Positions 1 to 64,000 of a stretch of DNA of 64,000 bases are shown here, piece after piece. This DNA comes from Alphaproteobacteria bacterium. Its GTDB lineage: Bacteria > Pseudomonadota > Alphaproteobacteria > Bin95. The notes below the pieces were generated by a model that searched no databases, was not told the DNA's origin, and saw nothing but the letters and a program-made list of their open reading frames with translations. The position numbers and the translations under genes were made by a program. The stretch's first letter is position 1, and every line of letters starts with the position of its first letter. The stretch is from NCBI GenBank assembly GCA_963665325.3, contig OZ224045.1, forward strand, positions 2,304,001 to 2,368,000, in the 5' to 3' direction.

Positions 1-3000
1 TTCGGAACGCTGCCCTCCGAGGTGTCGGCGGGCTACCGGACGACAACGGAGGTGCATTTCTTCGACAGGGCGAGCCCGGGCGATGTTCGCCTGGTGGGAG
101 GGAACGGCCTGCCGACGGCCGACGGCAGGGGCCGCCTGCAGGTGTTCTACCAGAGGCAGTGGGGCACGGTGTGCGACGACCGCATGGAGGGCAGCTTCAA
201 TATCTACGGCAACAGGGGCAACGTGCTTCGGACCGTGCCCAACCACGCGCCGGCGCTCGCTTGCCAGCTCATGGGCTACGAGACCGGCGAGGACATCCCC
301 CTCGGCCCCTTCCGGAAAAGAAGCAGCGTCCCCGAGCCCATCTGGCTCGACGACCTGCGCTGCGAGGAGCGCAACGTGATGATGTACGGCGAGGAGAGCG
401 GCAGGCACTGGACGGGGGAGCTGCCGACACAGCTCGACCACTGCTTCCATGCCGGGATCGGGCGCGACAACTGCACACACGACGAGGACGTGGCGCTGCA
501 GTGCACCGGCGTGAACCCGAATATCGGGAACCAGGTCGTGGCCGAGCCGCTGCGGGTGGCGTTTGTGGACGTTCCGAAGACGGGCCATGACGGCGAGACG
601 GCGTTCACGTTCGGGCTCGACTTCAGCGAGGCGGTGGCGATCACGGCCGAGGACATGCGCGACCACGCGCTCGATGTGAGCGGGGCGACGGTGACCTCTG
701 CGGCGCTGGCGGACGGACGCGACGACCTGTGGGAGTTCACGCTCGAGCCCTCGGGCACCGATAACGTGGTCATCACGGTGGCGGGGAAGGACAGTTGCTC
801 GGACACCGGGGCGCTGTGCACCGCGCTCGGAGCGGGGCTGGAGAACCGGCTTTCGACGGTGATTCCCTACGTGCCGGCGCCGGCGGAGGCGGGTCTGACG
901 GCGGAGTTCCTGGACGTGCCCGACAAGCATGACGGCTCGAGCGCGTTCACGGTGCGCCTGGTGTACAGCGAACCCGTGTTCGACGGCACCGAGACGTTCA
1001 ACAGGAACCGGTCGGTACGCGACGCCCTGTCGGTGAGCGGCGGCAGCGCCACGGAAGCAGTCCGGGTCGACAACGACAGCTACGACCAGTGGACGATCAC
1101 GATCCGTCCGACCGACCACAACCCGGTCACGGTGACACTGCCGGCCGGCGGCGACTGCGCGACGGCGCCGTGCACCGACGACGGGCAAACGCTCTCGCAG
1201 GAAGTCAGCGCCACCATCGAGGGCCCGCCGGGGCTGTCGGTTGCCGATGCGGAAGTCGAGGAAGGCCCGGACGCGAAGCTCGCCTTCGTCATCACACTCG
1301 ATCGTGCGGTCTCGTGGACGGTGACGGTGCAGGCCTCGACCTCCGACGGCACCGCGGTGGCGGGCGAGGACTATCGCGCGAAGACCCTGACCAAGACCTT
1401 CGCCCCGGGCGAGACCAGGAAGGTTGCGGTGATACGGGTGCTCGAGGACGGCCATGACGACGACGGCGAGACGATGACGCTCACGCTCTCGAACCCGACC
1501 GGTGCCTATATCGCGGACGGCACGGCGACGGGGACCATCACGAACTCGGATCCGCTCCAGAAGATATGGCTGGCGCGGTTCGGGCGCACGGTGGCCCTCC
1601 AGACCGTCAAGGCTCTGGAGGGGCGCTTCGCCATCGGGTTGGAGGCCTCGCCGCGCATGACGATGACGGTGGCAGGCCAGAGCATGGACCTCTCGCGGAT
1701 CGGCGACGACAAGGCGCTGGCGCAGACGATGACGGGGCTTGCGCGGGCGTTCGGCGCGCCGGGTGCGAACCCCGGATCGGGGGGAGCCAGCCCCGGCCTT
1801 CGAGCCGGGGGGGCAGGCTCCGGCGACGACCTGTTCGCACGGCACGGTATCGGCGGATCCTGGAACGAGGGCGGATCCTCGGCGCCGGCGCAGCCGGTTA
1901 CGAAGCGCGATCTTCTGCTCGGGAGTTCGTTCCACTTCACGACCGGCGAGGCGTCGGGCCTGGGGGGCGCGATGACCGGCTGGGGCAAGGTGCTGTCGGG
2001 CGGGTCGAGCAGTTCGTTTGGCGGCGGGCTGTCGTTTACGAGCGAGACGGCAACCGGCGTACTCGGAATGGACTGGGAGCGGGACAGGCTCCTGGTCGGA
2101 GTGGCGCTGTCGCGGAGCGTCGAGAAGGGTAGCGCGGCGTTCGATCGGACGGGTCTGCAATATGACATCGAGGGCGCGCTCTCGATGGTGGCGCCCTATC
2201 TGCGCGTGCAGGCCGGCGAGCGGCTGTCGTTCTGGAGCGCGGTCGGTTCGGGCAGCGGCTCCATGTCGCTTTCGCGGGGCCGCGGATGGCAGACGGCGGA
2301 CATCGCCATGCAGCTTGCGGCTGCGGGCGGGCGCGCAGAGCTGCTGCGTCCCGGGGCCGATGGCGGGCTTGCGCTGGCGCTGAAGACGGATGCGTTCTTC
2401 GTGCGGGCGGAGTCGGCGCGGGTATCGACGCCCGGCGTCGGCAATCTCGGGGCTGCGACGGGCGATGCAAGCCGCGTGCGGGCCGTATTGGAAGGGTCGC
2501 GGGCGTTCGCGCTGGCTGGCGGCGGGGCGCTGGCGCCGTCGCTGTCGCTCGGGCTGCGCCATGACGGCGGCGATGCGGAGACGGGTTCAGGTGTGGAGGT
2601 CGGCGCCGGGCTCACATGGTCCGCGCCGGCAGCCGGGCTGACCTCGGACCTGCGCCTCTACGGCCTTGCGGCGCATGAGGCGGGCGGCTACGACGAATGG
2701 GGGGCGAGCGGTTCGCTGCGGATGGTTCCGGGCGCGTCAGGCCGCGGCCTGTCGCTGTCGATGACGCCGTCATGGGGCGCCCGGGACCAGGCCGGGCGGC
2801 TGTGGAATGCGGCGCCCGGCGGGTTGGCCGGGGACGGCGGGAGCGAACAGCCGAGCATACGCCTCGACACGGAACTCGGCTACGGGCTGCCGCTGTCGGA
2901 CGGCCTGACCGGCACGCCGTATGCGGGCTTCGGGTTCGGCGACGCCGGCGCCCGGGACTACCGCCTCGGCTGGCGGCTCGCGTCGGACCGGTTGCGATCG

Positions 3001-3102
3001 CTCACCCTGGGCGTCGAGGCGACCCGCCGCGAGGCCGCGAACGACAATGGAGCGGGGTCCGCGGAGCACGGCATGACGCTGCGCGCCGGGCTGCGCTGGT
3101 AG
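1..3102 (+). CDS. Large surface/autotransporter-like protein, copy 1 (SRCR, Ig-like modules, Calx-beta, barrel type A); 5' end lies outside the window
   Basis: Frame is open from base 1 (FGTLPSEVSAG...). SRCR motifs VRLVGG...GRLQV...WGTVCDD...IWLDDLRC...C.HDEDVALQC; Calx-beta (LSVADAEVEEG...TSDGTAVAGEDY...ETMTLTLSNP); LRHDGGDAETG barrel motif; C-terminal W. Confidence 0.85.
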   Translation, partial: FGTLPSEVSAGYRTTTEVHFFDRASPGDVRLVGGNGLPTADGRGRLQVFYQRQWGTVCDDRMEGSFNIYGNRGNVLRTVPNHAPALACQLMGYETGEDIPLGPFRKRSSVPEPIWLDDLRCEERNVMMYGEESGRHWTGELPTQLDHCFHAGIGRDNCTHDEDVALQCTGVNPNIGNQVVAEPLRVAFVDVPKTGHDGETAFTFGLDFSEAVAITAEDMRDHALDVSGATVTSAALADGRDDLWEFTLEPSGTDNVVITVAGKDSCSDTGALCTALGAGLENRLSTVIPYVPAPAEAGLTAEFLDVPDKHDGSSAFTVRLVYSEPVFDGTETFNRNRSVRDALSVSGGSATEAVRVDNDSYDQWTITIRPTDHNPVTVTLPAGGDCATAPCTDDGQTLSQEVSATIEGPPGLSVADAEVEEGPDAKLAFVITLDRAVSWTVTVQASTSDGTAVAGEDYRAKTLTKTFAPGETRKVAVIRVLEDGHDDDGETMTLTLSNPTGAYIADGTATGTITNSDPLQKIWLARFGRTVALQTVKALEGRFAIGLEASPRMTMTVAGQSMDLSRIGDDKALAQTMTGLARAFGAPGANPGSGGASPGLRAGGAGSGDDLFARHGIGGSWNEGGSSAPAQPVTKRDLLLGSSFHFTTGEASGLGGAMTGWGKVLSGGSSSSFGGGLSFTSETATGVLGMDWERDRLLVGVALSRSVEKGSAAFDRTGLQYDIEGALSMVAPYLRVQAGERLSFWSAVGSGSGSMSLSRGRGWQTADIAMQLAAAGGRAELLRPGADGGLALALKTDAFFVRAESARVSTPGVGNLGAATGDASRVRAVLEGSRAFALAGGGALAPSLSLGLRHDGGDAETGSGVEVGAGLTWSAPAAGLTSDLRLYGLAAHEAGGYDEWGASGSLRMVPGASGRGLSLSMTPSWGARDQAGRLWNAAPGGLAGDGGSEQPSIRLDTELGYGLPLSDGLTGTPYAGFGFGDAGARDYRLGWRLASDRLRSLTLGVEATRREAANDNGAGSAEHGMTLRAGLRW

Positions 3103-3131
3103 GGCCGACACCCGGGGCGTGAACGTGCGCG

Positions 3132-3258
3132 GGGGATCGAGGCGCAGCTGAGCGCGCGGGCGGTTGCGTTCGAGACCCGTCTCGAGGCCTCGCGCCACGA
3201 TGCCGCCAACGACAATGCCGAACACCGCATCGGCCTCACCCTGACCGCGCGGTGATAG
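3132..3258 (+). pseudogene. Remnant of a type-B barrel 3' end with an internal deletion
   Basis: Matches 20669-20697 fused to 21157-21263 through the shared 9-mer GCGCGCGGG; the terminal Trp codon TGG is TGA here. Confidence 0.8.
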
Positions 3259-3383
3259 AGGGGTCGATTCCGGAAAAGGGCAGAATCACACTCCAGGCCC
3301 GGTTGGCCTCTTCACGGCAGCCGTGACGGGACTCTGCCCCGCCGGCGCGCGATTTCCCCGTCCGCTCACCCGGCGCCCCCGGA

Positions 3384-3671
3384 TCAGGTCCGGGGCAGGC
3401 AGTTCACATGATCGCGCAGCGTCTTGCCCGGCTTGAACGCCGGCACGGTCGACGCGGCGATCTCTACGCTCTCGCCGGTCCGCGGATTGCGGCCGGTGCG
3501 GGCCGGACGGTCCCTGGTGGCGAAGGTCCCGAAGCCCGAAAGGCTGACGGCCTCGCCGCGCCCGAGAGAGCCCGCAATACCGGAGAGCATCGCGTTCACC
3601 GCGGCTGCGGCCGTCACCTGGGTCACTCCCGCTTCCTCGGCAACATGGCGAACGAGATCGGTCTTTTTCAT
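3384..3671 (-). CDS. hup: HU family DNA-binding protein
   Basis: MKKTDLV...GFGTF...ARTGRNPRTGESVEIAASTVPAFKPGKTL. Confidence 0.93.
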   Translation of the reverse strand: MKKTDLVRHVAEEAGVTQVTAAAAVNAMLSGIAGSLGRGEAVSLSGFGTFATRDRPARTGRNPRTGESVEIAASTVPAFKPGKTLRDHVNCLPRT

Positions 3672-3772
3672 CTGAAATGTCTCCCTTCAGGCCTGTCCGT
3701 GACAGGCGGTTTTCGTCTGTCTTCGCCCATACGCCCGGTATAGGAACGGCGGGAAATTGCCGCCGGATCGAG

Positions 3773-4117
3773 CTACCGGCCGAGGACAATGTCGAGGCCG
3801 GCGAGCAGCAAATCGACCTTCGCCGGCGGGATCCGGCCTGTGCGTTCGTCGAGAAGCTCCCGGTCGAGAGCGACGACCTGCGACACGTTCGCGACAGAGT
3901 CCTTCGGCAAACCCGTTATTCCCGCGGTCAACAGCACGTTTCCCGGGGCGTCTCCCCATCGCAGATTGCTTGTGAGCGGCACGCAGACCGCTGTGGCCAG
4001 CCGACTTCGATTCAGGGCGTCTCCCTGGACGACGACGACCGGGCGCCGGAACCCCGGCCCGGAACCTGTGGGCTCGGGCAATTCGGCCCAGCACACATCG
4101 CCTTGGGAGATCACCAT
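3773..4117 (-). CDS. mazF: PemK/MazF family toxin
   Basis: QGDVCWAELPEPTGSGPGFRRPVVVVQGDALNRS...VPLTSN...GLPKDSVANVSQV. Confidence 0.92.
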   Translation of the reverse strand: MVISQGDVCWAELPEPTGSGPGFRRPVVVVQGDALNRSRLATAVCVPLTSNLRWGDAPGNVLLTAGITGLPKDSVANVSQVVALDRELLDERTGRIPPAKVDLLLAGLDIVLGR

Positions 4118-4347
4118 TCAACGCGATCGAGCACCTGCCGGCCTGCTGCGGCGAGGAAGGCGTCATCGGTCTCGCCAATCCGGTCGCACACGCGGTTCAT
4201 CGTGTCGGTGACCTCCTCGCGCTCATGGCGCGCGAGATATTCGCCGAGCGCCGTCGCATAGATTTCGCTTCGGGACCGCCGCTCCTGTGCAGCCAGGCGT
4301 TCCGCGCGTTCGAAAATGCCGTTGGGAATCGATACCGCTGTCTTCAT
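4111..4347 (-). CDS. Ribbon-helix-helix antitoxin partner of MazF
   Basis: MKTAVSIPNGIFERAERLA...SRSEIYATAL; overlaps the toxin start. Confidence 0.88.
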   Translation of the reverse strand: MKTAVSIPNGIFERAERLAAQERRSRSEIYATALGEYLARHEREEVTDTMNRVCDRIGETDDAFLAAAGRQVLDRVEW

Positions 4348-4353
4348 ACCAAT

Positions 4354-4384
4354 AGTATAACCATCCCGTGCCACCCCTTGTCAA
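4354..4384 (-). promoter_or_regulatory. Probable sigma70 promoter of the TA operon (leaderless mRNA)
   Basis: TTGACA (4384-4379) and TATACT (4359-4354), 6 nt upstream of the ATG; the 19-nt spacer is long. Confidence 0.5.
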
Positions 4385-4409
4385 AGCGGATAGCAGCAGG
4401 CGCGGTCGT

Positions 4410-4694
4410 TCATTCCGCTGCGGTGACGCGGCCGCGGTCCTCTATCCGGCGGAGGATATGGATGCGGCGGCGCTCGGGCGACCACCCCTCGCGCTCGAAC
4501 ATCTCGAACATGGAGACCTCTTCCGCCGTGAGGGGATCGCTCTCGATCGCCTGCAGGTGCGCAGCCTCCGCCAGTCGGCCGTTCGCCGCAGCGCCCTGCA
4601 ACCTCTTGCCCCCGATGGCGAGGGCCTCAAGAGCCGCTGCGGCGTCCTTGATCGCGTCGGGGTTCGGATCGCGGCGAAGCTGGCTGGCCAGCAT
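4410..4694 (-). CDS. Small hypothetical protein, C-terminus resembles Fic-antitoxin-like proteins
   Basis: LAEAAHLQAIESDPLTAEEVSMFEMFEREGWS resembles the xxxIE(G/N)xPL inhibitory helix. Confidence 0.4.
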   Translation of the reverse strand: MLASQLRRDPNPDAIKDAAAALEALAIGGKRLQGAAANGRLAEAAHLQAIESDPLTAEEVSMFEMFEREGWSPERRRIHILRRIEDRGRVTAAE

Positions 4695-4734
4695 GCGCAG
4701 GGCGTCAGGGCCATCACAGCGCCTCCAGGCTGTC

Positions 4735-4911
4735 TCAGGAGTCCGCCAGACGTCGATAGACGCCCGGGCGCCGGTCCATGTCGTCCTCGAGGGCCTGCAT
4801 CATCGCGTCGGAGATCGCCCGGCGCCGCGAGGTCCGCGATGACGGCCGCTCCTCTCCGCTCTTCGGCTCCGGTTCGCGCGGAACCCGCCTGCTCTTCCCG
4901 ATGTCCATCAT
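4735..4911 (-). CDS. Small hypothetical protein (antitoxin-like C-terminus)
   Basis: ATGA overlap with the resolvase stop; ends ALEDDMDRRPGVYRRLADS. Confidence 0.4.
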   Translation of the reverse strand: MMDIGKSRRVPREPEPKSGEERPSSRTSRRRAISDAMMQALEDDMDRRPGVYRRLADS

Positions 4912-5494
4912 TTCGTGGCCTCGCTCCCGAGCAGCTTCTGCCCAGGCTCCTTCGGCGTGCCGTCGCCGTTCACATACATGTAGAGCGTCGTGGTCGTGAT
5001 GCCGAGCCGGCGCGCCAGGTCCTGGGCGTTGGTCTCGCGCGACGCCATGGCGTTCATCGCCATCCGGAGCATGGGCAGGTCCATCTTGCGCGGCCGGCCG
5101 CCCAGGCGGCCTCGGGCTCGCGCTGCGACCAGGCCGGCCCGGGTGCGTTCGGCGATGAGTTCGCGCTCGAACTCGGCGAGCGAGGCGAAAATGCCGAACA
5201 CCAGGCGACCGTTCGCCGTCGTGGTGTCGATCTCGGCCCCGGCGCCGGCAAGCACCCGGAATCCAACTTCCCGGGCGCGCAGCTCGTCCACCGTGTTCAC
5301 GAGGTGCTTCAGGTCGCGGCCCAAACGGTCGAGTTTCCACACGACCATCGTGTTGCCCGGCTGAAGCGCCTTCAGGCAGGACTCCAGGCCCGGACGATGG
5401 TCCTTGCGCCCCGAGGCCCTGTCCTCGTAGATCCGCTGCGCCTCGACGCCGGCGCCGATGAGCGCGTCGCGCTGCAGGTCGAGCAGCTGGCTGC
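4908..5494 (-). pseudogene. Serine resolvase/invertase, 5'-truncated by IS21
   Basis: SQLLDLQRDAL...EDRASG...RPGL...VWKLDRLGR...AEFERELIAERTRAG plus C-terminal HTH; the N-terminal catalytic YxRVS segment is absent. Confidence 0.88.
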
Positions 5495-5604
5495 TGTTAA
5501 CGGCGGCGGAATAATGCTCCACAGGAAGCGCCCGTTTGGTCGGGTCGCGGCGGCGCAAAATTGCGCCAGTGATGCCCCCTTGTCCGTTTGGTCGGGGGCG
5601 GGGG

Positions 5605-7107
5605 ATGTATGGGGTGGAGCTTTACGCAGCGGTACGACTTGCGGTTGTCGAGGAGGGTCTGAGCCATCATGAGGCCGGTCGGCGGTTCGGGATCGACCGT
5701 CGCACGGTGAAGAAGATGCTGAGCTATTCGGCGCCTCCGGGCTATCGGCGCCGGAAGCCGGTGCGTCGTCCGAAGCTGGACGGGTTCACCGGGATCGTCG
5801 ATGCGATCCTGGAGGGGGACCGGGCGCCGGAGGTGCCGGTCAAGCAGCGGCACACGGCGCACCGGATTTTCGAACGGCTGCGTGACGAGCACGGGTTCAC
5901 GGGTGGCTACACCATCGTGAAGGACTATGTGCGCTCGCGGCGGCAGTCGACGCGCGAGGCCTTCGTGCCGCTGCATCATCCGCCGGGCCATGCGCAGGTC
6001 GACTTCGGCGAGGCGGTGGTCGAGGTCGGGGGCCGGCGCGAGAAGGTCGCTGTCTTCTGCCTGATCCTGCCGCATAGCGACCTGTGGTTCGTGAAGGCCT
6101 ATCCGAGGGAGACGACGGAGGCGTTCCTGGACGGCCATGTCAGCGCCTTCGCCTTCCTCGGCGGGGTTCCGCTTTCGGTGCTTTACGACAACACGACCCT
6201 GGCAGTGGCGCGGATCCTGGGCGACGGCACGCGTCAGCGCACGCGGGCGTTCACGCATCTGCAGTCGCACTACCTGTTCCGCGACCGCTTCGGTCGTCCC
6301 GGCAAGGGCAACGACAAGGGCAAGGTGGAGGCGCTGGTGAAGACGGCGCGGCGCAAGTTCATGGTGCCGATCCCAAAGGTGCCCGATCTGGATGTTCTGA
6401 ACGAGCGGCTTCTGGCGCGCTGCCTGGAGCGGCTCGACGCGCTGCAGCAGAGCGCGCAGGCGGCGGCGTTGCTCGCCGATCTCGACACCCTGCGCGATCT
6501 TCCGGGCGCGCCCTTCGAGGCGTGCGAGCATGTGCCGGCCCGCGTGTCCTCGACGGCGCTGGTGCGCTACCGGTCGGTGGACTACTCGGCCCCGGCGGTG
6601 CACGCCCACAAGAAGGTGACGATCAAGGGCTATGTCGACCGGGTCGAGATCGCGCTCGGCGCCGGGATCGTCGCCCGCCACCGGCGTTCCTATGTCCGCG
6701 GCGACGTCGTTTACGACCCGCTGCACTATCTCTCGCTGCTGGAGAAGAAGCCGGGGGCGCTGGACCAGGCGGCGCCGTTGCGGGGCTGGAAGCTCGATCC
6801 AGCCTTCGACGCGTTGCGCCGCCTGCTCGAGGCGCGCTTCGGGCCGCGCGGCAAGCGGGACTACATCCAGACCCTGCGCCTGCTGGAGGACTTTCCGGAG
6901 CGCCAGGTGACGGCCGCGGTGCGGGACGCGGTGGCGCGCCGGCTGGTCGGCTTCGACGCCGTCAAGCACCTGCTGCTGGCGCGCATCGAGAAGCGCCCGG
7001 CCCATCTCGACCTGACGCGCTACCCGCACCTGCCGCAGCCCCTCGTCGCCGCCACCCGGGCCGGCGACTATGCCTCCCTGCTGGCCGGAGGGGGCAGTCG
7101 TGGTTGA
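5605..7107 (+). CDS. istA: IS21 transposase IstA
   Basis: KQRHTAHRIFERL, AQVDFG, LYDN, GNDKGKVE DDE motifs. Confidence 0.93.
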   Translation: MYGVELYAAVRLAVVEEGLSHHEAGRRFGIDRRTVKKMLSYSAPPGYRRRKPVRRPKLDGFTGIVDAILEGDRAPEVPVKQRHTAHRIFERLRDEHGFTGGYTIVKDYVRSRRQSTREAFVPLHHPPGHAQVDFGEAVVEVGGRREKVAVFCLILPHSDLWFVKAYPRETTEAFLDGHVSAFAFLGGVPLSVLYDNTTLAVARILGDGTRQRTRAFTHLQSHYLFRDRFGRPGKGNDKGKVEALVKTARRKFMVPIPKVPDLDVLNERLLARCLERLDALQQSAQAAALLADLDTLRDLPGAPFEACEHVPARVSSTALVRYRSVDYSAPAVHAHKKVTIKGYVDRVEIALGAGIVARHRRSYVRGDVVYDPLHYLSLLEKKPGALDQAAPLRGWKLDPAFDALRRLLEARFGPRGKRDYIQTLRLLEDFPERQVTAAVRDAVARRLVGFDAVKHLLLARIEKRPAHLDLTRYPHLPQPLVAATRAGDYASLLAGGGSRG

Positions 7108-7864
7108 GGCGCCCCGCATCCTGCTCGAACACCACCTGAAGAAGCTCAAGCTGCCGACCGTCCTGCGGGAATACGAGAAGCTGGCCCGCCAGTGCGCGGC
7201 CGAGGGGCTGGATCATGTGCAGTTCCTCGCCCGGCTGGTGGAGATGGAGACGATCGACCGCGAGCGCCGCCTGGTCGAGCGCCGCATCCGGCAGGCCCGG
7301 TTCCCGGTCGTCAAGCAGCTCGAGAGCTTCGACTTCAAGGCCATCCCCAGCCTCAACAAGATGCTGGTGCTGGACCTCGCGCGCGGCGACTACATCGAGC
7401 GGCGCGAGAACGCGATCCTGCTCGGCCCGAGCGGTGTGGGGAAGACGCACATCGCTCTGGCCCTCGGCCTCGCCGCCTGCCAGAAGGGCCTCGCCGTGCG
7501 CTTCACCACCGCCTCCCAGCTCGTCCACGAGATGATCGAGGCGCGCGACGAGAAGAGGCTGCTCCGCCTCCAGGACCAGCTCGCCAGGGCCAGCCTGCTG
7601 ATCGTCGACGAACTCGGCTACGTGCCCCTCTCACAGAGCGGAAGCGAGCTGCTGTTCGACATCTTCAGCCGCCGCTACGAAAACGGCGCCACCATCGTCA
7701 CCTCGAACCTGCCCTTCCAGGAATGGACCTCGGTCTTCGCCAGCGAGCGCCTCACCGGCGCGCTGCTCGACCGCATCACCCACCATGTCCACATCCTGGA
7801 GATGAACGGCGAAAGCTACAGGCTCAAGCAAAGCCGGTCGCGACGACGGCCCCCCTCCGAATAA
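7100..7864 (+). CDS. istB: IS21 ATPase IstB
   Basis: GPSGVGKTH, LLIVDELGY, TSN, ALLDRITHH; overlaps the istA stop. Confidence 0.94.
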   Translation: MVEAPRILLEHHLKKLKLPTVLREYEKLARQCAAEGLDHVQFLARLVEMETIDRERRLVERRIRQARFPVVKQLESFDFKAIPSLNKMLVLDLARGDYIERRENAILLGPSGVGKTHIALALGLAACQKGLAVRFTTASQLVHEMIEARDEKRLLRLQDQLARASLLIVDELGYVPLSQSGSELLFDIFSRRYENGATIVTSNLPFQEWTSVFASERLTGALLDRITHHVHILEMNGESYRLKQSRSRRRPPSE

Positions 7865-8040
7865 CCCGCTTGCCCCCATAGACCACAGGTCCCTCCCACG
7901 CGCGGGTCGACGCCAGCCACGTGGAGGGCGAGCCGCCCCGCGCGCGGGGCCCTCCCATGGACTATGGGGACAAGCTACCGCCAAGCCCGTGGTACATTTT
8001 TACGCCGCCGCGCCGGTACATTTTTGCTCCGCCGTTGACA

Positions 8041-11000
8041 GACTACGATTGGTGTACCGAGATGACGGTGGGATACGGAATGATCTTTCCAAATCATTAC
8101 TACGGTTTCACTCCCAATTGGATTGAAGGTGGACATTGGGGAAGACTCAGCAACAGGGATATTGCCTATGAAGATAAAATCTTTAGATTCCAGCGGATAG
8201 GGTTCACCGCAGATGTTTACGGTGGCAGATTGGTATATGTGTACTTCACCAAGAACGAGCAACTGCCGGATGGGATGGTCTTGAATTTGGGCGGGGCCAG
8301 ATTCGTGGCGGATGGCAATAGCTGGTTTGACGATGTGAGTACTGGGAAGCATATCTTTGTTTACCCCAACGGGTTTAGCATGGTTGAAGGACAGAAAATG
8401 ACCCTGAGCGCGAAGTTTCCCGACGACACCAACACGACGGGACAACCATCGATTACGGGCACACCGCAAGTAGGGGAGACCCTGACTGCAAACACTGGCG
8501 ACATTATGGACAGCGATGGCCTGGGCGCATTCAGCTACCAGTGGATCCGGGTGGACGGGCTTACCGAAACGACCATCGCTGGCGCCACCAGTAATACGTA
8601 TGCCCCAATAACGGCCGATGTGGGGAAACGTATCAAGGTAAAGGTCAGCTTTACCGACGGCGACGGTACCGAAGAGTCTGTCACCGGTGACGCTTATCCC
8701 TCAAGAGGTTATCCGTCGAGTGCCATTGGCATCGCAGCGGCAAAGACGGCCTGTCCCGCTGACAATGATTGGTGCGCAGAATTGACCGTGGGATACGGAG
8801 AACACGGTGACCCTGTTGTGGAATTCTACTATGGATTTACACCCTTGAACGTATACAGGTCCGATGGCGGTGGTGGATTTACGGGAACACTTAGTAATAG
8901 GGAACTCAGCTACAATTCCACAAATGTGACCTTTCAAAGGCTCGGGATTACCGATAAGGAATTTACCTTTGTGTACGCAGGTTTTGCAAACAGTGAACGC
9001 GTACCGGATGGCACGGTTTTCAATTACGGCGGGACCACATTCACCGCGGACAGTGAGAACTTTAGTTATGACACGTTCGGCATAGGGCAGTACGTCTTTA
9101 ATCATCGCTCTGGCTTGAGCATGGTTGAAGGCCAGAAGATGACGGTGAGTGTTACGTTCCCCGAGAGTACTAACTCTGCCACGGGCCAACCATCGATCAC
9201 GGGTACGCCGCAGGTAGGCCAGACCTTGAGCGTCAGCACCGCCGACATCGTGGATGCCGACGGCAAGACCAAGGCCGAGAATGATGACGTCGGCTACGCG
9301 TATACCTACCAGTGGCTCCGGCTGGACGAGGGCACGGAGACAGAGATTTCGGATGCGACCGCGGATTCCTACACCCTGAGTGACGACGACGAGGGCGCGA
9401 CGGTCAAGGTCCGGGTGAGCTTTACCGACGATCGGGACAATCCGGAGGGACCGCTCGAGAGCGCGGCCACTGCCACGGTGACGGCGCCGGCGGTGGCGGG
9501 GCTGACGGCCGAGTTCCTGGACGTGCCGGACGAGCACGACAGCTCGAGCGCGTTCACGTTCCGGCTCGCCTTCAGCGAGGACATCCGCAATGGCTACCGC
9601 AGGGTCCGCGACGACCTGCTTTCGACCACCGGCGGAACGGTCACCGGCGCACGCCGCGTGGAAAAGCGCCGCGACCTGTGGGAGATCGAGGTGGAGCCTT
9701 CGGGCAGCGACGCCGTGACGGTGACGCTGGCCGCAGGCGAGGACTGCGCGACGGCGCCCTGCACAAACGACCGCCGCACGCTGTCGGAGGAGATCTCCGC
9801 CACGATCGCGGGCCCGTCCCTGCCCGGGCTCTCGATCGCGGACGCCGAGGTCGAGGAAGGCCCGGGGGCGAAGCTGGCCTTCGCGATCACGCTCGACCGC
9901 GCGGCTTCGGGCACGGTGACCGTGCAGGCCTCGACCTCCGACGGCACGGCGGTGGCGGGCGAGGACTATCGCGCGAAGACCCTGACCAAGACCTTCGCCC
10001 CGGGCGAGACCAGGAAGATTGCGGTGATACGGGTGCTCGAGGACGGCCATGACGACGACGGCGAGACGATGACGCTCACGCTCTCGAACCCGACCGGTGC
10101 CTATATCGCGGACGGCACGGCGACGGGGACCATCACGAACTCGGATCCGCTCCAGAAGATGTGGCTCTCGCGCTTCGGGCGCACTGTGGCCCTCCAGACG
10201 ATCCAGGCTCTGGAGGGGCGCTTCGCCATCGGGTCGGACGCTTCGCCGCGCATGACGATGACGGTGGCAGGCCAGAGCATGGACCTCTCGCGGATCGGCG
10301 ACGACGAGGCGCTGGCGGAGACGATGACGGGGCTTGCGCGGGCGTTCGGCGCGCCGGGTGCGCCGGCGGCGAACCCCGGATCGGGGTCCGGGGCAGGCTC
10401 CGGCGACGACCCGTTCGCGCGGCACGGTATCGGCGGATCCTGGAACGAGGCCGACTCCCCGGCGCCGGCGCAGCCGGTTACGGGGCGCGATCTCCTGCTC
10501 GGGAGTTCGTTCCACTTCACGACCGGCGAGGCGTCGGGCCTGGGGGGCGCGATGACCGGCTGGGGCAAGGTGCTGTCGGGCGGGTCGAGCAGTTCGTTTG
10601 GCGGCGGGCTGTCGTTTACGAGCGAGACGGCGACCGGCGTGCTCGGCATGGACTGGGAGCGGGACAGGCTTCTGGTCGGGGTGGCGCTGTCGCGGAGCGT
10701 CGAGAAGGGTAGCGCGGCGTTCGATCGGACGGGTCTGCAATACGACATTGAGGGCTCGCTCTCGATGGTCACGCCCTATCTGCACGTGCAGGCAGGCGAG
10801 CGGCTGTCGTTCTGGAGCGCGGTCGGTTCGGGCAGCGGCTCGATGTCGCTCTCGCAGGGCGGCGGATGGCAGACGGCGGACATCGCCGTGCAGCTTGCGG
10901 CTGCGGGCGGGCGCGCCGAGCTGCTGCGTCCCGGGGCCGATGGCGGACTTGCGCTGGCGCTGAAGACGGATGCGTTCTTCGTGCGGAGCGAGTCGGCGCG

Positions 11001-11691
11001 GGTATCGACGCCCGGCGTCGGCAATCTCACGGCTGCGACGGGCGATGCAAGCCGCGTGCGGGCCGTATTGGAAGGGTCGCGGGCGTTCGCGCTGGCGGGC
11101 GGCGGGGCGCTGGCGCCGTCGCTGTCGCTCGGGCTGCGCCATGACGGCGGCGATGCGGAGACGGGCTCTGGCGTGGAGGTCGGCGCCGGGCTCACATGGT
11201 CCGCGCCGGCAGCCGGTCTGACCTCGGACCTTCGCCTCTACGGCCTGGCGGCGCATGAGGCGGGCGGCTACGACGAATGGGGAGCGAGCGGTTCGCTGCG
11301 GATGGTTCCGGGTGCGTCGGGCCGCGGGATGTCGCTGTCGATGACGCCGTCATGGGGCGCCCGGGACCAGGCCGGGCGGCTGTGGGATGCGGCGCCCGGC
11401 GGGTTGGCCGGGGACGGCGACAGGGAGCAGCCGGGCATGCGCCTCGACACGGAACTCGGCTATGGCCTGCCCCTGTCGGACGGCCTGACCGGCACGCCGT
11501 ATGCGGGCTTCGGGTTCGGCGAGGCCGGCGCCCGGGACTACCGCCTCGGCTGGCGGCTCGCGTCGGACCGGTTGCAATCGTTCTCTCTGGGCGTCGAGGC
11601 GACCCGCCGCGAGGCCGCGAACGACAACGGATCGGGGGAGGGCGGCAAGCCGGAGCACGGCATGACGCTGCGCGCCGGGCTGCGTTGGTAG
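8041..11691 (+). pseudogene. Surface/autotransporter-like protein, copy 2 (barrel type A), 5'-truncated by IS21
   Basis: Starts mid-domain (DYDWCTEMTVGYG) right at the IS end with no signal peptide; TGQPSITGTPQVG repeats, Calx-beta, barrel near-identical to copy 1. Confidence 0.82.
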
Positions 11692-11724
11692 GGCCGGCAT
11701 CCGGGGCGTGACCGCGCCCCGGCC

Positions 11725-11847
11725 GGCTCTGTTGCGAAGTTGGTTTGGACTGATGAAGAGTCCGCGCTGTCCAGGGCGAAGGGCAGCGGCATGAACGATT
11801 TCAAGGGGCGTCGCTTCGAGGGAGAGATCGTGCTCTGGGCCGTGCGC
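11725..11847 (+). mobile_element. IS6 family left-end fragment
   Basis: GGCTCTGTTGCGAAG terminal repeat, then ATG at 11791 encoding MNDFKGRRFEGEIVLWAVR (IS6100/IS26-like N-terminus), which breaks off. Confidence 0.8.
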
Positions 11848-11957
11848 ATTGGCACGATGATCGTCTCCGGGGACGGCGGCCGGTATCCCAGGCTGCTGTG
11901 CGGGCGCACGGCGTTGTAGTGGTGTCGCCAGGATTCGATCAGAACCTGGGCTTCCTG
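11847..11957 (-). pseudogene. IS3 family transposase C-terminal fragment
   Basis: EAQVLIESWRHHYNAVRPHSSLGYRPPSPE. Confidence 0.8.
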
Positions 11958-11965
11958 GTATTATT

Positions 11966-12907
11966 TTAATCCGTAGGATCGATGACCAGCGAAGCGTAGT
12001 CAGATTCGTAGAGTTTTTGGTTTTCGACCACGGCAAGGCGTTGGAGACAATATAGCTGCCAATAACCCTGCCATATCTCGGACCGGTGGTCGAGATGCTC
12101 GACCACCAGTCCGAGACCGCTGGCATCCTCCCATGAGATCATCTGTGAGTGCGACAGCCACCGTGTCGTGTCGAGAAGCTCGCTCGCCGTCGCTGACCAA
12201 TTGCCGTCCGGCCGAATACTGTCCGGCCGAAACATACCAGACCGCAGTAGAGATTCGGCGGACTGACGCGCGCGGTGCCTGGCCGCTTCACACAGTTTGA
12301 TAGTGGCTGGATCGATCTTACCAAGCATGATTTGAGCCGCGAGATTGTTGGGATCGTTCTGGAGTTCCTCCGCGTATGCATCGTAGGCATCAAGGTAGTT
12401 CTGTACGGACCGCCATCCGCCGGGGAGAAATATCTGCGGGTCAATCGGCCCGAGTTCAGACGTGTCGCTCATTACGACACTGTCGGCGCCGAGCACCATG
12501 ACCGTGCCAGCACTTTTGGCAAAATCCGGAACGATGATACGAAACGCTGCTTGCCCAATCCTACTCCTCGTCAATCGGATTATCTTCTCGGCAGCATCGA
12601 CGCTACCCCCTCCGGTATGAAGTAGTAGATCCACGTCTACGTTCGGGGGCACATTATGAAGGAGATCCGCAAATGGCATAGTGTCATCGATGTCGATGTG
12701 ACGGTGAATGCCTGATACGTAGCAAATTAGCCGGCGAGAAGTGCTTTCCTGAATCTCTTTGATGATTGCCTGCCGCTGGTAGCGTGCAGCATTGCTTGCC
12801 TGGAACAACGGTGTTTTAGTCACTGGTAGTACGGCATGCTCGAGGACAGTGTCGGTTTGGTCTGGTAAAAGATCCCCGCCGTTTCCCGGCATAGACGGTT
12901 GTGTCAT
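11966..12907 (-). CDS. ClpP-class SDH-type serine protease
   Basis: DLLLHTGGGSVDAAEKI...VPDFAKSAGTVMVLGAD...SELGPIDPQ...WLSHSQMIS. Confidence 0.85.
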   Translation of the reverse strand: MTQPSMPGNGGDLLPDQTDTVLEHAVLPVTKTPLFQASNAARYQRQAIIKEIQESTSRRLICYVSGIHRHIDIDDTMPFADLLHNVPPNVDVDLLLHTGGGSVDAAEKIIRLTRSRIGQAAFRIIVPDFAKSAGTVMVLGADSVVMSDTSELGPIDPQIFLPGGWRSVQNYLDAYDAYAEELQNDPNNLAAQIMLGKIDPATIKLCEAARHRARQSAESLLRSGMFRPDSIRPDGNWSATASELLDTTRWLSHSQMISWEDASGLGLVVEHLDHRSEIWQGYWQLYCLQRLAVVENQKLYESDYASLVIDPTD

Positions 12908-13260
12908 TTATTCTCTCTCCGGCTATCGGCAGCCCATTTGATTTTGCCGTTGCGCAAGATGAAGTGGCAGCGGCGTTTAGGGGTGATGTCGTCAATGCTG
13001 GGCCGGATCGACAGTGGCTTCACAGAGTCGACACTCCAGTGGGGGTATCGAGACCTGTCCAAATTCACCATCAAGCGATGCCCTGTTCGGCAGGGACAGT
13101 CGAAAACGACCCAAGTCAGGCGCTCTGGCCTGCCAACGAGGACTACGCCCTTGTCGGGCAACCGATCGGGCACCTCATCGCCAGCGTTGACCAGTCCAAC
13201 GATCCGCCAAGGGCGCCATGGGATTGGTAGCCATCGCCACCAGGCAATCAGCTTCTTCAT
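12904..13260 (-). CDS. DUF6527-like small Cys/His protein
   Basis: WVVFDCPCRTGH...NLD...W...LSIRPSI...CHFILRNGKIKW; ATGA overlaps at both ends. Confidence 0.78.
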   Translation of the reverse strand: MKKLIAWWRWLPIPWRPWRIVGLVNAGDEVPDRLPDKGVVLVGRPERLTWVVFDCPCRTGHRLMVNLDRSRYPHWSVDSVKPLSIRPSIDDITPKRRCHFILRNGKIKWAADSRRENK

Positions 13261-14639
13261 CCCAACCATGTCTGCTCAAGGAATGGTTCTGTGACGCCGA
13301 GTCCCAGCTTGTCCGCCCCCGGGTGGCAGTAGTGACCGTCGCCTGGGCCCTGGTCGTTGGTGGACACCTCCCGTTCGTGCGTCCGTAGCAGTATCTCCGT
13401 GGGTACAGGCTCAGCGCCGTAGTGAATGAGCCGCTCGAGCAGTTCGCTCACCGCCACTGCCGCCACCTGTGTCGTAAACGCGACGACTGCAGGCTCAGCG
13501 CCTGGCAGTGCAGGGGCGTAGCCCTCATCAGCAAGCCGGCGGTACTCATCTGGGGCGAGCATCTCGGCGGCCGCTCGCTGCAGGTCAATGCGGTTGCGAC
13601 AGACCAGACATGCAGCACCGGGGGCAAGTACCGTCACGCGACCGTCAATTCCGGCGAGTTGGCCCCCAATACCACTGCTCAGCAGCACACCGCAGTCAAT
13701 AACGGGAGTCAAAAGGTACGAAGCGATGCGAGACAGCACGAGCCGACCCGCGTTGTCATCGGTGCAGCCGAAGATAATGTCGGCGTCGAGCAGCAATTTG
13801 GCCGTGGATTCCAACGTTATCTTGGCCTGCGTGGCCATCACTTCGGTATCGGGAGCGATCCGGCTCACGTGGGCGGCACTCAAACTTACTTTCGGCTCGC
13901 CGATGTCTTGGGGGAAGGATCCGTATACGCGGGTGAGGTTACCTTCTGTCAACGTGTCGGGATCAAATAAGTGGAGGTGCCGTACGCCCAGGCGCACGAG
14001 TTGCTCGATAACGGCCGACCCGATACCGCCGCAGCCAACGACGGCGACGCGTAGGTCACCGAGGACCCTTTGGATTTCGCCACCGAAGGCGCGAATATTC
14101 CGATCAAATTGGTTAGAAGATGGCATTGTTTCGTATAGCCAGTTCTGAACGAGCCTAAACCGCCGACCGGTTACCCACAGACGGTCAATCTCGGTGCGTC
14201 TGTTCTCGGATTCGATGTGGCCCGTGAAGCAGAGGCGCGCGCCTGTCCTGGCGACGACAATTGCTCCGTATAAAGAGCTTCCTGCACGGAGCCGGAAGAG
14301 ATCAGCAAGTTCTTCGTCGACTAGCTCATCACGCTTGCTCGGTCTGGGGGATGATTCGTTTCCAGGGTGCGTATGCAGCCAAATTGGGACAGACTGATCG
14401 GCCTCCGCTGCAGCGAGAGCAGGCACGTAGCCTTGGGAGGCAATGCTCATGGCCGTGGCGTTGCGCAGGCGGTAGGCGTCATCCGGTACCCAGTGCAGCT
14501 CACGGGCGAGCAAGCGGACATCTCCGTTAGGCGTCTCCACATGCCGCACCAGCAGAACACCAGCGGTCTCGATGTCAGCGTCGGCCGCCTCCAAGAGTTC
14601 GGCTGCAATCTGGTCCGGAAACACAACCGTGACTGTCAT
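13257..14639 (-). CDS. JAB/MPN peptidase + ThiF/E1 adenylyltransferase fusion
   Basis: N-terminal ETAGVLL...HTHP...PSKRD; C-terminal VGCGGIGS, DPD...NLTR, GCTD, CLVC. Confidence 0.88.
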   Translation of the reverse strand: MTVTVVFPDQIAAELLEAADADIETAGVLLVRHVETPNGDVRLLARELHWVPDDAYRLRNATAMSIASQGYVPALAAAEADQSVPIWLHTHPGNESSPRPSKRDELVDEELADLFRLRAGSSLYGAIVVARTGARLCFTGHIESENRRTEIDRLWVTGRRFRLVQNWLYETMPSSNQFDRNIRAFGGEIQRVLGDLRVAVVGCGGIGSAVIEQLVRLGVRHLHLFDPDTLTEGNLTRVYGSFPQDIGEPKVSLSAAHVSRIAPDTEVMATQAKITLESTAKLLLDADIIFGCTDDNAGRLVLSRIASYLLTPVIDCGVLLSSGIGGQLAGIDGRVTVLAPGAACLVCRNRIDLQRAAAEMLAPDEYRRLADEGYAPALPGAEPAVVAFTTQVAAVAVSELLERLIHYGAEPVPTEILLRTHEREVSTNDQGPGDGHYCHPGADKLGLGVTEPFLEQTWLG

Positions 14640-15028
14640 GGGACCATCTCAGGCACACTGCGTTCCAAGTCTCGCCGGATCAGGGCAAGGAAACTCTCCA
14701 GACCATCGACTCCCGACTGCCACTGCCCGTTGCGGAAGTGTCTCGACCAGCGCTGCCATTTGCGTCCGAGATACGTTCCGACAGCATTGGTGGCCGGCAG
14801 AGCTTGGCCGTTGCTCAGATGAACTGGCGGAGAGAACCACCACATGTCAGGAGGGACATCTGGATAGCCGGGCTTGAGCCGAACCAGAAGGTCCGCCGCA
14901 TCGCGGTTAAACCCACTCGGCAGTGGCCACTGCGGCATTACGACGCATGTTATGCCCACCTCGACCGCGACTTCGTAGCCAGCACACCGTTCGTTCAGAT
15001 AAGTGATGTCGGATTGTGGAAGGGTCAT
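14636..15028 (-). CDS. Prokaryotic E2-like protein (Prok-E2_E type)
   Basis: WPLPSGFN...LLVRLKPGYPDVPPDMWW.SP...WQRWSRH...W. Confidence 0.83.
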   Translation of the reverse strand: MTLPQSDITYLNERCAGYEVAVEVGITCVVMPQWPLPSGFNRDAADLLVRLKPGYPDVPPDMWWFSPPVHLSNGQALPATNAVGTYLGRKWQRWSRHFRNGQWQSGVDGLESFLALIRRDLERSVPEMVP

Positions 15029-15324
15029 TGCAGATGGTGCACCGTTCCGCAGCCGGCGCCAGGATTGATGGTGCCTGGCGCTGTGAAAAAGCGCAGGCCA
15101 TCATAAACCGCGACCGTGTCGTCATCCTTGATTTTGAGGTCAGGGCGCCCGGGAATGACTTGGAAAAGATCGCGATCGGTCGGAATTGGAGTCGGTGGAA
15201 CACGCCGGACTTGAGCTCCGGTGATCTTCTCATCCACCCACTCGTACTGCGCCCGGTCGATCCGGATCGTGAACGCTTTCTGCTCGGGATTGTCCTTGTC
15301 GGGAACTGGATTCTCTGCAGCCAT
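15025..15324 (-). CDS. Ubiquitin-like (multi-ubiquitin-type beta-grasp) protein
   Basis: FTIRIDRAQYEW...ITGAQV...DLF...D.KI.DDDTV...GLRFFTAPGTINPG plus a 10-aa tail; GGAGG RBS before ATG 15324. Confidence 0.8.
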   Translation of the reverse strand: MAAENPVPDKDNPEQKAFTIRIDRAQYEWVDEKITGAQVRRVPPTPIPTDRDLFQVIPGRPDLKIKDDDTVAVYDGLRFFTAPGTINPGAGCGTVHHLQ

Positions 15325-15346
15325 GATAGGCCTCCATATCGAATGT

Positions 15347-15404
15347 GATACCACGATACCATGGTTTGATACCATTTGACAACCGTCTGCCCCAATTGCA
15401 TCAT
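15347..15404 (+). promoter_or_regulatory. Divergent control region with three GATACCA repeats and a sigma70-like promoter
   Basis: GATACCA at 15347, 15355 and 15368; TTGACA(15376)-17 nt-CATCAT(15399), 7 nt before ATG 15412. Confidence 0.62.
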
Positions 15405-15411
15405 CGGTAGC

Positions 15412-15627
15412 ATGAAACCATTCAAAGCGATGACGATTCGCCTGTCTGCCGACCAGTCAGATGAGTTGGATATGATCGCCGCTGTCGATGGTCGGCCGAT
15501 TTCGCAGGTAATCCGCTCGGCGATCGCGGGGCACATCGAGGAACGCAAACGCGACGCCTCGTTTCAAGACACCCTCCGTCAACGCATCGAGCGTGCACGG
15601 CGAATGCTGCCAAACGACGAGCAGTAG
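15412..15627 (+). CDS. CopG/RHH family regulator
   Basis: MKPFKAMTIRLSADQSDELDMIAAVDGRPISQVIRSAIAGHIE. Confidence 0.8.
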   Translation: MKPFKAMTIRLSADQSDELDMIAAVDGRPISQVIRSAIAGHIEERKRDASFQDTLRQRIERARRMLPNDEQ

Positions 15628-15657
15628 GGTGAGCGAGTAGGACTTCGAGCGGGTGCA

Positions 15658-16200
15658 CGCGGGTTTGCGGGCTCGCTGGCCTGGGACCCGGAGCCTTCGT
15701 CCGACGGGGGTCCGCGGCTCACGCTGAGCCAGACGGTGGGCGGGTCCGCTGCGGGCGCGGTGGAGACGCTGCTGCGGCCGGAGACGGCGCGGGTGCTGGA
15801 GGCGGCGAACGACCCCGGATCGGGGTCCGGGGCAGGCAACAGCGGGCAGAGCCGGCTCGAGGCGCGGCTCGGTTATGGCTGGCCTTCGTTCGGCGGTCGT
15901 TATACGACGGTGCCGGCGATCGGGGTCGGGCTGACGGAGGCAACCCGGGAATATATCCACTCCTGGCGCCTGGCGGAGGCTGGGAGTGCGGGTCTGGTGC
16001 TCGGGCTTGACGTGGAGGCGGTACGGCTGGAGCGCGTGACGGGCGATGCGGCGCCGGAGCACCGGCTGGTGCTGGGGCTCGGCTGGCGGCGCGAGGACGC
16101 CACGTTCGAGTTCCGTCTCGAAGGCTCGCATCTGCAGCCGGTCAGCGGCAACCGGGCGCCCGAACACCGCATCGGCCTTACCCTGACCGCGCGATGGTGA
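15658..16200 (+). pseudogene. Orphan 3' part of a type-B barrel gene
   Basis: RGFAGSLAWDPEPS...RLEARLGYG...HRIGLTLTARW, homologous to 20733-21263; no 5' part. Confidence 0.85.
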
Positions 16201-16416
16201 CCGGGCGGCACAAGCCATTGCGGTTGTCGCGGGCGGCGCGGACCGCCGGCCGGATCGCCGGAACGAAGCGCCCGTTCGTCCGTGCAAGCGCGCTCCGGGC
16301 GTACAAAGAGCCCGCTGCCGAGCGGTTTTTGACAAATTAATTCTCATTTCCCTCCCGTCTGGGAGGCGCGCCGATATTCGGAAACGGCATAGATTCCATG
16401 CCTGTCGAGTGAACGG
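16184..16416 (+). repeat. Conserved adhesin leader, copy 1 (second copy at 21600-21828)
   Basis: About 230-bp imperfect direct repeat with a CCTCCC-N4-GGGAGG hairpin and GGAAAC-N17-TGTCGA. Confidence 0.8.
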
Positions 16417-16439
16417 TATTCGCCGGTACGGGGGGTCGT

Positions 16440-19400
16440 ATGAGGGGTCCGGGACGCTTTGTGTTTTTCGATTCCACACCAGAACGGAAACCGGGAGCCG
16501 GGCGCTCCATAACCCGACTGTGGGTCCGGGCGTTTGCGGCCCCGGTCCTGGCGGCCGGGCTGTCGATGGCATCGGCCGCGTTCTTCGCCACCAGCGCCCA
16601 GGCGCAAACGAGCGATGTCACGCTGGTCTCGAACATCGGCCTATCTACCGCAGGGAACCACGGCCGGACGGAGCCGCTCGCGCAGCGTTTCAACACGGGG
16701 GCGGCGCCCCTTGGGTACATGCTCACGTCGGTTGTGGTCGAGTACATAAACAATGAGGCCGGCAGCGTTTCGGCGAAGGTGTGTACGGTCACCGGCGCCG
16801 ACCAGCCGACCTCCACATGCACGGACTTCACCGCGCCGTCGATACCTGATGGCGGGAACAGAACCTTCACGGCGCCGGGGGACGGCATGTTTCTGGCGCC
16901 GAGCATGAAATACACGGTGGTGCTGACGCCGGACGAGACCAACGCGCTCATCTATTACAGAACGACCGCTAATGACAATGAGGATTCCGGGAAGCTTCCC
17001 GGTTGGAACATCGCGGGCGAATACCGTGTCTACAACGGGACCTCGTGGGTAAGTGACGACGACTCGCACGCACTCAAGATTCGTCTCAGGGGCAGCATTG
17101 TCAGAACCGTCGGCCCCAACGCCAACGCCACGGGGGCGCCGGACATCACGGGCCCGGCGCAGGTCGGCCAGAGGCTGAGAGCCCAAATGGGCGACATCGC
17201 CGACCCGGACGGGCTGCCGTCAGGCACGTTCCCGGACGGCTACTCCTTCCAGTGGATCCGGGTGGACAGCTCGGACAACGAGACGGACATCGCGGGGGCG
17301 ACGTCGGACACCTACACGCCGGTCACGCCCGGCGACCTCGGCCATACGCTCAAGGTGCAGGTGTTCTTCTTTGACGGCGACTCCATGGGCGAGGCGCTGA
17401 CCAGCGCCGCGACCAATCCGGTGGTGCCGGGCGCCGCGCCATGCTCGGCGGAGTCGGTGTGGTGCACGGTGCTGACCTCGGGCACCCTTGCCGCGCTTGG
17501 CGGCGACCCCCCAACAGTCGGCTTCCGCGGAGGCGGCGCGTTCGGCGGCCTCGTCGACGATACCTTCACCTTCGGCGGGACGACCTACTCGGTCACCGAA
17601 CTCACCAGTAACGGCGCTTCTGCCATCAATCTGAATACCGCCCCGCTACTGCCCGCCGACGGCGGCGGGCTGACGCTGCACGTCCAGAAGCTCATGGGCA
17701 CGCTCGATCTGGCGCTGGCCGATGCTTTCGGTTCGCCCCACACAGGAGCCAGTTGGAACTGGAACGGGGTGGTCGGCACCGGCCCCGGCAACCCGGTGCT
17801 GCTGCGCATGTTCCGCCGGATCAACGAGCGCTACCAGGAGGGAACCGACCCCGGCACGCGCGTCACGGTGTGGCTGAGCCCGCCGCCGGGTGTGAGCTTC
17901 GAGGAGCCGACCTACCTGGCGTACGAGGCCGGCGAGGGCGCGCCGGTGACGGTGACGCTGACCCCGGCGCCGACCTCGCCGGTGACGATCCCGATCACGG
18001 CGACCGGCCAGGGCGGGGCGACGTCCGCGGACTGGGACGGCATTCCGTCGATTCTGACCTTCGCCGCGGGCGAGTCGAGCAAGACGTTCATGGTGAAGGC
18101 GGTGGAGGATGCCGCCGCCGAAGAGGGCGAGCGCGTGGAACTCGGGTTCGGGACGCTGCCCACCGGCACCCCGGAGGGCTACCGGACGACAACGGAGGTG
18201 CATTTCTTCGACAGGGCGAGCCCGGGCGATGTTCGCCTGGTGGGAGGGAACGGCCTGCCGACGGCCGACGGCAGGGGCCGCCTGCAGGTGTTCTACCAGA
18301 GGCAGTGGGGCACGGTGTGCGACGACCGCATGGAGGGCAGCTTCAATATCTACGGCAACAGGGGCAACGTGCTTCGGACCGTGCCCAACCACGCGCCGGC
18401 GCTCGCTTGCCAGCTCATGGGCTACGAGACCGGCGAGGACATCCCCCTCGGCCCCTTCCGGAAAAGAAGCAGCGTCCCCGAGCCCATCTGGCTCGACGAC
18501 CTGCGCTGCGAGGAGCGCAACGTGATGATGTACGGCGAGGAGAGCGGCAGGCACTGGACGGGGGAGCTGCCGACACAGCTCGACCACTGCTTCCATGCCG
18601 GGATCGGGCGCGACAACTGCACACACGACGAGGACGTGGCGCTGCAGTGCACCGGCGTGAACCCGAATATCGGGAACCAGGTCGTGGCCGAGCCGCTGCG
18701 GGTGGCGTTTGTGGACGTTCCGAAGACGGGCCATGACGGCGAGACGGCGTTCACGTTCGGGCTCGACTTCAGCGAGGCGGTGGCGATCACGGCCGAGGAC
18801 ATGCGCGACCACGCGCTCGATGTGAGCGGGGCGACGGTGACCTCTGCGGCGCTGGCGGACGGACGCGACGACCTGTGGGAGTTCACGCTCGAGCCCTCGG
18901 GCACCGATAACGTGGTCATCACGGTGGCGGGGAAGGACAGTTGCTCGGACACCGGGGCGCTGTGCACCGCGCTCGGAGCGGGGCTGGAGAACCGGCTTTC
19001 GACGGTGATTCCCTACGTGCCGGCGCCGGCGGAGGCGGGTCTGACGGCGGAGTTCCTGGACGTGCCCGACGAGCATGACGGCTCGAGCGCGTTCACGGTG
19101 CGCCTGGTGTACAGCGAACCGGTGTTCGACGGGACCGAACCGTTCCACAAGAACCGGTCGGTACGCGACGCGCTGTCGGTGAGTGGCGGCAGCGCCACGA
19201 AAGCAGTCCGGGTCGACGCCGACAGCTACGACCAGTGGACGATCACGATCCGTCCGACCGACCACAACCCGGTCACGGTGACACTGCCGGCGGGCGGCGA
19301 CTGCGCGACGGGGCCCTGCACCGACGACGGGCAAACGCTCTCGCAGGAGGTCAGCGCCACCATCGAGGGCCCGCCGGGGCTGTCGGTTGCCGATGCGGAA

Positions 19401-21263
19401 GTCGAGGAAGGCCCGGACGCGAAGCTCGCCTTCGTCATCACACTCGATCGTGCGGTCTCGTGGACGGTGACGGTGCAGGCCTCGACCTCCGACGGCACCG
19501 CGGTGGCGGGCGAGGACTATCGCGCGAAGACCCTGACCAAGACCTTGGCCCCGGGGGAGACGCGGAAGGTTGCGGTGATACGGGTGCTCGACGACAGCCA
19601 CGACGAGGGCACCGAGACGATGACGCTCACGCTCTCGAACCCGGTGGGGGCGTATATCGCGGACGGCGAGGCGGTTGGCACGATCACCAACTCCGACCTG
19701 ATGCCGCAGGCATGGCTGGCGCGCTTCGGGCGCACGGTTGCGGACCAGGTGATCGACGCGGTGGAGGGCCGGATGACGGCGGCGCGGTCACCGGGGACGG
19801 CGGTGACGGTTGCGGGCCGGCGGATCGGGTCCGGGGCAGACGCGGCGGCGCTGGAAGAGGACGAGGCGCGGGCGGGTCTCCAGGCGCTGTCGGACTGGTT
19901 CCGGGGGGTCGAGGAGGAAGAGAACCAGCCGGAGAGCCGAGCGCTGACGAACCGGGACCTGCTGGCGGGCTCGTCGTTCTCGCTCTCTGGCGGCTCGGCG
20001 GAGACCGGCTTTGGAGCCGTGTGGGGCCGGGGTGCGGTCTCGCGCTTTGACGGTCGCGAGGGCGACCTGACGCTGGACGGCGAGGTCGAGAGCGCGCTGC
20101 TGGGGACGGACTATGCGCGGGGCCGGGGGATGCTGGGGCTTGTGCTGTCGCACAGCCGCGGCGAGGGCGGCTACCGGGCGCCGTCGGGCGGCGGGGCGGT
20201 GGAATCGACGCTGACCGGGGTCTATCCCTGGGGCCGCTACGAGGTGAGCGAGCGGCTGTCGGCCTGGGGCCTGGTGGGCTACGGCGCGGGCACGCTGACG
20301 CTGAGGCCGGCAGGCCAGACGGCGATCGAGACCGACATGGACCTTTCGATGGCGGCGGTGGGCGCTCGCGGCGTGCTGGCCCGGGCGCCGGCCAGTGGCG
20401 GCCTCGAGATAGCGGCGACGTCGGATGCGATGGCGGTGCGCACGACCTCGGAGGAGGTGCGGGGGAGCCGCGGCAGCCTTGCGGCCTCGGAGGCCGACGT
20501 GACGCGGTTGCGTGTGGGCCTGGAGGGCGCGTGGCGCGGTCCCGGGACGGAAGGCGGCGGCTCGTTCGTGCCGAGCGTCGAGATCGGGATGCGCCATGAC
20601 GGGGGCGATGCGGAGACGGGGTTCGGCGCGGACATAGGCGCGGGCCTTGCGTGGACGGACCCGGGTCTGGGGATCGAGGCGCAGCTGAGCGCGCGGGGTC
20701 TGCTGACGCATGAGGACGGGGACTTCGACGACCGCGGGTTTGCGGGTTCGCTGGCCTGGGACCCGGAGCCTTCGTCCGAGCGGGGTCCGTCGCTGACGCT
20801 GAGCCAGACGGTGGGCGGGTCCGCGACAGGCGGTGCGGACGCGCTGCTGCGCCCCGATACCGCGCGCCTGTTCGAGGCGGCCAACGAGGACGACGATGAG
20901 CTTGACCGGCGGCGTTTCGAGGCGCGGCTCGGCTATGGCTGGGCGTCCTTCGGCGGTCGCTACACGACGGTGCCGGCGATCGGGGTCGGGCTGACGGAGG
21001 CGGTGCGGGAATATATCCACTCCTGGCGCCTGGTGGAGGCGGGGAGCGCGGGTCTGAAGCTCGGGCTCGACGTGGAGGCGGTCCGGCTGGAGCGCGTGAC
21101 GGGCGATGCGGCGCCGGAGCACCGGCTGGTGCTGGGGCTCGGCTGGCGGCTCGAGGGCGCGCGGGCGGTTGCGTTCGAGACCCGTCTCGAGGCCTCGCGT
21201 CACGATCCCGCCAACGACAATGCCGAGCACCGCATCGGCCTCACGCTGACCGCGCGGTGGTAG
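16440..21263 (+). CDS. Surface/autotransporter-like protein, copy 3 (intact; SRCR, Calx-beta, barrel type B)
   Basis: 1607 aa; extended signal peptide ending AQA-Q, TLVSN N-terminal domain, SRCR at ~18230-18650, C-terminal TARW. Confidence 0.88.
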   Translation: MRGPGRFVFFDSTPERKPGAGRSITRLWVRAFAAPVLAAGLSMASAAFFATSAQAQTSDVTLVSNIGLSTAGNHGRTEPLAQRFNTGAAPLGYMLTSVVVEYINNEAGSVSAKVCTVTGADQPTSTCTDFTAPSIPDGGNRTFTAPGDGMFLAPSMKYTVVLTPDETNALIYYRTTANDNEDSGKLPGWNIAGEYRVYNGTSWVSDDDSHALKIRLRGSIVRTVGPNANATGAPDITGPAQVGQRLRAQMGDIADPDGLPSGTFPDGYSFQWIRVDSSDNETDIAGATSDTYTPVTPGDLGHTLKVQVFFFDGDSMGEALTSAATNPVVPGAAPCSAESVWCTVLTSGTLAALGGDPPTVGFRGGGAFGGLVDDTFTFGGTTYSVTELTSNGASAINLNTAPLLPADGGGLTLHVQKLMGTLDLALADAFGSPHTGASWNWNGVVGTGPGNPVLLRMFRRINERYQEGTDPGTRVTVWLSPPPGVSFEEPTYLAYEAGEGAPVTVTLTPAPTSPVTIPITATGQGGATSADWDGIPSILTFAAGESSKTFMVKAVEDAAAEEGERVELGFGTLPTGTPEGYRTTTEVHFFDRASPGDVRLVGGNGLPTADGRGRLQVFYQRQWGTVCDDRMEGSFNIYGNRGNVLRTVPNHAPALACQLMGYETGEDIPLGPFRKRSSVPEPIWLDDLRCEERNVMMYGEESGRHWTGELPTQLDHCFHAGIGRDNCTHDEDVALQCTGVNPNIGNQVVAEPLRVAFVDVPKTGHDGETAFTFGLDFSEAVAITAEDMRDHALDVSGATVTSAALADGRDDLWEFTLEPSGTDNVVITVAGKDSCSDTGALCTALGAGLENRLSTVIPYVPAPAEAGLTAEFLDVPDEHDGSSAFTVRLVYSEPVFDGTEPFHKNRSVRDALSVSGGSATKAVRVDADSYDQWTITIRPTDHNPVTVTLPAGGDCATGPCTDDGQTLSQEVSATIEGPPGLSVADAEVEEGPDAKLAFVITLDRAVSWTVTVQASTSDGTAVAGEDYRAKTLTKTLAPGETRKVAVIRVLDDSHDEGTETMTLTLSNPVGAYIADGEAVGTITNSDLMPQAWLARFGRTVADQVIDAVEGRMTAARSPGTAVTVAGRRIGSGADAAALEEDEARAGLQALSDWFRGVEEEENQPESRALTNRDLLAGSSFSLSGGSAETGFGAVWGRGAVSRFDGREGDLTLDGEVESALLGTDYARGRGMLGLVLSHSRGEGGYRAPSGGGAVESTLTGVYPWGRYEVSERLSAWGLVGYGAGTLTLRPAGQTAIETDMDLSMAAVGARGVLARAPASGGLEIAATSDAMAVRTTSEEVRGSRGSLAASEADVTRLRVGLEGAWRGPGTEGGGSFVPSVEIGMRHDGGDAETGFGADIGAGLAWTDPGLGIEAQLSARGLLTHEDGDFDDRGFAGSLAWDPEPSSERGPSLTLSQTVGGSATGGADALLRPDTARLFEAANEDDDELDRRRFEARLGYGWASFGGRYTTVPAIGVGLTEAVREYIHSWRLVEAGSAGLKLGLDVEAVRLERVTGDAAPEHRLVLGLGWRLEGARAVAFETRLEASRHDPANDNAEHRIGLTLTARW

Positions 21264-21268
21264 AGGGG

Positions 21269-21297
21269 GTGCGGGGATTGTCCGCAACGTCCCGCAC
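21269..21297 (+). terminator. Hairpin downstream of barrel-B genes (also at ~33493-33521)
   Basis: GTGCGGG(G/A)...TCCCGCAC inverted repeat immediately after the stop in both copies; no U-tract. Confidence 0.45.
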
Positions 21298-21599
21298 TGC
21301 CGTGCCTGGCCTGCCGGAATCGACCCCGATAAGACTGAATTCCGGCCCGGCGACCGTGAACCGGCCCGGAACGGGCGCGGCCAGAGGGAGCACAAACCGC
21401 CGAAAACCCGGCGTTTTCTTCCCATAAAGCCCCTTATCCAACACGAAGAACCCCCGCCAGAGCGAGGGAGGGGGTGAAGGTGACTGCTTTACCGAGCTGC
21501 TTCAGCTCGTGGCTTCATTGGAGACCTCCATTCGGGGACGTGTGCAGCGCCGGACGTGTGCAGCGCCAGACCCTTGCACTGCCGTGCGGGTCCCTTCAA

Positions 21600-21828
21600 T
21601 GACCGCGCGATGGTGACCGGCCAGCGGCCATAGCGGCTGTCGCGGGCGGCGCGGATCGTCGGCCGGGTCGCCGGAACGAAGCGCCCGTCGGCCCGTGCAA
21701 ACTCGCTCCGGGCGTTCAAAAGTCCCTCTACCTGCCCGAATTCGACAAATTTTCTTCCATTTCCTCCCGTTTGGGAGGCGCGCCGATATTCGGAAACGGC
21801 ATAGTTTGCGCCTCTGTCGAGTGAACGG
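21600..21828 (+). repeat. Conserved adhesin leader, copy 2, starting with the last codons (TARW*) of a lost barrel gene
   Basis: Homologous to 16184-16416. Confidence 0.8.
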
Positions 21829-24800
21829 CATCGGTGTTTTCGCCTGCGAGAGTTCTGTCTGTCGCGAACGAAAAGACAAGGGGTGTAGCGATGCGTTCCG
21901 GGGGGTGGGGACAAAAGACCGTCTGCGGCAAGCCGGTGGGGCGTCCGGCGCGCTGGCGGAGGGAGGGGATCGCCCGGCGTCGCCGCAAGCGCGCGGCAAG
22001 CATCCTCATGGCGGGCCTGCTGGCGGCGTTCGCGGTCCTGTTCGCCCCGCCCGCCCAGGCGCAGACCACGACCACGCTGGTCAGCAACACCGGCCAGTCG
22101 ACGAGCGCGAGCGAATTCATCGGCATCGGCGACCACGACAAGATCAGCACCCAGGGGTTTCGCACCGGGCCGAGCGCGGGCGGGTTCAGGCTCGATTCGG
22201 TGGGGGTCTTCGTCCACAACGAGGACCTCGAGTCGGGCGAGGAGATGATCGCCCACATCTACACCGCGAACGCGAGCGGCGGCGCGGACACGCTGGTGCA
22301 CACCCTGACCTCGCCGGCCAGCTACACCGACGCGGCGGTGAACACCTTCACCGCGCCGATGGGCGCGATGCTCGACGCGAACACCGACTACCTGGTGGTG
22401 TTCGAGGGGAAGGGCAGCGCAGGCAACGATTTCCAGCTGCGCCTGACCGACGCCGATGCGCAGGACTCCGGCGCCGCGATGCGCTGGAGCATCGAGAACG
22501 CGCGGCGGCGCAACGACAACCTGGTGAGCGCCGCCGACGCGTTCATGATCGCCGTGAACGGCGAGGCGCTCTGCGCCAGTACCGACGACGTCTGGTGCGC
22601 GACGTTGCGGCCGGTCACCATCGCGAGCGTGCTCGGCTGCGGCAACGACGTGTCGGGCTCGCACTGTACCAACAGCAACAGGCTGAGCGAGGACGAATTC
22701 GATTACGACGGCACCGACTTCGCGGTCCACACGATCTGGGACCGTCCCACCGGGCGATTGGAGTTCGAGATCAATCCCGGCCCGAGCGCCGCGGCTACCG
22801 CGGTCCTGGTGCTGGACATCGACGGGGAGTCCTTTGCCCTGAAGGACGCCTCGAAGTCCGGCGGCAACTTCCAGTGGGCCAACGCCGATCTGAGCTGGTC
22901 CACGGGCACCGACGTCGCCCTGTCGCTGCGCGAAGGGACAGGGACTCCTGCGTCCACCGACCCGACGCTGACCGCTCTGGCGCTCGAGGACACGGGCGGC
23001 AACACGGTCGCGCTCAGCCCGGCGTTCGCCACCAACACGGACACCTACCGGGCGAACGTGGCCGGCACGGTGAGCCGGATCACCATCGAGGCGACGCCGG
23101 CCAATTCCGCCGCGACGGTGGCGTATCTCGACGCCGATGACGCCGAGCTCACCGACGCGGCGTCGGCCACCGGGTTTCAGGTCGACCTCTCGCAGGGCGA
23201 GAACGTCATCAAGGCGGAGGTGACGGCCGGGGACACGGTGACCACCGAGGTCTACACGGTGACGGTGGTACGCGGGAACATCGCGGCCACCGGTGCGCCG
23301 GACATCACGGGGCGGGCTCGGGTGGGCGACACACTGGGGGCGAGCCCGGGCGACATCGCTGACAGCAACGGGTTGACGAAGGCCGAGGCGGACACCGCCG
23401 GCTACGCTTACACCTACCAGTGGATTCGGGTGGCCACCGACAGCACCGAAACCGACATCGCGGGCGAGACGGGGGCGGAATACACCGTGGTGGCGGCGGA
23501 CCTGGGCCTGACGCTCAAGGTGCGGGCGAGCTTCAAGGACGATGCGGACAACGCGGAGATGCGCACGAGCGCCGCGACCGCGACGGTGCAGCCGGCGACG
23601 GGCTGCCTGGCAGATACGGTGCGGCTGCGGGGCGGGAACGTCGAGAGCGAAGGCGAGGTGGAGTACTGCCGCGACAACGAGTGGCGCAACGTCTGCGACG
23701 ACATGTGGGACAAGAAGGACGCCAACGTAGCGTGCCGCATGGCGGGCTACCCGGATGGGGCGAAATCGGCCACGACCCGGTCGACCTTCATCTCGGCTCA
23801 CAATGTGAAGTTCTGGCTCGACGACGTCGACTGCGACGGCAGCGAGACTTCGCTCGCCGACTGCGGCCACGTCGGCTGGGGCGTGAGCGACTGCCGGTTC
23901 AGCGAGCGCGCGGGGGTGCGCTGCAAGGTGCCGGCGTCGACCGACGCGACGCTGAGCGGGCTCACGCTTACCGACACCGATAGCAACACCGTCGCGCTCA
24001 ACGAGACCTTCGCCTCCGCCACCACGACCTACACGGCGAGCGTGACCAACGCGGTGAGCCGGGTGACGGTGGCGGCGACGACGAGCGATGCGAACGCGAC
24101 GGTGGCCTGGCTCGCCGGCAACGACGCGGCGCTGACCGACGCGGACACGGAAGCCACCGGTTTCCAGGTCGACCTTGGCCCGGGCGCGAACGTCATCAAG
24201 GCCAAGGTGACGGCCCAGGACACCATGGCCACGCAGACCTACCAGGTGACGGTGACGCGCGCGACGGCCGCCGGGTGCACGGACACCGACGCCATCTGGT
24301 GCGCTACGCTCACGGTGGGGGAGCAAGTGACTTCTGGCGTGACGGCCGGATACGGATTCGTTGATTTGGCCACCGACGTCGGCGCGCTCTCCGACACGGA
24401 CTTCACCTACGGCGGGACGCCGTACGCCATCAAAGCGTTAGGTATCGGTCCGGATACCAATCCGGAACTGTTTTTCCGGTTAGACCCGCACGGGCGGAGG
24501 GTCTTCGCCGACGCCAGGTTCACGCTGCATATCGGGACCGGTACGTTCTCCTTCGGAGACGCCACATTCGACAACGGTTCGATGCGGCGGAACTTCCAAT
24601 GGGACAGCACCGGCCTGAGCTGGTCCGTCGGCGACACGATCACGGTCAAGCTGACCGAGTCGGCGGCCGCCGACACGAGGCTGAGCGAGCTCACGGTTGC
24701 GGACACCGACGGCAACGCCATCGAGCTCACGCCCGCCTTCGCGCCGGACACGCTCGCCTACGCGGCCGAGTTGGCGAACACGGTGGCCACAGTGACGGTG

Positions 24801-27800
24801 ACGGCGGCGCCGACCGGCACGAACGCGACGCTCGAGTGGCTCGACGGCGACGACGCGGCGCTCACCGACGCGGACACCGCCGAGGGTTTCCAGGTCGACC
24901 TCGTGGTGGGCGACAACGTCGTCAAGGCGAAGGTGACGGCCGAGGACACCGTCAACATCAAGACCTACGAGTTGACGCTCACGCGCCTCGCGTCGGGCCC
25001 GGCGACGGGGGCGCCCGAGATAACCGGACCCGCGCAGGTGGGCCGCTCGCTCAAGGCGCTTGAGGGGACCATCGCAGACGGCGACGGCATCGAGGACGCG
25101 ACCTTCGCCTGGCAGTGGATCCGGGTGGACGCCTCGGACAATCCGACGGACATCACGGGGGCGACGTCTGACACCTACACGCCGGTGCAGGCCGACGAGG
25201 GTCAGACGCTCAAGGTGCGGGCGAGCTTCAGCGACGACGTCGGCAACCCCGAGACGCTCACCAGCGCCGCGACCTCACCGGTAGTGCCCGACGCGGCGCC
25301 CTGCCCGGCGGGGGCGGTGTGGTGCACGGTGCTGACGTCGGGCGGAGGCGATGACGAGAGTGCATCGTCCGGCTTCAGCACGGGCCGCGGCGGTCTCGGG
25401 GCCATCGGCAGCCTCGTCGACGACACCTTCACCTTTGATGGGACCGCCTATACGGTGACCGACGTCGTCGCAGTCGGCGGCCATGCCATCTATCTTGGAA
25501 CCGAGCCGGACCTTCCCGATGACGGCGGAGGACTGACCCTGCACGTTCAGCGGCTCACCGGCACCCTCGACCTGGTGCTGGCTGACGGGAGCCTGAGTTT
25601 TCAGGGCGGCTTGGTGGGCGGCAATGCCTGGGAATTCTCTGGCGCCACCGAGATCGGTGAGGGCAATCCGTCGCTCCTGCGTACAGTTTCCCGGGTTAAC
25701 GGCCGCTACTTCTTGAAAACCGACCCCGGCACCCGCATCATGGTGCGCCTGAGCTTACCCGTGGGGGCGAGTTTCGGGAGCGCGGAGTACACCGCGACAG
25801 AGGGCGGCGCGGACGCGACGGTGACGGTGACGCTGACCCCGCCGCCGACCTCCTCGGTGACGATACCCATCACGGCAACCGGCCAGGGCGGGGCGACTTC
25901 GGCGGACTGGACCGGCATCCCGCCGACCCTGCACTTCCTCGCGGGCCAGTCGAGCAATACGTTCACGGTGAGCGCGGTGAACGACACCGACGAGGACGAG
26001 GGCGAGAGCGTGCTGCTCGCCTTCGGCGCGCTGCCCTCAGGGGTGCCGGAAGGCCTCCGGCCGACGGCGGTGGTGCAGCTCGTGGACGACGACAGCGCCG
26101 TGCCGGGCGAGTTTCAGCTTATCGGCATGGACGGTATGCCGGCCACCGACGGCAGGGGTCTCGTGCAGGGGTTCTACCGGACGCAGGTGGGCACGGATGA
26201 GGAGCAAAGCGGGTGGGGCACGGTGTGCGACGACCGCATCGACCGCGGCTTCACGGACTATGACAGCGGGGACTGGGTGGACAAAAACTACGCGCCGACG
26301 CTCCTCTGCAAGCTGATGGACAAGGGCTACAACAAGGGCGAGCTGATCGACAGTGGTCCGTACCGCCTGGCGGACGACAACGACCCGCGGCCGATCTGGG
26401 TGGACGACCTGCGTTGCAAGGAGGGCGCGACGAAGCTCGACGACTGCTACCACGCCGGAATCGGGCTGAACAACTGCACGCACCGCGAGGACGTGGCGCT
26501 GTTCTGCTCAACCGTTGTGCTACAGACGGTGATCGAGCCGCTGCGGGTGGCGTTTGTGGACGTTCCGAAGACGGGCCATGACGGCGAGACGGCGTTCACG
26601 TTCGGGCTCGACTTCAGCGAGGCGGTGGCGATCACGGCCGAGGACATGCGCGACCACGCGCTGGAGGTGAGCGGGGCGACAGTGACCTCGGCGGCGCTGG
26701 CGGACGGGCGCGACGACCTGTGGGAGTTCACGCTCGAGCCCTCGGGCACCGATAACGTGGTCATCACGGTGTCGGGGAAGGACAGTTGCTCGGACACCGG
26801 GGCGCTGTGCACGTCGCTCGGGGCGGGGCTGGAGAACCGGCTTTCGACGGTGCTTCCCTACGTGCCGCCGGCGGAGGCGGGTCTGACGGCGGAGTTCCTG
26901 GACGTTCCGGAGAAGCACAGCGGCGACAGTGACTCGACGATCAGGCTGGAGCTGTTGTTCAGCGAGGACGTGAAGGTCTCGAACAACCGGATGCGCAGGC
27001 AGATCCTGAAGCTCCAGAACGCCACGCTTGAAGAGGCGCGCCGGATCGACCGCCGCAAGGACTACTGGGAGTTCAGGCTGCGGCCGACCTCGCACCGCGC
27101 GATCGTGCTGTCGCTCGCGTCTGCGGAGGAATGCGGGGCTCGGGACGTGATCTGCACGTTCGACGGGAACCCGCTCTCGGAGCCGGCCACGGCGACGATC
27201 GTCGGCCCGCCGGGCCTGTCGGTGGCGGACGCGGAGGTCGAGGAAGGCCCGGACGCGAAGCTCGCCTTCCCGATCACGCTCGACCGCGCGGTCTCGTGGA
27301 CGGTGACGGTGCAGGCCTCGACCTCGGACGGCACGGCGGTTGCGGGGGAGGACTATCGCGCGAAGACCCTGACCAAGACCTTCGCTCCGGGCGAGACGAG
27401 GAAGGTTGCGGTGATACGGGTGCTGGATGACAGCCACAACGAGGGAACCGAGACGATGACGCTCACGCTCTCGAACCCGGTGGGGGCGTATATTGCGGAC
27501 GGCGAGGCGGTGGGCACGATCACCAACTCCGACCACATGCCGCAGGCGTGGCTTGCGCGGTTCGGGCGCACGGTTGCGGACCAGGTGATCGATGCAGTGG
27601 AGGGCCGGATGACGGCGGCGCGGTCACCGGGGACGGCGGTGGCGGTTGCGGGCCAGCGGATCGGGTCCGGGGCAGACGCGGCGGCGCTGGAAGAGGACGA
27701 GGCGCGGGCGGGTCTCCAGGCGCTGTCGGACTGGTTCCGGGGGGTCGAGGAGGAAGAGAACGGGCCGGAGAGCCGTGCGCTGACGAACCGGGACCTGCTG

Positions 27801-28514
27801 GCGGGCACGTCGTTCTCGCTGACCGGCGGGACCGGGGAGACCGGCTTCGGTTCCGTGTGGGGCCGGGGCGCGGTCTCGCGCTTCGACGGGCGCGAGGGCG
27901 ATCTGACGCTGGACGGCGAGGTGGAGAGCGCGCTGCTGGGGACGGACTATGCGCGGGGCCGGGGGATGCTGGGGCTGGTGCTGTCGCACAGCCGCGGCGA
28001 GGGCGGCTACCGGGCGCCGTCTGGCGGCGGGGCTGTGGAATCGACGCTGACCGGGGTCTATCCCTGGGGCCGCTACGAGGTGAGCGAACGGCTGTCGGCC
28101 TGGGGGGTGGTGGGCTACGGCGCGGGCACGCTGACGCTGAGGCCGGCAGGCCAGACGGCGATCGAGACGGACATGGACCTTTCGATGGCGGCGGTGGGCG
28201 CTCGCGGCGTGCTGGCCGAGGCGCCGGCCGGTGGCGGCCTTTGAGTGTGCTCTCGGTATCTGATGGCGGGATGGTCACGTTGTTCGATGGTTTTCAGGCG
28301 TCGGGCCGGGCGTGACGGCGGGGGTGTCGGACGGCCGTCGGCGCGTCAAGCCGCTTCGCGGCTCCTGCGCTGCGCTCCGGCCCTTCGGGTGACCCGCCGC
28401 CGTCCCTCCGACGGAGTGCATCCATGGCCGTAAGCAAGCTTCCGGCCACGGGCCGGCCGCTTTACGCAGTGTGACAATGGGAGCGGTGTTACCCGTTACC
28501 GTTACCCTCTCTCC

Positions 28515-29513
28515 CTAGGGGTTCGAGGCGGTAACGGTTTTCGGTAACGTGTCCCTGCGGTCGTTGCCGTTGAGGGCGGCGAGGCGGTATCCGCCTTCGG
28601 ATGCGCGCTCGACGCGTCCTTCGCGGACGAGCCTGTGCAGCGCCTCGGCGACGGTTGCGGGCCGGGTTGCCGCGCGCTCGCGGATCCGGCGCTGGGAGAG
28701 CGGCGCGTCGGCGTCGGCGAGGGCCTGCAGGATGCGCCGTTCGGGGGTATCCGGCTCCGGCGCCTGGTCTTCCGGCGTCTCGCGCAACCGCAGGGCGGGG
28801 CGCTCGTCGTCGTCGGCGAGTTCGATCTCGAGGTCTTCGAGGCCAGGGGCGTCGCGATGCTCGACGGTCATGAGGATCTGGCGGTCTCGCCGGCGCAGGT
28901 ACAGATTCGAATCGCCCCAGGCGTGAAGTTCGCTGCTGCCGCGCAGCGCCTGCCCGGGCCGGGAGCCGCCGCTCTTTCGTGCGTGATGGACGAGGAGGAC
29001 GGCGGTTTCGAAGCGGCGCTGTATGTCGCGCAGGAAGCCCAGCATGGGGGCGACCTCGGCGACGGTATTTTCGTCGACGCCGTGCAGGCGCACGAGGGGG
29101 TCGAGGACGACGAGGCGGGGTGAGACGCGCTCCACCGTCTCGACCAGGCGCTGGCGATCGGCGCGATGGTCGAGACGCAGCGTGGGCACGTCGATGACGG
29201 CGATGTCGAGGGTCTCGAACGCGGTGCCTGCCGCCTTTGCGATGCCCTGGAGGCGTGCGCGCACGATATGGCCGGCGTCCTCGGCGGCGAACAGCAGCAC
29301 GGGGCCGCTTGCGGCGGGACGGAAGTGGCGCAGGCAGGGGACGCCGGCGGCGACCGCGACGGCGATGTCGAGTGCGAGGAAGGATTTGCCGCACTTGGGC
29401 TCGCCGCCGACGATGCCGACGCCCTGCTCGGACCACAACGCCTCGACCATCCAGCGGCGCGCCTGGGGGCGCTCTTCGAGCTCCGCCGGCGCCCGTGTCG
29501 GGAAGCCCTTCAC
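28515..29513 (-). CDS. AAA_25/RepA-like RecA-fold helicase-ATPase with C-terminal HTH
   Basis: GEPKCGKS, LFAAED, VVLDPL, LLVHH, LRGSS; GTGA overlap with the upstream stop. Confidence 0.83.
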   Translation of the reverse strand: MKGFPTRAPAELEERPQARRWMVEALWSEQGVGIVGGEPKCGKSFLALDIAVAVAAGVPCLRHFRPAASGPVLLFAAEDAGHIVRARLQGIAKAAGTAFETLDIAVIDVPTLRLDHRADRQRLVETVERVSPRLVVLDPLVRLHGVDENTVAEVAPMLGFLRDIQRRFETAVLLVHHARKSGGSRPGQALRGSSELHAWGDSNLYLRRRDRQILMTVEHRDAPGLEDLEIELADDDERPALRLRETPEDQAPEPDTPERRILQALADADAPLSQRRIRERAATRPATVAEALHRLVREGRVERASEGGYRLAALNGNDRRDTLPKTVTASNP

Positions 29514-30343
29514 CGCCGCGCCCTCCTCGGCTTGGCGGGTTCGCCCAGGGTCTCGATGAAGAGCTTCTCGTCGAGGACCTCGCGCTCCTTCTCGGCGGCG
29601 GCGGCGAGCAGGGCGTCGGCCATGACGGTGAGCGCCCGCGGGTTGCCGTCGGCATGGGCGACCAGGGTGTCCTTGAGGCCCGCGGTCATGAGGCCGGGAT
29701 TGCCGGCCTGCTCGATCAGATGGTCGAGCAGGGCCGCGAGGTCGCCGGCCTCGGCCTTGGTCATGACCAGGCGCTGGCGGATGCGCGAGGCGATGGGCTG
29801 CAGATCGGGCTGGCGGAGCTTGTCGAGCAGGCGCGTGTCGCCGGCGAGGACGACCGAGAGGATGGCGCGCGAGTCGAAGTCGGTCGAAGCCAGCAGGCGG
29901 ATCTCGGAGAACACCGAGGGCAGCAGCTCCTGGGCCTCGTCGACGAGCACGACGGGGCGCATGCGGGTATCGTCGACATGGGCGAGCCAGCGCTCGCGCA
30001 GGCTTTTGAAGCTGGCCCAGCGGTTGTTGTACATCAGGTCGACGCCGAACATCTCGCCGATCTCGCGGTAGAAGTCGGACAGCCGGGAGGAGGGATGGGT
30101 GATGGCGGCGATGCTGAGCCCCTCGCAGCGGCCGAGACGGTCGGCGAGCAGGCGCAACGCCACACTCTTTCCGGCGCCGGGCTCGCCGGCGATCAAGGCG
30201 AAGCCGCCCTGGCGCACCAGGTGGCGCTCGATCCTGAGGCAGAAGCTGTCGACGGCAGGCGTCGCCATGAGACTGTCGACCGGCAGGTCGGTGGCGAAGG
30301 GGTTCCACTTGAGCCCGTAGAAGGTGAGCAGTTCCCGGTTCAT
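29510..30343 (-). CDS. ExeA-like AAA+ ATPase (transposition helper)
   Basis: YGLKWNPF, GEPGAGKS, VLVDEAQ, GNPR. Confidence 0.87.
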   Translation of the reverse strand: MNRELLTFYGLKWNPFATDLPVDSLMATPAVDSFCLRIERHLVRQGGFALIAGEPGAGKSVALRLLADRLGRCEGLSIAAITHPSSRLSDFYREIGEMFGVDLMYNNRWASFKSLRERWLAHVDDTRMRPVVLVDEAQELLPSVFSEIRLLASTDFDSRAILSVVLAGDTRLLDKLRQPDLQPIASRIRQRLVMTKAEAGDLAALLDHLIEQAGNPGLMTAGLKDTLVAHADGNPRALTVMADALLAAAAEKEREVLDEKLFIETLGEPAKPRRARR

Positions 30344-31815
30344 GGCGCATCTCCCCGATCTTCGTCCTCGCCCGGACCGGGCGTCTTGTCATGGGGCAGC
30401 CAGGCCGGCGGCAGGCCGGTTGCGGCCTGGGCGTCGAGCATGCCCTTGAGCAGCGGCGGAAGTTCCCCCGTCCCCGCGCCGCCATTGCCATCGTTGCCGC
30501 CGGGGCCGGCGGGACGGCGCACGCCATCGGCGTTGCCGCGCTTGTCGAGGGGGTACAGCGTGCACAGGCGCTCGCCGCCTCGACCGTCGATCAGATCGAC
30601 GCTGGCGAGGTTCCAGCGCGCGTAACGGATCCAGGCCTCGCGCAGGTGGCGCCACGGCTGTGGCACCTGGTAGCGGATGCCCTCGACCGAGACGGTGCCG
30701 TCCGAGCGCCTGAGCGTGCGCTTCCTGGTGATGCGGAAGGCCGCCTTGAGCTCGGCCGAGCCGGGGCAGGATCTCGACGCGTCGACGCTCCCGGCCAGGC
30801 GTTGATGCGGCGTCATGCCGAGCTCGCGGTGCTTGCGGCGGTGATAGTCCTGCTCCAGCCAGGCGATGGTGGCGTCGTTGAGCATCTTCAAGGTAAGCGC
30901 GTCGACGCCTTCGAGCTGAGCCATCAGGCGCGATTCGACCGTGCCCCAGAACGACTCGATCTTGCCGTTCTGATGGGGGCTGTAAGCGAGCGTCGTGACC
31001 CCCGCGATGCCGAGCCGGTGCAACCCCTCCTCGACCTCGCCCGCGGTCATCGCCGCGCCGTTGTCGGTCAGCAGGGACCTCGGCAGACCGCGCTTCATGA
31101 AGGCCTGGCAAAGGCCGTGGACGAACACCTCGGCGGTCTCGGCGAGGTACCACTGAAGGTGGCAGCCGAGGCGCGAGTGGTCGTCGAGGAAGCCGAGCAG
31201 GATCGGCGTCTTCCACTCGCCCGAGGCGGTCAGCACGCGACGCTTGGCGCTGTGCATGTCGGCGTGCCACAGGGCGTGAGAGCGCGAGACCTCGTAGCTC
31301 AATACCTCGCGGGCTTCGACCGCCGGCCTGGCCTCGCTCTCATGCCACTTGCGCCGGCGCTTGCGTACCAGCCCGCGAGCCCGCATCGCCCGGGTCAGCG
31401 TCGCGTAGGACGGTATCGGGCCGAGCTCGGGATCGGCCTCGACCCGCGCGGCCAGATTCTCGTGATGAAGCTGCGCCGACCACGACGGATGCGCCCGGTA
31501 CTGCTCGTGCAGCGCCTCGATCAGCGTCGGCGACATCGCGCGCGGGCGCCCGGCATCGGCGCGCGGGCGCCGCTTGAGCGCCCCCACCGGATCGTTGTCC
31601 GCCGCCCGCGCCTGGTAGTACCAGCGCTCGATCGTGGACACCGCGAAGCGCACCCGGCCCTTGCCGGACGGGTGATCCCACTCGCGTTCGGCAAGCCGCT
31701 CAAGCTCGGCGTGCAGCCGCCCCGCCGGCGGCGGCGAGGCCAGAAGCGGCCCGACCACCGCGAAGCGCAACCGCGCCCACCGGTCGCGACGCTCGCTCCC
31801 GTCGTTGCTGTTCAT
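30340..31815 (-). CDS. DDE (rve) transposase with HTH and Mu-like C-terminus
   Basis: LWHADMH, FLDDHSR, LTDNG, NGKIESFW. Confidence 0.9.
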   Translation of the reverse strand: MNSNDGSERRDRWARLRFAVVGPLLASPPPAGRLHAELERLAEREWDHPSGKGRVRFAVSTIERWYYQARAADNDPVGALKRRPRADAGRPRAMSPTLIEALHEQYRAHPSWSAQLHHENLAARVEADPELGPIPSYATLTRAMRARGLVRKRRRKWHESEARPAVEAREVLSYEVSRSHALWHADMHSAKRRVLTASGEWKTPILLGFLDDHSRLGCHLQWYLAETAEVFVHGLCQAFMKRGLPRSLLTDNGAAMTAGEVEEGLHRLGIAGVTTLAYSPHQNGKIESFWGTVESRLMAQLEGVDALTLKMLNDATIAWLEQDYHRRKHRELGMTPHQRLAGSVDASRSCPGSAELKAAFRITRKRTLRRSDGTVSVEGIRYQVPQPWRHLREAWIRYARWNLASVDLIDGRGGERLCTLYPLDKRGNADGVRRPAGPGGNDGNGGAGTGELPPLLKGMLDAQAATGLPPAWLPHDKTPGPGEDEDRGDAP

Positions 31816-31863
31816 TCCGGCATCCCCCTCGCTGCTTCGTGGAGGTGCCGATGATGCGGTGCC

Positions 31864-32478
31864 CTATCCGTGCATCATAGAAACGCTTTCTGCGGGCGAA
31901 GCCGGACCTGCGCCGAGCGCGCAAAAGCCGGTCCACGGCATCAGCCAGACCAGGCTCCGCAGCAGCCGCGAGCGGAAGCCACGGCCCCGCATGATGCGCA
32001 GCAGCCGGCGCAGCGGCGCCTCTTCGGGCGGCGCCGCCAGCTCGCCCCGTCTCGCCTGCCACTCCCGGGTCAGCGGGAAGGCTTCCAGCCACCAGCGCCG
32101 CCAGCGCTTCAGCGTCGAGGCCGGAACCCCGCACCGCCGCGCGATCGTCTGCAACCGCGCGCCGCCGGCCACAGCCAGCGCACTCACCACAAGGAACAGC
32201 GCCCCGACGTAAAAGCGCCTGCCGAAGAAACGCACCGACGGCGGCTTCACGCGGCGTCGGCACACCGAACAGCACAGGCTGAAGCGCCGAACGTCGTTCC
32301 GAAGATTCGCCGCCAGACCGTGCGGCTTGCGCGGGTAGCTCGCGCTGTGAAGCGCGCCGCCGCAGCGCGGGCAACCCGCCGCCCGGCACGCCTCCGCCTC
32401 GGCCGCGTCGACCTGCTTCAGAAAATCCCAAACCCGGGCGTTGGAGAGATTGGAGTGCCGGAACAGCTTGTGCGACAT
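31864..32478 (-). CDS. Zn-ribbon + HTH accessory protein of the transposon
   Basis: CPRCGG...YPRKP...CCSVCRRR...PPSVRF...STLKRWRRWW. Confidence 0.75.
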   Translation of the reverse strand: MSHKLFRHSNLSNARVWDFLKQVDAAEAEACRAAGCPRCGGALHSASYPRKPHGLAANLRNDVRRFSLCCSVCRRRVKPPSVRFFGRRFYVGALFLVVSALAVAGGARLQTIARRCGVPASTLKRWRRWWLEAFPLTREWQARRGELAAPPEEAPLRRLLRIMRGRGFRSRLLRSLVWLMPWTGFCALGAGPASPAESVSMMHG

Positions 32479-33554
32479 TGGGGCCGTCTCAGGTTGATGT
32501 CACTGTCACCGAGACAAGCCCTCCGGCGGCCTTCTTGCAAGATCGCCGGGGGGCACCCAATCCAAAACCTCGATTAATCCGAGCCGATCAGCCCCTGATC
32601 GCCGCTGAAAGCCTGCGCCCGCTCACCTTGAGCTTGCGGCGACGTCGGATGCGATGGCGGTGCGCACGACCTCGGAGGAGGTGCGCGGCAGCCGCGGCAG
32701 CCTTGCGGCCTCGGAGGCCGACGTGACGCGGTTGCGTGTGGGCCTGGAGGGTGCGTGGCGCGGTCCGGAAACGGAAGGCGGCGGCTCGTTCGTGCCGAGC
32801 GTCGAGATCGGGATGCGCCATGACGGCGGCGATGCGGAGACGGGCTTCGGCGCGGACATCGGCGCGGGCCTTGCGTGGACGGACCCGGGTCTGGGGATCG
32901 AGGCGCAGCTGAGCGCGCGGGGTCTTCTGACGCATGAGGACGGGGACTTCGGCGACCGCGGGTTTGCGGGTTCGCTGGCCTGGGACCCGGAGCCTTCGTC
33001 CGACCGGGGTCCGTCGCTGACGCTGAGCCAGACGGTGGGCGGGTCCGCGACGGGTGGTGTGGACGCGCTGCTGCGCCCCGATACCGTGCGTCTGTTCGAG
33101 GCGGCCAAAGACGACGACGATGAGCTTGACCGACGGCGTTTCGAGGCGCGGCTCGGCTACGGCTGGCCTTCGTTCGGCGGTCGCTACACGACGGTACCGG
33201 CGATCGGGTTCGGGCTGACGGAGGCAACCCGGGAATACATCCACTCCTGGCGCCTGGCGGAGGCGGGGAGCGCGGGTCTGAAGCTCGGGCTCGACGTGGA
33301 GGCGGTACGGCTGGAGCGCGTGACGGGTGATGCTGCGCCGGAGCACCGGCTGGTGCTGGGGCTCGGCTGGCGGCTCGAGGGCGTGCAGGCGGTTGCGTTC
33401 GAGACCCGTCTCGAGGCCTCGCGCCACGAAGCCGCCAACGAGAACGCCGAGCACCGCATCGGCCTCACCATGACCGCGCGATGGTAGAGGGGGTGCGGGA
33501 ATTGTCCGCAACGTCCCGCACTGTCGTGTGCGCCATGCCAGGGGGAGGATCCCG

Positions 33555-34301
33555 ATGAGGTTTGCGATAGCGTTTGCGCTCGCCGCCGCGATGGCGTGCG
33601 CGGTGGCCGCCGATGCCGGGGCGCAGACGGCGGAGCCGTCGGCCGGTGTGAAGGAGGCGGTGCGGGAGATCGTGCGCGAGTATCTGCTGGAGCACCCGGA
33701 GGTGATCGAGCAGGCGATGATCGCGCTCAACGCGAAGCGGCGGGAGGAGAAGCGTGCGCGCGAGCGGGCCGCGCTCGCGGACAACCGCGCGGCCCTGACG
33801 GAGCACCCGCTGTCGCCGGTCTCGGGGAACCCCGACGGCGGGGTCACGCTGGTCGAGTTCTTCGATTATCAGTGCGGCTACTGCAAGCGTTCGCTCGGGC
33901 CGGTGATGGATCTGCTCGAGAGCGAAGGCGGGCTTCGCATCGTGTGGAAGGAGCTGCCGGTGCTCGGGCCCGTGTCGCGGTATGCCGCGCGCGCCGCGAT
34001 GGCGGCGCACCGGCAGGGGCTGTATCTCGAATACCACACCGCCATGATGGGCGCCGCGGGCAAGCTGAGCGAAGAGCGGGCGATGGAGATCGCCGGGCAA
34101 GTCGGGCTCGATGTCGAGCGCCTTCGCCGGGACATGGCCGACCCGGCGATCGAGGCCTATCTCGACGAGACGCACCGCCTTGCCCGGGATCTCGGGATCG
34201 ACGGGACGCCGGCGTTCGTGATCGGCGAGGTGCTGGTGCCGGGGGCGGTGGGCAGCGCGCGGCTGAAGGAGCTTATCGCCGAGGCCGCGAACGCCGGCTG
34301 A
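33555..34301 (+). CDS. dsbA: DsbA family thiol-disulfide oxidoreductase
   Basis: Signal peptide, YLLEHPEVI, VEFFDYQCGYCK, KELPVLG, GTPAFVIG. Confidence 0.92.
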   Translation: MRFAIAFALAAAMACAVAADAGAQTAEPSAGVKEAVREIVREYLLEHPEVIEQAMIALNAKRREEKRARERAALADNRAALTEHPLSPVSGNPDGGVTLVEFFDYQCGYCKRSLGPVMDLLESEGGLRIVWKELPVLGPVSRYAARAAMAAHRQGLYLEYHTAMMGAAGKLSEERAMEIAGQVGLDVERLRRDMADPAIEAYLDETHRLARDLGIDGTPAFVIGEVLVPGAVGSARLKELIAEAANAG

Positions 34302-34304
34302 GCG

Positions 34305-34367
34305 ATGGGACGCCGGAAGATCGCGCCGGACACGGCCTTGCGCCTGGAGCGCGCGCCGGGGTTGCCG
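34305..34367 (+). pseudogene. HigA-type antitoxin fragment
   Basis: GRRKIAPDTALRLERA. Confidence 0.5.
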
Positions 34368-34693
34368 ATTGTCATGACAATCGGGTTGGCACAGGTTTCG
34401 TTCTCGAAAACACGGTCGGCCGATGACGGTCGCGTTCGGCGGGGGCAAGGGAGTTGTCGATATCGAGGAGCTTGCGGGTGAGGCGGTCGATACGGTCGCG
34501 AAGTTCTTTTGCGCAGAGATCGGGCGGAGCTTGTTCTGCTCGACCGGTCGGGGGCAGCGGAAGGGGCCCGTGCGTGGACGGATATGCGCGGGAAGGGAGG
34601 AGCGGCACGGTCTTCGCGTTGACGGCCGGGGAGGGTCGGACCGAAATTGCCGTTTGGATTGTCCGGGCGATGACGGCCGGGGTTGGAACGGGT

Positions 34694-34918
34694 TCAGCGG
34701 ATGGAGACGAAGTCGTCTGTGCTGAGTCCGACCTGGCGGACGATCTGGTGAAGGAGATAGGGAGGCAGATCGCCGGAGCCGTGAACGGGAACGGTGGTGG
34801 CGCGGCCGTCGGGGTGACGGAACCGCTTGTGGGAGCCGCGCTAGCGAACCTCGCGGAAGCCGAGCGCGGTGAGGATCGCGATGACCTCGCTAGGCCCCAG
34901 CGTCGGGGTGCTGGCCAT
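34694..34918 (-). pseudogene. hicA: HicA toxin with an internal stop codon
   Basis: EVIAILTALGFREVR*RGSHKRFRHPDGRATTVPVH; TAG at 34843-34841. Confidence 0.87.
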
Positions 34919-34923
34919 GGCGG

Positions 34924-35130
34924 TCAGACGTGGACGGTGTGGGTACCGACGAATTCGGTTTGCGGTTCGCTGTCCTCGTCCTTGAGGATGAGCGTGATGA
35001 CCTCGATCAGGTGGTCGTGGAGCTGGTCGAGGGTGTCGGCGTGGGTATGGGCGCCGGGGAGCGCGGGGACATGGCCGACATATTGCCCGGTGACGGCGCA
35101 CCGTTCGATGATGGCGGTGAAAGTGCGCAT
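34924..35130 (-). CDS. hicB: HicB antitoxin (short)
   Basis: MRTFTAIIER...YVGHVPALPGAHTHADTLDQL. Confidence 0.85.
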   Translation of the reverse strand: MRTFTAIIERCAVTGQYVGHVPALPGAHTHADTLDQLHDHLIEVITLILKDEDSEPQTEFVGTHTVHV

Positions 35131-35501
35131 GCGGCGCGTTCCTTTCGTTGCAGGGTCGAGTGTACGAGTTGCTCGAATTCGCGCAAGGGTATCGGGTGAG
35201 CGGGCAAGCGTGGACGGGCCGGAGGCCGCGGAGAAGCTGGAGGCGAGGATTGCGGAGTTGGAGGCAATGAGGGCCAGCGCTGCGGCGATGTACGAGGAAG
35301 AGACCGGGGAGGTGTGGGCGGCCGGGTGAGTCCCATGTGTCGGCGGACCGTTTGAAGGCAGCGCTTCCAACCGCGCAATCGATGTGGTTTCCGGGGCGGG
35401 ACCTGTCAACGGACGAATGCTCGGGCCGGTTACTGGATGTTGGACAGCGTCGCCGGGCCAGGTTTATGAAATACTTCGCAGGTACTCGGGAGAAAACGGT
35501 G

Positions 35502-35780
35502 ATGGCGTCAAGGCGGGATCTGGTGATTCGAGTGCGGGAGAAGCTCGATATTACGAACGTGGCGGCTCAGCGGGTCGTGACCGCAGTGGTCGAAGCGCAG
35601 ACGGAACTGCTGGTGGAACGGGAGAGATTACAGGTCAGGGGATTGGGATCGTTCCAGGTGATCGATCATCCCGAAAGACGGGCCCAAAATCCGCATACGC
35701 GTGAGCCGGTCGTGGTCCCGGCCGGCAAGCGGGTGAAGTTCAACGCCTCGAACTCTTTGAGACGTGCGCTCTCCCCATAG
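35502..35780 (+). CDS. Divergent HU/IHF family protein
   Basis: LQVRGLGSF...RRAQNPHTREPVVVPAGKRVKFNAS. Confidence 0.85.
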   Translation: MASRRDLVIRVREKLDITNVAAQRVVTAVVEAQTELLVERERLQVRGLGSFQVIDHPERRAQNPHTREPVVVPAGKRVKFNASNSLRRALSP

Positions 35781-36027
35781 GGATCGGGAGGGGCTCGGGC
35801 CGGGAGGTCGGCTGCAAGGAACTTTTCGTCGATTCGAGGAGCGCCAGGACGTTCGGGCGTATACGCATTTTCGGCTTGCCCGGTTCGTCGCCCGCGGAAA
35901 GCTCTATGGCATCCAGCAGCCGGGATAGCTGGTGGGCGGCCCTGAGCCGTGCGTAGGGGTGAGAGCTTTCCGTTTCTTCGCGGAGCTCGGTCGCCTTCGC
36001 CAGCAGGGCGGGTTTGAGGTCTTCGGA

Positions 36028-36351
36028 TTGCTCGCAGTGTTCTGCATCCTGAGCTGGCGCGTGTTCTGGTTGACGATGCTCAATCGGACCGAGCCAGACC
36101 TCGAACCGGCTCTCGTGCTGACTGAAATCGAAATCGAGGTGTTCGATCACCTGATCCCGGATCCTGCCGCCGATCCTTCGCCGGCCAGGACGCTCTCGCT
36201 CTATCTCATCAAGATCGCCAAGCTCGGCGGCTATCTCGCCCGGGCCAAGAATCCGCCCCCAGGCAACATCGTCATGTGGCGAGGTCTCTCCCGGTTGAAC
36301 GACATCGCACTTGGTGCCGCCTTGCAAATCAATAATGCAGGTAACTGAAAG
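36028..36351 (+). pseudogene. IS4 family (Tn5-like) transposase C-terminal fragment with right end
   Basis: AVFCILSWRVFWLT...IAKLGGYLARAKNPPPGNIVMWRGLSRL; ends GGTAACTGAAAG. Confidence 0.8.
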
Positions 36352-36365
36352 CCTCGCCGGATGCA

Positions 36366-36430
36366 TACCCAGCGCTTGAGCATATAGTCCATGGCCTTGG
36401 CGACGGGGGAATGGCGCGACAGCCCGGCGC
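36366..36430 (-). pseudogene. IS66 transposase fragment
   Basis: LSRHSPVAKAMDYMLKRW. Confidence 0.62.
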
Positions 36431-36560
36431 TTGGAAGCTGAGCGCGGTCGAGGAGGGCGAGGCGGGGAGCCGTCAAAGCGGCGAGTGCGGTAAATGGGGG
36501 AAGCGAATTCGGCCGGGACGGAGGAGGTCGACCGCGAGAGGCGAACAGGTGTGGACAGGA

Positions 36561-37568
36561 TCAGTCGCTGTTGTTCTGGTCTATCCAGGAAAGGAACTGA
36601 TCTTGTTCGTCAGCCGATGCATTCGACCAAAGGCGTTTCATGCGATCGAGTTTGGTGGGGGGCGCGGCGCCGGGGTCTGAATTGAGGACGGTGGATAGCC
36701 TTTGCGGGGGCGTGTCGCTTTCACGGATGCTTGCTAGAACCTGACGTTGATCGGCTTCAGGCATACCGGAGAGACGGTATAGGTCTCCCTCGCGCTGCGC
36801 GATCGGGGTGTCCGCGAGCGCGTCCTGCAGTTCGGGCAGGATATTCGCGGCGATACGGACGGCGCGTTGTATGGTGCGGGCAGACCAGGGTGTGGAATGC
36901 GTGGTGTCGTCGACGAAGCTGGGCGAGCGCGACTGGTCGTGGAGATCATGTCGCAATGTTTGCGGGTTGGTTTCGGCGGCGGCGTCAGGACCAAGTCGCA
37001 ATGTTTGCGGGTTGGTGCTGTCGAGATATGCTTGGCTTCGACGATCGCCGCCGTGGCGGGTGTCGGGATGAATCCTCTCGTAGAGTTCCTTTCGGCGTTC
37101 GAGAGACCGGGCGCGATCCAACGCTGTCAACTCGGCGCGCATCAGATTCTCGTCGAGTTCGATCAGGCGGATTTCGTCTGGGGTGAATTCGTCGAGGACA
37201 AGGGCTTCGATCCGGGGCCATTTGAGCTCGCGGGCGGCAGCCAGCCGGTGGGCTCCGGCGACCAGCGCGAAGCCCCCGAGGTCGGGGCCGTCATAGACGC
37301 CGGATTCAGGGTTGAGCTCGCGATTGTGGCGGACGAGTACAGGCGACTGGAGACCGCTGGCCTTCATCGATAGGACGAGCTGTTTTACGGTCGTTTCGTC
37401 GATCGAACGAAAGCGGTCGATGATTGCAATATCTTCTACTTCGATGGGATAGGTTTGGCGCTGATATGAGAGGTCTTCGGATGGCGAAGGGGTAGCGCTG
37501 GCGTTTGAGACGGCGCGGCCGCGGGATTGGCGGACGGCGCCGGTGAGTGAGGAAGGCTTGTTGTTCAT
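36561..37568 (-). CDS. parB: ParB-like partition protein
   Basis: SMKASGLQSPVLVR...LVAGAHRLAA...ELDENLMRAEL...HGGDRRS. Confidence 0.85.
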   Translation of the reverse strand: MNNKPSSLTGAVRQSRGRAVSNASATPSPSEDLSYQRQTYPIEVEDIAIIDRFRSIDETTVKQLVLSMKASGLQSPVLVRHNRELNPESGVYDGPDLGGFALVAGAHRLAAARELKWPRIEALVLDEFTPDEIRLIELDENLMRAELTALDRARSLERRKELYERIHPDTRHGGDRRSQAYLDSTNPQTLRLGPDAAAETNPQTLRHDLHDQSRSPSFVDDTTHSTPWSARTIQRAVRIAANILPELQDALADTPIAQREGDLYRLSGMPEADQRQVLASIRESDTPPQRLSTVLNSDPGAAPPTKLDRMKRLWSNASADEQDQFLSWIDQNNSD

Positions 37569-37580
37569 GCTTAGTTCTCC

Positions 37581-38243
37581 TCAGGCTGCGCTGGGTCGGG
37601 CCGGGGTAACGTATGGGTCTGGCAAGGAGATGATGGCGGCCTCCAGCGCGTGGACCTCCGCCGCGGCCTTGCCGTGAGGGTCGAACTCGGTGACTGCTCG
37701 ACCGGAATTGATGGAACGGGTAAATGCGGACCGTTGGGCGATTGACACCGGCGCGACCGGAAGGCCTTCGGCGGCGATGATTTCCCGGGCTTCTAGCGGA
37801 AGCTTTCGCGCGGTGGGAGGGACCGCGTTGAGCACGACGAGTGGTGTCGTGTTTGTGAGCTTGGCGATGTCGGCGCTTGCGCGTATGGCGACAATGTCGA
37901 ACATGGCCGGACGGCACGGGATGAGCACAAGGTCGGCGAGGCGGGCCGCCACAAGGGCGCCGCCGTCAGCGTGGGCGGCCGTGTCAATGATGACCAGAGT
38001 TGCGTGCCTGCGCTGGGCGCGTTCGATTTCCTGAGGCAGACGCACCGGGGGAGAGGATCGGACCTCGGGGTCGGCGTTTGCCCGTAAGTCTCCCCAGATT
38101 GTTGCGGAAGCCTGGGGGTCGGTATCAAGCAGGATCGTCTTGCGACCTGCGGCCGCGGCAGCAACCGAGAGGTTGACGGCGAGGGTAGTCTTTCCGGCGC
38201 CGCCTTTCTGACTGACAATGGCGATGATGTTGATTTCGTTCAT
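37581..38243 (-). CDS. parA: ParA family ATPase (short type, no N-terminal HTH)
   Basis: SQKGGAGKTT, DTDPQAS, IIDT, DLVLIPCRP. Confidence 0.92.
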   Translation of the reverse strand: MNEINIIAIVSQKGGAGKTTLAVNLSVAAAAAGRKTILLDTDPQASATIWGDLRANADPEVRSSPPVRLPQEIERAQRRHATLVIIDTAAHADGGALVAARLADLVLIPCRPAMFDIVAIRASADIAKLTNTTPLVVLNAVPPTARKLPLEAREIIAAEGLPVAPVSIAQRSAFTRSINSGRAVTEFDPHGKAAAEVHALEAAIISLPDPYVTPARPSAA

Positions 38244-40252
38244 TGGGTAACTCCGGAGACGGGCGGGTTGCTGGAAGGGCGAGCGGCGTGCTTACCGTTT
38301 GCAGCCACGGTGTTGTCGGGTGCGCCGGGTCGGCGCGCGGGGTGGGCGTCGGATGGAATGGTAGAGGGGTCGAGGGCGATCCCCAGGGCCTCCAGCATGG
38401 CGGACGCTGCACGCTCCAGATTGAGAGCATGCTTGCTGGTGCTGGAGATGATTTCGGCGAAGAACTGGCTTGGAGCTTTGCGACAGAGGCCGTGCGAAGC
38501 GCCGGCCGTCACGATGAGCAAGGCGGAAGTTGCCGCGGGTTCTCCAACGGTTGCGCAGGCAGAATGCCATGCGGTGCTTAGAGATGGTTGGCCATTACCG
38601 TGGAAGCCCGCTGTGGACGATAGAATTTGGCGGACGGCGGCCGCGACCTGCGATGGGTCGAGAGGTCTGGGAAAAGGCAGGCTGACTGAATCCGCATAAT
38701 CACCGGAAAGCGTGAGCAGGGCATATTGTTGCTCCAGCGACGGTAGATCGGGGCGAAGACCGGGTTCGGTTCGTCGGGAAGTGGGAGGGCTGGCTTTACG
38801 GGGCGGAGCGATATGCAGAGGTGTGTCGGACTGTGCTGTGGGTAGAAGGGCGTCCCCGTCTTGGCGTTCGCATATGTCGGGGGAGGCCCGGTCGACAACT
38901 CCCCAGAGGGATCTGGCGAGGTTGAGTTGGCCGAGACGGGCCTTGTCGATCATGCCTCGGAGGTAGCCGCCGGGAGATCGGATTTCGCTGGCGTCGAGGC
39001 GCGACGCGATGATGATTATCGCGAGGGCGGCGCCGTCGCGGGTCAGGGCATTGCAGGCTTCGCGCCAGGCGTCGGGGGATATTCCCATGGTGCTTCGGGC
39101 GCGGTTTGCGGCTTCCAGAAGGTCGCTGTTCCCGGGAGGACGGGTTATCGGCAGATGGCAGGCAATGCGAGGGCTCAGGCTATCCAGGACAAGCCATTTG
39201 GGCGGCGCTTGCGGTGAGGAAGACGAGGCGGGGTCGGGGTGACTACATATCCCGCTTTCCGGGGTTGGGCGGGCGGCGGATTCCGGGTCCAGTCGGGGTG
39301 TTTCGGAAAGAGTCGCCGCTACAACATTGTTGATTCGGGAGTGATTTGTATTTGTAATTGACCCTTCCCCGCTTAGGGGGGTGGGTACCCTTCCGAATTC
39401 GTTGTCGGACGCATCCTGACGATGCGGGGAGACGGGGTTGTCGTCAGGTCGCTGGTCGCATTCGGATGTGAATAACGCGTCTACATTTCTCTGGATGCGC
39501 TCGGCAATGGGTTCGAGGGCCTGGAGGGTTTGCAGGTCGGCCTTGTTCAGGCGGGAGCCGGACGGAAGCGCTGTAACGTCGTCGAGCAGCGAGCTGACGA
39601 TAGGGTGAACGATGCGGTCGTTTGACGTTAGCGCGTGGATGCGGTTGAGGGTCAGGCGGCGGATCGCCGAGATACGGTGGCGGAGGCGGATTCTCTCGTT
39701 ACGGAGTTCTTGTATCTGCTTGGCCGCGTTCTCGATGGTCGGGAGGAGGGCTGCCAGGGGTGAGAGGTCGACACCGTAGGAATGGATCAGGCGGCCGGTA
39801 GCCTTGTCGCGCTTGTAGAAGCGTCGGCAGCTTGCGCTGTCGTGCCAATAAATGAGGCCATGACAAGCCAACTCATACTCGATGCGGTCGAGACATTTTG
39901 GGGAGATGGAGAGGTCGTTGCAGGCGCACCACTTGGGGAGGCCCGCGACCGGGCGGGACCCGGGTTGCCAGTCGGGCTTGCGGGTTTGGTCAAAGTGCCA
40001 TTGCAGGACCTTGAGTTGATCTCCGGTCAGGCCGAAGTGTTCGGCTATCGGAGGACGCTTGAGCAAGCGCAGCGACGCCCGGAAATCGAAATCGTCAGGC
40101 ATGCCGGCCCAGGCGTGAGCCGCTAAACGGGCCGCCTCGTGCTCGGGCTTTGGAATCCTTCCCCCTGTCGGGTTCGGGCTGGAGCGGGGTCCGGTCGAGG
40201 ATGCCGGATTGATGGTTCTGTTGTGCTGCATGAGTTTTGGCGCCTGGCGCAT
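38240..40252 (-). CDS. repC: RepC-family plasmid replication initiator with extended C-terminus
   Basis: GLI...DS...RR..RD...G...YGVDLSPL; MGISPDAW..AC...IRSPGGYLRGM...LNLARSLWG; AT-rich internal stretch at ~39320-39365. Confidence 0.8.
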   Translation of the reverse strand: MRQAPKLMQHNRTINPASSTGPRSSPNPTGGRIPKPEHEAARLAAHAWAGMPDDFDFRASLRLLKRPPIAEHFGLTGDQLKVLQWHFDQTRKPDWQPGSRPVAGLPKWCACNDLSISPKCLDRIEYELACHGLIYWHDSASCRRFYKRDKATGRLIHSYGVDLSPLAALLPTIENAAKQIQELRNERIRLRHRISAIRRLTLNRIHALTSNDRIVHPIVSSLLDDVTALPSGSRLNKADLQTLQALEPIAERIQRNVDALFTSECDQRPDDNPVSPHRQDASDNEFGRVPTPLSGEGSITNTNHSRINNVVAATLSETPRLDPESAARPTPESGICSHPDPASSSSPQAPPKWLVLDSLSPRIACHLPITRPPGNSDLLEAANRARSTMGISPDAWREACNALTRDGAALAIIIIASRLDASEIRSPGGYLRGMIDKARLGQLNLARSLWGVVDRASPDICERQDGDALLPTAQSDTPLHIAPPRKASPPTSRRTEPGLRPDLPSLEQQYALLTLSGDYADSVSLPFPRPLDPSQVAAAVRQILSSTAGFHGNGQPSLSTAWHSACATVGEPAATSALLIVTAGASHGLCRKAPSQFFAEIISSTSKHALNLERAASAMLEALGIALDPSTIPSDAHPARRPGAPDNTVAANGKHAARPSSNPPVSGVTQ

Positions 40253-40291
40253 TCATGCTCGATCACAGCTCCCATTTTTTTTCAAACTGGC

Positions 40292-40446
40292 TTGACTAAG
40301 GCCAAGCAAGTCCGTTACCTTCCGCGATAGTGAGGTCGCAGGAGGTCTTTGTCCCTCTATTGGGGATTGGGGCCGATGGTTGAGCCTAGTCCGTTTGACG
40401 GACATAAGGCGGGGAGCTTTGCAAGAGGGCTCCCCGCTTTTTTTAT
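40292..40446 (+). ncRNA. Candidate counter-transcribed RNA (ctRNA) upstream of repC, including its promoter and terminator
   Basis: TTGACT(40292)...TACCTT promoter pointing away from repC; GCGGGGAGC...GCTCCCCGC hairpin followed by a T7 tract at 40409-40444. Confidence 0.68.
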
Positions 40447-40504
40447 GTCCTTGAACGGGTGAGATTTTGCCGGACTTGTCTCCTACCCGCGCGTGTGCCT
40501 ATAC

Positions 40505-40786
40505 TCACCGAACTGTGGTGGTGTAGTCGCGCTCGAAATCGCCCATCGCGCAGTTGTGCACATGGACATGTGCGCCCGCCTCGACCGGTTCGCTAGCAAA
40601 CCCGATGATCTGGTCGTACTTGCGGACCGGTTCGCCGACGGATATCGGCCGCGTCGCGATCTTGTGGCCGGCCGGCACGACATCCACCGCGGTGACGTCC
40701 TCGCCGGGAATCTCAATTCCAGAGAGGATATCGACGCGCGCGACGACCACATTGTCTTCGGGTGCAAGGCGGATGGAGAGGGTCAT
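40505..40786 (-). CDS. UxaA/SAF-domain protein (N-terminal part of altronate dehydratase; possibly truncated)
   Basis: DNVVVAR...VPAGHKIA...GEPVRKYDQIIGFA...GAHVHVHN. Confidence 0.75.
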   Translation of the reverse strand: MTLSIRLAPEDNVVVARVDILSGIEIPGEDVTAVDVVPAGHKIATRPISVGEPVRKYDQIIGFASEPVEAGAHVHVHNCAMGDFERDYTTTVR

Positions 40787-40801
40787 GGGCTATGGGTCCT
40801 T

Positions 40802-42133
40802 CTAGGCGGCGAGCAGGTTGTGGAGTTCGCCGGCGCGGCCGGGCGCATCGAAGTCCCAGGCGAGCGCACTCAGAGCCTCGGCCGCATCGCCGAGCGCCGG
40901 CTCGGCGAGCGCGTGGAACTTGGCGTCGAGGTCGGCGCGCGAGAGGGGATTGCCGGGATTGCCGCGCGCAAGCAATGTTTCGCGCCGGTCTGCGCCGCCG
41001 TCCAGCCACTGAACCTCCAGCACAGCGGAGCGAGTGTCCCGGCCGGGTTCGGCGACCGGCTCGACGCGGGTAAGCATGGCTCGCAGCCCGGAATCGGCCA
41101 GCGTCTCGGCGGTAAAGTCTCCTTCCACCGCCGGGCGGCCGGCAAGGCCCAGCGCCGTGCAGAAAGCCAGGCTGAATTTGCCTTCGAGCGGGGTTTGCGG
41201 ATCCGCCTTGCCGGCGAGCCGGATTGCGGCCGGGTTGACACGAACTTCGACGCGCACCGCTTCGCGGCCGGACGCCTCCGGCGCCAGCGCGCGCGCGGCG
41301 TCGATGACAGGATGGGTCAGGAGGCAGGCGGCATAGGGCTTGACCGTATTGCGCAACAACTCCCAGCCATCGTCGAAATCGACCGCGTCGATGGTCGCCG
41401 CTCCATCCTGCACAAGTGCGCTCCCGAGCCCGTCTTCGGTTTCGAGCAGCGTCTCGGACGCTTCGAAGCCGGCGGCCGCCAGTTCGGCTGCCAACACGCC
41501 GTTCATCGCCGCCTTGCCGGCATGGAAGGGCTTGGCGTGGGTGCCGAAAGAGCCGGTCAGGCCGCCGGCCTGCGTGGCGGCGGCGCCGAGCGCGCGGGCG
41601 ATACCGTCCTCGTCGAGTTTCAGCAGCACCGAGGCGGCAACCGCGGCGCCGAGCGCGCCGAAAATGCCGGTCGAATGCCAGCCGCGAAGATTTGCCACCC
41701 CGCCGATGCCGTTGCCGAGGCGCGCGCCCGATTCGAAGCCGGCGATGAACGCGGCCATCATCTCCCGGCCTTCGGCTCCGGCCTGCTGTCCCACGGCCAG
41801 GGTCGCCGACCAGACCGGCGCGGAAAGATGCGCCGTCGCGCCGACATGGGTGTCGTCATAGTCGAGGCAGTGGGCGAAGGTGCCGTTCACCAGGGCGGCG
41901 CCGGCGGCGCAGGTCGTGCCGCCAAGCGCGATGCGCGCCCTGCCTGCGGCCTGCCAACTCTCGACGACGCGCCGCACGGCCTTGCCGCCCGGCTCGCCGC
42001 GCGCGCCGAGCGTGACCCCCAACGTATCCAGCAGGCACGCCCTGGCGGCTTCCAGAACCTCGGGAGGCCAGTTTCGTCCGGGTGCCGCAGCCGCCCACGA
42101 CGCCACGCGCCGGATCGTGTCGTTTCCGCCCAT
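40802..42133 (-). CDS. MmgE/PrpD family protein
   Basis: LLDTLGV...NGTFAHCLDYDDTH...GWH.TG...KPFHAG...KPYAAC. Confidence 0.9.
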   Translation of the reverse strand: MGGNDTIRRVASWAAAAPGRNWPPEVLEAARACLLDTLGVTLGARGEPGGKAVRRVVESWQAAGRARIALGGTTCAAGAALVNGTFAHCLDYDDTHVGATAHLSAPVWSATLAVGQQAGAEGREMMAAFIAGFESGARLGNGIGGVANLRGWHSTGIFGALGAAVAASVLLKLDEDGIARALGAAATQAGGLTGSFGTHAKPFHAGKAAMNGVLAAELAAAGFEASETLLETEDGLGSALVQDGAATIDAVDFDDGWELLRNTVKPYAACLLTHPVIDAARALAPEASGREAVRVEVRVNPAAIRLAGKADPQTPLEGKFSLAFCTALGLAGRPAVEGDFTAETLADSGLRAMLTRVEPVAEPGRDTRSAVLEVQWLDGGADRRETLLARGNPGNPLSRADLDAKFHALAEPALGDAAEALSALAWDFDAPGRAGELHNLLAA

Positions 42134-42173
42134 GTCAATGTCGTCCTTCCTCGCGCGCCGGCGTCTTCGCCGG

Positions 42174-42653
42174 TCACGGTTTTCCGCAGGCGCCCCAGAC
42201 CTCGTCCTTCCTGAGCCAGCCTCTATAGCCTTCGACGGACACTTCGCACCAGCCTTCCCGGCGTTCGAGCACCGAGAGCAACACGCCCGGCCGCAGCAGG
42301 GCCAGCCCGCTGGCGTCGGATCCGGGCGAGCGGCGCAGCCGCCTCGTCGAGCCCGTGACGATGGCGCGCGACCAGTCCGTCAACAGATGCGCGCTCATCC
42401 AGCCCGTCTCTCCTGAAGGGTCCTCGACCTGCCGCCAGTCAAAGTGCTCCCCGACGATCCGCACCGGCAAGCCCCGCTGCCGGTATTGCCAGCGCACCGC
42501 ATAGGTCGTGCTGGGCCCGACCCGAAGGTTGCCCTCAGTCGCGCGTATCGCGGCGTACCGCGGCAAGGGTTGGCCGGTGAGCCGGTCGCCGGCCGACGCC
42601 GCTACGCTCCAGAGGCACAGGACCGCTGCAACGCCGCTGCGAACGAATGTCAT
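42174..42653 (-). CDS. Secreted tandem bacterial SH3-domain protein
   Basis: Signal peptide; TGQPLPRY...NLRVGPS..Y...GLPV...WRQVEDPSGETGW; ATGA overlap with the MFS stop. Confidence 0.85.
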   Translation of the reverse strand: MTFVRSGVAAVLCLWSVAASAGDRLTGQPLPRYAAIRATEGNLRVGPSTTYAVRWQYRQRGLPVRIVGEHFDWRQVEDPSGETGWMSAHLLTDWSRAIVTGSTRRLRRSPGSDASGLALLRPGVLLSVLERREGWCEVSVEGYRGWLRKDEVWGACGKP

Positions 42654-43861
42654 CGCCGGGCCTCCGGCCAGATGACGAGCGCCAGCGCCAGCATTGCCAG
42701 CCCTTCGATCGAGATGACGGTCACGGCCATGTGGGCGCCCAGCCATTCGGCAAGCAGGCCGAGATGCAGGAAGCCGATCGGCGCGGTGCCGATGCAGATC
42801 GTCAGCATGCCCATGGCGCGATTGCGCATTTCCGGGCGGGCGCCGAGAAAGGTCAGGGTCGATTGCATGGTCGCGAAACAGGCGCCTCCGATGCCGGCCG
42901 CAACCAGAATTGTGCCAGAAAGCAGGAACCAGGGCGAGGCTGCGAACACGATGGCGGCCGCCATATACGACGCCACGCCAAGGAAGTAGATGCGGCGGAA
43001 CCAGACCGCGCGGGCGAACCAGGCGATGCCGAGCGCACCGAGCAATGCCCCCAGCCCTTCGGCGCTCTGCAGCACGCCGACCGGGAACGCCGACAGTTCG
43101 AGACTGTCCTTCCCGATCACCGGCACCATCGAGGTCATCGGGAAGCCCCAGATGTTGTAGATGACGGTGACGGCCAGCGTGGCGACCAGCGGGCGGCTGG
43201 CACGGACGTAGCGGAAACCGTCCCGAATGGCCGTGAGCAGGCCAGCAGGCGTCGCGCCCGCTCGCGCTCCGTCCTCGATGTGCACGCGCGCCATCAGGAG
43301 CAGCGAGAGCAGATTGAGGACCGCGCCGGCGAAGAATGCCCCGGAAATGCCGATACCTTCCAGCAGCGCCCCGCCCGCGAGGGGCCCGAGCATCCGGGTG
43401 GCGTTGTTGGTGGCGGTGTCGAACCCCATCGCCTGGGCGACGCGGGCGTCGCCTGCAATGTCCCCGAGCATGGTGCGCCGAAGCGGCATTTCGCCGGCCC
43501 AGATCACGCCGTTGAGGACGGCGCCCACGGCGACATGCCAGAGCGCCAGCTCGCCGAAGGCAGCCAGGAGGCCCAGTACCGTCGAACTGGCGGTGAGCAC
43601 GCACAGGCCTACCATCACCAGAATCCGGCGATCGAACCGCTCGGCCAGGGAGCCCGCGAGCGCGCCGAACAGCATGAGCGGAAAGAACCGCAGCACGAAC
43701 ATGAGCGTCACGTCGAACGCCGAGCCTGTGCGGTCGTAAACCCACACACCGACCGCCAGAATTTCCAGCCAGCGGTTCACATTTGAGAGCGCGCCGGAGA
43801 CCCACACGCGGCGGAACGCAACATTGCCGATAAGTGCGAAGGGACTTATTGTCTTTGTCAT
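42650..43861 (-). CDS. MFS transporter
   Basis: About 12 hydrophobic segments; GSLAERFDRR motif. Confidence 0.9.
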   Translation of the reverse strand: MTKTISPFALIGNVAFRRVWVSGALSNVNRWLEILAVGVWVYDRTGSAFDVTLMFVLRFFPLMLFGALAGSLAERFDRRILVMVGLCVLTASSTVLGLLAAFGELALWHVAVGAVLNGVIWAGEMPLRRTMLGDIAGDARVAQAMGFDTATNNATRMLGPLAGGALLEGIGISGAFFAGAVLNLLSLLLMARVHIEDGARAGATPAGLLTAIRDGFRYVRASRPLVATLAVTVIYNIWGFPMTSMVPVIGKDSLELSAFPVGVLQSAEGLGALLGALGIAWFARAVWFRRIYFLGVASYMAAAIVFAASPWFLLSGTILVAAGIGGACFATMQSTLTFLGARPEMRNRAMGMLTICIGTAPIGFLHLGLLAEWLGAHMAVTVISIEGLAMLALALVIWPEARR

Positions 43862-43958
43862 AGACTATGCAAACCCCACCCGCGTCCGGGGCGCAATCCC
43901 GAAAGCCGGCCCGGCCACCGGATTTCTGCGCTCCCTGCCTTTATCGGGAATGTCCGAT

Positions 43959-45176
43959 ATGCTTTACGCGCTTCACGAGATGCAGCGCATAGCCTGGGCG
44001 CCCGCCCGCATGATGGCCGAGGCCGGCCGACAGGCGGCGTCCAACCCGCTCCTGCCGATGGCTTGGCATCCCGCCGGGCGCGCGGTCGGGGCATTCTGCG
44101 AGTTGTTCGAGCGTGTCAGCCGCAAGCACGGTAAGCCGGAATTCGGCATCCGGCATGTTTCGAGTGGCGGCCGGACGCTGGCCGTGCGGGAAAGGGTCGT
44201 TGCTTCCACACCTTTCTGCGACCTACTGCATTTCGAGCGCGAAGGGCGGACCGGCGACCCGGTCGTGCTGGTGGTGGCGCCGCTTTCCGGCCATTTCGCC
44301 ACCCTGCTTCGCGACACGGTGCGCGGCCTGCTCGCAGAACATGACGTCTATATCACCGACTGGCAGGACGCCCGGCAGGTGCCGGCCAGCCGCGGCCCAT
44401 TCTCGCTCGACGACTATATCGACATGCTGCTGGACTTTCTCGCGCGGCTCGGATCGGAAGTCCATCTCGTTGCCGTCTGCCAGCCTTCCGTGCCGGCGCT
44501 GGCGGTGACGGCGCTGCTAGCCGCCGCAGGCAAGCCCGCGCCCCGTTCGCTCGTGCTAATGGGCGGGCCGATCGACACCCGCGTCGGCGTCACGAAGGTT
44601 AACGAATTCGCCAAGGCGCATAGTCGCCGCTGGTTCGATCAAATGCTGATCCAGACCGTGCCGCCGCCTTATCCGGGCTTCGGCCGGCGGGTCTATCCGG
44701 GCTTCATGCAGCTCTCGGGCTTCATGGGGATGAACCTCGACCGCCATGTCGGCGCGCATCTGCGCATGTTCGAGCATCTCGTTGCCGGAGACGGCGAGAG
44801 CGCCGGGGCTCATCGTCGCTTCTACGACGAATATCTTGCGGTGATGGATATGCCGGCGGAATACTTCCTGGAGACGGTGGAACGGGTTTTCCAGGAACAC
44901 CACCTGCCGCGCGGCCTGTTTACGCATCGCGGCGCGCCGGTCGATACGGCGGCGATACGCGACACCGCGCTGATGACCGTCGAGGGCGAACGCGACGATA
45001 TTTCGGGCGTCGGCCAGACGGAGGCCGCCCACCGCCTCTGCCCGAACGTGCCGCCGGAACGCCGCCGCCACCGGCTGCAGGCCGGGGTCGGTCACTACGG
45101 CATCTTCAACGGTCGGCGATGGCGGCAGGAGATCCTGCCGGACGTTGCCGATTTCATTCGCGCCGCGCGGGCGTAA
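43959..45176 (+). CDS. phaZ: Intracellular polyhydroxyalkanoate depolymerase
   Basis: VAPLSGHFATLLR, VAVCQP, VYPGF, EGERDDI, GHYGIF. Confidence 0.92.
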   Translation: MLYALHEMQRIAWAPARMMAEAGRQAASNPLLPMAWHPAGRAVGAFCELFERVSRKHGKPEFGIRHVSSGGRTLAVRERVVASTPFCDLLHFEREGRTGDPVVLVVAPLSGHFATLLRDTVRGLLAEHDVYITDWQDARQVPASRGPFSLDDYIDMLLDFLARLGSEVHLVAVCQPSVPALAVTALLAAAGKPAPRSLVLMGGPIDTRVGVTKVNEFAKAHSRRWFDQMLIQTVPPPYPGFGRRVYPGFMQLSGFMGMNLDRHVGAHLRMFEHLVAGDGESAGAHRRFYDEYLAVMDMPAEYFLETVERVFQEHHLPRGLFTHRGAPVDTAAIRDTALMTVEGERDDISGVGQTEAAHRLCPNVPPERRRHRLQAGVGHYGIFNGRRWRQEILPDVADFIRAARA

Positions 45177-45191
45177 GGAGCCGGGAATCCG

Positions 45192-46115
45192 ATGAACGAT
45201 ATGGCACGCTCGGGCGAACCGCGGGGCGTCGCGGTCGCAACCCTCACCCCGATGACCGCCGGGCTGGAACCGGACTTCGAGCGGTTCGCGGCGCATTGCC
45301 GCCGGATGTTGGACCGGGGCGCGAACCTGCTGGCGGTCCTCGGCACAACGGGCGAGGCGAATTCGCTCGGGGTCGATGAGAAGCTGCGCCTTCTGGATGC
45401 GCTCGGCGAATCGGATATTCCCGGCGAAACCCTGCTGCCCGGCACCGGCACTTGTTCCATCGCCGACACGGTGATCCTGACGCGGAAGGCGCTTGAGATC
45501 GGCTCGGTCGGCGTCGTCATGCTGCCGCCTTTTTACTACAAGGGCGTGTCGGATGAGGGCCTGCACGCGGCCTATGAGGAAGTCATCCAGCGCGTCGGCG
45601 ACTCGCGCCTCCGGATCTACTTTTACAACTTCCCCTTCAATTCCGGCGTGCCAATTTCGCACGAGCTGATCGAGGGCCTGCTTGCGGCCTATCCGGGCAC
45701 GGTCGCCGGCATCAAGGACAGCTCCGGTGACCTCGACAACATGCTGGCGATGTGCCGGCGATTCCCGGGCTTCGGGGTCTTTGCGGGCTCGGAGCAGTTC
45801 CTGCTGCCGGTGCTGAAGGAGGGCGGGGCAGGCTGCATTTCGGCCACGGCCAATGTCACCATAGGCCTGTGCGCGGAGGTCCTGGCGGCTGCGAAGGCGG
45901 GCAGCGACGCCGGTGCATTGCAGGAGCGGCTGTCCGCCTGGCGCCTGGCGATCCAGTCGCAGCCGCTGATCCCCGCGCTCAAGGCGATCGTCGCTCGGAG
46001 CACCGGCGACGAGGAGTGGCTCCCGCTCCGGCCGCCGCTTACGGCCTTGGACGAGGCGTCGGGGGCCGCGCTGGACGGTGCGCTGGATGCGGCCGGCTTC
46101 GCGCCGGCGGCCTGA
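45192..46115 (+). CDS. Dihydrodipicolinate synthase family aldolase
   Basis: LGTTGEA, PPFYYK, YNFP, GIKDSSGD. Confidence 0.9.
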   Translation: MNDMARSGEPRGVAVATLTPMTAGLEPDFERFAAHCRRMLDRGANLLAVLGTTGEANSLGVDEKLRLLDALGESDIPGETLLPGTGTCSIADTVILTRKALEIGSVGVVMLPPFYYKGVSDEGLHAAYEEVIQRVGDSRLRIYFYNFPFNSGVPISHELIEGLLAAYPGTVAGIKDSSGDLDNMLAMCRRFPGFGVFAGSEQFLLPVLKEGGAGCISATANVTIGLCAEVLAAAKAGSDAGALQERLSAWRLAIQSQPLIPALKAIVARSTGDEEWLPLRPPLTALDEASGAALDGALDAAGFAPAA

Positions 46116-46200
46116 GAGACGGCTTCCGGGGGCCGTCTGCGGCCTTGCCGTCATGCGACAATTTGTGCTAACAGGAGGGCCGCTTCCTGCGGAGGTGCGT

Positions 46201-47148
46201 GTGCCCATTAAGGCCCTGCTGCTTTGTATCGCGGCTGTGGCGGCCATGTTGCCGGGGCCGGTGCGGGCCGACGGCGCCTATCCGGACCGCACTGTGGAAT
46301 GGGTTGTCCCGTTCGGGCCGGGCGGCGGGTCCGACCGCTGGGCGCGCATCATGTCTTCGGCGGCGATCGACGCTTTCGGCCAAGCCTGGCATGTGCGCAA
46401 CCGGGGCGGCGAGGAAGGCCGGCTGGGCTGGCGCTACATGCTCGGCAAGCCTCCCGACGGCTATACCATCCTGCAGGGCAGCATGACGCCCGCCGTTGCG
46501 GCGCTGCGCGATCCGGCGTCCGGTTTCCGCCCGCAAGATGTGAAAATCGCGGCATTCATCTCGTCGATCAAGACCCATCTGATTGCCATGCCAGACTCCG
46601 GTTTCGACAGTTGGGACAGGTTGACGGCTCGCCCGCCAACCAGCAAGCGCCCGCGAATCGGGGGAACGCCGGCCGTGCTGCTCGCTGCCGCCACCGGCCT
46701 GGACAGGCTCGGCGTCTCCGCCACGCTCCATACATTTTCCGGTACGGGCGAGGCGGTGTCGGCGCTTCTTTCCGGGGAGGTTGACATGGCGGCAGTCAGC
46801 ACCTCGACGGTGTTTTCCCTTGCCGGCCGGGCGTCTCCCGTCATCAATATCGGCGCGCGCGACAATACGCCGGCGATCAAGGAGAAGATCGGCGACGTGC
46901 CCTGGATCGGATCGCTCGGAGCGGTAGGCATAGGGGTTCCGCGCTGGGTTGGAGTACACCCGGACACGCCCGACGAGGTCGTGGACCGGATTTCCGAAGG
47001 CGTGGGCAAGGTGTTGGCCGACAAGTCGGTCATCAAGCTGATGACCAAGCTCGGCGAGGAAATCCACTATCTGCCGCGCGATGCCGCTGCCGCCGCCTAC
47101 AGCGAACTGCTTGAGCGCATGAAGGAACTCTTGGGCCGGATGCCATAG
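46201..47148 (+). CDS. Bug/TctC tripartite tricarboxylate transporter substrate-binding protein
   Basis: YPDRTVEWVVPFGPGGGSD...PPDGYT. Confidence 0.87.
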   Translation: MPIKALLLCIAAVAAMLPGPVRADGAYPDRTVEWVVPFGPGGGSDRWARIMSSAAIDAFGQAWHVRNRGGEEGRLGWRYMLGKPPDGYTILQGSMTPAVAALRDPASGFRPQDVKIAAFISSIKTHLIAMPDSGFDSWDRLTARPPTSKRPRIGGTPAVLLAAATGLDRLGVSATLHTFSGTGEAVSALLSGEVDMAAVSTSTVFSLAGRASPVINIGARDNTPAIKEKIGDVPWIGSLGAVGIGVPRWVGVHPDTPDEVVDRISEGVGKVLADKSVIKLMTKLGEEIHYLPRDAAAAAYSELLERMKELLGRMP

Positions 47149-47208
47149 GCCGATGATAGCGCGTTCGCGCTATGGCAGGGCCATCGGGTTTCGGTTAGCA
47201 TCCGGGCG

Positions 47209-47643
47209 ATGACTGAGAAGGTAGAAGTGCCGCTTGCCGCCGATCTCGGTGAGTTGTCCCGTTTGGCGGAGGCCGTGGAGGATTTCGGCGGAGCGAACGA
47301 CCTGCCGCCCGGTGCGGTGTTCAAGCTCAATCTTTGCTTCGATGAACTGATCACCAACGCAATTTCCTATGGCTTCGACACTCTGGACCAGGCGGCCCTC
47401 TCCGTGGAGCTGGCGGTCAGGGACGGCGAGGTGCTGGCGGTGATCCGCGACAACGGCCGGCCTTTCGATCCGTTTACCGAGGCGCCGGATGCCGATACCA
47501 CCCTGCGTGTGGAGGACCGGCCCGTTGGCGGCCTGGGCGTCCTGCTCGTGCGCGAATCGATGGACGATTTCTCCTATGAGCGGCTCGACGATTTCAATGT
47601 GGTTACGTTGCGCCTGAAGCTGGACCGGGCGGAGTCTCCGTGA
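47209..47643 (+). CDS. RsbW-like anti-sigma factor / HATPase
   Basis: DELITNAISY, DNGRPFDP, GGLGVLLV. Confidence 0.87.
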   Translation: MTEKVEVPLAADLGELSRLAEAVEDFGGANDLPPGAVFKLNLCFDELITNAISYGFDTLDQAALSVELAVRDGEVLAVIRDNGRPFDPFTEAPDADTTLRVEDRPVGGLGVLLVRESMDDFSYERLDDFNVVTLRLKLDRAESP

Positions 47644-48485
47644 CGGAGGAAGCCCGCCGCTCCTTCTTTGATGAGTCGGCCGGTCGCGCGCCCGGACGCG
47701 GCAGGCTTGCCGGCCGGCGGCTCCTGGTCGTGGGCGGTGGCCAGCGCGAGATCGACGACGCCGACCCGCCGGTGGGAAACGGGCGCGCCGCGACGATTCT
47801 CTACGCCCGCGAGGGAGCCCGTGTCGCCTGTGCGGACGTTTCCGGCACGGCGGCCATGGCGACGGTGGCTGCGGTCGCGGAAGAAGGAGGTGAGGCATTT
47901 GCGATCGATGCGGACGTGGCGGACCCGTCGGCGGTCGAGGACATGGTGGCGCGCGCCGCGGACTGGCTGGGCGGCCTGGACGGGCTGCTGCTGAATGTGG
48001 GCGTCAGCGGCCCACCGCTGGGTCTGGCCGGCGAGACCCCGGATGAGTGGGATCGCGTGATGGCGATAAATCTGCGCAGCCACATGCTGACCTGCCGCGC
48101 GGCCTTGCCGGTATTGGCCGACGGGTCCAGCATCGTGTTCGTCGCGTCGATCTCGGGTATGCGCCCCAATAGCCGCAAACCGTCTTACGACACATCGAAG
48201 ACGGCGCTACAGGGGCTCTGCGGCCATGTTGCACAGGAAGGCCATGAGCAGGGGATTCGTGCCAATATCGTGGCCCCCGGCCTGATGGATACCGCGCTCG
48301 GCCGCGACGCCAGCCGCCGGCGCCCCGCCCGGAACGACGGACCGCTGCCCTTCGGCCGCCAAGGGACGGGCTGGGAGACCGCCTACGCGACCCTGTTCCT
48401 GATGTCGCACGAAAGTGCCTATATCACCGCGCAGACCCTGGTCGTCGATGGCGGTCTGATCGATCTTTGGTGGCGGGCGGGCTGA
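47640..48485 (+). CDS. SDR family oxidoreductase
   Basis: GNGRA, YDTSK, IVAPGLMDT, VVDGG. Confidence 0.88.
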   Translation: MTEEARRSFFDESAGRAPGRGRLAGRRLLVVGGGQREIDDADPPVGNGRAATILYAREGARVACADVSGTAAMATVAAVAEEGGEAFAIDADVADPSAVEDMVARAADWLGGLDGLLLNVGVSGPPLGLAGETPDEWDRVMAINLRSHMLTCRAALPVLADGSSIVFVASISGMRPNSRKPSYDTSKTALQGLCGHVAQEGHEQGIRANIVAPGLMDTALGRDASRRRPARNDGPLPFGRQGTGWETAYATLFLMSHESAYITAQTLVVDGGLIDLWWRAG

Positions 48486-48562
48486 CGGCTGAAGGCGCTG
48501 GAGCGCCGGGACGGCGTTTTCTATAAGGGACGGGCGGACGGTGGGGCGCGGAAGACGGAAAG

Positions 48563-49831
48563 ATGCTGGACCTGAGGTGGATAAGGGAAAGCCCGGAAGC
48601 GCTCGACCGTGCGCTGGAGCGCCGGGGGGAGCTTCCCGTAGCGGCGCAGGTCGGCGCGCTCGATGCCGAGCGACGCGGCTGCCAGACCCGGTTCCAGGAA
48701 TGCCGCCAGCGCCGCAACGCACTCTCGCGCGAGATCGGCAAGGCCAAGGCGGCGGGCGAGCCGGCGGACGCGTTGATTGCGGAAGTCTCGCAGCTCAAGG
48801 AGGCGGAACGGGAAGCGGAAGAGGCCGAGCGCAAGGCGGCGGCCGAACTGGATGCATTGATTGCCGGTCTTCCGAACCCCCCCGGCGACGATGTGCCGGA
48901 CGGTGCCGACGAGGGAGACAATGTGGAATTACGCCGGACTGGCGAGCCGACCGAATTCGCTTTCGAGCCGAGAGAGCACACCGAACTCGGCGAGGCTCTC
49001 GGCTTGATGGATTTCGAGCGCGCAACCTATCTGTCCGGGGCGCGTTTCGTCGTCCTGCGCGGCGCCCTGGCTCGCTTGGAACGCGCGCTTGCCCAGTTCA
49101 TGCTGGATACGCACACGGAGGAGTTCGGCTACGAGGAAGTGTCGCCGCCGACGCTAGTGCGAAGCCCGGCGCTGTTCGGCACGGGCCAGCTTCCCAAGTT
49201 CGAGCATGACCTGTTCAAGACCGATACGGGACACTGGTTGATTCCGACGGCCGAGGTGCCCCTGACCAATATGGCGGCGGGCCTTATTCTGGCCGAGGAG
49301 GAGTTGCCGCTGCGTTTTACTGCCTTCACGCCTTGCTATCGTTCGGAAGCCGGGTCGGCCGGGCGCGATACGCGCGGCATGATCCGTCAGCACCAGTTTC
49401 AGAAGGTCGAGATCGTGTCGATAGTGCATCCCGACGACTCGGCCGAGGAGCATGAGCGTATGACGCTGGCGGCGGAAGCGATCCTGGAGCGTCTGGGTCT
49501 TCCGTATCGTCGCGTGCTGCTCTGCGCGGGCGACATGGGCGCCGCCGCACGCAAGACCTACGATCTGGAAGTCTGGCTGCCGGGGCAGGGCGCCTACCGC
49601 GAAATCTCGAGCTGCTCAAATTGCGGCGACTACCAGGCTCGGCGGATGAATGCCCGCTTCCGGCCGGCCGGAAGCAAGGGCACGCGCTTCGTGCATACGC
49701 TGAACGGATCCGGCCTGGCAGTCGGCCGGACGCTGATCGCCATGCTCGAAAATGGCCAGCAGCAGGACGGGACCATTGTGTTGCCGCCGGCGATTCGCCC
49801 CTACATGCGCGGGTGCGAGCGCCTTGAATAG
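48563..49831 (+). CDS. serS: Serine--tRNA ligase
   Basis: [45 protein letters not shown]. Confidence 0.97.
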
Positions 49832-50534
49832 AAAACGCCCAAGCTCCGCGCTGCGCGGGGGGGAAGGCGCGCCGGCGACGCCCGGGGCCACGCGCGCGCG
49901 GCTGCTGATGATGCTGCGCCGGTCGGGGGTGATCGACGCGGATGTGCTTGGGGCCATCGAACGCACGCCGCGGGACGCCTTTGTTCCGGCGATATTCAGG
50001 GACCGGGCGTATGAAGACACGGCATTGCCCATCGGCAGCGGCCAGACCATAAGCCGCCCGAGTGTCGTCGCCTTCATGACGGCCATGCTCGCGCCGGGCC
50101 CGCGCATGCGGGTGCTGGAAATCGGCACCGGGTCGGGCTACCAGGCGGCTGTGCTTACCCGGCTTTGTCGCAGGGTTTACACCATCGAGCGGCACGGCTC
50201 TCTCCTGTTGGAGGCGGAGGCGCGGTTCGAACGGTTGGGGTTGACCAACATCACCACACGACGCGGCGACGGCGTGCGCGGTTGGCCCCGGGCGGGCCAG
50301 TTCGATCGCATTCTGGTTACAGCGGCAGCTGACGATGTGCCGAACGCGCTTGTTGAGCAACTCGCCGAGGGCGGGCGGATGCTGGTCCCGATCCGGGAGT
50401 ATGATGGCGTCCAGCGGCTGGTTTGCCTGTCCCGAACCGAGCATGGCGTCGAAGTCGAGGCCTTGCGCGAGACGTCGTTCGTGCCGCTGGTCGGTGCCTA
50501 TGACGAGACGGCGCCGCAGGAGGCCGCGCAATGA
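49824..50534 (+). CDS. pcm: Protein-L-isoaspartate O-methyltransferase (start approximate)
   Basis: [39 protein letters not shown]. Confidence 0.93.
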
Positions 50535-51664
50535 GGCGGGCGGGCCCCCTTCTTGCCGCCTTGCTGGTTTGCGCCTGCGGCTGGGTGGAGGTCGGCGATC
50601 CCGGGAAGACGAGCCGTTCACCCCAGGCCCCGGAACCCCGAAAGGCCGTTTCGGAGGACACCCGGATCCTGGTGCGGAAGGGAGACAGCGTCTATCTCAT
50701 TTCCCGGCGCCACGGCATTGCGATGCGCGACATCATCGAGCGCAACGGGCTTACCGCGCCTTACCATCTTCGGGAGGGGCAAATGCTGATTTTGCCGGCT
50801 TCCCGCAAACATGTCGTGGTGTCGGGCGATTCGCTATGGTCAATCTCGCACCGATACCACGTGCCGATGGCAGCACTGGTGCGCGCCAACGGGTTGAAGA
50901 GGCCGTTTACCATCTACCCCGGCACGACGCTTCGCATCCCCAGACCGACGGAACCGGCGCCGGCAGACGCCCCCGAGACAACGGTAGCAGCGACGTCCGG
51001 CCCGGCGAAGCCTCCGAAAAAGCCGTCCCGACCCTCGCTTGCCCGGGGGACGCCGCCCGTCCCCAGCCTGTCGCCGGCCGCTCTGGCCAAAGCGCCGCCG
51101 CCCAGCGGTTCCGGCACTGTCAAGTCCGACGCCGGCGTGCCCAAGCCGCGGCAGCCCCCAGCGTCAACTTCGGCTTCGGTGCCCGCGTCCCGTCCGTCGG
51201 CGGCAGAGAAACCTGCCCCGCGAACCGTGGCCGAGCCGCCGTCGGCGCCGGTCCGGACGGCCTTGAAGCCGTTGCCGCCCCGCGCCGGACGGTTCTTGCG
51301 CCCCGTAACGGGACCTGTCGTTGCCCGTTTCGGGCCGCAGCCGGACGGCCTGCACAATGACGGGATCAACATAGCGGCGCCGCGCGGCGCCGCCGTGCAT
51401 TCGGTTGAGGCAGGAAGGGTCGCCTATTCCGGCAATGAGCTTCCCGGTTACGGCAACCTGCTGCTCGTCAGGCATCGGGGAGGCTGGGTCTCCGCCTACG
51501 CCCACAACGATCGGCTGCTGGTCGGGCGGGGCGACGAGGTCCAGCGTGGCCAGAGAATCGCGCTCGTGGGCAGCAGCGGCAGGGTGACGACCCCGCAGCT
51601 CCATTTCGAACTGAGGCGCCAGGGACGGGCCGTCGATCCATCCCCGCATCTCGACGGCGGCTAG
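50531..51664 (+). CDS. nlpD: LysM + M23 lipoprotein (NlpD-like)
   Basis: Lipobox Cys, two LysM domains, NDGINI...YGNL...AYAH...QLHFELR. Confidence 0.88.
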   Translation: MRRAGPLLAALLVCACGWVEVGDPGKTSRSPQAPEPRKAVSEDTRILVRKGDSVYLISRRHGIAMRDIIERNGLTAPYHLREGQMLILPASRKHVVVSGDSLWSISHRYHVPMAALVRANGLKRPFTIYPGTTLRIPRPTEPAPADAPETTVAATSGPAKPPKKPSRPSLARGTPPVPSLSPAALAKAPPPSGSGTVKSDAGVPKPRQPPASTSASVPASRPSAAEKPAPRTVAEPPSAPVRTALKPLPPRAGRFLRPVTGPVVARFGPQPDGLHNDGINIAAPRGAAVHSVEAGRVAYSGNELPGYGNLLLVRHRGGWVSAYAHNDRLLVGRGDEVQRGQRIALVGSSGRVTTPQLHFELRRQGRAVDPSPHLDGG

Positions 51665-51677
51665 GGCCGCGCGGGCT

Positions 51678-52826
51678 TCAATTCCCGACAAGGAAGTCGC
51701 GAATGGCGAGCGCTTCCTCGAGCCCGGACAATTCGCGGTCGGCGTCCAGAGGCAGGGCCCGAGAAGACAGGCGCACCACGACCACTTCGGCGCGACGGTC
51801 CACATAGAGGTTCTGTCCATGGATGCCGATGCCGAAGATCAGGGGATTTTCGCCGCGCAACACGTAACACTGCGAACGGTAGTGCATCGCCCGTCCGGGA
51901 AAGAATGGGGCGAAGTCGCCCGCATCCCAGGCCTCCGGGTCTCCGGCCCGTTCGATATCGTCGATCCAGCACTGCGGCAGCACCTGCCGACCGTTCCGGG
52001 AGCCGTTTTCGACGATCAATTGCCCGATGCGGGCAAGGTCGCGGGCCGCAACGCACATTCCGCCCGCGGCCCTGGGCGCGCCCAGCCGGTCCACGGTGAT
52101 GTAAGCCGGGCGTTCGGTCCCGGCGGGCGCCCATAACAGGCGGCCCATCAGGTCCGCATAGCGCTCGCCGGCCGCCCGCTCGATGACCCAGGCCAGAAGG
52201 TCGGAATTTGTGGAGACATAGTGGAAGCGCTGACCGTGCCGACCGTCCGCCTCGGTCAATCGGGCATAAAAGGAGCGCAGGTCAGACGGCGGCTCGGCCG
52301 GGTCCACCGGATTCCAGCCGGTGGCCTGACGGTAGGCGACAATTGGCCCGCTCGTGGCGAGATAGTCTTCGTCGAACAGGATGCCCACGCGCATGTCAAG
52401 CAGGTGCCGCACCGTTGCGCCGCGATAAACCGTTTCCGCTACCTCGGGCACATAGTCCGCGACGGGCGCTTCGACATCGAGACGCCCTGTCTCCGCCAAG
52501 ATGCCAGCCAGCAGGCCCAGCACGGATTTTGAGACAGACATCAGGATATGCGGTGTCGTGGCAATTATGCCCTCGCCATAGCGCTCCGCCACGACCCTGC
52601 CACGGTGCAGGACTAGCAAGGCATCGCAGTCTTCAGCCATCCCGTCGAAGCCGGGTACCGGCACCGGAGCTTCGGGCAGGGGACGCACGGCGGCGGGATC
52701 GTGGGGAATTTCCGCCGAGGGAATCAGTTCCCGCACATGCCGGAAGGCCCAGCGACTGAAGGGAGCTGTCCGCCAGTTCGCGAGAGTAACCTGTTCATCG
52801 GCCGGGGGCGGGAAACGGTCGATCAT
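51678..52826 (-). CDS. Serine hydrolase, beta-lactamase family (6-aminohexanoate-dimer hydrolase-like)
   Basis: MSVSKS, HLLDM, FHYVS.N, GIHGQ. Confidence 0.87.
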   Translation of the reverse strand: MIDRFPPPADEQVTLANWRTAPFSRWAFRHVRELIPSAEIPHDPAAVRPLPEAPVPVPGFDGMAEDCDALLVLHRGRVVAERYGEGIIATTPHILMSVSKSVLGLLAGILAETGRLDVEAPVADYVPEVAETVYRGATVRHLLDMRVGILFDEDYLATSGPIVAYRQATGWNPVDPAEPPSDLRSFYARLTEADGRHGQRFHYVSTNSDLLAWVIERAAGERYADLMGRLLWAPAGTERPAYITVDRLGAPRAAGGMCVAARDLARIGQLIVENGSRNGRQVLPQCWIDDIERAGDPEAWDAGDFAPFFPGRAMHYRSQCYVLRGENPLIFGIGIHGQNLYVDRRAEVVVVRLSSRALPLDADRELSGLEEALAIRDFLVGN

Positions 52827-52854
52827 ATTTTCTCTCCTCTGTCGGCGGCTGCCA

Positions 52855-54171
52855 TCAAACGGGGAGGCGCACGCGCACGCCGAGGCCGCCCTCGGGCGAA
52901 TCGCCCAGATATATGTCGCCACCGTGGCTCTGAACCACATCGCGCGCGATGGAAAGGCCGAGCCCGATACCGCCGGTTTTTCCCCCATGCGAGCGGTCCC
53001 GGCGGTAGAAGGGACGAAACACCTTTTCCCGGTCGGCCGCCGGCACGCCCGGTCCGTCGTCGTCGATTCCGATCTCAAACCATTCGCCCTGTTGCCGGCA
53101 GACGATCCAGACTTGGCCGGCATAACGCATTGCATTGTCGATCAGATTGACGAGGCAGCGCCTGATGGCCGTCGCCTGCACCGGAATTCTTGGCGCGCTT
53201 ACGATGCGAAGGTCGATGGATGCGCCGGCCCGGCGCGCGCCGGTCACGACGTCCTCGACCAATTCGCCGAGATCGGTTTCCACGGCTGCTTCGCCGCCTT
53301 CGCCGCGGGCGAACGCCAGATAGGCTTCCAGCATCGCTTCCATTTCGGCGATGTCGGCATGCAACTCGCGGGCGTCGTCGTTCTCCGGCAGCAGGGCCAG
53401 CGCCACTTTCATGCGCGAGAGGGGGGTGCGGAGGTCGTGGGAGACGCCGGCCAGCATCTCTGTGCGCTGTGTGATCTGGCGCCGGATACGCTCCCGCATC
53501 CGCCGGAACGCGACGGTCGCGCGTCGGACTTCCGTTGCTCCCGCCAGTTTCGGGTCCTTGGCCTCCCGACCCTTGCCATAGGCGTCAGCCGCCTCCGCAA
53601 GACGCCTGATGGGCCGGATCTGGTTTCGCATGAACAGCCCGGCGACGGCGAACAGAATCATCGAGGTTCCCACCATCCAGAGCGCCCAGAAGGTGGTGGT
53701 CGAACTGAACAGCCGCCTGCGCGGCGTCACGACATTCAGCACGCTGTCCTTGAGCTGCACCCTGATAAGGATTTCGTCCTCATAGGCCGCCGTGTCGAAC
53801 TGGAAGGGGCGCCTTACGCGATGGGTCAGCTCGCGGGCGAGTAGCCGGTCCAGGCCGGCCGTCGGCTCGGGCTGCGGGCGGTTCGGAAGAATGGCGCCCG
53901 GCGCGATGGTTGCGCGAAGGTCCGTGCGCTCGGCAAGCAGTTTCAGAAGCGCGCCCTGCGCGTCGTCGCCTGGGAACTGGTCCATCGCGTCGATGATCAG
54001 ACCTATCTCGCCCGCCACTCCCGCCGCCAGGCGCTTCATGATGATGTGCCAGTGCCGCTCGTAGAAGATCCATGTCGAGACGATCTGCAACAAGATCAGC
54101 GGCATCACGATGATGAGCAGGGAGCGCGCAAACAGGGTGCGCGGCAGGAAACGGTCCAGACGGCCTGCCAT
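52855..54171 (-). CDS. envZ: EnvZ-like sensor histidine kinase
   Basis: Two TM segments, HAMP, SHDLRTP, NLIDNA, DDGPG, GLGL. Confidence 0.85.
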   Translation of the reverse strand: MAGRLDRFLPRTLFARSLLIIVMPLILLQIVSTWIFYERHWHIIMKRLAAGVAGEIGLIIDAMDQFPGDDAQGALLKLLAERTDLRATIAPGAILPNRPQPEPTAGLDRLLARELTHRVRRPFQFDTAAYEDEILIRVQLKDSVLNVVTPRRRLFSSTTTFWALWMVGTSMILFAVAGLFMRNQIRPIRRLAEAADAYGKGREAKDPKLAGATEVRRATVAFRRMRERIRRQITQRTEMLAGVSHDLRTPLSRMKVALALLPENDDARELHADIAEMEAMLEAYLAFARGEGGEAAVETDLGELVEDVVTGARRAGASIDLRIVSAPRIPVQATAIRRCLVNLIDNAMRYAGQVWIVCRQQGEWFEIGIDDDGPGVPAADREKVFRPFYRRDRSHGGKTGGIGLGLSIARDVVQSHGGDIYLGDSPEGGLGVRVRLPV

Positions 54172-54872
54172 CAGTCGGGTCGGAGCGCGTAACCGCGCCC
54201 CCAGACCGTGACGAGGTAACGGGGATGCTTCGGATCGGGCTCCAGCTTCCGGCGCAACCGCGCGACCTGTACGTCCACGGCCCGTCCGGAACCGACGCTC
54301 ATGACCGCCAGCTCCTCGCGCGACACGGTATTGCCGCCCCTGAGGGAAAGGGCGCTCAGCAGCAGCGCCTCTGCCGGGGCGAGCGGGCGAACGGTCCCAT
54401 CCTCATGTTCCAGCGTGTCGCGTCCGGCGCTCCAGGCCAGCGGACCGAAGCGAAGCGTCTCGCGGCGTGCGCTCCCGCGGCGGCGCAGGATCGTGCGGAT
54501 GCGCAGCACCAGTTCGCGCGGCTCGAAGGGCTTGACCATATAGTCTTCCGCGCCCGCCTCCAGGCCGCGCACGCGGTCCTCGGGCTCGACCATTGCCGTC
54601 AGCAGCAATATCGGCGTCGAATTCCCCGCTTCCGTCAGCGCTGCACTGAGTTCCAGGCCGGACTCTCCCGGCAGCATGATGTCCAGCACGACCAGGTCGA
54701 ACGCAACGCCCGCCATCGCGCGCCGGGCCGCCTCTGTTTCTTCCATTGCCGTGACGCGAAAGCCGGAGGTCGAGAGATAGCGCTTCAGAAGCGCGCGCAA
54801 CCGTTCGTCGTCATCCACCAGGAGGATGTGAGGCAGGTCTTGCGAATGGGAAGGCGAAATCGCTTCACGCAT
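54171..54872 (-). CDS. ompR: OmpR-family response regulator
   Basis: LVDDD, LDIMLPG, KPF, winged-helix VDVQVARLRRK...TVWGRGY. Confidence 0.85.
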   Translation of the reverse strand: MREAISPSHSQDLPHILLVDDDERLRALLKRYLSTSGFRVTAMEETEAARRAMAGVAFDLVVLDIMLPGESGLELSAALTEAGNSTPILLLTAMVEPEDRVRGLEAGAEDYMVKPFEPRELVLRIRTILRRRGSARRETLRFGPLAWSAGRDTLEHEDGTVRPLAPAEALLLSALSLRGGNTVSREELAVMSVGSGRAVDVQVARLRRKLEPDPKHPRYLVTVWGRGYALRPD

Positions 54873-54948
54873 GTGTAGAAATCCGCCATAAGCTGCAACG
54901 CTGCGTTCCGGTATCATATCGTGCCCGAAGAATGAGGAGAAATGCGCG

Positions 54949-55830
54949 ATGGCGGTGGACCTGCTCCCCTATGACGACCGCGACGGCTACATCTGGCTGG
55001 ACGGCGCGCTGGTACCGTGGCGCGACGCCAGGTTGCATGTCCTGAGCCACGCCCTGCACTACGCCAGCGCGGTCTTCGAGGGCGAACGCGTCTATGACGG
55101 GCACATCTTCCGTTCGCGCGCCCACACTGAACGCCTTCACAACTCCGCCCGGCTCATGGGATTCGAGATACCATACTCGGTCGATGCGCTGGAAAGCGCC
55201 AAACGCGAAGTGCTGCAGGCGAACGACCTCAAGGACGCCTATGTTCGCCCGGTGGCATGGCGCGGCGCGGAGATGATGGGTGTGTCGGCGCAGGATGCCA
55301 CGATCCATGTCGCGATCGCGGCCTGGTTCTGGGGCGCTTATTTCGGCGATGGCACGGAGATGTCCGGTATCCGCATGAAAACCGGCCGCTATCGCCGGCC
55401 CGGCCCTGAATGCGGACCGGTGCAGGCCAAGGCGACCGGCCACTACCTGATCTGCACGCTCAACAAGCATGAGGTCGAGGCCGCGGGCTACCACGATGCC
55501 CTGTTCCTCGACACCCATGGCTTCGTCGCAGAGGGCTCCGGCGCCAATATCTTCCTCGTTCAGGAAGGCAAGCTGCATACGCCGACGCCGGACAGCTTCC
55601 TCAATGGCCTCACCCGCCAGGCGGTGATCGGCCTGGCCGAGAAGCGACAGATCCCGGTGATCGAGCGGTCGATCCTGCCGGAAGAGTTCTCCAGGACATC
55701 CGAAGTGTTCGTGACCGGCACCGCCGCCGAGGTGACGCCGGTCGCCGAGATCGACGACTACCGCTTCACGCCGGGCAACATTACCCGCACGCTGATGGAC
55801 GATTTCCGCGCCATCACATCGACCGGATAA
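54949..55830 (+). CDS. ilvE: Branched-chain amino acid aminotransferase
   Basis: LHYASAVFEG, AK.TG.Y, EGSGANIF, GTAAE. Confidence 0.93.
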   Translation: MAVDLLPYDDRDGYIWLDGALVPWRDARLHVLSHALHYASAVFEGERVYDGHIFRSRAHTERLHNSARLMGFEIPYSVDALESAKREVLQANDLKDAYVRPVAWRGAEMMGVSAQDATIHVAIAAWFWGAYFGDGTEMSGIRMKTGRYRRPGPECGPVQAKATGHYLICTLNKHEVEAAGYHDALFLDTHGFVAEGSGANIFLVQEGKLHTPTPDSFLNGLTRQAVIGLAEKRQIPVIERSILPEEFSRTSEVFVTGTAAEVTPVAEIDDYRFTPGNITRTLMDDFRAITSTG

Positions 55831-55853
55831 CGCAAGCAAGAGGACTCTCAATC

Positions 55854-57056
<1,203 letters not shown>

Positions 57057-57177
57057 CCTTACGGGCAGCCGCGTATCCGCGCTTGCGTGACGCCAGAGCC
57101 TTTGGGACAGGCGGCGGCCCCCGCGGCCGTCCGGGGCGCGCGGGCCCTGCCGTCCCGTTGGCGCCCGGGGGGAGGCC

Positions 57178-58503
57178 ATGACCGCAACCCGCCAGCTCCG
57201 GTTAGGGGCGTTCATGCGCCCGGTGAGCATCCATACGGCATGGTGGCGTTATCCGGGCAGCGTGCCCGACGCCAACTTCAACCTAGGCCATCTGGTCGCG
57301 TTCGCCAGGACGCTCGAACGGGGATGCTTCGATGCGTTCTTCATGGCCGACCACCTTGCGGTGCTCAACATGCCGATGGATGCGCTCAAGCGCAGCGCTA
57401 CTGTCACCTCGTTCGATCCGCTCACGCTCCTGCCGGCGCTGGCGATGGTCACCGAACGCCTCGGCCTCATCGCTACCGCATCGACCACGTTCGAACCGCC
57501 CTATACGGTTGCCCGGCGGTTCGCCTCGCTCGATCACATCAGCAACGGGCGCGCGGGCTGGAACCTCGTCACCACCTCGAATCCGGATGCTGCGCTCAAC
57601 TTCGGCCAGACCGGGCAGATGGCGCACGCCGAGCGTTACCGCCGGGCGCGCGAGTATTTCGATGTAGTGACCGGCCTGTGGGACAGCTGGGCCGACGACG
57701 CTTTCACGCACGATGTCGAGACGGGGCAATTCTTCGATCCCGGCCGGCTCCACACCCTCGACCATCGCGGCGAGTTCTTCTCTGTGCGCGGACCGCTGAA
57801 CATAGCCCGCCCGGTGCAGGGCTGGCCGCTCATCGTACAAGCCGGCGCGTCGGAGGCCGGCCGGCAGCTTGCGGCCGAAACCGCGGAAATGGTGTTTACC
57901 GGACAAGGCACGCTGGCCGACGGTCAACGCTTCTACGCCGATGTGAAGGGGAGGATGGAACGTATCGGACGCGACCCCGATCACATGAAGATCCTGCCCG
58001 GGGTTCTGGTCGTCATCGGGGACAGCGTCGAGGAGGCGCGCGAAAAGCGGGCGCATCTCGACAGCCTGGTCAACGACGACAGCGCGATCGCGAGCCTGTC
58101 CATTGCCCTCGGACACGACGCTTCGACCTTCGATCTGGACGGACCGCTGCCCGAGGTACCCGAAAGTAACGCGAGCAAGAGCGGTCGGGAACGGGCCATT
58201 GCGCTTGCAGAGCGCGAAGGGCTGACCGTCCGCGAGCTCGCGCGCCGTCTCGGGGGCTATTCGGGGCTCGCCATGGTAGGCACTCCGGCCACCATTGCCG
58301 ACGAGATGCAGCACTGGCTCGAGGCCCGAGGGAGCGACGGCTTTAATGTCATGTTCCCCTACCTGCCCGACGGCCTGGACGCCTTTGTCGACCGGGTCGT
58401 GCCCGAGCTGCAGCGCCGGGGACTCTATCGACGAACGTATGAGGGGGCCACGCTGCGCGAGAATCTGGGCGTGCCGCGCCCGCCCAATCGGTTCTTCCGG
58501 TAG
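57178..58503 (+). CDS. LLM-class FMN-dependent monooxygenase (NtaA/DszA/SnaA family)
   Basis: FMADH, ARRFASLDHIS.GRAGWN, QAGAS..GR, VPELQRRG. Confidence 0.92.
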   Translation: MTATRQLRLGAFMRPVSIHTAWWRYPGSVPDANFNLGHLVAFARTLERGCFDAFFMADHLAVLNMPMDALKRSATVTSFDPLTLLPALAMVTERLGLIATASTTFEPPYTVARRFASLDHISNGRAGWNLVTTSNPDAALNFGQTGQMAHAERYRRAREYFDVVTGLWDSWADDAFTHDVETGQFFDPGRLHTLDHRGEFFSVRGPLNIARPVQGWPLIVQAGASEAGRQLAAETAEMVFTGQGTLADGQRFYADVKGRMERIGRDPDHMKILPGVLVVIGDSVEEAREKRAHLDSLVNDDSAIASLSIALGHDASTFDLDGPLPEVPESNASKSGRERAIALAEREGLTVRELARRLGGYSGLAMVGTPATIADEMQHWLEARGSDGFNVMFPYLPDGLDAFVDRVVPELQRRGLYRRTYEGATLRENLGVPRPPNRFFR

Positions 58504-58533
58504 AGTTTCGCCACAACCGCCGGACGCTGCTGC

Positions 58534-59712
58534 ATGATCGTACCGAAAATCCGCCCGGACGAGCCGTCCTGCATCGCCGCGGCGCGAGCGCTCGGCGAGA
58601 CCATCCGGGCGCACGCCGACGCCATCGAGCGCGACCGGCGCCTGCCCGATGCGCTCATGGACCGCCTTCACAGGGCCCGGCTCGCCCGGATGCTCCTGCC
58701 TCGCTCGGTCGGGGGCGACGAGATCGCGCCGAGCGTCTATCTCGACACAGTGATCGAGCTCGCGCGCCATGACGGCTCGGTCGGCTGGAATATCTTCGTG
58801 GCCAACAGCTCCGCGCTCCTCGCCGCGTTTCTTCCGCTCGATGCTGCGCGGGAAATCTATGCTTGTCCCGATGCCCTGATGGCCTGGGGACCGCCCAATC
58901 CGTGCCAGGCCCGCGCTATCGAGGGCGGCTATCGGGTCGACGGCCAGTGGAGCTTCGCCTCGGGCTGCCGTCATGCCACCTGGATGGGCGCGCACTGCCA
59001 GGTGTTGGCATCCGACGGATCGCTGCGCCGCAACAGCGCCGGTCTACCCGTGATTCGCAGCCTGCTGTTCCCCGCCAGGGAGGCGCAACTGCTCGATGAC
59101 TGGAACCCCATCGGACTGCGAGGGACCGGGTCGGAAAGTTACCGTGTCGAGGATGTGTTCGTGCCTGAGCGATTCAGCGCCACGCGCGAGGAACCGGACC
59201 GGCGCCGGGAACCCGGTCCCCTCTACGCCTTTACCCAGCAAAGCCTCTATGCGGTCGGCGTGGCCGGGGTCGCGCTCGGCCTAGCCGATGCCATGCTCGA
59301 TGCGTTCATGGAGCTCGCTCGCGAGAAGACGCCGCGCGGCTTGGTGCGCCATGCCGAGAACCCCGGGGTCCAGGGAGAGGTCTCGCGCAGCCTCGCGCGC
59401 ATCGGATCGGCCCGGGCGTGGCTGGTGGAGATCGTCGATGCCGTTTATGACGGCGCGCGGGACATTGCCTGTATCGACGTGCCCACCCGGGCCCGCGTCA
59501 GGCTCGCCTGCAGCCATGCCATCCAGGGTGCGGTGGAAACGGCCTCGACCCTCTACCGGCTCGCCGGCGTCGATGCCATCTTCCCCGGCAGCGCATTCGA
59601 GCGGCGCTTTCGCGATATCCACACGCTGTCCCAGCAGATCCAGTCGCGCCCGCAGCATTTCGAGGCCACTGGCCACGTTCTTCTCGGCGGCACACCCGAG
59701 GTGTTCTACTAG
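58534..59712 (+). CDS. Acyl-CoA-dehydrogenase-fold flavin hydroxylase
   Basis: GQWSFASGC, DWNPIGLRGTGS, ERRFRDIH. Confidence 0.88.
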   Translation: MIVPKIRPDEPSCIAAARALGETIRAHADAIERDRRLPDALMDRLHRARLARMLLPRSVGGDEIAPSVYLDTVIELARHDGSVGWNIFVANSSALLAAFLPLDAAREIYACPDALMAWGPPNPCQARAIEGGYRVDGQWSFASGCRHATWMGAHCQVLASDGSLRRNSAGLPVIRSLLFPAREAQLLDDWNPIGLRGTGSESYRVEDVFVPERFSATREEPDRRREPGPLYAFTQQSLYAVGVAGVALGLADAMLDAFMELAREKTPRGLVRHAENPGVQGEVSRSLARIGSARAWLVEIVDAVYDGARDIACIDVPTRARVRLACSHAIQGAVETASTLYRLAGVDAIFPGSAFERRFRDIHTLSQQIQSRPQHFEATGHVLLGGTPEVFY

Positions 59713-59762
59713 TTTTCGGTCCCGACAGGCGTTGTCCGGCGCCGGTTCGGCCTCCGGCCGAA

Positions 59763-60515
59763 TCAGCGCCGGAGCCGCTCGGCGGCGGCGCGCAAGCGGC
59801 GTTGCGCGTCGTCGCCGTGCCAGATTTCGACCTGCCGTGCGACGCGGGCCGACATCTGGTCCCTGAGGTCGGCGCAGAACTTTCCGAGCCGCATCCGCTT
59901 CGATTCGGCAAACGCGGCGGGCGCGAGGTCGCACAGGGAGAGCAGCTTCTCCCACGCCATGTCTTCGATATCCTCCTTCAGCCCCGTCTCGTGGACGATG
60001 CCGAGGGCGCGCCCTTCCTCGGCGTGGATGAGCTTGCCGGTATAGATCAGGTCGGAGGCGGCGAAGTCTCCCGCGACGAACCGCAATAGCTGGTCGCCGA
60101 AGTAGGGATTGGGCACGCCCAGCAATATCTCCGGCTTGCCGATGAGGGTGCGTCCGGTCGCGGCATAGCGGTAGTCGCAGGCGAGGAACAGGGCCAGCCC
60201 GGCGCCGACGGCATGGCCCTTTATCGCCCCCACGACCGGCACGGGCGATTCCAGCAGGGCCATGATGAGCCGCCCCAGTTCGAGAAACATCTCCCGCATC
60301 GCGTCGCGCGGCTGCCCTAACCCCCAGTCCAGATCGAAGCCGTTGGAGAAGAACTTTTCGCCACCGCAAAGCATTGCACCGCGCAGGGCGCGGCCGGACT
60401 CCTCGACTGCGTTTGCGAGGTCGTGGATGACCGGAGTCGTCAGGGTGTTGGCGTCGCCGGCGGCGAGTCGAATCCGCACGCAGCCGTCCCGGCGGTCACA
60501 GGAAATGTCGGGCAT
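59763..60515 (-). CDS. Enoyl-CoA hydratase/isomerase family protein
   Basis: FSNGFDL, GHAVGAG..L.LACDYR, PEILLG. Confidence 0.88.
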   Translation of the reverse strand: MPDISCDRRDGCVRIRLAAGDANTLTTPVIHDLANAVEESGRALRGAMLCGGEKFFSNGFDLDWGLGQPRDAMREMFLELGRLIMALLESPVPVVGAIKGHAVGAGLALFLACDYRYAATGRTLIGKPEILLGVPNPYFGDQLLRFVAGDFAASDLIYTGKLIHAEEGRALGIVHETGLKEDIEDMAWEKLLSLCDLAPAAFAESKRMRLGKFCADLRDQMSARVARQVEIWHGDDAQRRLRAAAERLRR

Positions 60516-60539
60516 GGCAGGTCTCCCGCCGGGTCCGCC

Positions 60540-61835
60540 CTAATGCATCCAAGCCGGGACCCCGCCGGGCTTCTGGGCGGCGCGTTCGGCCACCAGCGCC
60601 CGAAGTTCGCGGTCTCGCCCGGCCTGCTTGGCGGCGGCGATCAGGAGCTGCATGAAGACATCGCGCTGGGCGTGGCTGCCGCCCAGGCGGAACAGTTCGT
60701 AGCGGACCGGCTCCAACAGCTCGAAGCAGCGTTCCGGCTCCCCGGCGCCGAAGGCCGCGATGGCTTCGCAGAGCGGTCGTCCGACATCGTCATATACGGC
60801 GTCGGCCGTCGCCTCTCCGCTGCGCCCGGACATGGCGTCGAGATGCTTCCTCACGCTGTCGTGGTCGCCGGCCATGGCGAGTGTCGCCATGTAATGTGCG
60901 TCGAAGAAGGGGAAGATGCCGTCCGCGAAACGCCCGGCAGCGTGCCCGGCCAGTTCCTCCCAGCGCCCGCCAGCATCGACGCCCCGGAAATGCAGCCGGA
61001 GCAGCATCGAGGCCGCATTGGCGATGTCGAGCACATCGTCGCTTGCATTGTCGGCCCTGAAGCGGTTGTCATAGAGGTCGAGCACCGCATCGACCTCGTC
61101 CAGCGCCAGGTGGAACAGCCCCTGGTGCCACCACAGATGGTGGCGGAAATTGTGGACCTTGTTTTCCCAATGGGCCTCGTTTTCGCGGACCCAGGCAATG
61201 CCCTCGGGCGCGCGGTCCTGCATTTCCATGACATGGGTGACGGAGTGGACCGACCACGCATCGGAGGGGTCTATCGTCACCGCCCGGCGGCCGAACTCCT
61301 CGGCCCGCGCATAGTCGCCGACCTCCTCCAGCCCGAAGGCGCGCATGCCCAGCACATAGCCGTAGCCAGGCACGCTCTCGTCCCAGGCCGGCAGCACGCG
61401 CGCGACGCTGTCCCGGTGCTGGGCGAGCGAGCCGTGATAGAAGTGCAGGTAATGCGCGAGGCGAATGGCGAGAATGTCGCGCGGATGGTCCAGAAGGATT
61501 TCCTCGAAACGCCGAACGGCCCCGGCCGTGTCGCCCGCGGCCCAGCGCGAGAGGGCGTCGGCATGGGCGTGTTCGCGCGCCGTAACCGCAAGCCCGCTCG
61601 CCTGCTCGCCGGACTTCGCCGCTCGGGGCCGAAGGGCGCCCACGCCCATCAGCAGGAAGAAATAGCCCCTGAGAGCTTGGGCCATCGGCATTTCGGCGTC
61701 GGCATCGAACGCGGCCTTGAGCAACGGCCCTGCCTCCCGTCCGAAGGCCAGGAAATCGTCCAGCGCCGCATCCAGCGCGGCCGCCGCTTCGTCGCTGGCT
61801 GCGGTCAGTTCCAGACCGCGCTTGTCGTGAGCCAA
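60540..61835 (-). CDS. TTC38-like tetratricopeptide repeat protein
   Basis: GMRAFGLEE, DAWSVH.V.HVMEM, HLWWH, GGSHAQRD. Confidence 0.85.
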   Translation of the reverse strand: MAHDKRGLELTAASDEAAAALDAALDDFLAFGREAGPLLKAAFDADAEMPMAQALRGYFFLLMGVGALRPRAAKSGEQASGLAVTAREHAHADALSRWAAGDTAGAVRRFEEILLDHPRDILAIRLAHYLHFYHGSLAQHRDSVARVLPAWDESVPGYGYVLGMRAFGLEEVGDYARAEEFGRRAVTIDPSDAWSVHSVTHVMEMQDRAPEGIAWVRENEAHWENKVHNFRHHLWWHQGLFHLALDEVDAVLDLYDNRFRADNASDDVLDIANAASMLLRLHFRGVDAGGRWEELAGHAAGRFADGIFPFFDAHYMATLAMAGDHDSVRKHLDAMSGRSGEATADAVYDDVGRPLCEAIAAFGAGEPERCFELLEPVRYELFRLGGSHAQRDVFMQLLIAAAKQAGRDRELRALVAERAAQKPGGVPAWMH

Positions 61836-61984
61836 AGTCAGCCTCCCGGAAGGTCCTTACTAATCGGCGGTCCGAGGGCAGGCTTGCCGTCGATCCGCCC
61901 AGTTGCAACTGAGCGTAGAACGGATTTGAAGGACGCGCCAAGATGGGTTCGGGCCGCTGCGAGGAAACCGGGGAAGAATACAGG

Positions 61985-62887
61985 ATGGAGAAACGCTGGG
62001 AGATACCGGAACCGGCGGATGTGCTCGAAGTCTCGACACGGGACGGAAGCATCGTCCATGTCCGCCGGCATGGCGCCCCGGACGGGCCGCGCCTGCTCGT
62101 GACCCACGGGAACGGTATGGCCGCGGATGCTTATTTCCCGTTCTGGGGCGGGCTGACGGACCGGTTCGAAGTCTTCGTCCACGACCTCCGCAACCACGGG
62201 TGGAACCGGGTGGGGCGTCTCGAAGATCATCGAATCGCCAATTTGATCGATGATGGCGGCAGGGTGGTGGAGGCGATCGAGAGGGAATTCTCGCGCAAGC
62301 CGCTCGTCGGCCTGTTCCATTCCCTGTCGGGATTGCTCGGTCTTCGGCAATCGATCGCGGGAGTCATTCGGTTCGACGCAATCGTGGCGTTCGACCTGCC
62401 GGTCGTGCCGCCGGGGCAATCCCGCGACGATATCGAAGGGGTCGGGACGCACCTGGCGCGGATGGCGCGCAAGCGGCGCAACGGCTATCCATCGTATGAG
62501 AGCTTTGTGCGGCGGCTGGCCAGGATGCCGGTGTTCAACCGGCTGCAGGCGAGAGACCTCGACCTCATCGCTCAAACGACGCTCAAAGGCCGCGCAGAAG
62601 GAGGCGTTGAGCTCAGGTGCCCGCCGGAATACGAAGCGCAGATGTTCGAGGAATACTACTCCTGGTCGAGCGGGACAGAGGCGAGGGACGCGCCCTGCCC
62701 GGTGAAGGCGATCTCGGCGGACCCAACAATTACCGGAACCTACCTTCCGGGAGAGAGGATGGAGGAGCTGGTTCACGTGGACTACGACTTCGTCCCGGAA
62801 ACTTCCCATCTGCACCAGATAGAAGCACCGAACCGGTGCCGCCGGGCGATGCTGGAGTTTCTCGACGAAATCGGTTTTCAGGGATGA
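61985..62887 (+). CDS. Alpha/beta hydrolase fold protein
   Basis: HGNG...DLRNHG...FHSLS. Confidence 0.8.
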   Translation: MEKRWEIPEPADVLEVSTRDGSIVHVRRHGAPDGPRLLVTHGNGMAADAYFPFWGGLTDRFEVFVHDLRNHGWNRVGRLEDHRIANLIDDGGRVVEAIEREFSRKPLVGLFHSLSGLLGLRQSIAGVIRFDAIVAFDLPVVPPGQSRDDIEGVGTHLARMARKRRNGYPSYESFVRRLARMPVFNRLQARDLDLIAQTTLKGRAEGGVELRCPPEYEAQMFEEYYSWSSGTEARDAPCPVKAISADPTITGTYLPGERMEELVHVDYDFVPETSHLHQIEAPNRCRRAMLEFLDEIGFQG

Positions 62888-64000
62888 ACGGCGGTTCCTG
62901 CGGTCCTGGCGAATTCGTGCCCCGAATAGCAGGCCGCCGCGATGAGGCCCGGGGCGAGGCAATCGCCGACCCGCGTCACCGACAGAAGGCCGGCGTCCGG
63001 CCAGTCCTCCTTGCGGGCGGTCAGGTCTTCCCATAGCCGGTCATTCGGCAGGCGTGAGGTGACCGCGATCAGCGTGCCGCAATCGATGTGCCGTGCTTTG
63101 CCGGAATAGAAGCATTCGATCTGAAGCCTGTCGGCCGATAGCCCGGCAAGCCGCTGCAGCGGAACGATCTCGACCCCAAGCTCGATCTGCCGCTTTTGAA
63201 TGCGGTCTTGTTCCAGCGTGTTTTCCGACCACGGAGCGACAATGGGCGCCGGCGTCAGGAAAATTGTCTCGTGCCCGGCTCCCGCCACGAGCTCGGCCAG
63301 AACGCTTGCGATGTAGAACCTGTCGTCATCAAAGACGACAACGGGGCCCGGCGCCATTATCGCCCCGGTCCCGCCGGTCATCAGGTCGTCCGGGGTCAGC
63401 ACCCGCTTGCCGGCCAGGAACGGCAAAGGCGTCCTGTGTTCCCGGCCGACCCCGTCCGCGCGCCAGGACGCGCCGGTTGCCAGAACGACATGGGGAATCC
63501 CGTAGTCGAGGATGTCGGCGGCCGTCAGCTGGCTTTCGAGATACATCCGGACGTTCGGCAATTGTCGAAGCTGACCGAGTCGCCAGTCCCGCACGCGCGT
63601 CCAGGCCGCGAGGCCCGGAAGGCGGCTCTCGCGCGATACGCGGCCTCCCCATTCGGTCCCCGCCTCGGCGAGCGTGACCTCCGCGCCGCGCCGGGCGAGC
63701 GCGAGCCCGGCCTCCAGGCCCGCCGGGCCGCCGCCCACGACCAGATAGGGACCCTTGTCTTCGATCGCAGGGATGATTTCCGGGTGCCAGCCGCGCCGCC
63801 ATTCCTCGCCCATTGCCGGGTTCTGCGTGCAGCGTATCGGGACCCTCGTCCGGTCTCCCGCAACGCAGATATTGCAGCCGATGCATTCCCGGATGTCGTC
63901 GATGCGCCCGTCGCGAATCTTGTTGGGAAGAAACGGATCGGCAATCGAAGGCCGCGCAGCGCCGATGAAATCCAGCATGCCGCTTCCGATGACGCGCGCC
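62878..64000 (-). CDS. NADH:flavin oxidoreductase (trimethylamine/histamine dehydrogenase-like), 5' part outside the window
   Basis: ARPSIADPFLP, CIGCNIC...CTQN 4Fe-4S motif, GGGPAG, GDCLAPG. Confidence 0.88.
   Translation of the reverse strand, partial: ARVIGSGMLDFIGAARPSIADPFLPNKIRDGRIDDIRECIGCNICVAGDRTRVPIRCTQNPAMGEEWRRGWHPEIIPAIEDKGPYLVVGGGPAGLEAGLALARRGAEVTLAEAGTEWGGRVSRESRLPGLAAWTRVRDWRLGQLRQLPNVRMYLESQLTAADILDYGIPHVVLATGASWRADGVGREHRTPLPFLAGKRVLTPDDLMTGGTGAIMAPGPVVVFDDDRFYIASVLAELVAGAGHETIFLTPAPIVAPWSENTLEQDRIQKRQIELGVEIVPLQRLAGLSADRLQIECFYSGKARHIDCGTLIAVTSRLPNDRLWEDLTARKEDWPDAGLLSVTRVGDCLAPGLIAAACYSGHEFARTAGTAVHP

Follow-up and report, generated by a model that had tools for sequence, protein, structure and literature searches.

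A mobile Type I Bub cassette with a fifth, translationally coupled gene for an SDH-type ClpP-fold serine protease

Here we report that a 64,000-nucleotide stretch of alphaproteobacterial DNA (the window) contains, with near certainty, a mobile six-gene cassette, in which a divergent RHH repressor would control a bubA–bubB–bubCD–bubE–sdh operon of the Type I Bub (6E.1/DUF6527) group with separate Ubl and E2 genes. The fifth gene of the operon is for an SDH-type ClpP-fold serine protease, cytoplasmic and with Ser132, Asp156 and His253 as its candidate triad; a large cross-phylum Bub clade gained it once, at its base, and has since passed it on together with the conjugation core. The new element is the SDH protease in a large multi-phylum Bub family: neither ClpP nor SDH is mentioned in the main text of Ye et al. 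(bioRxiv 10.1101/2024.11.21.623953; PMC11601596), nor protease, Clp, peptidase or SDH in its Table S1, which bears out the first-pass annotation's remark that a ClpP-class protease is not a standard Bub member. The protease may be the missing output of the Bub system, and we tentatively read it, at somewhat less than an even chance, as a proteolytic output of conjugation in this clade, or as its effector arm.

The operon comprises five minus-strand genes, for a Ubl, an E2, a JAB–E1 fusion, a DUF6527 protein (BubE) and the SDH-type ClpP-fold protease (Table 1), joined by four ATGA stop/start overlaps (15028–15025, 14639–14636, 13260–13257 and 12907–12904), all of which are legible in the sequence. 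This agrees with the first-pass annotation, as do the divergent RHH gene on the plus strand upstream of the operon, identified by weak family matches, and the low GC content of the island (0.55–0.62 over 11.5–16 kb, versus 0.68–0.73 on either flank). Related loci repeat this gene order, again with genes that overlap or abut, so a fortuitous row of open reading frames (ORFs) can be dismissed. The GC drop coincides with the variable segment, for which a contig joint from 11695 to 15658 was found in runs X1 (side 48) and X4 (side 92), matched at a min_likeness of 90; at 11659 and 11662 these contigs do not match the window sequence, so they may represent an island-free strain or a paralogous locus, and the joint is only a hint of a variable, skippable segment. 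Directly past the protease stop codon lie the last 27 positions of an rve_3 integrase core, and the cassette resides on plasmids of Rhizobium, Methylocystis, Phenylobacterium and Microbacterium.

Table 1. Features of the cassette and its borders (window coordinates).
Feature	Position	Strand	Basis
Variable 3,962-bp segment	11696..15657	.	IS fragment and all six genes; skipped by some related-sample contigs
IS transposase gene, 3′ remnant	11874..11954	-	PF13683 rve_3, E=1.7e-10, profile positions 41–67 of 67
SDH-type ClpP-fold serine protease, 313 aa	11966..12907	-	PF01972 SDH_protease, 60.4 bits versus cut-off 31.3
BubE (DUF6527; predicted Zn-binding Ser-His peptidase)	12904..13260	-	PF20137, E=3e-17
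BubCD (JAB/JAMM peptidase and ThiF-type E1)	13257..14639	-	ThiF E=3e-37; Prok-JAB E=6.5e-5
BubB (E2-like)	14636..15028	-	Prok-E2_E PF14462, E=1e-37
BubA (Ubl, single beta-grasp, 99 aa)	15025..15324	-	Multi_ubiq PF14452, E=4e-10
Divergent promoter/operator region	15341..15411	.	Repeats and back-to-back promoter-like sites
RHH regulator (RelB/CopG/DUF6290-like)	15412..15627	+	Weak matches: DUF6290 E=3e-4, RHH_1 E=2e-3, NCBIfam RelB-like E=9e-5

Profile and structure searches on the ORFs, as the first-pass annotation had proposed, yielded Pfam and NCBIfam identities and the ClpP fold. The most probable start of the Ubl ORF (15375/15324–15025) is the ATG at 15324, 7 nt past a GGAGG. BubA ends in the motif RFFTAP..INPG (Gly89), followed by a 10-residue tail; I86, N87, P88 and G89 are invariant (25/25, alignment A2) and the tails span 0–10 residues, suggesting that the C-terminal Gly is exposed through processing. 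In BubB, Ser95, His97 and Asp61, each at least 97% conserved in 70 sequences, stand in place of a catalytic cysteine, and the closest solved relative is Citrobacter BubB (9eae_C, E=2.5e-11), whose QRWSRH and DM motifs are aligned with those of the window protein. Cys28 of BubB is conserved in the clade, yet lies elsewhere in the sequence. The closest solved relative of BubCD is likewise from Citrobacter (9ea4_A, E=3e-25, residues 24–408), although the Prok-JAB match (23.2 bits) falls slightly below its 25-bit cut-off; E24, H89/H91/S101/D104, R237 and Y374 align with the published E28, JAMM motif/D104, R227 and Y370, assuming a chain offset of +2, and are at least 97% conserved (77 sequences), or at least 80% for E24. 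The DUF6527 ORF (13269/13260–12904) matches PF20137 with 62.8 bits versus a cut-off of 23.6, its C55, C57, H61, S88, C98 and H99 are at least 97% conserved (70 sequences), and it has a hydrophobic, Trp-rich N-terminal extension, which Ye et al. (PMC11601596) call conserved. In the same report, BubE is a Ser-His protease that strips Ubl conjugates, with S92/H102 as the pair in Citrobacter; because BubE removes Ubl conjugates, JAB and BubE give the operon two peptidases even before SDH is counted.

By sequence comparison, the first four genes are thus a Type I Bub (6E.1/DUF6527) operon. The first-pass annotation had placed them among bacterial ubiquitination-like systems of the Bub/Bil type; the general assignment and Bub stand, whereas Bil was rejected. 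The 'DUF6527-like' gene is BubE, and the E1 and E2 align best to Citrobacter BubCD and BubB. Like the Type I reference, BubAB–BubCD–BubE of Citrobacter sp. RHBSTW-00271 (9ea4, 9ea5, 9eae and 9eav; PMC11601596), the window cassette has a Multi_ubiq Ubl with a conserved terminal Gly, a Cys-free E2 centre (Ser-x-His plus Asp), a JAB–E1 fusion with a crossover-loop Tyr and a DUF6527 BubE (known here by sequence); it is also mobile, and some relatives carry CapH and CapP regulators. It differs in its low sequence identity (phmmer E=3e-25 for BubCD), in the usual regulator of its clade, which is RHH rather than CapW or CapH and CapP, and in the added fifth, translationally coupled SDH/ClpP-fold gene. 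Moreover, Ubl and E2 occupy two ORFs that overlap by an ATGA, whereas they are fused as BubAB in Citrobacter; this does not disqualify the operon from Type I, because Table S1 of Ye et al. files split forms under that type and fused forms occur inside the clade (L086, L096 and L100).

SDH-family proteases have their catalytic Ser, Asp and His in that order. In the window protease, S132 (the AKSAG serine), D156 and H253 are invariant in 47/47 aligned homologues and, in this order, are the candidate triad. PF01972 matches only residues 66–159, and the AF2 model (pLDDT 90.4) superposes on ClpP with Z 13.8 (rmsd 4.7, 180 residues aligned; Foldseek E=1.5e-4), on 1510-N with Z 11.9 and on SppA with Z 11.7. 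The model confirms the fold, and the candidate triad suggests that the protease is catalytically competent. Among viral proteins, the top structural matches are giant-virus 'serine dehydrogenase proteinases' (E=5e-12), which align over about 270–310 columns; neither Pfam nor comparison with these proteins revealed a domain beyond the SDH-type domain. Although above the Pfam cut-off, the protease scores 79.2 bits against 250 required for NCBIfam NF047768, ruling out equivalog status and leaving a relative only. ClpP-fold proteases by themselves cut only peptides or unfolded tails. ClpP proper was ruled out, as the protein has no partner AAA+ unfoldase and the motif that we take, by eye, to be the counterpart of the ClpP His motif reads PIDPQ; no ATPase or unfoldase gene was found within the cassette of six genes, nor is one conserved across the first 17 loci from genomes. 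1510-N and SppA use a Ser-Lys dyad; their known substrates are the hydrophobic tail of a specific partner or signal peptides. The two 1510-N entries differ in one residue, which we assume to be the catalytic lysine and which aligns with a nearly invariant Ser167. A profile match to 1510-N (E=8e-6) aligns S132 with the AASAGT active-site serine. The window protease shares with the 1510-N (NfeD/STOPP) membrane protease of Pyrococcus horikoshii and with SppA, both ATP-independent (PDB 3bpp, 2deo, 4kwb and 3bez), the ClpP/crotonase fold, the nucleophile serine in an A-x-S-A-G-T motif, the lack of an ATPase partner and an operon shared with proteins on which it may act, but has the invariant Asp156 and His253 and no membrane anchor or stomatin partner.

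The protease is no chance neighbour of the Bub core. Among 17 genome loci found by searching with the protease, 13 have the core (12 with all six genes and one cut by its contig to E2 through SDH), and the remaining four are SDH fragments or lie at a contig end; none holds a full-length SDH without Bub. Conversely, searching metagenomes with JAB–E1 alone gave 80 loci; the downstream sequence extends for at least 700 nt in 67 of them, and an SDH gene is present in 60 of these 67. The co-occurrence with homologous operons, on which the first-pass annotation had staked its proposal, is therefore clear. An RHH homologue is present in 12/17 genome loci and in 40 of the 51 metagenome loci whose upstream sequence reaches at least 1300 nt, and SDH also occurs under HicB-like plus HTH (L075 and L076) and CapH plus CapP (L098) regulators. 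The linkage outlasts rearrangement, as SDH lies upstream in one locus (L007) and behind a DDE transposase that separates it from BubE in another (L008). In most loci BubE and SDH abut. The pairwise-identity matrices of SDH and JAB–E1 correlate (Spearman 0.63, reached by 0/300 permutations) as strongly as those of the core genes among themselves (0.43–0.61). In a phylum sample of 401 genomes, a subfamily profile gave 467 bits on the window gene and at most 137 elsewhere, and none of 19 distant DUF6527 loci carried SDH (tblastn and profile). SDH proteins of this kind make up a separate subfamily tied to Bub operons.

On the JAB–E1 tree, protease-free operons are nested among protease-bearing ones: L068 and L070 fall within an 11-leaf clade (support 0.998), and L119 is sister to an SDH-bearing operon (support 0.94). 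Seven of the 67 related operons lack SDH, so it is dispensable in some lineages. dCTP deaminase is a single-gene defence. In L068 and L070, an antiphage dCTP deaminase (PADLOC dCTPase, E=1e-136) follows BubE in the slot of SDH, with an ATGA overlap by the ORF coordinates. Where SDH has been lost or replaced, the Ubl, E2, E1 and BubE genes are still intact, and so is the BubE extension, which suggests that SDH lies outside the conjugation cycle proper.

If the core works like its Citrobacter homologue, the JAB domain would trim the Ubl after Gly89; the E1 would adenylate the Ubl and carry it on Tyr374; and the Ubl would pass to Ser95 of the E2 and on to target lysines, from which BubE could take it off again. 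SDH would cleave proteins marked or recruited by the pathway, or its activity would be licensed by conjugation. The nesting of SDH-free operons on the tree and the deaminase in the SDH slot of L068 and L070 suggest an output rather than a component of the cycle. Against this reading, the cassette encodes no unfoldase or ATPase, four of the seven operons without the protease have no replacement, the 3′ end could be a plain landing site for independent defence genes such as the dCTP deaminase, and the limited cuts that 1510-N and SppA make in specific partners would suit a regulatory role too. Furthermore, conjugation was robust without an SDH-type protease in Ye et al. (PMC11601596), and the Bub operons tried there in E. 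coli gave no phage protection. A wider claim, that a cross-phylum Bub clade is hard-wired to a ClpP-fold protease acting on Ubl-marked proteins in an ATPase-free, two-step 'mark then cut' fashion, is unlikely; if true, it would give bacteria their first Ubl system whose conjugation ends in proteolysis, against the opinion of the companion Bub paper that Ubl conjugation is unlikely to serve bacteria as a degradation signal.

Alternatively, SDH could be a regulatory or maturation protease that tunes conjugation through limited cuts in a pathway component, a possible but rather doubtful role, for which the hydrophobic BubE extension, the Ubl tail or free Ubl, and the repressor are candidate substrates named with the same reserve. 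The sequence kinship with 1510-N/NfeD, the closest solved relative, the partner-tail and signal-peptide cutting known for 1510-N and SppA, the coupling of BubE to SDH and the conserved Trp-rich extension point this way; however, JAB and BubE already serve trimming and deconjugation, RHH is not an obligate substrate because SDH occurs with three unrelated regulator types, and nothing in the cycle depends on SDH, as the SDH-less operons keep the core and the BubE extension. Strict tag-and-degrade, the reading of the first-pass annotation, in which SDH recognizes the Ubl moiety and degrades Ubl-conjugated proteins as a minimal ubiquitin–protease pathway, draws on the same linkage evidence as an output role, and no activity other than a protease would make the result of conjugation irreversible. 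We nevertheless consider it quite improbable: the cassette lacks an unfoldase, the protein is one SDH-type domain without a recognizable Ubl-binding domain, BubE would undo the tag, and the companion paper's opinion runs against it. That SDH is an independent gene, such as a stand-alone defence or plasmid gene at the 3′ end that is co-inherited as the cassette moves en bloc, would fit the stand-alone deaminase in the same slot and the mobility of the cassette (plasmids, lower GC and the adjoining IS remnant), but is very unlikely in view of the absence of full-length subfamily members away from Bub (0/17 genome loci), the low scores of the top non-Bub relatives in the phylum sample, the ATGA coupling, the retention of SDH next to the cassette after its relocation in L007 and the fact that SDH co-diversifies with the core no less tightly than the core genes do with one another.

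With the protease read as an output, the cassette resembles Type II CBASS (Cap2/Cap3) and Bil, in which E1/E2/JAB-type machinery is encoded with a separate output activity, stress-responsive repressors and a defence-island or mobile setting. CBASS, however, conjugates its own cyclase and has nucleotide-activated effectors, and Bil, which modifies a phage tail protein, lacks a protease effector, whereas the candidate output here is a ClpP-fold protease. PADLOC-DB v2.0.0 (2023 library) recognized the E1 part only, through CBASS-type E1–E2 models, and gave no match for Ubl, E2, BubE, SDH or RHH.

The RHH matches fall under the Pfam cut-offs. Its ORF is open from a TTG at 15376, and because conservation begins at M13 of this long ORF, the start is most likely the ATG at 15412. 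Between the divergent genes lie three TGATACCA/TGGTATC repeats (15346–15374) and promoter-like sites with a common −35 region (TTGACA at 15376–15381 on the plus strand; TTGTCA-18-TATCGT at 15382–15353 on the minus strand), which are weak alone because three sites were found versus 1.6 expected from shuffles. The layout GGTTGTCAA...GTGGTATCGTGGTATCA recurs in most related loci bearing RHH, and the repeat region is probably the RHH operator.

The cassette consists of five minus-strand genes encoding a ubiquitin-like protein (Ubl), an E2 enzyme, a JAB–E1 fusion, a DUF6527 protein (BubE) and a 313-residue SDH-type ClpP-fold serine protease (hereafter referred to as SDH), together with a divergently oriented RHH gene. 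All six open reading frames (ORFs) claimed by the first-pass annotation are present in the window, as judged from the ORFs and their profile matches, and the four ATGA overlaps that it had read between consecutive minus-strand genes are legible in the sequence. The lower GC content that it had noticed is also borne out, with values of 0.55–0.62 in the island and 0.68–0.73 in both flanks. The Ubl gene most likely starts at position 15324, 7 nt past a GGAGG sequence, and the RHH gene most likely starts at 15412, the point at which conservation begins.

Features of the cassette and its surroundings, in window coordinates
Feature	Position	Strand	Profile match	ATGA overlap with the next gene
Very large gene	7921–11691
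Stretch skipped in related contigs	11696–15657
SDH protease	11966–12907	minus	SDH_protease, E = 1.9e-16; 60.4 bits against a cut-off of 31.3
BubE		minus	DUF6527, E = 2.8e-17	12907–12904
JAB–E1		minus	Prok-JAB, E = 6.5e-5; ThiF, E = 2.6e-37	13260–13257
E2		minus	Prok-E2_E, E = 1e-37	14639–14636
E2 Cys28	14945–14947
Ubl		minus	Multi_ubiq, E = 4e-10	15028–15025
Repeats and divergent promoter-like sites	15341–15411
Divergent gene		plus	Weak RHH/RelB-like match
Gene fragment	15736–16200
Very large gene	16440–21263

Operons previously called '6E/DUF6527' have been renamed Bub by Ye, Gong, Chambers and Corbett, and Type I Bub comprises a Ubl, an E2, a JAB–E1 fusion and the DUF6527 protein BubE (bioRxiv 10.1101/2024.11.21.623953). 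According to that preprint, the Ubl is carried as a tyrosine oxyester on the E1 and then as a serine oxyester on the E2, and conjugates are removed by BubE, a Ser–His peptidase. The best solved matches of the window E1 and E2 are Citrobacter BubCD (9ea4_A, E = 3e-25) and BubB (9eae_C, E = 2.5e-11), respectively. E24, H89/H91/S101/D104, R237 and Y374 of the window E1 align with the published E28, JAMM motif/D104, R227 and Y370, assuming a chain-numbering offset of +2, and S95, H97 and D61 of the E2 align with the QRWSRH and DM motifs of Citrobacter BubB. These E1 and E2 catalytic residues are conserved in at least 97% of 70–77 clade members (at least 80% for E24), as are C55, C57, H61, S88, C98 and H99 of BubE (at least 97%). 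At its C terminus the Ubl carries an invariant RFFTAP..INPG motif and 0–10 further residues, an arrangement that would be consistent with JAB-domain trimming. The window has one gene for the Ubl and another for the E2, fused versions exist inside the same clade, and the Type I operons in Table S1 of the same preprint, which lists 544 Bub operons, include ones with separate Ubl and E2 genes. The matches to solved relatives, the retained catalytic residues and the occurrence of split Ubl and E2 genes within Type I indicate that the core is, as judged from its sequence, an intact Type I Bub operon. We also observed that at least 97% of 70 clade members retain E2 Cys28, which is distant in sequence from the Ser-x-His site and is not conserved in Citrobacter BubB. 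In addition, two clade loci (L006 and L007) contain two tandem Ubl (beta-grasp) matches ahead of the E2, and the number of Ubl domains thus varies within the clade.

SDH is an integral, clade-specific fifth gene of these operons. A search of one genome per species with the protease yielded 17 loci, from Dehalococcoidia, Anaerolineae, Vicinamibacterales, Acidimicrobiales, a gammaproteobacterial metagenome-assembled genome, Phyllobacterium and Pseudoxanthomonas. Twelve of them contain all six genes, one is cut by a contig end yet retains E2 through SDH, and the other four are SDH fragments or lie at contig ends; no full-length SDH lacking Bub genes was found among the 17. The first-pass annotation had proposed surveying gene neighbourhoods for recurrence of the protease. 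We also considered 80 metagenome loci collected with the JAB–E1 query alone (46–75% identity). The protease does recur beside homologous operons, being present in 60 of the 67 loci with at least 700 nt of downstream sequence, a count that includes two loci (L058 and L066) in which SDH is only partial although there is room for more, and its start is visible in 3 of the 13 short loci. The link withstands rearrangement: SDH lies upstream of the RHH gene in L007, and a DDE transposase gene separates BubE from SDH in L008, with a comparable gap in L016. The clade is large and spans Chloroflexota, Acidobacteriota, Actinomycetota, Alphaproteobacteria and Gammaproteobacteria; in a collection of 5.8 billion proteins, the protease and the E1 are each represented by about 2,000 protein clusters.

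In the distant loci sampled outside this clade, the association was not observed. In a sample of 401 genomes from the window's phylum, DUF6527 occurs in 18, and no SDH gene was detected by tblastn or with a profile within 7 kb of any of the 19 DUF6527 places outside the window's own genome, the JAB–E1 proteins of which are at most 32% identical. On the window gene, the SDH subfamily profile scored 467 bits, versus at most 137 bits elsewhere in the same sample. The surroundings of the distant SDH homologues of the phylum sample (12 loci; 55 of 91 chosen ORFs scanned) are a mixture of metabolic genes, two-component systems, integrase/resolvase genes and UmuDC, and contain neither Bub genes nor a partner that recurs. 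Likewise, no fifth gene recurs after BubE in the 19 distant DUF6527 loci, for which 17 of 61 chosen ORFs were scanned, namely those on the BubE strand and four farther same-strand ORFs. Some of the distant DUF6527 ORFs lie inside Mu-like prophages. Three loci of the phylum sample (L050, L052 and L053) have such an ORF with neither E1 nor E2, adjoining either an Rz lysis gene or portal genes of the Mu type; these ORFs represent BubE-like orphans in prophages.

SDH is missing from 7 of the 67 metagenome loci. Four of these (L116–L119) encode CapH and CapP regulators and have no fifth gene, and L134, the most distant locus, has no visible BubE. In the remaining two (L068 and L070), an MqsA-like HTH/SocA-Panacea regulator takes the place of RHH, and an antiphage dCTP deaminase gene (PADLOC dCTPase, E = 1e-136; 3380–4939 in L068) directly follows BubE, with which it shares an ATGA overlap as read from the ORF coordinates. 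A JAB–E1 tree (FastTree, local supports) with distant Type I operons as its root places L134 at the base and nests the remaining SDH-free operons among those that have SDH: L068 and L070 fall within an 11-leaf clade (support 0.998), and the sister of L119 is L012 (support 0.94). The simplest history is a single gain of SDH, followed by one loss and, in one case, substitution by a known defence effector. The integrity of the remaining four genes does not depend on SDH. SDH is accompanied by RHH, HicB-like (L075 and L076) or CapH and CapP (L098) regulators, and is thus tied to the core rather than to the regulator. Its occurrence beside the latter two kinds of regulator also led us to reject a role as a CapP substitute that cleaves a repressor.

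The confident AlphaFold2 model of SDH (pLDDT 90.4) adopts a ClpP/crotonase fold, with Z scores of 13.8 for ClpP, 11.9 for 1510-N and 11.7 for SppA (Foldseek E of about 1e-4), and its best match among viral models is to giant-virus 'serine dehydrogenase proteinases' (E = 5e-12). The nearest solved protein by sequence is the 1510-N/NfeD protease (E = 8e-6), the active-site AASAGT of which aligns with AKSAGT in SDH. Across 47 sequences, S132, D156 and H253 do not vary, and neither do K131, E107, K108 and R212. SDH is probably cytoplasmic, since its 30 N-terminal residues are disordered and, by inspection, not hydrophobic. ESM Atlas matches are confined to SDH-family clusters. The sole match in a search for longer fused forms, P0241 (651 residues), is a truncated SDH fused to part of a type I restriction R subunit and, as a single sequence, is uninformative. 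Mimicry of a phage head-maturation protease was considered and rejected: the NCBIfam match is weak (E = 8e-5; 22.6 bits versus a cut-off of 120), and the nearest phage homologues (27–29% identity) are accessory genes away from the head-protease position in the two of eight phage records inspected. In one of these phages, L173 (Shewanella phage vB_SspS_MuM16-1) and L174 (a Porphyromonas phage), the distant SDH-like protease lies between a late regulator and lysis genes, and in the other it adjoins a HicAB pair.

We tentatively favour a role for SDH as the output or effector arm of the pathway, counted apart from tag-and-degrade in the strict sense. The protease would cut proteins marked or recruited by the pathway, or would itself be licensed by conjugation. 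Such an output role is favoured by two observations: a dCTP deaminase has taken the place of SDH in some operons, and SDH has been lost without decay of the core. SDH could instead have a regulatory function, cleaving components of the pathway, a possibility that we find somewhat doubtful. It is kept in play by the absence of an unfoldase, with no ATPase gene beside SDH in the cassette or among the genes conserved across the genome loci, and by the limited cuts made by solved relatives. Strict Ubl-directed degradation by SDH appears improbable. A complex of SDH (residues 28–313) and Ubl (residues 14–99) predicted with alignments and without controls scored 0.00 against a mark of 0.32, which speaks neither for nor against binding. 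Among 39 non-redundant loci and the window, the SDH and JAB–E1 identity matrices correlate with a Spearman coefficient of 0.63, a value reached by 0 of 300 permutations, and the correlations between core genes are 0.43–0.61; that SDH is an independent passenger gene is very unlikely. A small share of the probability is assigned to none of these four readings.

The enzymology of Bub is known, whereas its biological role and output are not: in the accessible part of the Bub preprint, no operon tried protected E. coli from phage and no target is named (bioRxiv 10.1101/2024.11.21.623953). SDH is a concrete candidate for this output, and in this large clade one particular protease is passed on along with the conjugation machinery. 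If SDH does act on tagged proteins, the system would represent an independent bacterial invention of tag-dependent proteolysis. A Ser132 mutant offers a simple genetic handle on the output, and cultured hosts exist, including Methylocystis bryophila DSM 21852 and Rhizobium sp. CCGE531 (both on plasmids), Phyllobacterium chamaecytisi and Pseudoxanthomonas sp. z9. The accessible portions of the Bub preprint and its companion make no mention of a ClpP or SDH protease, including in a term search of Table S1, in agreement with the first-pass annotation, to which no ClpP-fold protease was known as a standard member. The searched literature contains no paper that combines prokaryotic E1-like, E2-like and JAB proteins with ClpP, and mentions DUF6527 only in the two Bub preprints; an earlier mention may exist in older '6E' work from the Aravind laboratory or in the supplementary PDF of the Bub preprint. 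The protease is without a model in PADLOC 2.0.0, and RefSeq labels the Methylocystis and Rhizobium plasmid copies 'hypothetical protein'.

Three TGATACCA repeats in the RHH–Ubl intergenic region overlap the −10 element of a promoter-like site that would serve the operon, and a single −35 element is common to both divergent promoter-like sites. Tandem TGGTATC/TGATACCA repeats beside the shared TTGTCAA −35 are kept in most of the RHH-bearing relatives (L001–L136), and this repeat region over back-to-back promoters is a candidate RHH operator. An IS transposase gene remnant immediately follows the SDH stop codon. Contigs of two related public runs join position 11695 to 15658, skipping the IS remnant and all six genes. 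This is no more than a hint, since their reads were placed at 90% likeness and the contigs differ from the window nearby; they may come from another, island-free strain or from a paralogous locus. Two very large paralogous genes flank the cassette; both have Calx-beta and Ig-like domains, and one also has SRCR domains. On the right flank, the gene fragment is 71% identical to the last 150 residues of the neighbouring downstream 1,607-residue gene. The cassette is also found on at least seven plasmids, at 46–48% identity. In six Dehalococcoidia loci, a 637-residue protein with no match in Pfam or PADLOC is encoded next to the cassette: it directly follows SDH in four of them (L003, at 8384–10297, L004, L015 and L017) and lies upstream in L008 and L016. 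In the Rhizobium and Methylocystis plasmids (L170 and L171), a Fic-family gene and a small upstream ORF adjoin the RHH side of the cassette.
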